DNA of 64,000 nt from Octopus sinensis. Its lineage: Eukaryota. Under the pieces are notes generated by a model, which was not told the origin of the DNA, searched no databases, and was given only the letters and a program-made list of their open reading frames with translations. This document shows positions 1 through 64,000 of this stretch, in pieces (position 1 is the stretch's first letter; every line of letters starts with the position of its first letter). The translations under genes and the position numbers were made by a program. Location: positions 18,414,001 to 18,478,000 of the forward strand of contig NC_042999.1 in assembly GCF_006345805.1 (NCBI RefSeq). Direction: 5' to 3'.

Positions 1-446
1 ATTTATTTTCATTGTCTACTGCTGTGTGTTGAAGATGTCAATTAACGACAGAAACACTAAAACGAATAAACGAGCACAATCTCTGCTTCTGGTCTGAATG
101 GGCCCTGAACTCTATGGATAATAAGAACGAAACTATGTACGTTAAACATGAATACAAAATAAAACACATACACATCATTTACATTATTTACATTTGACAT
201 ATATTTGTCCTCATCATGTTTGCTGTTAATACAATATTTCGGCAGATATACCCTCCGTCTATTTCGTTGTTCACGTGTGAAGCTCACGTTGTCCAGCGTT
301 ATTCATTACTTGCATTTCTTTAACATAAAAGACGTAAAACTTTGCTTTCTCTGATTCATCTCCTTCCTTCGAAATATTTTCCATGATGAAAGATACACTC
401 CGAAACGTTGAATATTCTACCTCACACGGCAATTTCAATGTATATA

Positions 447-862
447 TCTCTTTTATTCTCTTTTACTTGTTTCAGTCATTTGACTGTGGCCATGCTGAAG
501 CACCGCCTTTAGTCGCGCAAATCGACCCCAGGACTTATTCTTTTGTAAGACTAGTACATATTATATCAGTCTCTTTTTTGCAGAACAGCTAGGTTACGAG
601 GACGTAAACACACCAGCATCGATTGTCAAGCGATGTTGCGGGTACAAACACAGACACGCAAACACGCACATACATATATATATACACGCACACATACATA
701 TATGCGACGGGCTTCTTTCAGTTTCCGTCTACCAAATCCACTCACAAGGATTGGGTCGGCCCGAGGCTATAGTAGAATACACTTACCCAAGGTGCCACGC
801 AGTGCGACTGAAACCGGAACCATGTGGTTCGTTAGCAAGCTACTTACCACACAGTCACTCCT
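447..862 (-). mobile_element. tRNA-derived SINE family E (CORE-like 'ccttgggcaagt' box, internal TA/TG microsatellite, (GTAAAAGA)n tail)
   Basis: Near full-length match to copies at 1080-1520, 2095-2500 and 33098-33490; B-box-like GGTTCAGTCC in head. Confidence 0.85.
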
Positions 863-1079
863 TTGTGTATTTTAAGAAATATAAACAAAGACATAAGGAG
901 AAAAGAGATAAATACCAAATGCAGAATGATAGATATTTAGTAACAGTCAAATAATTGAGACGTTATTGTCAGAAATGAAAATATTTTGAAGGAATTTGAA
1001 ACATGATCACCAAAACATACGAGTACAAATAAATTATCAGCAGGGATGATTCAGACGGATAGAAACAAAAGGTAAACAT

Positions 1080-1239
1080 AGGTGTAGGAGTGGCCGTGTA
1101 GTAAGTAGCTTCCTACCAGCCACATGGTTCTGGGTTCAGTCCCACTGCGTGGCACCTTGGGCAAGTGTATAGCCTCGGGCCGACCAAAGCCTTGTGAGTG
1201 GATTTGGTAGACGGAAACTGAAAGAAGCCTGTCGTATAA

Positions 1240-1309
<70 letters not shown>

Positions 1310-1520
1310 TTGTGTGTCTGTGTTTGTCCCCCTGGCATTGCTTGACAACCGATGCTGGTGTGTTTACGTCCACGTAACTTAGCGGTTCGGCTAACGAGAC
1401 CGATAGAATAAGTACTAGGCTTACAAAGAATAAGTCCTGAGGTCGCTTTGTCCGACGAAAAGTTGGTGCTCCAGTATGGCCGCTGTCAAGTGATTGAAAC
1501 AAATAAAAGAGTAAAAGAGT
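1080..1520 (+). mobile_element. SINE family E, full length
   Basis: aggagtggccgtgtagtaag head ... gaaacaaataaaagagtaaaagag tail; multiple copies in window. Confidence 0.9.
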
Positions 1521-2094
1521 ATAATTTGACGAGTTAGAGAAGAATGTACATGTATATAGGTTGACTATTTCTTTCTAGTTGTTGGTTGTAGTAGAACAGT
1601 GTTATTTCATATAAGGCAACGATCTTAAATCCTTATCTGTGTAGGGATGATATTTCTAATGTCAAAACTTTGAACGTAAACACACAAAAAAGACAGCCTG
1701 ACGCACAGACAGATAGCTAGCTAGACAGAAGGAGAGAGAGAGATAAAGATAAAGATAAAGAGATACATATATCATCGTGGTTGTATAATATATAAGTATT
1801 TTTTGTTAAATTGCGAGATAAAATTTTCTTAAGATGGTGAATGAAGAGGTTTATATCGAAATCTATAATTGGCACGCCTACGCGCACGCATACACTCGCA
1901 CAGACACAAACACGCACCAACACATACACACATGCATCCATACATATATATATACACATGTGCGTATGCTTACATTTTGGTCCATACTTGTATGGACGAG
2001 TGTACATGAGCCGTGCAGAGTACGTGAGGGCATTTATGCATCCATATCCGTTAACTCTTATTTGTCATAGTTTTATCGCTATATTTTGCTTACT

Positions 2095-2500
2095 CTCTCT
2101 CTCTTTTACTCTTTTACTTGCTTCAGTCATTTGACTGCGGCCATGCTGGAGCACCACCTTTAGTCGAGCAAATCGACCCCGGGACTTATTCTTTGTTAGC
2201 CCAGTACTTATTCTATCGGTCACTTTTGCCGAACCGCTAAGTTACGGGGACGGAAACACACCAGCATCGGTTGTCAAGCAATGCTAGGGGGACAAACACA
2301 GACATACAAACATACATATATACATATGTATACATATATACGACAGGCTTCTTTCAGTTTCCGTCTACCAAATCCACTCACAAGGCATTGGTCGGCCCGG
2401 GGCTATAGCAGAAGACACTTGCCCAAAATGCTACGTAGTGGGACTGAACCCGGAACCATGCGGTTGGTTAGCAAGCTGCTTACCACACAGCCACTCCTGC
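2095..2500 (-). mobile_element. SINE family E, full length
   Basis: Reverse-complement match to 1080-1520. Confidence 0.9.
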
Positions 2501-2769
2501 TTGTTCGTTTCTTTTGGTATTTGTTATTTTATTTTTGATCTTCTATATAAATGAAATGAGAAGATACATGCCGAACTGCTATTTTAACGAGTTATATATA
2601 TTTATCACTCGAAGAGACACACCTGCACCGTCAGATTCTCCTGAACCAATATTTAAGTATCCTGCTCGTGAGGGAACGATACTAGATGTATCAAAACAAT
2701 TGTCGTGATTAATAAAATTTGTCGTATCGTCCATCTTCTGTGTCTTATTTACCATATATATATATATTT

Positions 2770-2897
2770 TTTCCTCTGTCTTCCCTTCTCGGGATCTTTC
2801 ATTCTCATATGTTTCCGACGTTGTTGTTTTTTTCTTTGTTTTTGTGTTTTCGTTGTTGCTTTCTTTTGTTTTTGTGTTTTCGTGTTTGGATTAACTT

Positions 2898-2900
<3 letters not shown>
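2770..2900 (+). mobile_element. Internally deleted 3' terminus (pLTR fragment) of the Penelope-like family ending at 27612
   Basis: gggatctttc..atgtttccgacg then jumps to ttgttgtttt..tttggattaacttt; flanked by (TA)n; matches 27450-27612 and 36842-37005. Confidence 0.7.
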
Positions 2901-2937
<37 letters not shown>

Positions 2938-3409
2938 ATAATACAGAGAGCAATAATAATAATAAATTATTATTATTACCAGTGGCCTAGCACTAAAAAC
3001 GAATTAGTGATTAGACTATATATTATTCATATAGAAATAAAATAAGAGGGTTCCATATTCAGCTTAAAATATAAAGTACTTTCTTCAGATCAGGAAAGTA
3101 GTTAACATACTTTTTGAAACTTATTTATATGTGCACTATCTAACGTTGTTGAAGATGAAATTTGATTGCCTATCGTAATTTTTATGAATAGCTATCCAAC
3201 AAATTCTTATTACATCCTATCTTGTAAAGATATGATTCAACGATGTTCTATTTGTCATGGCAACATATAAATATATGAACACGCATACATATATATATAT
3301 TTACATACAACATACATACGAATGTGTGTGTGTGAGTTTTAAGTCCTCGAGAAAATTTATTCGTGCATCTATCTTTCTTTAAAGATATTGCAAATTCCTC
3401 CAAAGGTAG

Positions 3410-3905
<496 letters not shown>

Positions 3906-3965
3906 AAACAAGGTAAAAGTGGAAGTTTCCCCATGTATGGAAACATACACGAAAGAGGATTTGAA

Positions 3966-4210
3966 CATGGCCTAGTTTTTAGAGAAGCGGACTCGCGGTC
4001 GAGGGATCACGGGTTCGAATCTCAGTCCGGGCGATGTGTGTGTTAATGAGCGAAACACCTAATTACCACGCGGCTCCGGCAGAAGGTAATGGCGTACTTC
4101 TGCTGACTCTTTCGCCACAACTTTCTCTCACTCTTTCCTCCTGCATCTTGCCTCTCACCTGCGACGGGCCGGCCTCCCGTTCAGGTGAGAAACCTATACG
4201 CCAAGGAAAC
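3966..4210 (+). mobile_element. tRNA-derived SINE family C, 3'-truncated
   Basis: Matches 5424-5727; ggttcgaatc B box. Confidence 0.85.
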
Positions 4211-4389
4211 GCAGCGATCTTTAAAAGATGTTTATTGACTCGATCGGTTTCACTTTAAAAAAAAAACTGGTTTTCAAAAGTAAAGTGTAAGACTTTGTGT
4301 CGCCTTTGTTTGTTATCATAGATGTACTAAAATACAACGATACGGTCTTTCACATTAAACTTGCCGTGAGAAATAGAATATTCAACGTT

Positions 4390-4575
4390 ACAAACATACA
4401 CACACACAAACACACACAGACATGACGGTTTTCTTTCCGTCTATCAAGATCCTCCCACGAGGTTTTGGCCAGCCCGAAGCTATAACAGAAGATAGTTTCC
4501 CAATGTGCTAGGCATCAGAACTGTTTGGGGACTTATGCTGATAGGGGACAAACTCCTTTACCGTACAGCCACAAT
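4390..4575 (-). mobile_element. Degraded SINE family E 5' half
   Basis: Diverged match (tttccgtctatcaa..ggccagcccgaagctata..acagccac). Confidence 0.6.
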
Positions 4576-5000
4576 TACTGGGGAAGAAGATGCGTCTAAT
4601 AATTCACTGCAACGAGACAAAAAATATATGGCTTTCATTTGTAGATATCAGATAATATATATTTCAATAAAACATGTACAGAGGTCGATAGGATGGAGTA
4701 AAATTGTGGTGGATGTTGCCATGGCAGAGCCACCAACTAGATATTGTATAATTAATATAAGTAAAGATAAATGAAGGAAAAGATATATGAGAAAATAATG
4801 ATGTACAAATTATATGAACGATGCAGGGTGGAGAGCAGGTGAAGGTAGATTTTAAATGAAAGAAAAAAGAATAAAGAAAGGAATTGAAACGAACCGTATC
4901 TGGTAAAATATAAGCGTTTGAGAATCTATACTGGAATATAAGTGTTAACAAATACGATTGATTAAAGAGGATAGAAATTGCTTGAGTAGTTTGTAGACGT

Positions 5001-5381
5001 AAGGCGCAATGGCACAGTGGTTAGGGCAGCGGACTTGCGGTCATAGGATCGCGCTTTCGATTGCCAGACCGGGCGTTGTGAGTGTTTATTGGGCAAAAAC
5101 ACCTAAAGCTCCACGAGGATCCGGCAGGGGATGGTGGTGATCCCTGCTGTACTCTTTCACCACAACTTTCTCTCACTCTTACTTCCTGTTTCTCTTGTAC
5201 CTGTATTTCAAAGAGCCGGCCTTGTCACTCTCTGTGTCACGCTGAATATCCCAGAGAACTACGTTAAGGGTACACGTGCCTGTGGAGTGCTCAGCCACTT
5301 ACACGTTAATTTTACGAGCAGGCTGTTCCGTTGATTCGGATCAACCGGAACACTCGTCGTCGTAACCGACGGAGTGCTTCC
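5001..5381 (+). mobile_element. tRNA(Arg-like)-derived SINE family A
   Basis: A/B-box head, 'ctttcaccacaactttctctcactc' body, 'cgtcgtcgtaaccgacggagtgc' tail; matches 42300-42668. Confidence 0.9.
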
Positions 5382-5423
5382 CAAAGTCTGAAGAAGAATT
5401 AAACAACATTATATCATCGTTAA

Positions 5424-5727
5424 GTGGAGGCACATGGCCTAGTGTTTAGAGCAGCGGACTCGCGGTCGAGGGATCACGGGTTCGAATCTCAGACCGAGTG
5501 ATGTGTGTGTTTATGAGCGAAACACCTAAGCTCCACATGGCTCCGGCAGAAGATAATGGCGAACTTCTGCTGACTCTTTCGCCACAACTTTCTCACACTC
5601 TTCCCTCCTGCAATCATGCAGCTCACCTGCGACGGGCCGACGTCCCGTTCAGGTGGGAAACCTATACGCCAAGGAAACCGGGAAACCGGTTCTATGCGCC
5701 AGGCGTGGATCGAGAAGAAACAAACAT
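5424..5727 (+). mobile_element. SINE family C, full length
   Basis: Head and body shared with family A; 3' part 'cctgcgacgg..cccgttcagg..gaaaccggg' resembles V/Meta-SINE central domains; (AAC)n-like tail. Confidence 0.9.
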
Positions 5728-7399
5728 ATCACCATGAAACAAAAATATGAATATTTTTTACTTGACGCGTATATAGTTCTGCGGCATCTAATGCTTTCTG
5801 CATATTAACAATTTGAGGAATATTCTCCAACTGTCTCTCCCACCACGTATGTGTATACATGTGCACACTTGGCGCTGACGTGGAGAAATGGAAAGTGTGT
5901 TCAAGAATGTACTTGATTTATCTACAATTAGAATAAAGGTGTATTATAAATTTCATTTTGTATAAGGAGACATTGCTTACATTTACAAATTATCACCTGC
6001 AGAAGTAAATCATTCCAAAGAATATAGTCTGGTGAAATGAGTATTTGAAATTTGTTTTAGGAACATTTTTAATCAACACGACGGAGAGTAACCGGAAGGA
6101 AAATATTTTCTTGAGAAGATATCATGCCAGAATATGGAATAACACACATGAAAATAAATTATATATGTTAAGATAACAATGGAGCCTTTACATATTCAAT
6201 TGTCTGATTCAGATAGCAGCCTAACCTCTTCATATCTTATCCTAATGTATTACAAAAGGATGGATTATGTGTACGATATAGTTCTAGATATCAAAATAAT
6301 ATCGTTAAACATAGGTGCTGTGTTTGGTGCAATCTAAGTGCAGCTACGTTGACGTACGCGCATGATACTACCAGCTATAAGTAGGAAACCATAATATATT
6401 CATGAATACCAGAGCGTGGGTAGGCAGTGGCTGGTGGTGAAAACGAAAATATTATAGATAGTATATATAAAGAAACGAAACATTTAGAATCAATCTGTAG
6501 TTTTATGAATATTAAAAAGCAATAACAAAACAACAAGACCATAAACAAAATACAAGCAAACCTTGAAACTATAATTGGGACTAGAATATATATTATAATG
6601 AAAACCTAAAATAAAATACATTTTAAATCTCTCGATATATACAAAGAAGTTATGAAGCCGTATAATTTATATAAATCATTAAATGATATTAGATGTTGTT
6701 CACTGTTATTTTCCTATTTTATATGATATTCTTGTGCAAAGAACGTGGAATAAACATAAATCAAAAATGTTGGGATCTACACAGAATTATTGCCATGCAA
6801 GCTAATGTTGTTAACGCTTTGCGTTAGTTTCTCTTGCATTTGACTCGGCTTTAACTGGACTCAGATTTGGAACGTGGGGAAAAAGATTGATGCTTTGGAA
6901 ACAAGAACATACTTTAGATTGTTCCAGGATCAGATTGCTCACCGTATCAATGCATATTTATTTGCAACAGATATATATTGAATTGGCAATTTTCTAATTT
7001 AGCTTGCTGTCTAGATGTGATACCATTTTACGGTATTAAGGTACTTAAGCTGCGGCATCAATTATTATCGGCAGATAATAAAGACAATGTTCGGATATAT
7101 ATAATAGTTTAATAACGAATGACTTCAGTCAACATAGGATGAATGAAAACTAAAGGTATGGTATTACGATATATATATAGAGGTATGGCATTCTCGTTGT
7201 GAATAATTTACTTCATGGAACTGGGTAACAAAATGCAGCCCCACTTATAAGGAAACGTAAAATCATTAGCCGTAAACAATAGCGTTTATATTTTAATGCA
7301 TAAGATATGTACAGTAATACGGCACTTTCTGAAGACCCACATTAGGCAGCCCGAGTTTGCGAGTTTTCTTCTTCAAGCACAAATTCCAAATTTTGTACG

Positions 7400-7858
7400 A
7401 AGTGCAAAAGTTACTACTACCATAATAAATGCCTCTGCGTGTTACCGAGAAATTGATAGAGAGCGAAAAAAAGTGTCTTCTAAGCAAACAACTCTGAACT
7501 TGTTTTTTGAAAAGAAATCTACAAGTCCGTCTACGAGTGCTTGCGAATCGGTGATCGCGTCTGCAACTAATGGTGCGCGCCAATCAAGTGCGAGGGAAAG
7601 TAGTTCACAACATAAATAATAATATTTTTTATCATAAATGATCTTGCAATTCTTTCTACTTTAAGTAAAATATTCTTTGCATTCTTTTATTGCTATTTAT
7701 TTTACGAGTTTTATAAATTGTATATGAAAAATATTTTTCTGGGTACGAATTACGATTCATGACATTGCTACAATGGGAAACTATTGCTCTGCTTTACGAT
7801 TTTTCGCTTCGCGAGCGGTCTCCAGGAACAAATTAACTCATATATCGAGAGATTACTA
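7400..7858 (+). mobile_element. pogo/Tigger-like DNA transposon 3' relic (transposase C-terminus plus terminal repeat)
   Basis: Translation ACYREIDRERKK..KQTTLNLFF is typical of Tigger/pogo C-termini; terminus ggaacaaattaactc..cgagagattacta followed by TA; partial second copy at 16855-17060. Confidence 0.65.
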
Positions 7859-7859
7859 T

Positions 7860-8100
7860 ATATGTCTGTGAATGTGTGTGCGTGGGTGTGTGTTTGTGTT
7901 TGTCCTACTGCATCGCTTGTCAACTGATGCTGGTGAGTTTATGTCTTCGTATATTAGTCTATCGGCAAGACCGTCATAATAAATCTTAGGCTTAGAAAGA
8001 ATAGGTCCTGGGGTGGATGTCTTCGACTATCAACCCTTTAAGGCGGTGCTTCATCATGGGCGCAGTCATATGACTGAAACAAGTAAAAGAATAAAAGAAT
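7860..8100 (+). mobile_element. SINE family E, 3' half, diverged
   Basis: Matches 1300-1520. Confidence 0.75.
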
Positions 8101-8700
8101 ATATATGTACATATTTGTATGATATTTCACGTGATACAAATTATATTCATGATGTATTGAGAGCATATTCGCTACCAGGGAAAGTGAAATAACTGTCTGA
8201 GATTAATGCCTGCAGTGCCTATAAATTTGTAAGTCTTTTCTTTGCATGAGTCAAGGATGGCAAGCATACATAGTGATGGCACCTATAAAAGCGGAATCTC
8301 CTATCAGCGTATTTGCTTCTCTCTCAGACACAAGACTTTCTTCTATTGAATTTCATTTCAAGTATCAGCTGGTCATAAATCCGTTCAGGAGAAAATTTAA
8401 CCGCTCTCGCAAATCAAAGAGGGTTCCATTAGATAGGATATTCCCATGGGTGCTAATTAACATTCATTTTCTTTTATAGTTATTGGAATTCTTTAAAACT
8501 TTTTATCATCTCGTTATTGGGGCTTATTATTAATCTAAAATATAGGTATAATCAATTCTAACCAGTTCTTCGTGGCACCATGATGACTAAAGGGACTCAA
8601 TATGCGTGCATACATACGTGCATACATATAAATATATTTCTATGTGTATATATTCATATATATGTGTGTGTGTGTGTACATGTATATGCATATATATATA

Positions 8701-8771
<71 letters not shown>

Positions 8772-8793
8772 ATGTTACATTACTCGGTAGTCA

Positions 8794-8856
8794 AGATAAA
8801 ACTCTGAGTTTCAGATGCCGAAGTGGAAATCCACAACACCATCTCTTCGGTTATCT
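8794..8856 (-). ncRNA. Type I hammerhead ribozyme-like motif in left pLTR
   Basis: AGAUAA | CCGAAGA | GAUG..CAUC(U) | GAAACUCAGAGUU | UUAUCU; perfect 6-bp stem I. Confidence 0.7.
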
Positions 8857-9050
8857 GGCTATTTGAAAACGTTATGAAAAAATACCGTTAAAAATGAAGG
8901 GAAATTACTCTGTTATAACTCTGCTTTGCCTGCGTACTTATACATCGCTCGCATTTTTCGTCATAAAAATTATATAAAAATACATAAAAATATATAAAAA
9001 TATATAGAAATATATAAAATCTTCTTGGGACATAACACAGAAAGCATGTT

Positions 9051-11110
9051 CTATCCGTTTTCTTTAGGGGACCAAAAACGTAAGAGAAATTTAGTCACAT
9101 GTGGGCATGATCCGAAAAGCTCTGTCCTTGTATTTAGACATGTGGTAGGGTCTAAGCTGCTTTTCCAGATAAGCCATCTCTCCATGTCGCATAAACCGCA
9201 CCTTCCGCTGCCGTTAGTGTAGGGCTTACATCTGGCCAAAATCTTCCATTGTATGTTATAATCGACACCTTTATCTCTTAAAGACCAAATATGATTGGAT
9301 AATTGTGTCGCTTTTCTTTTGTTCCAGTGCCCAAAGCTCAAAGTGTGGTTATTGAACCTGGCCTTGAAATTACCCTCTGTCAGGCCCACGTATTTCTTCG
9401 TCGAAACGGTGTCTTTAGTGGTTATAGAGTTTACGGTAGCTTCATATATGATGGTCTTGGACATGCAAGCTCCATTTAGCGGGCACAATTCTTTATTCCT
9501 GCATGAACAGCTGTTTTCTTCTTGTGTTTTTTGTATGTTATGATTGATTATGTTTTTGAAATTGGTAGTTGAACTAAAACTAATTTTTAAATTGTGTCTA
9601 TTGAAGAGTTTCCTATAAGCATGGTTAACTGGAAAATGTCTATCTATCAGTGCTAGGAAATATTTACCTATATTGAAGGCCACCTCGGGTGAGTAAGGGG
9701 GCGTAAACCAGATGACCTTCCTATTTCTATTATTCCTTTTCCTTACTGTTGGGCTGGTGATAGGTGTATATTTTATTTTTTCGCTAAAACCACTATCTTT
9801 TAAAGCTTTATTATAAACTGGGGCAACGCTATTGAAGATGTCCTCATTGGATGAGAGGCTAGAAATCCTCTTACTAATATTTTTAACTAAATTTTTGAAT
9901 ACTATAGGGGGATGGCATGAACCTACATTAATATAACTTAGTCTATCATTGGGCTTCCTATAAGGCTTATAAATATTATTATTAAGATCTAAGGAAACGT
10001 CTAAGAAATTGACAACCGTCAGGTTAGTGTCTATAGTTATACTAAGTCCGAAGTGTTTCATTAACTGGATAATATCCTTCCTAAAACGATCTTGTGCTGG
10101 TCCATTTGTATTAGCTGTTAAGGCGAGGGCATCATCTTTGTAGATGGCGAAATGTACGTTACGGAATGTCTTACCGAAGGTATCTAGGAGAAAGAGTCCA
10201 ATTAGATCACAGATGCCTGCCCCATCATATGAACCCATGCTCACATCGAAAGCGCCCTCCGTGTCGGTGTTTTTTACCCACTTTGCATTCTCACTGAAAA
10301 GTAATGTCTTTCTAGCATGGAAGATTATATCCTTATCATTGGTACTAATTTCTATGAAGTCACTAGCGAAGATTAGGGCTTTATCTAGCAGTTCTTTAGA
10401 GATAGAGGCATAAAAATCAACAATATCGAATTGTGTAAACCTCGCTTTTTTCTTATTCTTAATAGCTTTAAACCAGTCTACGACTTCTATACTATTGGAC
10501 CATTGCACTAGCCTAGTATCGGTCTTAATTTTCGTATTTATTCTATCTAAAATTTCTTTGCTAATAATCCCTAGTTCTGACTTGGCTGGGTTGATAAGCC
10601 TACATTTAGGGTTGGAAAGGAAGTTTTCTTTGTGATCTTTAATAGTAATAAAGGCCTCTTTTTGGGGGAGGGTTTCTATTTTTTTATCTAATTTAAGTTT
10701 AGCGGCGATGACGCTAGCTTCTTTATTAATTTCGTTATATGTCTGTGCCCTAGCCTTAGTATAATTATTAGTAATGCTGTTGTGTAAGAGTTGTGTGTAT
10801 TTGCTGTTATCTACCAGGTATAAGTTCTTGGTTTTATCCGAAAAAAGTGCTTTTTTCTTGGAGCTTTTTATATGATCAATATCTATTTTCAATTTATGTT
10901 GGAAATTGTTAAAAGACTTACGAAACTTTATTTTGCTCATGATCTTCAGCAGGTCCGCTTCGAAATCTTCCAAGCCTTTAATCCTAGGAGGAAATTTTTT
11001 GGATTTTATCCGATAGAAAATGTTTTCCTTGGTGTTCGCTTCTGTGTCAAAAAAGAAAGCCTTCCATCTCATACGCTTAATTACATCAGTAATTTTTTGC
11101 AGAAGTTTCT
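9051..11110 (-). CDS. Penelope-like reverse transcriptase + GIY-YIG endonuclease, 5'-truncated (frame stays open upstream of M at 11072 to the inversion junction)
   Basis: RT motifs FDIVDFY, MGSYDGA, YKDD, NFLDV; CSCR..CPL..C linker; IIY..YVG..R..H..CGLC endonuclease; upstream in-frame KKLLQKITDVIKR-MRWKA. Confidence 0.95.
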
Positions 11111-12484
11111 TATTGTTGATTTTTATGCCTCTATCTCTAAAGAACTGCTAGATAAAGCCCTAATCTTCGCTAGTGACTTCATAGAAATTAGTACCAATGA
11201 TAAGGATATAATCTTCCATGCTAGAAAGACATTACTTTTCAGTGAGAATGCAAAGTGGGTAAAAAACACCGACACGGAGGGCGCTTTCGATGTGAGCATG
11301 GGTTCATATGATGGGGCAGGCATCTGTGATCTAATTGGACTCTTTCTCCTAGATACCTTCGGTAAGACATTCCGTAACGTACATTTCGCCATCTACAAAG
11401 ATGATGCCCTCGCCTTAACAGCTAATACAAATGGACCAGCACAAGATCGTTTTAGGAAGGATATTATCCAGTTAATGAAACACTTCGGACTTAGTATAAC
11501 TATAGACACTAACCTGACGGTTGTCAATTTCTTAGACGTTTCCTTAGATCTAATAATAATATTTATAAGCCTTATAGGAAGCCCAATGATAGACTAAGTT
11601 ATATTAATGTAGGTTCATGCCATCCCCCTATAGTATTCAAAAATTTAGTTAAAAATATTAGTAAGAGGATTTCTAGCCTCTCATCCAATGAGGACATCTT
11701 CAATAGCGTTGCCCCAGTTTATAATAAAGCTTTAAAAGATAGTGGTTTTAGCGAAAAAATAAAATATACACCTATCACCAGCCCAACAGTAAGGAAAAGG
11801 AATAATAGAAATAGGAAGGTCATCTGGTTTACGCCCCCTTACTCACCCGAGGTGGCCTTCAATATAGGTAAATATTTCCTAGCACTGATAGATAGACATT
11901 TTCCAGTTAACCATGCTTATAGGAAACTCTTCAATAGACACAATTTAAAAATTAGTTTTAGTTCAACTACCAATTTCAAAAACATAATCAATCATAACAT
12001 ACAAAAAACACAAGAAGAAAACAGCTGTTCATGCAGGAATAAAGAATTGTGCCCGCTAAATGGAGCTTGCATGTCCAAGACCATCATATATGAAGCTACC
12101 GTAAACTCTATAACCACTAAAGACACCGTTTCGACGAAGAAATACGTGGGCCTGACAGAGGGTAATTTCAAGGCCAGGTTCAATAACCACACATTGAGCT
12201 TTGGGCACTGGAACAAAAGAAAAGCGACACAATTATCCAATCATATTTGGTCTTTAAGAGATAAAGGTGTCGATTATAACATACAATGGAAGATTTTGGC
12301 CAGATGTAAGCCCTACACTAACGGCAGCGGAAGGTGTGGTTTATGCGACATGGAGAGATGGCTTATCTGGAAAAGCAGCTTAGACCCTACCACATGTCTA
12401 AATACAAGGACAGAGCTTTTCGGATCATGCCCACATGTGACTAAATTTCTCTTACGTTTTTGGTCCCCTAAAGAAAACGGATAG
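11111..12484 (+). pseudogene. Inverted second copy of the RT-EN 3' two-thirds, with a 1-nt frameshift near 11551
   Basis: Starts at IVDFYAS; gatctaat versus gatcttaat in the left arm; remainder identical in protein. Confidence 0.92.
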
Positions 12485-12678
12485 AACATGCTTTCTGTGT
12501 TATGTCCCAAGAAGATTTTATATATTTTTATGTATTTTTATATATTTTTATGTATTTTTATATAATTTTTATGACGAAAAATGCGAGCGATGTATAAGTA
12601 CGCAGGCAAAGCAGAGTTATAACAGAGTAATTTCCCTTCATTTTTAACGGTATTTTTTCATAACGTTTTCAAATAGCC

Positions 12679-12741
12679 AGATAACCGAAGAGATGGTGTT
12701 GTGGATTTCCACTTCGGCATCTGAAACTCAGAGTTTTGTCT
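12679..12741 (+). ncRNA. Type I hammerhead ribozyme-like motif in right pLTR
   Basis: Mirror of 8794-8856 with one A>G change giving a G-U pair in stem I. Confidence 0.7.
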
Positions 12742-12836
12742 TGACTACCGAGTAATGTAACATATTGTATAGATAAATTTCCTCTATTACATAATATTGA
12801 GGTCTCTTTCTTTCTTTTGTTATCTTACCGTTTTAT

Positions 12837-12893
<57 letters not shown>

Positions 12894-12910
12894 CATATAT
12901 ACATATATAT

Positions 12911-13074
12911 AAAATTAGAACAAAAAACATCTTTTATCAATTAAAAATGAACAATTAAATTACATCATCTAGAAAATTACATATAATAGAAATATCAAAA
13001 TTAAAATAACAATAAAATGTCAATGATTAAGTAAATTTCCAAACAATAATGAAAAAAACGTGTGTATATATATA

Positions 13075-13113
<39 letters not shown>

Positions 13114-13742
13114 TATTTTTATTAATTAATTATTTTATTGTTCTGGTTTATTTTTAACCTGATAAAGGGGTAAAGACCCCCTTCGGTCATGAATGACCAT
13201 GGGATTGCACCTAGAAAGTTACCCTTCTAGACACAAGTCCGGGCAAGGTTGTTTATGGAAGACCAGCAGTCGCCCATGCATACCGGCCTCCCCTCTCCAC
13301 GCCACCAGTGTTATCCAAGGGAAAGACAAAGGCCGATACAGCTTTGCACCTGTGACGTCGCAACTCATTTCTACAGTTGAGTGAACTGGAGCAACGTTGT
13401 TACTATATTTATATCGAAATAATTTCTCTACTACTATAATCATCTCATAAATATAGCCACGAAACACGTGTCGTTATTCTAACTATTATATACATTTTTA
13501 TTATTATTATTTTTTTAAATTTACTTAATCATTCACATTTTACTGTTATTTTAATTTTAACATTTCTATTATATGTAATTTTCTAGATGGTGTAATTTAA
13601 TTGTTCATTTTGAATTAATAAAAGGTGTTTTTTTTTTCTAATTTTATATATATATATATATATTATATTGTGTGAAATATGATTTAGTATTTCTAAATTG
13701 AATTTTTTTCCTTGTATGTTTGGATTTTATTCCCTCAAATAA

Positions 13743-13745
<3 letters not shown>
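12911..13745. mobile_element. Older head-to-head pair of AT-rich Penelope-like 3' ends (12911-13055 minus; ~13110-13745 plus), with a SINE inserted
   Basis: 12911-13050 is the reverse complement of ~13500-13645; GAAACACGTGTC HHR-type stem III at 13461-13472; (TA)n flanks. Confidence 0.65.
13163..13397 (-). mobile_element. 5'-truncated SINE family D (family B body plus a distinct 3' tail)
   Basis: Reverse complement begins cgttgctccagttcactc..aaatgagttg as in 17620-17650, then diverges; ends ctttacccct. Confidence 0.7.
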
Positions 13746-13788
<43 letters not shown>

Positions 13789-14117
13789 TTAAAATCTCAA
13801 AACGATATATTCAAATCAGTTATTTCACATGAATTTATTCAGAACAATTCCAATTACTACTATTACGACCACAACAGGTCACTTTTAGGTCACTTGACCA
13901 TTTAAGAAGTTTCCTGCTACTGTCACACTACTCCCGCATTCTCCTCCTCCTCCCCCTTTTTTTCTTCTTCTTCTTCTTCTTCTTCTTCTACACCGCCTCC
14001 TTTACTACTACTGCTGCTTAAACAATCAGACAAGAATTCATGTCAAACTGCTACTAGCTGCTGCCAACTACCTAGAATTCAAAGGAGCAAAAACTCTGGA
14101 AATATTAAAAAAATTAC

Positions 14118-15341
14118 GCAGCGCAGTAATTAGAAACGGGTAGTCGTTGATAATGTTCGTATTAATCTATCAAAATATATTTAAAAAAACATTTCATTAA
14201 ATTTTTCCAGAGTTTAATTTTTTTCATGATTTACTCCAAGTTTAAAAAGTCGCAAAGGCTGAAACCGGTACTAAATTGTTCTTCATGATAAAATTATTTT
14301 TGTATTTTCTACCTTGTCTTATTTTCCTTGTATATCTATACACACATGTATACACACATTTATATATGCATATATTTACATGTATACATATTAAGACTCT
14401 ACTTTAAAAGCTGCCCTATCGAGAGCCTTTTATGATAGCTACTGGTGAGGGCTCTTCATTGAGCCTTGAGCCCAATAGTGACACTGCATGCATTGAATAC
14501 ATATTAAATTTTATCAAAGTTGACCAACATTTTTCAAGCAATGAACAATTTTCATCAAAGCAATAATATAATACTTCGACTTCGATCTTATTGCGAAGCT
14601 TCTATATAAACAGCACTTCTTTTTCTCTTCCCATTCAGGGAAGGGGGTCAGTATAATATTTTGTCTAGCTTCTTCCTCTGTCTCCCCCTCTCTTTCAGTT
14701 GATTGTTTTCGACAATCTTCATCACTAGTACCACCACTATCGCAACCAGAATTGCCATACACACAACATTCAGATTTCTGACATCACCAACATCAATACC
14801 TTTGACGTCGCCGCCTACCCCTCCAACACCATCCCCACTGTCTTTCACATCCCTTGCTACAACCGTCAGGTTTTGACCGCCTCAGGTACCACCACCACCA
14901 ACACCAATACCACCACCACCAACACCAATACCACCACCATCACCATCACCTTTGCCTCTATCAGAACTACATCTCTTACACTTACAATCACCCCATTAAC
15001 ATCTCAAGTATCAATCTACTACCGCCCTCACCATCTCTATGCCTACTATTCCTCTCACCCCACCAAAAGGAGTAGAAGTGTCAATGAATAGAGAGAGAGG
15101 GGCTCAAAGCGTGACACACTGACACACAGAAATTCGTTTTGGCATTTATTATTACAGATGCATTCATTGACGCATATGTTTATATGTATATTAATCACAA
15201 ACATAACGAATGAGATAGAAGCCACATACTATTGCTTGCATAGCATAGTGTAGAGAATCATTCTGTACCGGAGTGATGCAGCGCAGTAATTAGAAACGGG
15301 TAGTCGTTGATAATGTTCGTATTAATCTATCAAAATATATT
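14118..15341 (+). repeat. 64-bp identical direct repeat (14118-14181 and 15278-15341)
   Basis: gcagcgcagtaattagaaacgggtag...caaaatatatt at both sites. Confidence 0.9.
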
Positions 15342-16854
15342 CCGAAACTTTCCGACATTAACTTAACAGGCAAAGCATGATAATTCGCTTGTCAGCAGTT
15401 GGCAACTATCTAGTTTGCTTATATAACTGTAATGGATGCATTCCTAGCTGTCATACTTCGGTATTAACAGGAAATTTCCACTTATGAAAGAGAAGGTCAT
15501 GAGATGACTACTGGCCTCACAGTCATGTTTGCATAAATTTCACATGCCGATTGCATCATTATGAATAATGGTTTCTAATACGTGCGTGCAGAGTAAGAAC
15601 GTACGCATATATATATAATATATATATATATATTATATATATATATATATAATATATATATATATACACACACATATTTATGTATATATATATATATATA
15701 TATATACACATACATTTATGTAATATTCAAATGGATTGGGATGCAGGATTACTAATATGTAGGATGTTATGTAATGGACGCGTCCGTACGGTTTATAATC
15801 GAAGAGATTTTGTTTATACGTGCGAAATTAATGAAGTATGTATGTTATTTCGAAACATTGCCATTTATAACCTACACCGAAAATGGTCTTCAAGGAACTA
15901 CGTGATGGTAAACAGCAAAATGAAAATGATAGATAGACTTCCAGGAAATATGGTTCTCGTTGGATGGAAACTCACACCTCCTTCTTCCCCATGCGCATAC
16001 TCACACATAAACGCGCGCGCTTATGTATCTATTGACAGAGCTTTTCACACGCGTGCATGGATGTCCAGTTGCTTGTGTTGGCGGTGGATGCTGACTGCAT
16101 ATGTGAATGTGATTTTATTTGCCAAAGAATGCGAAACAAGGAGAGAAAAATAAATATCTCAACGTAAATCTGTTGAATTTTCGGTATTACTTTGAAATCT
16201 AATTTGCATCTGTCACATTCAGAAATTATCTTTAATCTACGGGTACCGAAATATCAAAAGAAGATAAACAGACTAATTTTGATTTTGAAGACTGCGTTTT
16301 CAAACCAATAATTTTCTACACATAATCAGCGATAATATAGTTAAATATTACATCATTGCTAGAGATTAAATTTATTATTATCTCATATAAATAACAGATA
16401 CACAAACAAATATCATCTATTTTTGTATGCAGACGCTTACGTAAACACACATGCATATATTTCTATACTCTGTCTGCAAGAATATAGCACTACCAGTAAC
16501 GTTTCCACGAAGTCCATTACAATTTAGGTTTTGCAATACTATCGCGTTCAATCTGTTATAGACTAACAGCTGGAAGAAAGACATGCTCAGGGAGAAGATT
16601 CTAAAGGTTCACTGGTCGTAGTTTGGACAATGGTCTGAGCATATTTATTAGTACGTGACCTAGAAGGATAGGAGCAGCAGAAATGGTTGGAGGAGGAAAA
16701 TGCGAATATGTTGGATGTACTTGATTTGTGGTGTTACGATGTCAACTAGCTTCAATGAAGTGAGGTAATCATAGTGACAGAAAAGACGAAAGTGAAAAGA
16801 CTCCATACATGTGGGTCACTGCCTAGAGTGTACGTCTTCCTTCTTCAATTCTCT

Positions 16855-17060
16855 AGTGCGAGTGAAATAGGGTTCACAACATTAATAATAATATATTTTT
16901 ATCATAAATGATCCTGCAGTTCTTTCTACTTCACGTAAAATATTCTTTGCATTCTTTTATTGTCATATATTTACGAGTGTTATAAATTTTATAGGTAAAA
17001 TATATTTCTGGGTACGAATTACGATTCGTGACTTTGCTACTATGGGAAACTATAGTCTCT
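16855..17060 (+). mobile_element. Second fragment of the Tigger-like element at 7400-7858
   Basis: Matches 7588-7790. Confidence 0.75.
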
Positions 17061-17328
17061 GTGCAAAGTAGCATATATATGTGTGTGTGTGTGCGCGCGT
17101 TACGTCGAATTCTGTCTGCCTTTTAGTTTTATGAAGTCTATATTTCTTTCGTTTCAGGAAAATAGCAATACAACATGGTCAATGCGATAATCCAAATCTC
17201 TTTGAATGTTACCTAGGTAATAGCATTTCAAATGTATTCTTCTGATCAATCCGAATGTTGATAACTGGTTGAAATATAGTCATGGATGGTGTAATTTCTG
17301 GTATAGAATTCGCACATGATGATCTTTA

Positions 17329-17830
<502 letters not shown>

Positions 17831-17833
17831 TTC

Positions 17834-17871
<38 letters not shown>

Positions 17872-18333
17872 GTATATATTCGTATATATCTGTTCTCGGT
17901 GTATACGGTGAGTCTTATTTCAACACGTTTTGAATGTTCTTTTGTATTTCCTGTATTGTTTCTACTAGAGAATCACTAATGTCGACGCTTGGAGATCATT
18001 TTGGGTGTGAGATGATATACTTTTTATTGTACGTATAGAGGTGAGTTTATACGTATGTTATGACACCCTGTCTGATTGCATTTTCTCATTTACCTAAAAT
18101 GGAATTCAATGTCCTTTGTGAACCTTTTAATATTTAGTATTTCATTTGGATTTAATAAAAAGTTGTGCACGTGTCGATTCTTATATATTTCATACAAGTT
18201 TTCATTATTTCAGTGACACTATAAACACTATACGATCATCGTATCTACTGTGTTATATTGCTAATTTCACGGATATTATGTTCGGCGTAGGTGAAAACAT
18301 CATGTAATACATTCATAGATTTACAGAATGTCA

Positions 18334-19036
18334 GGATATTTATCTTTTGACCGACAGATTTTAAAAAAAGAATTTTTTGTGACTAAACACTTTCAAACTT
18401 CGGACACTGGTAGAATGTGTCATACAAAACATGTTTTGCTATTAGCACTTTTGAGAAAAACTTATATTTAGGAAGTTATTTCACGTTAAATATCTCGTAT
18501 TTCGGAAAAGTCCAACCAATCAATGACGTGTATTCATCTGAATAAAATTACTGCCGTTGTTTGTCAACAACTATCGGTGGTGTATTTTTCGTTTGTCACT
18601 GTTATTTATGGTATCGTTCGTGCGTTTGTACTGGTTTTAAGGTTTTAGTGTTAAGGGTAAGATTTTGGGGTTAGGGTCTTGGGGTTAGGGTTAGTGATTT
18701 AGGAATAGAGGTAGAGTTAGGTTTTTAGGGTTGGGGTTAGAGTTTTAGGGTTAGTGTTGTCATAAAATCAGTGAAAAACGAAATATACACCGCCGGAAGT
18801 TCTTGTTGACAAACTACGGCAGTAATTTTATTCAGCTGAATAAACGTCATTGATTGGTTGAAATTACCGAAAGGCGAGAACTTTAACATGGAATAACATC
18901 TTAAATATAATTTTTTCTCAAAAATGCTAAGAGTAAAATATGTTTTATATGACACATTCTACCAATGTCCGAAGTTTGAAAGTGTTTAGTTACAAAAAAT
19001 TATTTTTTAAATATGTAGGTCAAAAGGTAAAGATTC
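18334..19036. mobile_element. MITE/foldback element with ~270-bp TIRs and a central degenerate (TTAGGG)n tract
   Basis: 18336-18610 is the reverse complement of 18761-19034; centre ggggttagggtcttggggttagggttag. Confidence 0.85.
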
Positions 19037-19218
19037 GAAAGCCATTGTATTCATATGACGTCTGCTTATTTTGTATCATTTTGTGTTTAGCTTTCATATT
19101 AGGTGGTCTAATTCCATTCATATGAAAATTGTTATTGCTTACTATGATGTTATGATACTGCGTTGTATTGATAAATTACATGTAATCTCTCAAATGTTTT
19201 GTTGAGAGATATCGTTTT

Positions 19219-19379
19219 AAAATTAGTGTAAAATTTAGAATTTTAGGAAAAGGAAATATGCCAAATGTTAATGGCGTCTGAGAACATGCTTCTGTTCTTT
19301 TTTTAAATTAGCGTAAATTTTAGAATTTTAGCAATAGGAAATGTTCCTAGTGTTAATGATATCTGAGAACATGCTTTTG
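19219..19379 (+). repeat. Diverged ~86-bp tandem duplication
   Basis: aaattag.gtaaa.tttagaattttag..ctgagaacatgctt occurs twice. Confidence 0.75.
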
Positions 19380-19696
19380 AATGACGCTGTATATCACATT
19401 CCTATCATAGTCGCAATTATCTATAGCTAATTAATCCTGATTCAGTCGCTTAATGTATTGTTAGGAATTGATTTATGCATAGATATAGGACATTTGTATG
19501 TAAATAACACTATTATAAATTTGTTTTGTCTGTGCTGATCATAGTTATTTTGCATAATATAATTGAGGCCTATTGTATATGGCGGTGCTATATTGTATAC
19601 CTGATTAGTATTCACAAATCTTTTTCTGCTCTGCGTTGTTTATCTCGTAATTTCACATTGTAAACGTATAGGATGATTATTACGTAAACGCTATAT

Positions 19697-19986
19697 CCCT
19701 CTCGACACATGGCTATGATGTTCCCCCACTACTTCTGCTGTGGTCAGAGATACACATATCGTCCGCCACTAAGGGACATGCTCAACTGTTTAAGGTCAAA
19801 CAACTAACAAGCAAATATGTGGTATTGAGCAGAATATATGCTGTAGCCTATCATTTATACCAAGACAAAGCAATGTACATGATGACACTTCCAATCGGTT
19901 AAGATCAGAAGCCATGAGAGCCACTGCCTGGTACAGCATCAGGGCAAAAGAAGCCATGAAAGCCACTGGCTGGTATTGCATTTGGG

Positions 19987-19988
<2 letters not shown>
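19697..19988. repeat. Probable interspersed repeat end abutting (ATT)n, with an internal ~40-bp duplication
   Basis: agaagccatgagagccactg..agggca repeated; no second copy in the window. Confidence 0.4.
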
Positions 19989-20034
<46 letters not shown>

Positions 20035-20044
20035 TGTCATTTAC

Positions 20045-20520
20045 TTTTAATCTGCATGTTTGATGCAATCACTTGCCGGGGCACACCCAGCGCCCTAGGG
20101 CAAGTGAAGGTTAAGAGTTGTTGAAATATAGCTGAAAGCTTGGGGAGGGGAAGTAGAGAAATATCTCCATGTAATACAAACACGAACAGTTACATTGATA
20201 GGGTTTTTCTAAGGTTGTGGGCAGTATTTGTTAGCACAATCTTTTGGATTTCCTTGAGACATGGTTCTCCAGGGATATTGTCTAGGTGTTTCTGACATCC
20301 CTTTTTTATCATACCTAGGTCACCTACAATAACAGGAACAAATTTTGTTTTAATATTCCACATCATTTGTATTTCGATTTCCAGGTCCTTATATTTACTA
20401 AGTTTGTCAAATTCCTTTACAGATACATTGGGAACGCTTACCTCTATTAGTCTGCAGGTATTTTCTTCCCTGTCTTTAACAATTATGTCTGGTCGATTAG
20501 CCTTGATCGTTCTGTCAGTG
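20045..20520 (-). mobile_element. R4/Dong-like non-LTR retrotransposon 3' fragment (restriction-like endonuclease)
   Basis: TDRTIKANRPDIIVKD..LIEVSVP..KEFDKLSKYKDLEIEI..IQKIVL..AHNLRK; bounded by (TAA)n. Confidence 0.85.
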
Positions 20521-20544
20521 TTATTATTATTATTATTATTATTA

Positions 20545-20586
<42 letters not shown>

Positions 20587-20590
<4 letters not shown>

Positions 20591-21205
20591 TAGTTTTATT
20601 TTTATAGCGTGCTTTCACTTCACTACCGAGCGCAGCTCTGTGTGCCTTGGGTATGTGCTGTGATTTGTTGTGATGCTCTGATGGTTATTGTATGGAAAGT
20701 GTTCTGCGTAGGATGTGTGCAGTGTCTAGTAGTGCAATTTTCTGTATGTTATATGTGTTTGTAAGTCCTGGTGTTTTTGTTATGTATTTATCTGAATATT
20801 TTTTTATCATGCCTATTGCACCTACTATGATAGGAATTGTTTCTGTTTTCAGATTCCACATTCTAGTTACCTCTATTTCCAGGTCTTTGTATTTTGAGAG
20901 TTTCTCCATTTCTTTTAGAGACACGTTGTCATCTGCCGGTATTGATACATCAATTAGAAAGCAATTTTTTCTTCATGATCTCTGACAACTATATCTGGTC
21001 TGTTGGCCTTAATTTCTCTATCTGTGTGTATCGGCATATCCCAGAGTATGGTTGCTTTCTCGTTTTCTGTGACCTTTTCTGGTGTGTGCCTATACCATCT
21101 TTTTTCTGTTGTTATTCCATAATGTTGGCATAGCTTCCAATGTATGTAGATTCCAACTCATGTCTGTGAATATATTCCTTCTTAGCCAGGACTGGGCAGC
21201 TAGAG

Positions 21206-21207
<2 letters not shown>
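20587..21207 (-). mobile_element. Second R4/Dong-like 3' fragment, different subfamily
   Basis: IISSCPVLAKKEYIHRH..RPDIVV..FLIDVSIP..KEMEKLSKYKDLEIE..TAHILRRTL; bounded by (TAA)n. Confidence 0.88.
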
Positions 21208-21265
<58 letters not shown>

Positions 21266-21272
21266 GTGATTA

Positions 21273-21500
21273 ATGTGGTGATTTAGCAGAACGGTAAGCA
21301 CGCCAAACAAAACGTTTAGCGGTATTTCTTTCGTCTTTACGTTCTGATTTCATATTTCACTGAAGTCGAATTTGCCTTACTTCCTTCATTCCTTTTTTCT
21401 TTTCGGGGTCAATAAACTTAGTTCCATTCAAGTACTGGTGTCAATGTTATCGACTTACCATCTCCGCAAAAATAGCCGGCCAATGCCAAAAGATTGAAAC
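21273..21500 (+). mobile_element. SINE family F, diverged
   Basis: Matches 33574-33982. Confidence 0.7.
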
Positions 21501-22065
21501 TATCAACATCACCATCATTATCGTCGTCGTTTTAATCGTAATCATCGAATCATCGCGGTCGTCATCATAGTCATTGTTGCCGTCGTAATCATCATCGTCA
21601 TTGTCATTTTTTTCCTTCCGGATATTTCGAAAATGCTTCGTGCTACACTGTGAATGTTGGTACAATATATTTCGTGTCATCAGCTGTTGATTATAGCGTA
21701 TGTTAAGAAACTAATACGTTTAAAGCTTAGTGACTATAAGAAACTGTGTTGGCTAATGTCACATCAGATACAGGGATGTTAAGTGACAATAAAGAAATGC
21801 AAATTACTTCACTAAAATCGTGACCAAATTGAACAACGTAGAGGAATATCTATCGCTATGTCTACAAGAAAGAGTAATTAAAATTGTCGGTGAGTGAGGT
21901 GGGGACCAGAACAAAAGAATTTAAAACTAACCAACATGTTTCATGTTTTCACTTTGCGTAGTAAGTAGTCGGATTGTGCTAAAGTGAAAGTACATAAACA
22001 GAATGTAGAATGTAAAACACACGTACAGAAAAATGTACATGCACAGAAGCATATGTACGTAATAT

Positions 22066-22130
<65 letters not shown>

Positions 22131-22380
22131 TATAATGTATATATAAAAACTATATATAATATATATATATACGTATATATATATATATATATATGTATAT
22201 ATAATATACATATACACACACACATGCATATATATATATTATATATATATACGTATATACATATATATACATGCATATATATATATGTTTTATATATATA
22301 TATATGGGCGTTATGTTTATATGTATATTTAAATGCAGACACAAACGCATGCACTCTTTCCTACTAAACACACGCGCACA

Positions 22381-22420
<40 letters not shown>

Positions 22421-22703
22421 CACACGTAAGCTACACATGTGTAATTCTATTAAATTGCAAACTAATAACTCTTTCGTTTATATTACCTTCGGCGTAAAGA
22501 AAATAACAAGAAATTGAAAATTAAATGAATAGCTAATAAAATATGAATACACTGGAATTTGGCATCGACTTCATGAAAAAGTTTCGAAAGGAACACACAT
22601 AGATATACGGACAAGGCATTAATGAATGCGTGGTACACGCAACGCATACGCACATTCACATGTACATTAACACGAGCAATATATATGTATATATATATAT
22701 ATG

Positions 22704-22746
<43 letters not shown>

Positions 22747-22770
22747 TGTATATATATATATATGTATATA

Positions 22771-22804
<34 letters not shown>

Positions 22805-22928
22805 CTATATATATATATTACATATATATTCATATATATATATATAGAGAGAGAGAGATAGGTACACATCGATACATATATGTATATATATACATACATA
22901 TATATATATATACATACATATATATATA

Positions 22929-22974
<46 letters not shown>

Positions 22975-23308
22975 CATGGACACGTGCACCACATACACAA
23001 CCACACACACGCACACACACTTGTTAACATTTGTATGTTATATATGGATATAGAGTGATACGAATATATACTCAAATATATATTGATATCAATATGAGTG
23101 CATCTACGTATTCAGATAGATAATGACGCACACAATTACATATTCACACACAGATATATATACACACATACATACGCACACATATATGTGTATATATATA
23201 TATACGTACACACAAACACACACGTACATACATACATACATACATACATACATGCATACATACATACATACATACATACATGCATACATACATACATACA
23301 TACATACA

Positions 23309-23342
<34 letters not shown>

Positions 23343-24018
23343 GGCATATATCAATCTATACTGAATAATTATAAGCTGCCTTCAAATATCCTTCAAATTC
23401 CTCTTTTTTTAATCAATTGATTACGCATTTGAATATTATTTTAATAAAATTTAATGGGATTAATATATACAAGCTTTGAATCGATTCTATGTATCAAATA
23501 TTTTTATATGTTATCGTTTAGTCCATATTGCTTTCATAATATTTCATAGTTTTGGTAAATATTTCCGACGTTTAATTAAATTTTTCGTTGCATCAAAAAT
23601 TGAAAAATATTGTACATCAATGTTGTTACAAATATTTTCAGTGTGCAGAAACAACTCTATTCCAGATAGTGTGTTTTATAAAATTTGATGTATCGATAAC
23701 TCTACGTAGGATGTTCACTGCAAATGCATAGGAATCACATGAGATCCCTAATAAGGATCGAAAATCGATTAAGGCGATTAAACAGGAAAATTTGTTTGTA
23801 TACTACGTAGCTTAACGTACATTATATCGTATCTTAATCGTTTGTAATGTGTGACGTTGTTCACGGGCTTCTGGTATTAAATGAAATTAAAATACTAATG
23901 GTATGAACATTAGTAATTATTGTTCTCAGAACTCATTAGGCTCAGTGTATATATAAACAGAAGGGCTATTTATTTCTCTAGGATTGGATAAATATTGTAG
24001 ACTCTTTGTATGAGATCT

Positions 24019-24345
24019 AAATACTTACTCATACCCATGGGTATGAGTAAGTATTTCACTTATATCTCACGATGAGGGGAAAATTTATCATTAATTTACC
24101 CCGAAATTGGACCAATACGGTAATAAAGAATTTTTTAGAGATTTCTATCGGTTTGTTTCGAGACGCATAAATTATAATGGTTATTGAAAAGTTTTGTCTT
24201 TTTTTCGGCATATTTGGCATTTGAATTTTTCTTTTGCCCTTATCTTGTAAATTATTCATAAAGTTAACCTTTAAAGGTATTTTTTGATATGCTGGCCATT
24301 GATAAAAAAATTTTTCACGAAAAAAATTTTATCCTACATTAAGTT
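24019..24345 (+). mobile_element. HHR-bearing pLTR-like element (family of 58302-58829) with a 38-bp fold-back palindrome at its 5' end
   Basis: aaatacttactcataccca/tgggtatgagtaagtattt; remainder is the reverse complement of 58302-58620; HHR 5' stem deleted. Confidence 0.8.
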
Positions 24346-24631
24346 ATATATATGCGGTATGCTGTATGTAGGACAGACGGGATGCCGGTTGTCCGACCGA
24401 TTCACAGAATTTGAGGGACGTTCGCCTACACTCTTTTTCTCCCGTCGCACACCACTTCCGCTCGGCCGGCCATTCCCTAGATGACATCTCAGTGTTTGGT
24501 CTCGCCCCCCACAATGTTCGCCCACATTCCAGGCTCCCCTTGGAGCAACGCTACATCTTCACCCTACAAACTACTACCCCATACGGACTTAACACAGCCC
24601 CTCCTCTTGAGGTCCTCTTCTTCTTCCTTTT

Positions 24632-27320
24632 TTTGTTTCCCGGATACACCACCCACACACACACACCTACCTACCTCCCACACGCCTGTTCACACACACA
24701 CATACGTAGACACATCTACGTACATACATTCACACATTTAATCACACACACTTATAGACATACATGCACACACTAACATACAAACCAACATGCACATACA
24801 CACACACATACATACATACACACACACATACATACTTACACACACACACACACACACAGACATACATACACACATACATACACACATACATACGCACATA
24901 CATACACCAACTCACACACACACACCGCACGTACATACTTCACACACACACACATGCACACATACATGTAGGCACACACACATACATACATACCCACACA
25001 TGCACACCCTTACACTGAATGCACACACACATACACCTTTTTGCATCCAGGCAGCCCCCCCTCTTTTCTGCTTTCCGGTTTTGGCTGATGGATCCTCGGT
25101 TCCCGCGTAGCGGGTCGGTCGAGGGCCTTTGCGCTCGCGCGCCTTGGCGCGCGCTGGGGGCTTGGTCGGCCCCATGGGCTTGCGTTGTATTGCTTGTGTG
25201 TTGTGTGCGTGAGCGCGCTTCGTGTGTGTGGGCTTGCTTCGGGTGTGTGCGTGCGTATGTATACATACATACCCACACACTCGCATGCATTCCTACCCAC
25301 ATACATACACGCACACCTACTCACACACACACATACACACACACATACCCGCACACACACACACACATACATACACACACATACCTACTTCAGACATACA
25401 CACACACAGACATACACCCATACACTCACACTCACACGCATACACACACACATACACACGCACACTTACACATACACACACACACCTACATATATACATT
25501 ACACTTGTACACACACACACTTTCATTCATACACACACACACCTACACAGCCATACCCTCACTCAGACACACACACCTACCTACACACACACACAAACAC
25601 ACACAGACACACACCCATACATACATACATCTACACACACACGCCTACACACATACATACACACATACATAAACACACACACATACACATACACACACAT
25701 ACGCACACACACATATACTTATACACATGCACACACACACACACATACATACATACACCCATACACATACACACACACATACCTACATACTCCTATACGC
25801 ACATACATACACACAGACATACACACATACACACTCACACAAACATACACACACATACTTACACACACACTCGCCTGCACGCGCACACACATGCATGACA
25901 AACACCATACACTCACACTCACATACGCACACACCAACATAAACACGCACACGCACACACACACCTACACTCCCACACACATACATACGCACCTACATAC
26001 ATACACGCACGCATACACACGCACACACACGCATACACACATACATTACACACGTACACACACACCTACATACACATGCATACACACACACACACAAACA
26101 TGCACGGACACACCCAGACATACATACATACACCTATACACACACGCCCACACACCTACATACACACACATACACGGACACACCCATACATACTTACATA
26201 CATACACCTATACACACACGCCTACACACCTACATACACACACATGCATACACACACACACATGTACGCACATACACACACATATACGCACATACATATA
26301 TACCCACACATATGCACACACACACACATACGCACATACATGCATGCATGCACACGCGCACACCTACACGCATACATGCATACATGCATACACACAGACA
26401 CACGCACGTACACATACATACATACACACACACATACATACACCCATACACATACATGCATCCTACTCACACATACATACACACTCACACATATACACAC
26501 ACACACACACACTCACTCACACACCTGTATGTACGCGCACACACATGCACATACACACACTTCCACACACCCACACGTACATACATACACACTCATACAC
26601 ATACACACACACACACACGGACATACATCTATGCACACACATATATACACACATACTTACATACATTCATAGGACACACTGACACCCAGACATACACACA
26701 GACACACTCACACATCCAAACACATACATACTTACACACACACTCGCAGGTGCGCGCACACACGCGCTTGCGCCGGTTCGCGCACGCATACGCGCATGCA
26801 TGCACCTCGCTCTTGGACCCGACGACACCTCCCGCTCGTTTCTGGGGCCGTCGCCTGTCGATGGGTTCTCCCACGCCCGTCTCCGCGGGACCACTCTTCC
26901 ATCTTCCCCTCAGCTGGAGTCCTTTTTCCTTATAACCCCCCCTTTTTTGTTACACACACGCGCACACATGCATACACCCACTCACACACACACATTGCTT
27001 AAATATATACATTACTCTTACACACACTTCAAATCTACTCGCCATTAATACAACTACGACACTGGACACACACACACTACTACTCAACACACACGCTGGC
27101 ACGTTACATACGTCCCCACCCCTTCCCCTCCCTCCCTTCCTCCTTCCTTCATTTTCTTACTACTGACCACCGTCTGCTATGCCTACTACTGTTCGCCCTA
27201 CCTCACACGCCTACACACAGACGCACACACTAACATATACATATATTTTTTGTTTTTTTATCTCGCCTCACACACACATACACACACGCACACACTCACA
27301 CATACACACACATCTGTTGC
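24632..27320. repeat. Degenerate (CA)/(CATA)-rich tract with two GC-rich islets (25040-25250, 26740-26940)
   Basis: Direct reading. Confidence 0.9.
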
Positions 27321-27484
27321 GTTACCAACCCTGTCTCCACTCTTTTGCCTTTAAAAACCTACTTTGCTCTTGTTATCGTAAACTTCCGTCTTTCACCATG
27401 TGTACTTCGTAAACACCAGTCGTTTTTTTTTCTCCCTCTTGTTGCCCACTTGGGATCTTTCTTTCCTCTCTCTTCTTTCTTTAT

Positions 27485-27520
27485 GTTTCCAACGAAGAGC
27501 TCCGCTCGAAACGTCATACC
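27485..27520 (+). ncRNA. Minimal HHR-like motif with degenerate core
   Basis: gttt CCAACGA A GAGC ucc GCUC GAAACGUC. Confidence 0.5.
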
Positions 27521-27607
27521 TTCCTGCTTCCATCTTTCCTGAGCGCCTATTAATAATAATACTGTAATTGTTCCACGTGTTGTTTTTTCTGTTTTCCCGT
27601 TTGGATT

Positions 27608-27668
<61 letters not shown>

Positions 27669-27678
27669 CATACACATG

Positions 27679-27800
<122 letters not shown>

Positions 27801-27810
27801 CATACACATG

Positions 27811-27848
<38 letters not shown>

Positions 27849-28010
27849 GTTGGTTGAAATTTATAGAAAACTAAAAGACGAAGACAGTTATATGAACAAC
27901 AAGCTTGAGTATTAGTTTGATACTCGGGTAACATAAAAAAAGTCTTTTACATTGCGAGCCTACGCTCTTCAACAGAAAGGTATAAGAGAGAATAAACATA
28001 GAAAGAGAGA
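27849..28010 (-). mobile_element. Short pLTR-like element with degenerate HHR (CUGUUGA core)
   Basis: Reverse complement ccttt CTGTTGA A GAGC gtag GCTC GcAAtGTA aaaga; related copy at 53482-53630; abuts (TA)n. Confidence 0.6.
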
Positions 28011-28055
28011 GTGAAAAAAGCTTAGCGTTTTCATTGGTCCAGCAGCTGATAAACA

Positions 28056-28099
<44 letters not shown>

Positions 28100-30282
28100 G
28101 GCACAACATTTAAATAAGTCTATTGACATTTAGCTCGAAGTATCGGGCAGTGAAAAAATCAACAGAGTGCGATGTATTGAGCTTAATCTTGGATTTATAT
28201 AAATCCTATTAAGTTAATATCTTCAAAAATGTGGATTTGATTGGAATATTACTTGGGTTTTAGCGTCGATTGTTGATGGCTCATGTTTTTGAAAATGTTT
28301 CCATCATAAACATATATTAAAATATATACGTACACATATACATATGTACACAAAATATATATATTTTACACAATATATATAAAAATATAGATATGTACAA
28401 AAAAGAAACATGTACACATATATGCATATGTATATATATGTATGTATCCGGTAATAAACTGTTATTGACACGTGGGGACAAAACCAACGACAGCCGCAGC
28501 TAAGTTTGAACTCAGAATGTAAAAGGTCAGGAGAAATACCACAGTGGCTTTTTTAGCGAACGCCACTTGCCAGCTTGTCAATAAATACCTGTGTAATTAG
28601 AAAAATCATTTACTAATCAGGGAATAAAATTTAGCACTTAGATGCCTCTGTTTCATTCTCTCTTTCCATTCTTTCCGATACAAGAATCCGATAAATCATG
28701 AAAACGATCCATGCTATAAATTCTGATAACGTGAGAGATATAATACAGAATATGTTTAATTTATGTGTAAAATATTCAGTTGTATTTTTTTTTATATCTT
28801 AACTTAATTTCTGTGTTACATCGCATATTATTGAGCTGACATTAATAAATTATCTTCCACCCGTATACAACAATTTCTTCAATTAACTATCTCTTTAAAT
28901 ACCAAGCTTATCTGAGAATGTATGAGCACACTAATTTTATGGTCTATTCCTACACGCCGTTTCTATGGTTGAATATCTGAAGTATTTACACATCTATGGC
29001 TGACGTTGGTGTACAAATGTAAAGGTCTTCAATTTTCTGTTTAAGATTAAAACAATAATTTTTAATGTAACGATCTCATTTATTGTTTATCTTGAACTAG
29101 CTTCATTAACAAGGTTGCTTCGATATAATCGCTTGACTGACTAGAAATACAAGTTACATCATTCGATCCAGCGATGGCTCAGGAGAATCTTAAGCGTTTT
29201 GGATACAGTGTTTTGTGGTATTTGTTCGGATTTTCTTCAATGTGTGTTCAAAACCCACCGAGGTCAATTTTGCCTCTCCTCCCTGCTAGGTTGATAAAAT
29301 GTCCCATTGCTTGCCTGTGGATTACAAAAGTAGTAAGAATGTCGAAACTTGATGTTTTGTGATATTTATTTGGGTCTATGTGTTTTGATTTCAGATTCTT
29401 GGCCGCCATGTCTCACTAGGAAAGTAGCTTTCATTCATCACGAAGCTTAACACAACTATCTGTCAACAGGTATATCGCTAGTGGAGGTCACTGCTTTACG
29501 AGTATTTAGATATTAAAACATACAAACTCGCCCAAGGTTAATTTGTATTGACCAATGGACAATGCTTAAACAACTGACTAAAAGAGAATTAAAAATTCAA
29601 AAACCCGTCCTTCCTGTCTTAAAAATGAATTTTATAACGTAACTCATCGCTTACTGACATTGGAATGTAAGACAGGGTGATTGCCGAAGTCTTCAATATC
29701 TCTGATGATATGGTTGCTCGTTTTGGGCTGACCTGAAGTGAAACAAGAATATCAAGCATCAAGGATTGTGTCTGTAGTGAGGCCCTTGATATAATGCTAG
29801 AAAATATAGTAAATCAGCTTGAAAGCAAAAAGTAAACGGAAGGGTTGTTAATTCAGTTAGAGATGAACTGTTGCGAAAGAAATAAAGAAATGAGGAAACC
29901 CACTGTAAATATGTGCAGAACTGTACGATGAAACGTAGTGTAATTGTATCTTTAGGAAGGGTATTTTGAGTTAAATATGAAGTGATGTATTTGGAGAGTA
30001 ATCAAAACCTGTGATCACTGTTTCCTATCTCCAATTATAGATCTGTTGCTTTCAAATCCAATATCTCAAAAGTTATGGAAAATGTTGCCAGTGATATTCT
30101 TTATCCTTCTGAATTACACACATTCCTCAGTTACCAAATTTATGGATTCTGCATGGCTACAGTCACTGAAATACTTCTTTTCTATCACTTACGTGAAGGC
30201 ACTAAACAGTAGCAAAACATTCGGCGTTTCCTGCTGGCTAAAATTTCCTTTTTCGTATAATCAAATGGGTTGGGTTTGTTCT

Positions 30283-31402
30283 GCCTGTTCAAAGCAATGC
30301 AATTTGATGTCATAGCAGTGTGACAGGAGCTCATCCACTTTCTGCTATCTTCTTTTTTGCTTCTTAATGTACATCAACAACATAAATACCATCGCCTTCT
30401 ATAGCTCACACAATTTTGTATATACTGATGATCGTGACCCCTTCTTAAGAATCTGCGCACCAGTACCATTTGTATAGAAGCTGTCAAAATAAATAATCAC
30501 AATCGCATGTCAAAACATTAGCTAAATATGTCATATTAGTCTCATCTTGTTTAACGTTACGAGTTCAAAATCATTCTATATATAAGGAGAATAAATCTTG
30601 TTTCTGAGGGGTCTAGAACTTTGAACGTAGTTGCAAATACTCAAATCCAGTAGTACTGTTTAAACTTTTGGAAGACATTCCGCTAAGAACAGGACGAATC
30701 AAATGTTCAAATATTCAAACATTGGTTGTCAGTTTATAGTAAGAAAATAATTCAAATCTCAAAGATTTTGAGTCACAAAAAGCTCAAAATTAAATCATTT
30801 GTTGAGTATTTTCCCCACATCTAAGAGGTGCTGTTACAATACATGTTACATAATAGAAAAATTCCCCGAAAAAAGTAATTGCATGGTTGATTGTAAACCT
30901 GTCCCCTACAAAAGGGCTGTATTGGCAGTTTGTCTATTTTATCGCCGCGATACCTAATTTATCAGTCAGCAATACCCATATTTTTCACTTGTCTATTTTA
31001 CATTTGTTATCCATAGTTTGCCTCTATGTTATCAATAAATTTGTTGTTTAAGTAGAACAGCGTAAGTATCAATACCGATGATCTATGTATGAGTGTAAAC
31101 CATACGATTATGGCCCATCCCACCTAAACAAACCTGTATAGTATCATTACAATTTTCCGAATGTACTTGTTTACATTTCATGCAGATTTAACACAGTACT
31201 TAACTGGTAAATTTAATCAATTTAATATGAATTATCATAAGAAGGGATCACGATCGTCAGTATATACAAAATTGCGTGAGCTATAGAAGGCGATGGCATT
31301 CATGTTGTTGGTGTACATTAAGAAGCAAAAGCAAAAATGGCAGAAAGTGGATGAGCTCCTGTAACACTGCTATGATATCACATCGCATTGCTTTGAACAG
31401 AC
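30283..31402. repeat. ~165-bp inverted repeat pair (30283-30447 / 31237-31402)
   Basis: Reverse-complement match by eye; second arm bracketed by a duplicated 'acagtact..tttaatcaatttaatatgaattatcat'. Confidence 0.85.
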
Positions 31403-33097
31403 AGTACTAATAACTTTAATCAATTTAATATGAATTATCATCACCTATGAACACTGAATATATTTGTATAAAAGAATGGCTTTCATTCAACTTACTTGCA
31501 TAAAGATGAAAATCCGAGTGAATATATTCAAAAATTACATCACAACCTCAGAGTGCAAGAGACACACGAAGTTGCCAAATTTTAGGAACTAATTTTTACT
31601 AATCATACTTGCAAATTCGAACCTAAGAATTTAGCATGCAAGTAAACTACGAATAAACTGCACCAGGGAAACAGATAGAGGCAGCCAAATTGTTTTTCTT
31701 GGCTTACTTTTAAAGCCATCGTCCGGTCAGGATAACTCAGCCATGGATTTCAAGAGCAGTTATGATGATGCAATTCAAGAAATATTGACTTGAACATAGA
31801 TCTAATTGAACTATAAGCTTGTATACTTATATACAAAAATCCATATCTATTTATCTCTAAATGTATGTGTGTGTATGTGTGTGTATTTACATGTAGGCAA
31901 GTGTGCGTGTGAGTATTTGTGTGTGCGTTTCTGGGTGAATACGCAAAATTATATCCGCTTCACTGATTAAGGTAGTAAGCGTGACAGTAATGAAAATGTG
32001 TGGAGAATATATATGTTCATATGCGAATAATTAAAAAATAAAATCTGTCTCTGCCAGTCGTTCTGTTTAATATATATATATATATATATACCCACATGTA
32101 TATATTCACACATAGAGAAAACGATGGAGTTGGCATTAGGTTTTTATACGGACGTGGCTAAAGCTTAAGCGAAGTTCTTTCGGAGAAACAAGTCTCAATC
32201 TCTTAACAACACAACCTTACCAGCGCCTAAGCTCTATCTCTCTCAGCCTCTCTCTCATTCTCTCTCTCTCTCTCTCTCATCTCTCTTTCTCACTCTCTGT
32301 CGCTCTGCATATACATATACATATACATACACTATGTGTTTGTACAGATACATAGTGAGAGACGATTGCTATATTGTATATCTATTTGTAAAAATGCTTC
32401 TATATTTGGAAACGAAAACCTTAATCAACTCCCTCAAAACAAATTTTATCATCAATATTTACTGACTCTGGTTATAGATTCACACTCCTCATTAGAGAAA
32501 ACTTCCAGTCAGTTTATTGTTTCCAGGAGATTAATTTTCAAACAAATGTAACAGATATATATATATATATATATATATTCAGCCATATATATAAATTATA
32601 GTGAAACATAGATAGTCCCAGCTCTACTGCATAATATGAGGTGTGTGGATGAGCGTAAGGAGAACTTTATTTCATACGATTCCTTTATTATATCTGAATG
32701 ATTTGTTTTGGAAATTATTTATTGGAATTTTTTTTCAATAATCATGGTTAAACTTTATATTATATTTGTAATAAAGTATTCTATTTTAATAACCGTTGCT
32801 GGTGTTGGTGGCATTGCGAATGTTATATTGTTTCTAGAAGCAAATACACACATTCGCAAATATAAAATAATATGCACAAGTATATAGCCCTTTGTGTATG
32901 TGTGTGAGCTCCTCTGTGTATGTATGCGGCCTCTTTGTATATGCACTCAAACATAAGCCCTAAACATACACCAACACAAAGAAAACCCATATGCAGCCTG
33001 CGACCCACAGATAGATGCATACATAGATAGATGCATAGACACCAACACACACACGCATTTATATCTATGCTTATATGTAGCTATATAACTTTATATA

Positions 33098-33490
33098 TAG
33101 GCGTAGGAGTGGGTGTGTGATAAGTAGCTTACTTACGAACCATATGATTCCGGGTTCAGTCCCACTGCGTGGCACCCTGGGTAATTGTCTTCTACTATAG
33201 CCTTGGACGCCCAAAGCCTTGCGAGTGTATTTCGTAGACGGAGAGTAAAAGAAGCCCATCGTACGTATATACGCATATATGTATGTCTGTGTGCGTTTGT
33301 CCCCACAGCATCGCTTTGAAAACCGATGTTGGTGTGTTTACGTTCCAGTAGCTTAGCGGTTTTGTAAAAGATACCGATAGAATAAGTTACTAGGTTTACA
33401 AAGAATAAGTCCTAGTGTCGATTTGTTCGATTAAAGGCGCTGCTCCAGCATGGCCGCGGTCAAATGACTGAAATAAGTAAAATAATTAAA
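33098..33490 (+). mobile_element. SINE family E, full length
   Basis: Matches 1080-1520. Confidence 0.9.
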
Positions 33491-33573
33491 AAAATATGTT
33501 TCGAAGGCTGCAATATTTTTCATCCTATCTATCATCTTTTTCATTGATTCAATAATATATACCATTCGTAATC

Positions 33574-33982
33574 CGGCGAGCTGTCAGAACTGTTAGCATG
33601 CCGGGGGAAATGCTATAGTATTTCGTCTGCTGTTATGGTCTGTGTTCAAATTCCACCGAGGTCGACTTTGCCTTTCCTCATTTCGGGTTCGATAAATTAA
33701 CTACCAGTTACGCAGTGGGGTCGATGTAATCGACTTAATGTCCTTGTTTGTCTCCTCTATGTTTAGCCCCTTGTGGGTAATAAAGAAAGAAGAACCGTTA
33801 GCATGCCGGGCGAAATGTTAAGCAGTATTTCGTCTGCCGCTACGTCCTGAGTTCAAATTCCGCCGAAATCGACTTTCATCCTTTCGAGGTCGATAAATTA
33901 ATTACCAGTTGCGTACTGTTATCGACGTAATTGACATACACCTTCCCAAGAGTTACAGGCCTTGTGTCTATAGCAGAAAGGA
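33574..33982 (+). mobile_element. Two tandem SINE family F units with different tails
   Basis: agaac.gttagcatgccggg.gaaatg..ttcaaattcc.ccga..tcgacttt..tcgataaattaa.taccagtt repeated at ~33586 and ~33791. Confidence 0.8.
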
Positions 33983-36584
33983 ATATGTACCATTCATTTT
34001 GATAGTTTACCACTCCGTATAAATTCCACCGTTATCAATTTATTGACGTCTGTACTTTAACACAGAAGTAATTAAACTATGTTGTTTGCTTTAGTCAAGC
34101 TTCTTCGATTACTAAGATAACTACGCTCATCGCGTTTATCAAAACATACATGTTCGATTATGCTATATTTCTCTGCAAATTCTTACAGCATTTCAAAAAA
34201 TAGGAACCTTTAACATTGTATTACTTATATTGTGTTGAAAAAATAGAAAGATTTTATTAGTGGCTTTAACAGTGATATATTTTTGAAATCATGTTGCTTT
34301 CAGTGAAATTTTACAAAGAACGTTATTAAAAAAATATTGGCATGGATTATTTATCTTCTTTTTACAGCGTTTCCCGGCGTAGTTAAGTCTATAAATAATA
34401 GCTTGTGGGATACTAGGTCGAATCCACATGGATGGTGAAAAAAAGGAATGTCCCTGGGATAGCCATCAATCTTTTTTCCCCTTGAAAGAAATCTTCAGCT
34501 AATATTCTACACACGACTATTTAAAGTTTTGTTTACATTAGGCTCCACCTTAGAATAGATTGCTTCGGTTTTCTCAAAGTTTCGAAATACTTTTGAATTA
34601 ACTTCTTTTAAAATAGTTTAACAAAAAGTATTTATATTAAATATTTATTTGTAAAAACTCAGTACACGAATTCTACAATGCAAAATTTATTGAAATGATC
34701 TTTATACAAACTATGTTGCTATTCAATCCTCTACAATCATCTTTATGATGTGTCTTTCTGGCAATGCAGTTGAATTCTCTTTGATTTGCGAATATTCTCA
34801 GGTTTGTTGGGTCACCCATTCTGTTAATAAAACAACATACAACTGTATATGCGTTGCGCAAATCAGGGTCGGATTCAGAATTTTACAGGAGCCAGATATA
34901 AATCAGTTCACTTTGTCCGGGACTGTCGTTATATTATTTATATCTTCTCACAAAATATATTCCCGTATTTTAATCGTGGTAGTAATTTCTTCCACAAAGA
35001 TTTCTTGAATCTTCTCTTCATGCTCAAATTGATCTTATCTCAAGGCACGTTTCTATTTATAAAGCAAACAATGTAAACACGAAAAGCATGACGTCAGCCC
35101 TTTCACATGTAGATTGTAGTCACAATTAAACTTTTTAATGTCGTTTTACGATAAGTAGTACATAACGAAAGATAGAAATATGAAACTATGCTATATGACT
35201 TAGAAAAATCTATTTCTTTGTGTTAAAAAGCTTTGTCAGGTGAATTCATAATTTATCAAAAATGCAACAATGAAAAGCGTGAGGTCTCTAGGGAAATGAA
35301 AAGTGACAGTTGTTCTGCCAAAATATTTTTGAGAAGAAATGTTATTTCGAGCACATAAAATTATAAATACGGAATTAATAATAATAATACAAATAATCAT
35401 TAATAATAGAATAAGAAATTATAAAATTTCCTATAGATGTATAAATTTAAAGCATGAAAGAAATAATATATAAAATTCTTATCAATTGATATTGTATGCA
35501 TTTTATATTTTGTTTTCAAGCTGAGATTTCGTATGTACGTCTTCAAATATTGTAAATGGAAAAATGTATTGAAATGTTAAAATACATCTCTCCCATACAT
35601 TTACACCTTTTTAGCTTCTCTTTCATAATTATAGTTGTGTAAATTTGTTTCTATAGTGTGTGTATACGTATGCATAAATGTCTGTATAAATGTATGTAAA
35701 TGTACATATGTATGTGTGTGTGTATCGGATATAATTCTGTTCTTTATAGATCATATGTATGTGTAAGCGATAATTCTCACAGCTGAGAACTTAGCAACAC
35801 ATCGCAGCTCAGAAATATATCATCGTCAACAGTATGATTGACCTGGATACAACTCACTGGCCTGCTTGCTGGAAGTAGAATGCGTGGTGCCTGACATGTA
35901 AAACCCATAAAGAAAATAGATTAGGGTTAGTTCAGCAACTGTTGGCTATATTCTATGGAGTGGGGGCGCTCTGAATATGGCTCTTAGAGAATCACTGTTC
36001 AGTCATAGAAGCGCAAATAATAACGGACGACAAAAATATATCAGAGAAGGCATTGCTGAGAAATTTACTAGAGACAATGGTAATGGTGTTATCGAAGCAT
36101 TAGATGCGACAATGGCTTTCGTTTATGTTTTTAATGGCTTTCAAGAGAAAGAGCGAGAGCGAGAGAGATACATCTTTTCGTTCTCATCCTTTTGGAATAG
36201 ATAAAATGAGTACCAGATGTGCATTTGAGTCGAAGTAATTCACTTCCCCTCCATTCAAATTGATGTTTTACGCAGAAATTACAAGCAGAATGAGAAAGAG
36301 AATATTTAGAAGTGCAGCCGTTTTGCAATAACAGCTAGAATATTTTAGTGTAAAATATTTACAGAGAGCTTAGGTCAAACTCAAAATTTATATTCTGTAC
36401 CAATAGTTAATAGGAAATAGGTATAGCTACAGCTAACCGGGACAAGATATTGATATCTAGCCTCATACTGAAATAAGTACTTTATCATTGTGTATCTGTT
36501 TTTTTATTAACACATGCATGCATTCAATATAAATACATTCATAGATATAAATACATATATACACCCATATGTATACACACACAC

Positions 36585-36642
<58 letters not shown>

Positions 36643-36645
<3 letters not shown>

Positions 36646-36770
36646 AACTTGACCGACCAGTCCGCTGGGTGTCCATTTGACACCGCTGGTCACAGCACGC
36701 TGTCCACTCCTCTCCTCTCATCACCAGTACGAGTGCCGGTCGAGAAGGGAGTGAAACAAGGAGATACGAT
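36643..36770 (+). mobile_element. Small LINE (RTE-like) RT fragment embedded in (TA)n
   Basis: Translation PVRVPVEKGVKQGDTI resembles the RT domain 4 motif G(V/L)xQGD. Confidence 0.6.
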
Positions 36771-36777
36771 ATATATA

Positions 36778-36823
<46 letters not shown>

Positions 36824-36841
36824 ATATATATATATATATAT

Positions 36842-37005
36842 ACAAAGTTAATCCAAACAAGAAAGCACAAAAAACAACACAAAAACGCGAGAACGTGGAA
36901 CAAATATAGTATTATTGGACGCCCAGGAAAGAAGGAGGGTTCAACGTTTCGAGTGGAGCTCTTCGTCGGAAACATAAGAGAAGGAAAGATCCAGAGAAGG
37001 GAAAG
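36842..37005 (-). mobile_element. Solo pLTR terminus with minimal HHR (family of 24350-27612)
   Basis: Reverse complement GUUU CCGACGA A GAGC ucc ACUC GAAACGUU GAAC; lies between (TA)n and (GATA)n. Confidence 0.75.
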
Positions 37006-37102
<97 letters not shown>

Positions 37103-38349
37103 GAGTGGGAAGATGAGTGAGAGAATGAAAAGGAGAAACATAGGTACACATATAATCACAGAAACACGCTTATTCATGGACACAGAGGCATGTATTTAAT
37201 AAGTACGTGTGCGCATACATATATCGACAGGTATACACAGTGTGATAGAAAGGCTGAGGAATATTTCGATACATGATACATTCAATTCCACATGCACATA
37301 TGCATTCATAGACACACGTCTTAGTGCTGAGTTGTGTACATAGTGTGGAATTTCAAATACAATTACAATTTCCAGCTACATGCCTATTTACATTAGAGTT
37401 AATTAAATTTTTCCATCATATGAATGCTTAGCAGAAAAGATATGGTGAAAGCACGTATATGATATACGCTATAGCCCAGCAATAAACAGTAAGCTTATTA
37501 AATTCGTGTCTTAAAATTGCATACTATTATACAATAGACTGTTGTTAATTCAATTGTGATAACATTTATTATATTACGTTTTATTTAGAATTTGTTATAT
37601 TTTTTGTTTTATTCAGAAATTATCTTGAAATATGGTCTGTTGTTTATTGTTTTCTTGACGTTGAATGTTTTTGTTAAATAAATTTTTAAATAGGTTTAAT
37701 TCAGGAAGCATCCTGGATATAAAGCTAATTAGAAATACATGTGACGTAAATATAAATAGAATTTCCTATTTTGATGCTATTTAAAGCAATTAACTAAATG
37801 TATGTTTTGTAGTTAAAGTAGGCGAAACCTACATATACATAGAGATAGAGAAATGAATATAGTCAGATGAGAAGTGTATGCGTGAGAGATGAGGAAAGAG
37901 AAAAAAGAACGAGAGAATTGCCAACATACTTTAGCATATAAACACCTTATCCAATGGCCTCGCATGCATATATGTACATATAATTAAGTTCGTAATCTGC
38001 TTTTCTGTCAATTTTTAATTTCTCTTTCACAGCTTCAATATGTCGTATTTTCTGCAATGTAACTAACTGCCTCATTTACGGTATGTACCATTTTATTTGC
38101 GTTTCTATGTCAATGCATATTTCATTAGATTTATATGATATTCGGCATTTAAATATGAATTATGTATCTGAAACATTTATGTACGCACACACATACGCGC
38201 GCGCACGTACATACATACAAAAACACATATATTGAAACATATCACTATATCAAGCAATTTTGTGAATGTCTATATTTTCACCAGTAAACTCTACATGATA
38301 TATATATATATGTATATATAGGTATATATATATATATATATATATCATG

Positions 38350-38405
<56 letters not shown>

Positions 38406-38437
38406 TATATATATAATATATATATATATCATGAATT

Positions 38438-38692
38438 ATATTTACCACTTAAATGTGGCTAACCCCTAAGGGTGGACGCTACTGTAGCTTGTAGCCCCAG
38501 AATGGCTTCCCTTTGCAAATACTGATAGGGAACAGAAAGTGTGTCAATAGCCATCTGGAGGAGGTATCATCCTGGGGCTACAAGCTACAGTAGTATCCAC
38601 CTTTAAGGGTTAGCCACATTTAAGTGACAAATATACTTCACGATGTCGTGCATCTACTGTTTATACCTCGCTCAGAGATTTATTATTGTTTA
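38438..38692. mobile_element. Hairpin element: ~75-bp inverted arms, right arm ~55 nt longer, (TA)n on both sides
   Basis: cacttaaatgtggctaaccc..gtagccccag / ctggggctac..gggttagccacatttaagtg; spacer has CTGATAG..GAAA..GTC. Confidence 0.7.
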
Positions 38693-41358
38693 TATATATA
38701 TATATGTATGTATGTATGTAATAAAGCCGTAAAGGCGTCTCAGATGAAGCCTAGAGCCATGCCTGAAAGCACAACAGAGTTCTTCACTTACAAATCCTTT
38801 AATTTCTACTTAAGTTCATGTGAAACGTTCTAGATCAAATGTGAAGGAGTACTTCAAATTTAACTACAGAAGGACGTGAGACCATTGACATAGTAAGCGA
38901 TCGGAACCAATATGCTCTCCACAGCCGATCTGTGTTTAATCCACCATAACTTGAAATTCAGAGCAGTATTTCGGATCACCCAGTCACCGATTTCCAGATA
39001 TCTCTGAAGAAATGAGATGTGGAACGTAGCAGAATGGGAAGAGAGTGTACTTTACGGTATGTAGAAAGACAAAATGCAAAAAAAAAAAAATCAGTCTAAG
39101 GACATTGAATGTATCAAATGAAATATTCCAAACATTTACTCACACAATGCATGTATCTGGTTATAAGTGTGTATGTTGGTATGTCGGTATGATTTTGGCG
39201 TCTGTATTAGTCATCATATTTACCATTAGTATACTGATAGATTTTTAATGTTGATGACTGTCTATGGTCTTGTTAATGCTCCTCATTTCTCTCGATGAAG
39301 CAATTTGCAGCTTCCGAAGTTTGAGATGTCGTAGAGTTCATACAACCGATTTCTGTATATTTTGAGTGATATACCATGTTTTGATTATAAATCAAAATTC
39401 CTACTGCTCTATTACTAAGACATTGTCCGCTGCAGCTTTGAAGCCAAACATTTCAACTGCCAGTACTGTAGCGCTTTTCGTTTTTATCGCGTATACCTGT
39501 ATGGGAATACAGTAAATCACATCACATGTAAAACGAAACTAAACATTATTTGCAATGTTGAGACTTGTAGAAATTCATATAACTACAACTACACCGCTTA
39601 AATAATATTTAACATATTCTAATAAATTCTATAGTCGCTGTCTGTAAGACAAATATAAAATCATTTCTTTCGTTCTGGGGCAGCATTCAATAAATTTTAT
39701 TGGCGGATATATTATTAGAGTGGATCTTACTTGACAAATCCCGATCATAGCCGTAAATGTATATAAGTGCGAACAGCTACCACGGTGTTGCTCAACATTT
39801 TAGGAGTTTCTTCAATCACAAGCAGACATAGATATATTCTCGATCCTTACCCTTTTCTCCTTGAGGAATATCCAGGATGTGACATTTCGAGGCAGAGAGG
39901 GCTGCACTAGAAGTCAGCTTGCATTTATATGCTGTTCCATACACAAAAGCAATGTGAAATCGTATGATTTACTCATGAACACGCTGCGCCGCCTGATCCA
40001 AAATGTAAACACATGGCCTTATGATTTTGAATCGAAAATCCTTCAACAGTGAACCATATACGGCCGTAGCAGCCTGTCCTCAATTTAAACTATAAAGAAC
40101 AGCAACGATAAGTTTTTAGCACTAGATTAATGCAGATACAATCCTCTTACATGTTCTTATGTCATGCGATCATACGTTGTATTCATAATATAAATGGAAC
40201 TGCAATTTCTGGAGTCCAGCAGGTTCCTTCTTTAGCCCACGGTAAGCGTACCGCCTAAGAAATTAGATAAATAATTCTAATATTTATTTTCTTATATTTT
40301 TATTGACTGATATTTCCTTGTGAATGTTGAACTTGAATGGAATTGGGAGTTTAAAACACAAGTGTGATGAGAAGTAGGTGAACAGCATAAACGTGGTGTT
40401 AGAATGTGTCTTTCGTCGAGGGATTTAATAAGTAATAACTTAACCTTCATTTTTGACGGAGAGTCTTCTCTTCACCGTCATCGAAATGTAACTTATCGTA
40501 GTTATAATCAGCGCAAAAGTTACAACAATTCCTAATTGCATTCGAGTTGTAAGAATTTTGGTGTATCTTGTTTGGAAATAAAGTTGCAGAGTTCCAGGTG
40601 CATGACTGAATATTTAGGGTTTTAGACACAGGATCATTAGGTTTTGGATGAGATTGATCCGAAAATCTTTTAACATCAGGATAAACTCCATGTGCTCCAG
40701 CAACATGAGTTGCTAGATGTAAGGTGGATACTGCTCCACAAAGAATATATTTTTAATTATATAAACTGTGAGAACAGTGGTTAATAGAAATATGCTCTTT
40801 GCATAAAAGACCGAGTTTAATACGAATCATGAGACATTGGGTTATTTAAACAGAAGGAGCCGCTTATATCCAAATCAAATTATGAAAAGGTGAATAATAA
40901 CTATATATTTTCTACATCATAATGATTAAGAGTAAATAGCATGTAATAATCTTTGCTACGATATCAATTTAGAACAGGATACCCTTCAATCCATTGGGAT
41001 TTAAATATCATGATTTGTCCACGTTTGTTAAATATGGATTCTTATTAACGATTCATATATATTTCCTATTAACTCATATTCTGCTCTAGTGAGAAATTAA
41101 CCAAATATTTGCAGGGAGAGGTTAGGCATTTCTGCTGCAATTTGGATTTTCAAATATAGCATTCTTTTCCCATTACGATTATAGAAAAAAAATTACAGTT
41201 ATGCACGTATGTGCGACACCTCTGAGCGTATTTTGTTTATTTTGTGTATGCATATATATGTGTGCGCGTGTTATTGTGTGTGTGCGATTGTGTGTGAGTG
41301 TGTGCATGTGTATACATACGAAAATATATATATATATATAACTGTAATTGTGTGTATG

Positions 41359-41405
<47 letters not shown>

Positions 41406-41456
41406 AATATATTTATATATGTGTCTGTGTGATTAAACACATAAACGCTCATATAC

Positions 41457-41487
<31 letters not shown>

Positions 41488-41489
41488 AA

Positions 41490-41567
<78 letters not shown>

Positions 41568-41909
41568 AAAATTTATACACATACATACATACATGCATTG
41601 CATATATAGACACGCATTAATCATTAAATAGCAAATGCGAATTATTATCAGCGAGGTTTTTGAATTCACTCTCGCCCTCGACATATGTCTCTATTTGTTT
41701 AAGAAAATGATATACCTACAGACAGGCGCAAACATGTGCAGATTATTTACATACCGGAATACACATGGACACATATATCTCACCGGCACCATACTACCTA
41801 CCTACCTACCTACCAACTTACCTATCTATTTATTTATCTATCTACTTGCCTACTTATCTCACTGTCTGTATATTTGTTAGTTAATCTCTACATACATACA
41901 TACATACAT

Positions 41910-41943
<34 letters not shown>

Positions 41944-41957
41944 CAAAAATACATACA

Positions 41958-41988
<31 letters not shown>

Positions 41989-42048
41989 CATACATACATA
42001 CATACATACATACTACATACATACATACAACATACATACATACATACA

Positions 42049-42084
<36 letters not shown>

Positions 42085-42299
42085 TATATGTGTGTGTGTG
42101 TGTCTGTATTTATTATATATATATATATATATAATATATATATATATATAATATATATATATATAATATATATATATAAAGCAAATAAGTCACACGGATG
42201 TTACTTATATGCTTTTATTCACCTAACCTCGATCTCAGCGAATAGTACCGGACTGACTAGGTGCCTCAACTTCACTAATTATGTATGTATCTTAATTAT

Positions 42300-42668
42300 G
42301 GAAGCACTCCGTCGGTTACGACGACGAGGGTTCCTGTTGATCCGAATCAACGGAACAGCCTGCTCGTGAAATTAACGTGTAAGTGGCTGAGCACTCCACA
42401 GACACGTGTACCCTTAACGTAGTCCTCGGGGATATTCAGCGTGACACAGAGAGTGACAAGGCCGGTCCTTTGAAATACAGGTACAACAGAAACAGGAAGT
42501 AAGAGTGAGAGAAAGTTGTGGTGAAAGAGTACAGCAGGGATCACCACCATCCCCTGCCGGAGCCTCGTGGAGCTCAATAAACACTCACAACGCCCGGTCT
42601 GGGAATCGAAACCGCGATCCTATGACCGCGAGTCCGCTGCCCTAACCACTGGGCCATTGCGCCTCCAC
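42300..42668 (-). mobile_element. SINE family A with 11-bp TSD
   Basis: TSD atcttaattat at 42289-42299 and 42669-42679. Confidence 0.92.
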
Positions 42669-43034
42669 ATCTTAATTATATATCTATATATACGTGTGTG
42701 CGTTTCTCTGTGTGCGTAGATGTATGTATGTACATACATATATATAAAGAAATATAAAAAGAGAAAGGTACATACATATACACACACATACACACACATA
42801 TATATCTACACTCTATTACCTAATAATTTAAGATTGCTAGCAAAAGTTTGTTTTAAAATGGAATTTTTAGTTCGTCATCAGTTTATATAATTTGGGGTAT
42901 AAAAATATGGAATAACATATTGCATAAAACCTGGAGTCTATTCGATGTGGAATAATACTGTTTATACGTGTATTATATGCAAATAATCATATTTCCTGAT
43001 GACAATCCTATATGAGAATGTTGTCAAAATCATT

Positions 43035-44230
43035 TTAGCGCCCACGTTTTGGCAACAGGGCAAAAGATTTTGGTTATTTTCACTCCTTATGTGCTATCTG
43101 TTATTATTTCTTTCATGTTCAACTATGAAACATAACTAAATTTAGTGAAATAGCTGAAAATTTACATAAATATGGGCAAAACCAGTAATGTATCATCTGA
43201 AAAGGGAGAAATAATTGTTACATTACACAGTAAACGTTATAGTTTTCGAGATATAGCCAAAATAGTGAAAGTTTCCTATAGTGTCATTCACTCTGTCATC
43301 GTAACATTTATTTTCTAGTTTCAGCTCAGAGATGCGGCCATGCCGATGCACCGCCGTTTTGTGCTACACTATTACTAAGAGCTTCCTCTAATATGTGGCA
43401 CTTGGTGAAGAATAGAGTTTGATAGAGCTACCCTCATTTGCACCTCTTGCTGTGAGGTAGGTACATCGGGGACTCTCGACAGGAAGATGTCCAGCTTTGA
43501 TTTAAAACCCCTACATCTACTTTGTGCAAGTACCTCAGATTCTTTGGGAGAATATTAAAAACCTGTGGGTCCTTGAAACCGAGGCTGTTGCAGTAACTGG
43601 TCCTGAAGCGTGACGGCATTCCTGGGATCTTTGTCGCTATGCAGCGTCGTCCCGTTCTAAGAATGGTGTAGCTTTCAATCCCAAAGTTTGGCATAATTCC
43701 TGCTAGGATCTTCCAGATTTATATTACTGCATACCTCTCCCAGTATAAAGAAAAAGGAAACAAAAATACGACAGTGCTCGGTCAGGTCGTCCAAAAGTGA
43801 CTTCTAAATCATAGGATGATTTCATCAGAGTTACCAGTCTTCGAAACAGGCGCATAACAGCAAATGAAATCGCTGCACAAAGAAGTGAAGCGGGCGAAGC
43901 TAACGAGTCTCTTACAACCATGAGCAGAAGACTCATTGCTGCCGGTCGAAATGACCATTGCACTGCTAGGAACCACTGCTTTAAAGTGTGAATAACTTTG
44001 AAACATTTGAACCAGAAAATACCAAACCTGAACCAGTGATCAATGGAAACGAGTCGTCTGGATTGATGCATCAATGTTTGAACTCTTCGGATCTCGGCGT
44101 AGAGTTTATGTGAGGCAAGGAATTGATGAACGGATGATACCCGAGTGTGTAGTTGGAACTGTAAAGCATGATGTGAGACGTGTGATGATCTGGGGGTGCT
44201 TTGCAGGCAATAGTGTTGAGGATATTATTC
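43035..44230 (+). pseudogene. Decayed Tc1-like transposase, interrupted by a CR1 fragment
   Basis: MGKT..SFRDIAKIVKVSYS (43172-43300), RSGRPKVT..LRNRRITA, FELFGSRRRVYVR..TVKH...VMIWGCF. Confidence 0.85.
43305..43742 (-). mobile_element. CR1/L2-like LINE 3' fragment nested in the Tc1 relic
   Basis: IWKILAGIMPNFGI..RTGRRC..NSLGFKDPQVFNILPKNLR; its 3' end (ggtgcatcggcatggccgca..ctgaaac) resembles the SINE E tail. Confidence 0.8.
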
Positions 44231-44332
44231 TGGAAACAGAATATTCTTTCTGGCTCCTGAGTACTTTAGCAGATAAGACATTTCATTCTTGCTTTCAACT
44301 CTAGCATAGTTTCTGACATAATTCAAATACTG

Positions 44333-44399
<67 letters not shown>

Positions 44400-44404
44400 T
44401 ATAT

Positions 44405-44612
44405 ATACAAATAAATGAAAGAATGGAGTTGAACGTCCAACTCCATTCTTTCATTTATTTGTATTTAAAAAAAACACACAATTTCCACACGATAGCACGT
44501 GATCTCTGCCCTAGGCATGTAGCTTCAACCGTGTTTTTCTGACGTGAATTTGCTACCCAGGTATCGGTTAACCGAATTATCCATAATAAGATAATTCATT
44601 CAACTACTCAAT
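44405..44612. mobile_element. Perfect 27-bp hairpin (44405-44464, loop AACGTC) with a right-arm extension, between (TA)n tracts
   Basis: atacaaataaatgaaagaatggagttg aacgtc caactccattctttcatttatttgtat. Confidence 0.7.
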
Positions 44613-45109
44613 TATATATATATATATATATATGCGTGCACGAAGGTCGTTGATCGCTGATCTATATTCAATTTAGTTGACATGGAAAGTGGGGGAAAAG
44701 GCGGGCGTAAAGCGAAGCTCAAGGATAATTATACAAGCAGACACGTAGTTTTACTACTGAGCTAATGGATTAGAGAGAAACTGAATGGCTGTTACGTAAG
44801 ATTAATTGAGTGAGAGAGAACGTAGAGATGCAAGTGTCAATCATGATAAGGAAAGTAAAGGACGAGAAGATGTGTAATTTATGACATATTCTTTTGACGT
44901 TTATTTTTGTTGTCTAAATTCCTCGGGGGAACAGCTAATCTGATTCACTTCCAACATATATGCCTATCAGACGTTAGTGACGCGAATGTCGTTAATTTAT
45001 AGGTGATTTAATGCATTCTGTTAGGTCTACAGACCGACATTTACGCATATACCTGTGTGTGTGAATGTGTGTGAATGTGTGTGTGTGTGATTGTGTGTGT
45101 GTGTGTGTG

Positions 45110-45514
45110 TAACTTGTATCTTTTAGCTCTTCCCGGTCACAGTTATTACGTTGCGGCCATGCTGGGAAACGCCTTCGCGATTTATAGTCGGACGAATCGA
45201 TCCCGGTGGTACGTGTTTATTTTGAAGCCTGGTACTACATTCATCGGTGTCTTTTGCTGAACTGCAAATTTAAGGGGAACGTAAACACACCAGCAGCGGT
45301 TGTGAACCGGTGCTAGTGAGGAAACATGTGCGCAAAGACACGCTATGTGTGTGTTTAGGCATATAGATATAGATATAGTTGTTCGGCAAAGGGAACCGAT
45401 AGAATAAGTACTAGGCTTACAAAGAATAAGTCTTAGGAACGATTTGCTCGACTAAATGCGGTGCTCCAGCATGGCTACAGTCAAATGACTGAAACAAGTA
45501 AAAGAGTAAAGAGT
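45110..45514. mobile_element. Two SINE family E 3' fragments in opposite orientation (45110-45340 minus; 45380-45514 plus)
   Basis: Match to the family E tail. Confidence 0.75.
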
Positions 45515-46869
45515 ACATATATATATATGTGTGTATATATATGTATATATATATATATATATATATAATATAATATATATATATATATATACACACACAT
45601 ATATATATATACACATATATGTGGGTGTGCGTGTGGATGCTTGGGTATGTGTGGATATTTATACACCTGCACACACAAGATACTTGGTTTCTACCACTCA
45701 GAGACCATGTACGTTTAAGCGAAAGGAAATTCAAAGGCTGCCTTATTTCTTACTCAAAGAATATGTGAGTGCATGTTTATATGCACGCGTGAGTGTGACC
45801 AGCTGCTTGTATAGGTGCATGTGTGTGTGTGCATTTGTAACTTCACAAGATTCATTTTCTATGCTAATGCAACAGCACCAAATGTCTAGTGTCTGAAAAT
45901 ATGCATATATTTCTAAATCTTGAAGAGACATGTAAAATGACTGATTATTATGAATTTTCGTTAAACGTACTTCTAATCTTGGCGGCCATAACACTGCTTT
46001 ATCAAGATACATTTAGAAACAAAATGACGTTTATAATAATAATAAACATTATGAATTCGATTGTTCGTTCCTTCTTGTCATTTACATTACCACAATATTC
46101 TGATATAAAATTGGGTGAACTATTCTATTAGAGATTTCCTACATTTCGAACGCATTTGTATTTCCATAGTATTAACCCTATCGACATTTCAGCGAGTTTA
46201 CGTTCAGAAAATTCCCAGTTTGGTGACATACATGAGATATCAGATGTAAACGAATAAAAATCTATCAATAAAATTGATTAAATTTATTTATGTACCTAGA
46301 AAAGTCCGTTCAATGTAAATGAATTTTGCATGTTATTTTCAGAAGCGACACTAACGTCGTGAAAATATCACGTAATTTTCAACACTTAGAGAAGAACACA
46401 ACACTGTTAACGTTCGCAAATAATTGCATTTCTTTTGTCTTCTTTCTACTGCACATAAATCAGCGAATTCCAATTGAATACCTATTTGGATACCTAAGAC
46501 TTAGTTTATAGCATATATTGTTGCCGAGAAGCCCTAATTCGGTTGTTTTATTTGTAGGTGAAATACATTTATAATATTCAAATAGCCACCCTAATGAAAT
46601 CTACAACATCCAAAATAATAATTTAGTACACTGCATTTTCCTGTTTATAATATAAAAGTTCACAATTCTCATTTATACATGTCTATCCATCTATCTATCT
46701 ATCTATAAATCTATCTATCAATATGTGTGTGCGCGCGCCTGTGGGTGTGTATATCTATGCATGTGCATGTGAAGCGGAGTACTATATGTTACCGACAATC
46801 TCAAGATAGTTTTGTGAGAAATTCTGAAATCATATACATATGTGTGTGTGTATATATATATATATATAT

Positions 46870-47042
46870 ACCGGAGTAAACACATAAATGTGAAACAAGG
46901 TGGAAAAAAGAGTACTCAAATACCAGTGGTAGAGTAATATGCTTTATTTAAAGCAGCTAGCAAAAACTGTCCGATGAACGGCAACGGGAAACTCAGAGTA
47001 ACAGGTTTTGTTGAATTTTCTTCTGTTTTAAATAAAGTATAT
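46870..47042. mobile_element. Head-to-head pLTR mini-element with HHR, in (TA)n
   Basis: atatgctttatttaaagcag (46937-46956) inverted at 47023-47042; left arm extends ~67 nt further. Confidence 0.75.
46961..47010 (+). ncRNA. Minimal type I hammerhead ribozyme-like motif
   Basis: caaaaacUGU CCGAUGA A CG GCAA CG G GAAACUCAGAGUA ACAGguuuug; 9 of 10 stem I pairs. Confidence 0.75.
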
Positions 47043-47051
47043 ATATATATA

Positions 47052-47506
47052 CCATAAATCCTCGAGTATAATCCGCATTTTTCCCGAAATTTTAATGGTG
47101 AAAATCCCTAGTGCGTACTATAAACGAGGTTAAAAAGGAAAATTATTGTCTAAACAACGTTCGAATCTCTATTTGCCCTCCGGCAATGTTTATTCAGATG
47201 CATTTTGTGAGGTCGGGTGCGAAAATACTTTAAGCTAAGCCTGAAAGTAATGAAGTCATAAAAGAATAATCCATAATTTGCCGTAAGCAACATTCATTAA
47301 ATTTTATTACTGATATTACTGTTATTTTCTGCAAACATAATGCACAAAAAAGTTACACGTTTGCATTATGTTATATATGTAATAATAATAAAGGACGTTA
47401 CGGAATACAGCTTTACAAATCAAGGACGTTATATAGACCTCCTTGACACAAGTTCGAGAAGATGTGCGTATTATACTCAAGGGCGGACTATACTCGAGGA
47501 TTAGGG
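47052..47506. mobile_element. Tc1/pogo-type MITE with ~25-bp TIRs and TA flanks
   Basis: TA-ccataaatcctcgagtataatccgc ... gcggactatactcgaggattaggg-TA. Confidence 0.85.
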
Positions 47507-47521
47507 TATATATATATTATA

Positions 47522-47556
<35 letters not shown>

Positions 47557-47559
47557 ATA

Positions 47560-47590
<31 letters not shown>

Positions 47591-47734
47591 CATATATATA
47601 TACATATATATACATATATATGTATGTATGTATATATATATGTGTCTGTTTGTATGAATATTCACACGCATGTGTGTGTGTATATGTGTGCATATGCGGA
47701 TTCTATGAATGACGTTTTACTTTCTCCATGCCTA

Positions 47735-47870
47735 TTGGAGTAATTTCACCTTTATTCAAAGATTCTTTTTAATACCGTTTTTGTTTGTCTTAATAAGTGA
47801 TGAGCAGACTTCAGTCCCGGCATCCGAATCTCTGAGTTTTATCTTGATAACCAACTAATTGTCACGCATC
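47735..47870 (+). mobile_element. Old relic related to the Naiad-like pLTR/HHR at 12620-12770
   Basis: cggcatccgaatctctgagttttatcttga versus cggcatctgaaactcagagttttatcttga; gTGATGA core; abuts (TA)n. Confidence 0.6.
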
Positions 47871-47883
47871 ATATATATATATG

Positions 47884-47915
<32 letters not shown>

Positions 47916-47941
47916 TATATGTGTATATGTATATATATATA

Positions 47942-48435
47942 TCTTTATATATAAAAGTGAGGTTGTGTATCTGTCTACACCGATTTAGATTCCCAAATAC
48001 TCCCACATTTTGCGGTGCAGTTTAACCAAAACCGGATATCTTATAGTCGTGATTCATATCGAGCCCTTCTGGGTATTAGCGTGCGTCTACGATGAGTCTA
48101 CGATTTTAAAAATAATTTACCATCATTTTTTTCCATTTTAATGCATATTTTTTTTAAATATAAGGGAAGTAACTCTCTAAAAATGACTACGATGAGTCAA
48201 CGATTTAAAAAAAATTACCATCATATTTTTTCCATTTTTAATGCATTTTTTTGGCTATTTTGGGGCTATAACTCTCTAAAAATGACTACGATGAGTCAAC
48301 GATTTAAAAAAAAATTACCATCATATTTTTTCCATTTTTAATGCATTTTTTTGGCTATTTTGGGGCTATAACTCTCTAAAAATGCTTTATAGTCATTTCC
48401 CTTACAAACCCGAGCAACGCCTAGCAATACTGCTA

Positions 48436-48436
<1 letters not shown>
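47942..48436 (+). mobile_element. Non-autonomous Helitron with an internal ~102-bp minisatellite
   Basis: A|TC..tatatataaaa 5' end; subterminal cccgagcaacgcc motif and CTAG|T 3' end; ctacgatgagtc units at ~48087, 48187, 48287. Confidence 0.8.
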
Positions 48437-48477
<41 letters not shown>

Positions 48478-49464
48478 TCGAAGTTAAAAGAACCGGGCTA
48501 AATACTGCAGAGCAATCTATCGGATGCTTTAATGGTTTTCTAAATAGGCCAATGCGCGCACGCACTCACACAGACTCACACACGAACACATACAGACACA
48601 CACGCACACACCTATGTTCACAGAACACTTGTCCATGTCTGAGTTCACATAACACTCTGGTGATTATTCCGAATGACTCAATTTAGCACTTGTCAACCGC
48701 CAACTGTGTATCGCTGTTTCCAGATAGGGTAAGGGTATACATTGTTTGGGGACAAATGTGTTTATATGAGATATCACTAATAGCTTTAGCTGCTTGGACA
48801 CCCCCTAATTTTATTCTTCTCTCTATTTCTCATTCTAACACAAGCGATCTTACGTTTTTAGTGCTCTTTATCGAAATTTTCGAAATCATTTGTTAATTGC
48901 TCGTACTTGTGTGCGCACATAGGCGAATACAGATATACAGAACTAAGCATATATGCGCAAGTGCCTTCTGGTAAATTGAAATAATGTAGACACAGATGGG
49001 AAAAGTTGGTGATATAATTGATAAACGTATGCGAGTGAGATAAACAGATAATATTAGACAGAGAATTTGTGAGCATCTGCGTGCGAGTGAATGTGTGTGA
49101 ATAAAAGAAGAGTATAATAAAGAAGGAGAGATGTCAGATAAAAACGTAACAGCAGATTGGAGATATTTCGATGTAGAGAAAGTTGTCAGAGAAACTGATA
49201 GACGCAGACAGAAAGAGCCTGAGAGAACCGTTAAAGTTGCAGCAGATGTGATGTGTGATAGACATATATGTGAAAGGGAAACAGACCGAGTGTATGCATG
49301 ACTGAATGCAATATATATATATATATATATATATATAGATAGATATATATATGTATATGTATATGTATATATATATATGTATATATATATATATGCATAT
49401 ATATATATTTATATATGTGTAGAAATATATATATATATAAATGTTTATATATATATATTATATG

Positions 49465-49524
<60 letters not shown>

Positions 49525-49536
49525 GATATATATATG

Positions 49537-49596
<60 letters not shown>

Positions 49597-49708
49597 TATA
49601 TCTGTGTGTGTGTCTGTGTATATATGTAAGTATATGCATATACATTTGTGTGTGTGAGTATGTATATATAGCTTTGTTTGTATACATACACATACAGACA
49701 TATATATA

Positions 49709-49740
<32 letters not shown>

Positions 49741-50009
49741 TATTCATTTATATGGACACACGGTCACACACGCATGTGTATGTAATAAATAAGCCAATGG
49801 GCTAGACATACAAAATGATGCATGCAAATGATGATCGTCAGTCTGAATCTTGTCTACATCGCTTGACCAATTCCAGAGAACCAAGTAGCCTCTCTGTTTA
49901 TATAGTCATCAAATCAAATAGCTTCAGAGAACTAAGCTACTAATTTAATATCAAATTCCTGTCAACGATACGCACATGTGTATGCTAGAGAGCCAGACAG
50001 ATTGGGATA

Positions 50010-50036
50010 GCTAGATAGATAGATAGAGACAGACAG

Positions 50037-50125
<89 letters not shown>

Positions 50126-50152
50126 GACAGACAGATAGATAGATATATACAA

Positions 50153-50211
<59 letters not shown>

Positions 50212-50212
50212 T

Positions 50213-50243
<31 letters not shown>

Positions 50244-50310
50244 TATAGATAGATATATATATCGATAAATAGATAGAGAGAGAGAGAGAGAAACAGACAC
50301 ACATATATAC

Positions 50311-50390
<80 letters not shown>

Positions 50391-50428
50391 CGATAGATAG
50401 AGAGAAACAGACAGACAGACAGACAGAC

Positions 50429-50493
<65 letters not shown>

Positions 50494-50536
50494 TAGATAG
50501 ATAGATAGAGAGAAACAGACAGACAGAGAGACAGAC

Positions 50537-50603
<67 letters not shown>

Positions 50604-50617
50604 AAGATAGATAGATA
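50010..50617. repeat. (GATA)n/(GACA)n microsatellite
   Basis: Direct reading. Confidence 0.95.
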
Positions 50618-51574
50618 ACAAATAGGCAGATTTAGCATGCGTGATTGACTGAGTGAGCGAGTGAGTGAATGAGTGCGCCAGAGTTCAAATTATTTACCAG
50701 CGTGTAGTGTTCTCCGGAGCAGCTAAACAGAAAATACAATTAAAGTTGTACTAAGTTCCGTTGGTTTTCACACTGACTAAAACTAAGAACGATACCATAG
50801 GAAATATAATTTCTTATCATTCGAAGCATATATCGCCAGAGCAGGCGATAAGTAACTTATATGTAAATGCATCATGTACTCTTTGAGACGCTTTGAATCG
50901 CTTCGCGCGTTATGTATGTACCAAGGCGTCGGTCATATTGTAAAAGTTTCTGTGATACTTTCGGTGAGAAAAATTGTGAAGGAATGAAAGCGATTCATTA
51001 TGGTGTGGATGTATGTGTGCATCTATGTGTGTGCCTTTCCTATTTGTCTTTTTTTTAAATTTAAAATTAATTTTAACTGAGCACAGATGTGAAGAAAACC
51101 ATCTTATGTCGTTCATTCATTGCATCTTAACAACCAAAATGCCTCTCTGAGACCAGAAAAGCGATTTCCAACTAATTTTATGTCGCCGAGAATGAATATC
51201 ATGGTTAAAACTGTTTGGTAGCTCTATTTTTCAATATGCACGTATGAGTCACAACATGTCCCAACAGGTCCCAACAGGCTTGCGACAGTGTTTCGTAGCA
51301 CACTCAAAGTGCCCCTGCGCTTCTGTATTTTTCCAGTAGTCATAGGAGGTGTTTGTGCTGTGCAAGTTTATATATTGCGATGAACGGTAGGGGATTTTCC
51401 TAGTCAATCACTTTCAAAATTTATAATAAATATTCATTGAGGAAGCTATTGATATGCATGTGAGGCATTTTATATTAATTTTATTTTCCTACCGGATTAG
51501 ATAAATACTTCTGCTAAGCTGTGAATGAATTTTCTGTGCATCTTCTAATTGTTTATTGTTTTCTTCTTTCAGAT

Positions 51575-52450
51575 CTCTTGCACTTGTGTGAATAAAGCAG
51601 ATAACTTCTGCTACATTTATGGTGAAGGGACATTTGCATCAGAAAACTGCCGTAAAACTGCTATCGTATTAAGGCATATATGACAACCAGAATAAGAAGT
51701 ATTTTGTTGTTGTTTGTTCCTTCTCGATCCACGCCTAGCTCATAAGGGCCGGTTTCCCGTTTTCCTTGGCTTATAGGTTCCCCACCTGGACGGGACGCCG
51801 GTCCGTCGCAGGTGAGCTGCAAGATGCAGGAGGAAAGAGTGTGAGAAAGTTGTGGTGCAAGTGTCAGCAGAAGTTCGCCATTACCTTCTGCCGGAGCCGC
51901 GTGAAGCTTAGGTGTTTCGCTCGTAAACACACATATTGCTCGGTCTGAGATTCGAATCCGCGATGCCTCCATAGAATAAGAAGTGTGCTATTGACATATG
52001 CTGCAGCACTTTTGCTATTAAACTACGCCAATGGTTGAACAGGAAGAGGAGAGGAATGCCTTTTGCTCTGCCAATCACTGACGTGAGCCAACAGATCATA
52101 CCAACAATTGTTATACATGTCTGATACCTCAAGTAAAAAGAGAGCTTATCAAAAGAGAAAAAGGGGCCCATTGAATATCCAAACATTCCATCAACTGTTC
52201 ATCCCGTTCCATATGGAAAAGTTCGATCTGTTTCTGATGCGCCAACTTCGGTATCTGTTGTGTAAGATAAAGAATGTAATGAAGAGGAAGCAGAGACAGA
52301 TGACAGTGCTGGATTACAGAGTGACCCAAATTTTCAGGACGACATCTCATAACATAAAAGTAACTTCATGACCTTATCAGGGTTCAACAACTGCCTAAGA
52401 ATAAAACAGAGCTGCTAGGGTCTCGTCTTTAACAGCGGTATGTCCTAACA
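51575..52450 (+). pseudogene. Decayed Cys-rich DNA transposase N-terminus (probably CMC/Chapaev-3 type), split by a SINE
   Basis: CVNKADNFCYIYGE..; ICCST...LRQWLNRKRRGMPFALP..REPTDHTNNCYTC; IEYPNIPSTVHPVP; LPKNKTELLGSRL. Confidence 0.7.
51701..51972 (-). mobile_element. SINE family C with 12-bp TSD and partly deleted tRNA head
   Basis: TSD agaataagaagt at 51689-51700 and 51973-51984. Confidence 0.92.
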
Positions 52451-52546
52451 GCTAATGTGAAGAGTTCAAATGTTTTTTGTAATCAACTACAGCTCAGCAG
52501 TTTTTCCATAATGGAAGATGATTTATTGGCATGCAACAATATTAAT

Positions 52547-52765
52547 TGCGGAGATGTACTTGCATTGCAAGTGATTTGATCTGTGATCGAGTGCTGAAAC
52601 GAAAACAATTGCAGCGTGGAAGGTGTTTGTAAGCCATTTAAGAAACACACAAAAGCCGTTCGATTCTTAAAGCGACGATAATATTTTGACAAATTAAACT
52701 TAAATGTTGAAGTGAATCGAACGCTTTTGTGTGTTTCTTAAATGGCTTACAAACACCTTCCACGC
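52547..52765. mobile_element. Head-to-head insertion of two fragments of the 56455-56650 element, with 12-14 bp TSD
   Basis: 52614-52666 inverted at 52714-52765; gcaacaatattaat at 52533-52546 and 52764-52777. Confidence 0.85.
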
Positions 52766-53246
52766 AACAATATTAATGATCTGATGGAAGCACTAGGTAT
52801 AGGATACGAATCCAGTCACTAGAGACTATTCATGGATTCATCAAAAACTAGCTTTCTCCTTCCCATGATGGACTAATCGGAAGTCACCATTTGTAAGAAA
52901 CTCTCGAATCTGAGGATTAGTTGTAGAAGTCTGGTTCAGAAGTCCCGGGCCGTTGAGGCGTGTGCAATCATATTTTAACACCACTTGCTCTCAGATCTAA
53001 TATGATTCGGAGTAGTAGCACTAACAGGCCCCAATTAAGGGTTAACAAGCATATGTGATGATAATCCATTTGTATATATACATATATAATATTTTAATAT
53101 GCATATATATTTATATATTATATAATATAAAACAAACATGTATATGTACAAGCACGCGTATAAACATTAATATAAATACACACACGTACACACACACACA
53201 CACACATATAGACAGAGAAGGACAGGTAGACAGACATACAGACAGC

Positions 53247-53305
<59 letters not shown>

Positions 53306-53419
53306 ATATATAGATAGATAGAGAGAGTTAGATAGATTAATAGATAGGTAGATACATAGATAGATATATATATATATTTAAATAGGTAGATTGATAGATA
53401 GACAGACAGACAAAGATAA

Positions 53420-53481
<62 letters not shown>

Positions 53482-53491
<10 letters not shown>

Positions 53492-53630
53492 CGGAAAGTT
53501 TACGAAAATAAACAAAAGACGAAGGCAGGTAGAGTACAAACAAACAAATGTATTAGTATAGCACTCAGAATAGAAATAGAAAAAGCATTTTACGTTTGGA
53601 GCCTACGCTCTTCAAGAGAAAGATACACAG
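53482..53630 (-). mobile_element. pLTR-like element related to 27849-28010
   Basis: ttttacgtttggagcctacgctcttcaa shared; abuts (TA)n. Confidence 0.6.
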
Positions 53631-55689
53631 AAAAAAAACAAGGAGAGAAACAAGGAGAGAGAGAGAGAAATAGACAGAGACAGACAGAAAAAGACAGAGA
53701 GGCCGGAGAGAATTTTGCAAGTATTTTTGTATTTTGGAAAGCGAAAATACAACACACATAGAAATAAAACACGCATAGATATACACCATTGCATCAGTCA
53801 TCAACTATTATAAAACTTCAACATTGTTTGCATTATTTCTCAGTCAAGGTTTCAATAGAATTAAAGCGGTCAATTTATACAAACGAGAATATTCTATTGG
53901 CGTACTGACATCTGCAATACTTAACGAACAGGAAATGCGTATTATTTGAAAAGAACGATACATTTAACACAAGTCGTACAAGGAACCTTGAAATATTCCT
54001 TGAAATAAGCATGAAAATATAAATATATATCGTTTTCTAGATAAAAACAAAGGATTTAAGACAGGTTTGTAAAGTTACGCGTGAACAGCATTAGTAAATG
54101 GACTTTCGGCGTTAGGAAAAATAGAAAGCCGAGATCAAAGAGAAACCATCTCTGAGAACTTTAGACATCAGGAGAAGAAAAATCTCAGAGTAAGAAAGCA
54201 GTGATGTGGAGGGGATGTGGTAGTGTTTTCTGTGTATGGACGGAATGACGACGGAGACACACTAGAAAGAGACTGTCATATCAGTGAATGCATTAGAGAG
54301 GGAGGTGAGTTATGTAAAGATGGTAAGAGACAACAGATTGTAGGAGAGAAAGGGAGAGACAGAGACAGAGACAGACAGACAACGAAAGAGAGATCTAAAA
54401 GGTAGTAGTAGTAATAGAAACGGGCTGTATGTGAGACAAAGAGAAGAGACAGGTTTTAGCAGAGATTTTTTAAAAAATGAAATACACGAAACAGAGATAG
54501 TGGTTGACATAGTCTAAAGAAAAGAAATAAAGACATTCCGGCATGTTTCTTCGAAGGGTTTGGTCGAATAAATCAACCCGATTACATATATTTATGCCTA
54601 ACAAGGACATAAACGAACCAATTCCGGTTTCAAATGGTGGTGGAAAAACACAGACACACGCACACACATATTTATGTATGTATGACAAGTTTCCACAGAG
54701 TCTGCATCAACGAGGTTCATTCACAAAGCATTACTTCCCCTATAGAAGAAAACATTTAACCAAAGTGTAACGCGGTGATGCATGTACACACACAAGTAAG
54801 CACATGTGCATAGACACGCATACAAAAATAAACATACACATACATGTGTGTATGCTTGTATATATGAGAGCGTGTTGAGTGTGTGTGCTAAATATTATTA
54901 CCGCTAGGAGATCACAACTCCCACGTATGTATGAATATTCATTATACTTTTACGTGCAATTTAAGAACTATTTTTTTTTTGTTCCTAGTCAATATTCGCA
55001 TAAGGAATAGCTTATATGTACTGACTGGATGAAAGAGCAGCAAAATTAATTACTCTGTCATTTCGGGAGCGATTGAAAATACATTCGATTCCGATGGGAT
55101 TAGGTTTCCAAAAACAAAGGTGATTTGCAGCATAGATTACATTAGAAAAGGCAAAACATATAAATAAATGCTGAGTGTTAGATATTTTTGCCAAATTCCT
55201 AAATGCTTACTGTTGTTTACTTTGTTCAATATAATATAACCTCCACATATAAGTGTATTATATTGACTGTTCCCTTTCCCTAGGTCAAAATTAAGAACTA
55301 ATTTTAGACATCACTTGACGCTTATCAGGAAAGTAAAGATGGTTATTTATCATGAAATGTAGATAACCTGGATAATTAGAATGCGATATCTACTTTCATA
55401 ATCATAATTTCATTCCAATTTTTTTATTGTCCCCAACGTCTTTTGTTCATGTGATTAATAAGGATAACATTGAATGCCCGATATAGCATTTGGGAATAGA
55501 GAGGGAAACAAAACCTCTCTATTTTTTGTTTCCCTCATAGATATTGCAAGATTTGGTGATGGCTGAGTATCAGAGAGAGAAGAGAAGCTGGTTAGATTGA
55601 TAATGCCACGTGAGAAATGAAAACACTGCGGTCATTCAAGGAGGTATGTGTTACAACTTCTGTCGTCCGAAACTTTGGTTCCCTAAGTA

Positions 55690-55790
55690 GAATTCTCACA
55701 CGCTTCATTGAAAATATAGGAATAAATATGAAGATAAAGCTTCTACAGAAAACAGTGGTGATTGGAACTGCCCAAGCCTCTGTGAAATAT
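55690..55790 (+). mobile_element. Highly decayed R4/Dong-like C-terminal fragment
   Basis: IENIGINMKIKLLQKTVVIGTA resembles the LQKxxLLGTA motif. Confidence 0.4.
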
Positions 55791-55864
55791 TGGTAATTTG
55801 ATTGAAATATGTTACGTTAATCTAATGGTTGCGGACAGCTGATACATTTATCAGTGAAGTATTA

Positions 55865-56187
55865 AAGACTCCGCCGGTTACGACGACGAGGGTCCCAGGT
55901 GATACGATCAACGGAACAGCTTGCTCGTGAAATTAACGTGCAAATGGCTGAGCATTCCACAGACACGTGTACCCTTAACGTAGTTCCCGGGGATAATCAG
56001 CGTGACACAGAGAGTGACAAGGCTGACCCTTTGAAATACAACTACAACTCATTTTTGCCAGCTGAGTGGACTGGAGCAACGTGAACTAAAGTGTCTTGCT
56101 CAAGGACACAACGCGTCGCCGGGATCGAACTCACAACCTTACGATCATGAGCCGAATGCCCTAACCACTAAGCCACGCGCCCTCACC
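55865..56187 (-). mobile_element. SINE family B with 13-bp TSD
   Basis: TSD cagtgaagtatta at 55852-55864 and 56188-56200. Confidence 0.92.
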
Positions 56188-56454
56188 CAGTGAAGTATTA
56201 GTAATAATATAATTACGACGGAATTTGAACACAGAACATAAAAATTTAGACCAAGTAGCGCTTAACATTTTGGCCGACGCTCTATTAGTAGTATTAGAGC
56301 TTCGTTAAATATATTTCAAACTCATCGCTGTAAGTTATAGAAAAATTGAAACTGTGGCTAATAATACTAATTACGTATTGCGATTTTCAACAACTAGCAT
56401 TCATTACTAATAACACTTCTGAAGCAGCCTTACATTTTCCCCAAATATTTGTTA

Positions 56455-56650
56455 CAGAGATGCACTTGCATAGCAAGTGACCTGATCTATGATCGTGTGC
56501 TGGAACGAAAACAATTGCAGCGTGGAAGGTGTTTATAAGCCATTAAAGAAAGACACGAAAAACATAGATTCACTTCAACATTTAAATTTAATTTGCCAAA
56601 ATATTTTCGTCGCTTTGAGACCGCGACCTGTTCACTGCTAAAATTCCGTG
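56455..56650 (-). mobile_element. pLTR-like element with an HHR-like three-way junction (GUGAACA core)
   Basis: Reverse complement uuuagca GUGAACA G GUCGC..GCGAC GAAAAUAUUU uggcaaa; related to 52547-52765. Confidence 0.6.
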
Positions 56651-58270
56651 CCGAGAATTTCGAATTAAATAATGGTCAGCAGCAAGCATTACAATAGAAT
56701 TGCCCCTTGGGTTGCTCATTCACACAACTAACTATTTAACATGTTTTAAATTTAAACTTTTTATTATGTCTTTCCGTTATCTATTCATATATGTACTGGC
56801 ATTTATATTTTTACAAGGCCAGCAACTTCGGAGAAGGGGTTCAGTTGATTACATCGAATCTCGTGTTCAGCTAGTTCTTATCAACTTTCGAAAATAATGC
56901 AAGGCAAAGCTAACCCCGGCAGAGTTAACATCTCTGTTTAATTAAAAATGGGTATAGAATGTCGCTATAATATTCACAGCAAACTACTTAAGCAATATGT
57001 GGAAGAGATTTAATAGCTTCAATACGAAAATGAGGCATCACTTTCTTTCGGTTACTTTCTTGTTTTAGATTTCATTATTCAAAAATATATAAAAAATATA
57101 TGAGATCGTATGAACTTCAATTTTGAGACCTAATAACCTTTTTTTCTTTATCTGCACATCGAAAAATGAGTGTGGAATCAAGTTACTTTTCAGTTTATAT
57201 GTACTTGATAATACTCAGTCTCCAAATGTTTTCAGGTACTCTCGTATTGAACTCGGTCTTTATACAAAAAAGCAATTTACACTAAAACCAGGCACTAAGA
57301 TTTACCGAAAAATATTTATTTCGTTTCTTATATTTTCATTTAATTTGTTATGTCTTGGGACTTATTTATTATTTGCTTTTCATGTACGTGCCTTTATGGT
57401 TATTCTTCAATTCTTCAGCATTAAGGCAATATTCCATAAGAAACTAATTATAAAACATTGAAGCTTATTGTTGTTCATACTATGCCTTAGCAATAAAATG
57501 CACTCGTTTCATTTATATAATTAAAAGTTAATATTTTTTGTGAATGGAAAAATAAACGGTACAGAGTACGTTTAATATATTCACATCCAATGTATACAAG
57601 TGCTTTTTCGAGAACTCGCCAGAAATATTGTCGTGTCAGTGCTTCATAAAAAATGCAATAAAAATTTATTCAAATATGTATATTAGGAGTCAAACATGAA
57701 GATTACATTTTTTCTTATTTTTTAACTATCATTAATGTGCATTCCAAAAAGTTCAGTCATAGAAAATTGTCGAAAAGACTTAAGGAACTTGATGAGTGAC
57801 ATACCATTTCCTGGTTTTCTACTTTAAAATTTTAAGATGAATATAATGAAAGCAGTTTATTGCGATGCCTTTAAAATCATTCATTGTTTGATGTATGTAC
57901 TTGTCATTTCATGTCATTTCTTTGTTGTATCATAAAATCCTTTCTTAAACAACACGACAGGTCTGCCACGTTGACTTGCCGAACAATCAGCCCTGACAAA
58001 TTATAAGTAAGACAAGTTTTAAATCTGTCGAAACAATAAGCTAAGCCTGTTATATGTTCAAATGTATATTATACATATATTTAAACAAAAATGGTACTTC
58101 ACATGTAGAGAAAATAATCTGCAGCAGCTGAATGTAAGGTCTGATATATGCAGAAATACACCTACGGTAAAAGCGATGACTTTAATATCGAGCATCGACA
58201 AGGTATCGATAAAAACAACACATGCAACAATATACAAATATTCGCGCAAATATGTATGTATATATATATA

Positions 58271-58303
<33 letters not shown>

Positions 58304-58521
58304 CTAATGTAGGATAAAATTCTTTTCGGGAAAAAAATTTTATCAATGGCCAGCATATCAAAAAATACCTTTAAAGGTTACATTTATAAATACTTTACAA
58401 GATAAGGGCAAACGAAAAATTCTAATGCCAAATATGCCGAAAAAAAGACAAAACTTTTCAATAACCATTATAATTTATGCGTCTCGAAACAAACCGATAG
58501 AAATCTCTAAAAAGTCCGTTA

Positions 58522-58582
58522 TTACCGTATTGGTTCAATTTCGGGGTTAATTAATAATAAATGTTCCCCTCTTCAGCGGCAA
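58522..58582 (-). ncRNA. Type I hammerhead ribozyme with canonical core
   Basis: UUGCCG CUGAAGA GGGG..CCCC GAAA UUG aac CAAU A CGGUAA: all three stems pair, AUA cleavage triplet. Confidence 0.85.
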
Positions 58583-58643
58583 ATACGCGAGATATAAGTG
58601 AAATACTTACTCATACCCACGGAAAACGCAAGCACTAAGTCTT

Positions 58644-58704
58644 TTGCCGTTGAAGAGGGGAAAATTTCATATTAATTAACCCCGAAATTGGACCAATACG
58701 GTAA
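58644..58704 (+). ncRNA. Hammerhead ribozyme copy with a C3U core change
   Basis: UUGCCG UUGAAGA GGGG..CCCC GAAAUUGGACCAAUA CGGUAA. Confidence 0.7.
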
Positions 58705-58826
58705 TAACGAACTTTTTAGAGATTTCTATCGGTTTTTTTCGAGACGCATAAATTATAATGGTTATTGAAAAGTTTTGTCTTTTTTCGGCATTTTTGGCAT
58801 TAGAATTTTTCTTTTTCCTTATCTTG

Positions 58827-58892
<66 letters not shown>

Positions 58893-58940
58893 CAGAGATA
58901 GATAGATAGACATACATACATACATACATACATACATACA

Positions 58941-58976
<36 letters not shown>

Positions 58977-60891
58977 TATGCATACATATATAATTATATA
59001 TATATGTTTATATATATATATATAATATATAGGTGGTGTGTGTGTGTGTGTGTGCGTGTGTATATAGGGGGGTGTCTGTGCTTAGTTTTTCGAACAAGAC
59101 ATCTCTACTGGATTCCGGGCATTTATTTGCCTGTAGTTGTGCAAAGTGTCTCAATTAACTGTGAGAATTGTGTTGTTTTTGGATTGCATCTCGCCTCCAA
59201 AAATAGTCGGATTTTTTCACCATTTTTTGTGAAATTTGTGGAAGCTCTGTTCCGGTTGCTGTGTCCCTGTTGCTATTTGGAATACCAGTTGGCCTGGAGT
59301 ACGTAGTGATCGGAAAATTTGTGTCAAACGTTAACCGTTTTACTCAGAGTTTCTCAAAATTTTTTTAATCCCAACAGTTCAGTATTTTCATTCCAAATAG
59401 ATAAACTTTAACCAAAGACGGAGAAGAGAAACATTGTCAAATAGAATTATTTAATTATTATAATTTAAAATTGATGAAATGCTACTTCATCATACTCATC
59501 ATTATTTACATCAAAAACCCAGAAAATCTATTTTGTTAAATGTTATCTATTTGGAATAAGCCAACTTAAGCGTTGAGATTAACAAATTTCTGAAGACCTA
59601 GCTTTCAATAAAATGGCAAACGATAGGAGTAATCCCTTATTACTTACCACTGTAGAAATTTCTCGTTGTTCAACGAGCTCTTAAAACGATTTACCAGCGT
59701 ATGGAGAAGATGAAAATTGTCAGATAGAGATGTCTAATTATTATAAATTAAAATTCAGGAAATGCTACTTAACTATACCCCTTATTATCTTTTTTCTCTC
59801 TCTTCTCTTCACACGTGACCGCCGGTCAACTAGCCTTTCGGCTTCTGAGCACCGCCACGACAACCTCGATTTCTTCGTATGCCGTAGGGCATTATTTTCA
59901 AAATACGCCAGCTAAGCTAAGTTGAACTGTCTAAAGTCGTAAGACACCTGTTGTTGTTGTTTTTGTCCGATTATTATTATTATTTTTTTTTTATTTATAT
60001 TCGTGTGTCATCGTCCGTTTTTCTGTCCTTGTTTCGTATACATTCGATTCTTTTTCCAAGAAATCTAATGCTCGTAGCTCAGTTTTTCCTTGGGGCTGGC
60101 CGGATCGGAGCGATCTCAAGATTAATCAGCCGAAATTGCGAGGATGATCCGGTTCTTGACTGAAGATTAGAGGCTTCGAATGACCCGTCCGTTTTTCGTG
60201 TCGTCTATTTGAATGTTTTGCATTGTTGTCCCATTTTGTATTTTTATATATAATTTTTATACATATATATATATATTTATATATATATATATATCCACGT
60301 AGGTTCGTAAATAATTTGGTAGGCAACAGCATTTCAGAGTGATAAAAACTGGAATTGTATGTTTGCGACTTCTTATCAAAGTAGTCGATGGAATATAAAA
60401 TGACCTAAGGACAATAAAAAACATAACAGAACATCATTGCTATAAAACCTTTTCTGAGATATCAAGTTAACAAGTCAAAAATGTATTATATCACCGAAAA
60501 AGCAAAAACAAAAACAATCTTGCTTGCTTCTTTAGTTTTCTTTTTATTTCTTCTATTCGCCTTCTTGGTTGTTTAATTCAACCCAGTGGTTACCATTACA
60601 TTATTTTGTTTTCTGTGTAATATGCAAATGTAATCATGCTAGATATACGTATGAATTATTGATAATTCAGATTTTTAGCCAAATGAATTGTAGTCATAAA
60701 TTTTATAAGTAAAATTCTGTATTTCGTTACAGTGACACCACACGGATCAACAGTTGCATACGTTATTACATTTTATAGAAATATTTAAGAGATTTAATTC
60801 AGACGCATCAATTGTAAATGGATGTAATAAAAATACCTACTCTCCACCATTCCTGTGTATGTATGTGTTTGTGAGTGTGTGTGTGTGTGTA

Positions 60892-60963
<72 letters not shown>

Positions 60964-61528
60964 TGTGTGTATGAGTGATTACTGGGGATCCGTAAAGGAT
61001 AGAGATATATCAGATCGAAATGAAATATGTCACAATTACTGACCAGACAGAATGTGGCAAATCAAACGGTTACGTAATCCATTAGAAGAGGACAGAATAC
61101 ATCGGTAAGTGGAAGTACACTGTTGTTTGGTAATCCAGAACTCCGATACTCTTCAAGAACATCCTCTGAAGAATGTAAATATTAAGCGCAGATTAGAATC
61201 AAATAAAAACGAATGAATGATTTATCTGGTACTGCGTCAATTGTCTTAAGAATTTTTATAGTAACATAAACTTGATATAGTGAAGTAAGCACAAAATATA
61301 GAAGATCACGTAATATGTAAAGCAGCTCTCAACTCCTCAGCGGTAGCACCTAAATAAATGAGCATGGTATGTTCATTAATCACTAGATCATCAAAAACTG
61401 AAATTTGCTATCACAATTACCAATGTTTAAGAAATTCAAATGGTGTGGAACTGTAATCTGTCAATCAGGATGTTATGTGACAGAATGAGCTTCTAAATTA
61501 AAGAATATTTAAAAGTATAACTATTCGA

Positions 61529-61797
61529 AGTGGAGGCACATGGCCTAGTGGTTATATCACGGGTTCGAATCTCAGACCGGGCGATGTGTTGTGTTTATGA
61601 GCTCCACGCGGCTCCAGCAGAAGGTAATGGCAACTTCTGCTGGCTCTTTCGCCACAAACTTTCTCCCACTCTCCCCTTCTGCATGTTGCAGCTCACCTGC
61701 AACGGACCGGGCTCCCGTCCAGGTAGGGAACCTATACGCCAAGGAAACCGGGAAACCGGCCCTTATGAGCCAGGCATGGTTCGAGAAGGAACAAACT
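61529..61797 (+). mobile_element. SINE family C with partly deleted head
   Basis: Matches 5424-5727. Confidence 0.88.
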
Positions 61798-62909
61798 ATA
61801 ACTAATCAAAAGGTCTCGTGCAACCTAGCGGCCTCGCTCATAAATGTTGGTAATGGCAAAACATGCTTGTATAGCGGCTAATTTCAGGCGCCATGTTTTA
61901 CATTTGAGCCTATCAAAACATATCCTAACACAGCTGCCGACGATGGACTTAAACAAACTTTTACTGTGTCACATTGTTTGTGCATTAGGAGTGACATTGT
62001 TAATAAATTCAATCGCTAATTATTCATTTACTAAATTCATCTTGATTGAAGTGTTCTGATTAATTATTGCAAAACTAATAGAATATTAACTTTAATTAAC
62101 GTAGATCAAGTTAACTATGACTCAGGTAAAGTAACTTAAGGAAAACGACAGCGATAGTCTCCGCGTAATTTCAAAAGAAGAAAGAGGGGGACAAAGAATA
62201 AGGAAAACGAATAATTGATAGATATATTCATGATCATATTGCCGGCAATCATAACCCAAAAATATTTAATAGAATTAGAATAGGTTAAATGAAATAGAGA
62301 ATGGGAGACGATATTGGTATAAGCAAATAAAAGTGCATGCAAGATTAATGTGGCCTAAGAAAATAAAATGCATACAAATCAATGAAAGCAGTTAAGGTAA
62401 TAATCTGTCATCGTAAATTTAGAAATTTAAAATTGTTAAAATTACTAGGACAGTATCCCGTCGTTGCCGGAAAAATATCACTATAGAATTCCTTTATAAT
62501 TTGTTTTCTGTATTTTTTTTTGTTTTGTTTTTTTCGTTTCACGCCAGACTATGACTTTGCCAACAGTTAAGTACTCTTGATCAGATAAGATTTTCTGTGT
62601 ATTTTGGAGCAATTTATAATTTATAGACAAAATAATTTTTTGTGTTCCATTTGGTGCATAGATGTAAGGATTATTCTCAGCTCATGCTGGTGATTTTTAA
62701 AGATCTTTCGACTCTGTCACTCTAATCAAATTCCTTACATATGCACTGACACAAACACCCACATGCATCCGCATTCAAACAAACACACACATATTCAGCA
62801 CGAGCGATATACATGAACGGAGAGTAGGAGAGTATCTGGTATACATAAAGAGAGGTGGAAGTTTACCATAAAAAAGCGTAAATGAGATAGACAAATCAAA
62901 AAGATGAGA

Positions 62910-62952
62910 GAAAGAAAGAAAGAGAGAGAGAAACAAAGAAAGAAAGAAAGAT

Positions 62953-63007
<55 letters not shown>

Positions 63008-63052
63008 AAGAAAGACAGAAAGAAAGATAGAAAGAAAGAAATAAAGAAAGAT

Positions 63053-63087
<35 letters not shown>

Positions 63088-63235
63088 AGGAAAGAAAGGA
63101 AGAAAGAAAAAAGAAAGAAAAAAAGAAAGATAGAAAGAAAGAAAGAAAGAAAGATAAAAAGAAAGAAAGAAAGAAGAAAGAAAGAAGAAAGAAAGGAAGA
63201 AAGAAAAAAAAGAAAAAAAGAAAGAAAGAAAGGGG
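62910..63235. repeat. (AAAG)n polypurine microsatellite
   Basis: Direct reading. Confidence 0.95.
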
Positions 63236-64000
63236 AGAGATAAAAAGATCTTTTGTCTTGCTTATACAGATTCAGAATTTTCTAAATTTTGTAAACTGAT
63301 GCACTTTTCATGCTAAATCAGATTTTCGGATTCATTTACAGTGACAAATATTAGGAAAGGTTTAAAATTTGATTATTCTTACTTAATCAGTAAATATCAT
63401 TTGGAAGCTAGCATTTTGTGCGTGATAGCTGTTTATCAGAAAATGACAGTAAATATTACATCAGCGAGGTTTAAAACAGCACGAAGGCAATTGCATGTCA
63501 TATCAAGACTGAGAGAAAGAGAGAGAGAGAGTGGGAGAGAGAGAGAGACGCATGCCTCAGAGATACACGCATACAGATAGAATGTGATGAATAGCGTGGT
63601 AAATATATATAGTGAGGAGAAAGGCATAAGAGAGAGCCTGATGAAGACGGATTGAAAATGGGGGATCTAAATGTTGAATAATTTTTCGTTGCAAATTAAA
63701 TAATTTGTCGGTAGTGTGCAACTATCGAAAATCAAATCCGTTTTTCCCGAGACTTTCCGTGACATATTCACACACATAACACACACGCGCTCTCATTAAT
63801 ATAACAGATGCTTGTTAAATAGCGATATTTATAGAGATCAATTATTTATCTGCAATGAAGCTACGCGTTGAAAGGCCACGTTTAGTTAACAAAAAAATTG
63901 ATGTAGTATACTCGTAAAAAAAAAAAATGAAAATATAAAATATGGAGAAAAACTGCTTTTGAAAACTAGTATTGTCACAGTGTCATTGAAGATAAAGTAA

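What the first reader, a model, noticed from the sequence alone, without database searches (positions are those of the whole stretch)
8766..12840. Very young 4.1-kb Penelope/Naiad palindrome with near-identical 1.66-kb arms
Seen: the left arm carries an uninterrupted RT-GIY-YIG frame truncated at 11110. It is fused to an inverted copy starting mid-RT (11111 mirrors 10425). The arms differ by only about 5 substitutions (two synonymous in the ORF) and one frameshift. Inference: a single recent event from two cDNAs of an active family; any read-through transcript would fold into ~1.6 kb of dsRNA closed by ribozymes at both ends, a potential siRNA/piRNA source or ADAR substrate.
Basis: partly seen in the sequence, partly recalled or inferred. 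Interest (0 to 1): 0.72.

Follow-up and report, generated by a model that had tools for sequence, protein, structure and literature searches.

The report
Ordinary head-to-head Hydra retrotransposon insertion
This 4-kb mirror-image DNA is one ordinary insertion of a young Penelope-like jumping gene of the Hydra type, most of whose copies have the same shape; its uneven ends suggest that both cut ends of the target DNA likely start copying at two fixed points about 70 bases apart, while any role as double-stranded RNA is untested.

Summary
The palindrome is real as described (arms 8764-10425 and 11111-12771, 5 substitutions, one 1-nt deletion), but it is ordinary. The protein has RT before GIY-YIG and every Hydra-clade motif, so it is not a Naiad. 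The family has 1,236 exact 3'-end motifs genome-wide; 38 of 52 sampled chromosome-1 insertions carry an inverted partner; larger and less diverged palindromes exist elsewhere. Such 5'-inverted copies are in print, also for a Hydra element. What the copy adds: 12772-12840 is the family's ~70-nt tail, and 45 of 45 sampled head-to-head insertions have exactly one tailed and one tail-less end. Here the tail sits on the shorter arm, which therefore cannot be a fold-back copy of the longer one: two separate priming events from one source are likely, perhaps on one RNA. Each arm holds a hammerhead-like motif with a U4C core; any one transcript would carry only one in sense. Both arms lack the 5' end, no A-to-G excess was found, and the junction is unconfirmed by reads. 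This scan reached a similar twin-priming reading before on other DNA of this genome.

The parts
8690..8763 (.). (TA)n target, left part
   Evidence: sequence; family ends join (TA)n
8764..11112 (-). Long arm: 5'-truncated Hydra-clade element, family positions 171-2520, tail-less (short) 3' end
   Evidence: alignment to a real full-length copy
9051..11112 (-). Open RT + C-terminal GIY-YIG frame, about 686 codons, lacking the first ~22 codons of the 708-aa family ORF; motifs RWK, DKT, YKDD, CxCX5C, IIY...YVG, CxxC, CxH
   Evidence: 778 homologues at E<=1e-20
8790..8860 (-). Type I hammerhead-like motif (core CCGAAGA = U4C, long stem II, palindromic stem III)
   Evidence: pattern scan, fold shows stems I and II, same layout as Hydra motifs in File S2; Rfam gave no hammerhead hit; activity untested
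10426..11110 (-). 685-nt unpaired spacer (5' part of the long arm)
11111..11112 (.). Head-to-head junction with 2-nt microhomology
11111..12840 (+). Short arm: inverted copy, family positions 859-2590, frameshifted at 11550/11551, tailed (long) 3' end
12675..12745 (+). Second hammerhead-like motif; one A>G change keeps a stem I pair as U-G
12772..12840 (+). ~70-nt family tail, on one end only; one T missing against 96 of 96 other copies
12841..12912 (.). (TA)n target, right part; no target-site duplication can be told inside the repeat

Best explanation
This is one ordinary head-to-head insertion of a young Hydra-clade Penelope-like retrotransposon into a (TA)n repeat, likely made when both cut target ends primed reverse transcription at two fixed start sites about 70 nt apart on RNA of one source, and the two incomplete cDNAs were likely joined through a 2-nt microhomology. 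Shown: the anatomy, the clade motifs, the family-wide shape, the one-tail rule, the shared source of the arms. Inferred: cleavage of both strands and priming by both ends (shown in vitro only for a Poseidon element, PMC11167929); the tail-less end primes upstream, the tailed end downstream; because the arms overlap by 1.66 kb, either one RNA was copied twice with strand displacement (favoured, about 55:45) or two RNAs of one source were bound together. The copy is promoterless and likely inert.
For: Hydra motifs all present (against section 11); protein collinear by eye with Hydra-1_Obim in the supplement. 1,236 exact 3'-end motifs; 38 of 52 chromosome-1 insertions inverted. 45 of 45 head-to-head insertions with two complete ends have one short and one long end; the probe lies upstream of both end types, so it does not select for this. 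The tail-less arm reaches further 5' in 9 of 21 asymmetric pairs and in this window, and some partners are the tail alone (L002, L067, L078): a fold-back copy cannot gain a tail its template lacks. Arms of one insertion disagree at 19 of 83 informative sites against 26,873 of 29,555 between insertions. The two arms stop within 30 nt of each other in 7 of 28 larger pairs (1.1 expected, p=6e-5), as expected if both run off one broken RNA. 64 junctions show 0-6 nt of overlap or short inserts.
Against: No single copy carrying this insertion's shared private alleles was found: two probes each hit one other, different locus, so the source is unseen, and gene conversion between arms or cross-polishing in the assembly could also explain shared alleles. 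Near-symmetric pairs fit fold-back or central deletion too. In vitro no difference of start site between the two strands was seen (PMC11167929). 14 of 52 insertions have no inverted partner. No RT tree against named clades was built. Five of six arm-specific differences lie on the right arm, unexplained (possibly assembly errors).
Confidence: 0.75

Rival explanations
1. Self-priming or fold-back: one cDNA (or an antisense template) folds back and is copied to make the second arm, the reading offered for head-to-head Penelope structures in PMC3846280.
For: Published interpretation (passages); 21 of 42 sampled pairs are near-symmetric; shared private alleles.
Against: Here the longer arm lacks the tail that the shorter arm has, so the shorter arm cannot be copied from it; the same in 9 of 21 asymmetric pairs and in tail-only partners. 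The centre is a 685-nt spacer, not a hairpin.
Confidence: 0.07
2. Assembly artefact: a fold-back chimeric long read or collapsed repeat made the palindrome.
For: Near-identical arms with five shared private alleles; two single-base losses on the right arm look like read errors.
Against: Flanks are not mirrored; the ends obey the family's one-tail rule; six arm differences; contig sets of three other runs also hold short head-to-head joints of this family (table 5).
Confidence: 0.05
3. Two independent insertions, or a later rearrangement, placed two copies back to back.
For: (TA)n targets could attract repeated insertions.
Against: No (TA)n at the junction; arms share 5 alleles absent from 50-93 other segments; the one-tail rule would not hold for independent events.
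Confidence: 0.03
4. The locus matters as a hairpin RNA source (siRNA/piRNA or ADAR substrate) through read-through transcription. Not exclusive of the best explanation.
For: 1.66 kb of 99.6% complementarity would pair if transcribed; small RNAs from Penelope families are mentioned for a rotifer (passage).
Against: Both arms lack the 5' region; no Pfam family above its cut-off in 30 tested frames of the window, so no host exon was recognised (short exons would be missed); no A>G excess in the family; hundreds of similar palindromes exist, so this one is not special.
Confidence: 0.1

Closest known systems
Hydra clade of C-terminal-endonuclease Penelope-like elements, nearest Hydra-1_Obim (Craig et al. 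2021, PMC8557442)
   Same: RT then GIY-YIG, RWK, DKT, CxCX5C, CxxC and CxH, unit under 3 kb, (TA)n target, hammerhead near the 3' end; Penelope-13_HM is listed with a 5'-truncated inverted copy at its 5' end, and Penelope-3_HM has the same stem III letters.
   Different: A different family from Hydra-1_Obim (different hammerhead and protein); core U4C; tail about 70 nt rather than the 30-40 nt given for Penelope-like elements.
Poseidon element PAc of Anolis (Frangieh et al. 2024, PMC11167929)
   Same: Two internal start sites bounding the tail; both target strands cut and extended in vitro; AT-rich target.
   Different: Other clade; there no strand preference of start site was seen, whereas here every sampled two-ended insertion uses one of each; here both ends adjoin TA-like letters that could pair with the target.
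Penelope elements of Adineta vaga and Drosophila virilis (PMC3846280)
   Same: [quoted passage not shown]
   Different: Head-to-head structure was there read as self-priming; this copy does not fit that.
Naiad elements (PMC8557442)
   Same: Inverted 5'-truncated partner, tail, (TA)n target.
   Different: Naiads have the endonuclease at the N-terminus, DKA, 3.4-4.4 kb and no canonical hammerhead.

Membership tests
Hydra clade PLE | Single ORF, RT followed by C-terminal GIY-YIG endonuclease | tested here: met
   YKDD at 323, IIY at 553, YVG at 573 of 686. Pfam itself gave 0 families for this protein; best homologue carries a GIY-YIG hit.
Hydra clade PLE | RWK and DKT motifs | tested here: met
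   RWK at 14, DKT at 91; RW[KR] in 116 and DK[TS] in 118 of 120 homologues
Hydra clade PLE | CxCX5C linker; CxxC and CxH near the end instead of CCHH | tested here: met
   CSCRNKELC 534, CGLC 637, CPH 668; no cysteine between 549 and 626
Hydra clade PLE | Unit shorter than 3 kb; insertion into (TA)n | tested here: met
   unit 2,590 nt; ends join TA repeats
Hydra clade PLE | Canonical hammerhead motif in the 3' region | tested here: inconclusive
   Layout as in File S2 but core U4C in 142 of 145 sampled segments; only 16 genome matches to a canonical-core probe; Rfam no hit
Hydra clade PLE | Placement in the Hydra clade by RT phylogeny | not tested
   Only an eye comparison with the supplement's proteins; no tree with named references
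Naiad | N-terminal GIY-YIG endonuclease before RT | tested here: not met
   endonuclease motifs lie after the RT; the full 708-aa ORF starts ~22 codons before the truncation
Naiad | DKA motif; body 3.4-4.4 kb | tested here: not met
   DKT; 2,590 nt
Penelope/Poseidon, Neptune, Nematis | DKG motif and CCHH motif in the endonuclease | tested here: not met
Active hammerhead ribozyme | Self-cleavage | not testable with these tools
   Indirect test (5' ends at the predicted cut) not significant

The most novel reading that the evidence does not exclude
Hydra-clade elements integrate by obligate staggered twin priming: the two cut target ends are assigned to two fixed start sites ~70 nt apart on a single RNA, and both polymerases copy the same RNA by strand displacement, so inverted arms and the one-sided tail are one reaction. 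This copy, with the tail on its shorter arm, is a natural case that rules out fold-back.
Probability: 0.45. Interest if true: 0.55.

Novelty: new member of a known kind. Interest (0 to 1): 0.3.

Why it matters
The locus itself is one of several hundred such insertions and is probably inert. Its value is as evidence: how Penelope-like elements form inverted repeats and a one-sided tail is stated as open (PMC8557442 discussion passages; PMC11167929). A strict one-tail rule and cases that exclude fold-back give a simple prediction for the existing in vitro system. The family's habit also means that hundreds of near-perfect inverted repeats are being seeded in a genome that is likely an octopus's, a possible source of dsRNA and of assembly errors.

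Tried and rejected
1) Hot spot of 5' ends at the predicted hammerhead cut: four independent sampled loci began at family positions 2485-2486, but genome-wide probes gave, after I removed indel and substitution matches by eye, about 19 of 59 true junctions at the cut against about 15 of 41 and 12 of 19 in control windows: not significant, dropped. 2) ADAR footprint: 35 A>G against 41 T>C among 382 private changes: none. 3) Source copy: probes for two shared private alleles each found one other, different locus lacking the remaining alleles. 4) Reads: no RNA holder listed. No contig of four runs bridged the junction and only 3 raw reads of one run lay on the region; records are filtered and none need be the assembled individual, so this proves nothing either way; contigs break in the TA repeats, so an empty site could not be seen. 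5) Pfam, PDB and Rfam gave nothing useful for the element. 6) Folding z-scores of the hammerhead regions were weak (-1.4, -1.1). 7) Host gene: 30 of 77 long frames scanned, none above a Pfam cut-off. 8) No target-site duplication outside the TA repeat. Rows left out of counts: duplicates of one insertion (L001, L019, L030, second unit of L034); L005, L037, L090 from the 42-pair test; L087 (tail-to-tail) and L048, L058, L088 (incomplete partner) from the 45.

Full report
Observation. The inverted repeat is as described. Arms run 8764-10425 and 11111-12771 with a 685-nt spacer; they differ by five substitutions and one missing base on the right. The left frame is open to its stop at 9051; the right one is frameshifted; the two coding substitutions are synonymous. 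The arms share two bases at the junction. Both outer ends run into (TA)n; the flanks beyond are unrelated.

What it is. The protein has RT motifs first and GIY-YIG motifs last, with RWK, DKT, CxCX5C, CxxC and CxH. These define the Hydra clade in Craig et al. 2021 (PMC8557442; I read the abstract, passages, sections 6 and 11, part 2 of the supplement and supplement search hits), whereas Naiads have an N-terminal endonuclease. The only supplement protein holding the string RWKAFF is Hydra-1_Obim, collinear with ours by eye but a different family, with a different hammerhead. 778 homologues were found at E<=1e-20; the best 120 are 40-51% identical and nearly all keep the motifs. Pfam, PDB and Rfam did not recognise the element. 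The host is likely an octopus (inference from a 2.72-Gb TA-rich genome and the nearest described family); Penelope families with recent insertions are tabulated for Octopus vulgaris (PMC13282606, passages).

The family. The genome holds 1,236 exact matches to a 29-nt 3'-end probe; the 30 best long copies are 96-100% identical. The unit is 2,590 nt; 2 of 11 copies printed have a 708-aa frame. The window's long arm starts at unit position 171, the short arm at 859, so both lack the 5' end. I fetched every chromosome-1 site listed (52) and the first 11 on chromosome 2. On chromosome 1, 38 of 52 have an inverted partner and 14 are single. The palindrome is therefore the family's normal form, and it is in print for Penelope-like elements in general and for a Hydra element, Penelope-13_HM. 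It is large (5 of 42 sampled pairs overlap by 1 kb or more, none by 1.6 kb) but not the largest (L010, L014, L017 overlap more), and of average age: 0.30% between arms against 101 differences in 28,370 nt (0.36%) over 34 arm pairs, three pairs over 1 kb having none. With the calibration quoted in PMC13282606 (distance 0.09 = 25 million years) this is roughly 0.4 million years at most, a rough figure inflated by copying and assembly errors.

The one-tail rule. 12772-12840 is a ~70-nt tail that belongs to the element and precedes the 5' region in tandem copies. Ends are either short (before the tail) or long (after it), and both adjoin TA-like letters. All 45 of 45 head-to-head insertions with two complete ends have one of each. 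[quoted passage not shown] Three paper searches listed no paper stating a strict pairing or twin priming for these elements; subscription papers are not covered.

Mechanism. Fold-back or self-priming, the reading in PMC3846280 (passages), requires the further-reaching arm to be the template. Here that arm has no tail while the shorter arm has one; the same holds in 9 of 21 asymmetric pairs, and some partners are the tail alone. Two primings are therefore likely. Both arms come from one source: this insertion's arms share five alleles absent from 50-93 other segments, and arms of one insertion disagree at 19 of 83 informative sites against 91% between insertions. One RNA is favoured because arms stop together more often than chance (7 of 28, 1.1 expected), but two RNAs of one source, or later gene conversion, are not excluded, and no source copy was found. 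Junctions show short overlaps or inserts (64 examined), as expected of end joining.

Ribozymes and dsRNA. Each arm holds a type I hammerhead-like motif laid out like those of Hydra elements, with a palindromic stem III of the kind reported to need a tandem dimer (PMC4209133, passages). Its core is U4C in 142 of 145 segments, a change reported to lower activity considerably in vitro yet tolerated in a viroid (PMC3088659, passage). A transcript of either strand would carry one motif in sense, at its 3' end, paired with its complement; 'closed by ribozymes at both ends' does not hold. A possible hot spot of 5' ends at the cut site failed its genome-wide control. There is no A-to-G excess and no recognised host exon. 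I also read the first part of a preprint on animal retrozymes (10.64898/2026.07.22.740005); it did not bear on the verdict.

Verdict. The modest interest lies in the strict one-tail rule and in this copy's exclusion of fold-back. Earlier notes of this scan on other DNA of this genome reached similar readings; my reading was set down before that look-up, and they are not independent support. Independent read confirmation of this junction is still lacking.

Noticed in passing
window 46853-47050 (+), motif at 46961-47010: A second, unrelated short element between TA repeats with a hammerhead-like motif that also has a U4C core and the same palindromic stem III.
   Followed up: partly
L035, L042, L046, L050, L054, L060, L061, L072, L073, L077, L081, L082, L086, L089: 14 of 42 sampled pairs are ~270-bp mini-palindromes whose two arms both begin at unit positions 2395-2445, just upstream of the hammerhead: a likely transcription start or strong stop, copied from the RNA's 5' repeat.
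   Followed up: partly
L090:313-905: Tandem piece in which the tail runs into the first 142 nt of the unit and then jumps back to position 2420; may mark the end of a short RNA or a template jump.
   Followed up: no
L034:348-2562: The same palindromic insertion occurs twice in a row; tandem duplication or assembly duplication.
   Followed up: no
window 443-1523, 1086-2498, 18336-19034, 30275-31410, 58379-58844: Several older inverted-repeat elements (83-89% alike arms) of other families.
   Followed up: no
window 11111-12840: Five of six arm-specific differences, plus a base missing in the tail, lie on the right arm; unexplained, possibly assembly errors.
   Followed up: partly
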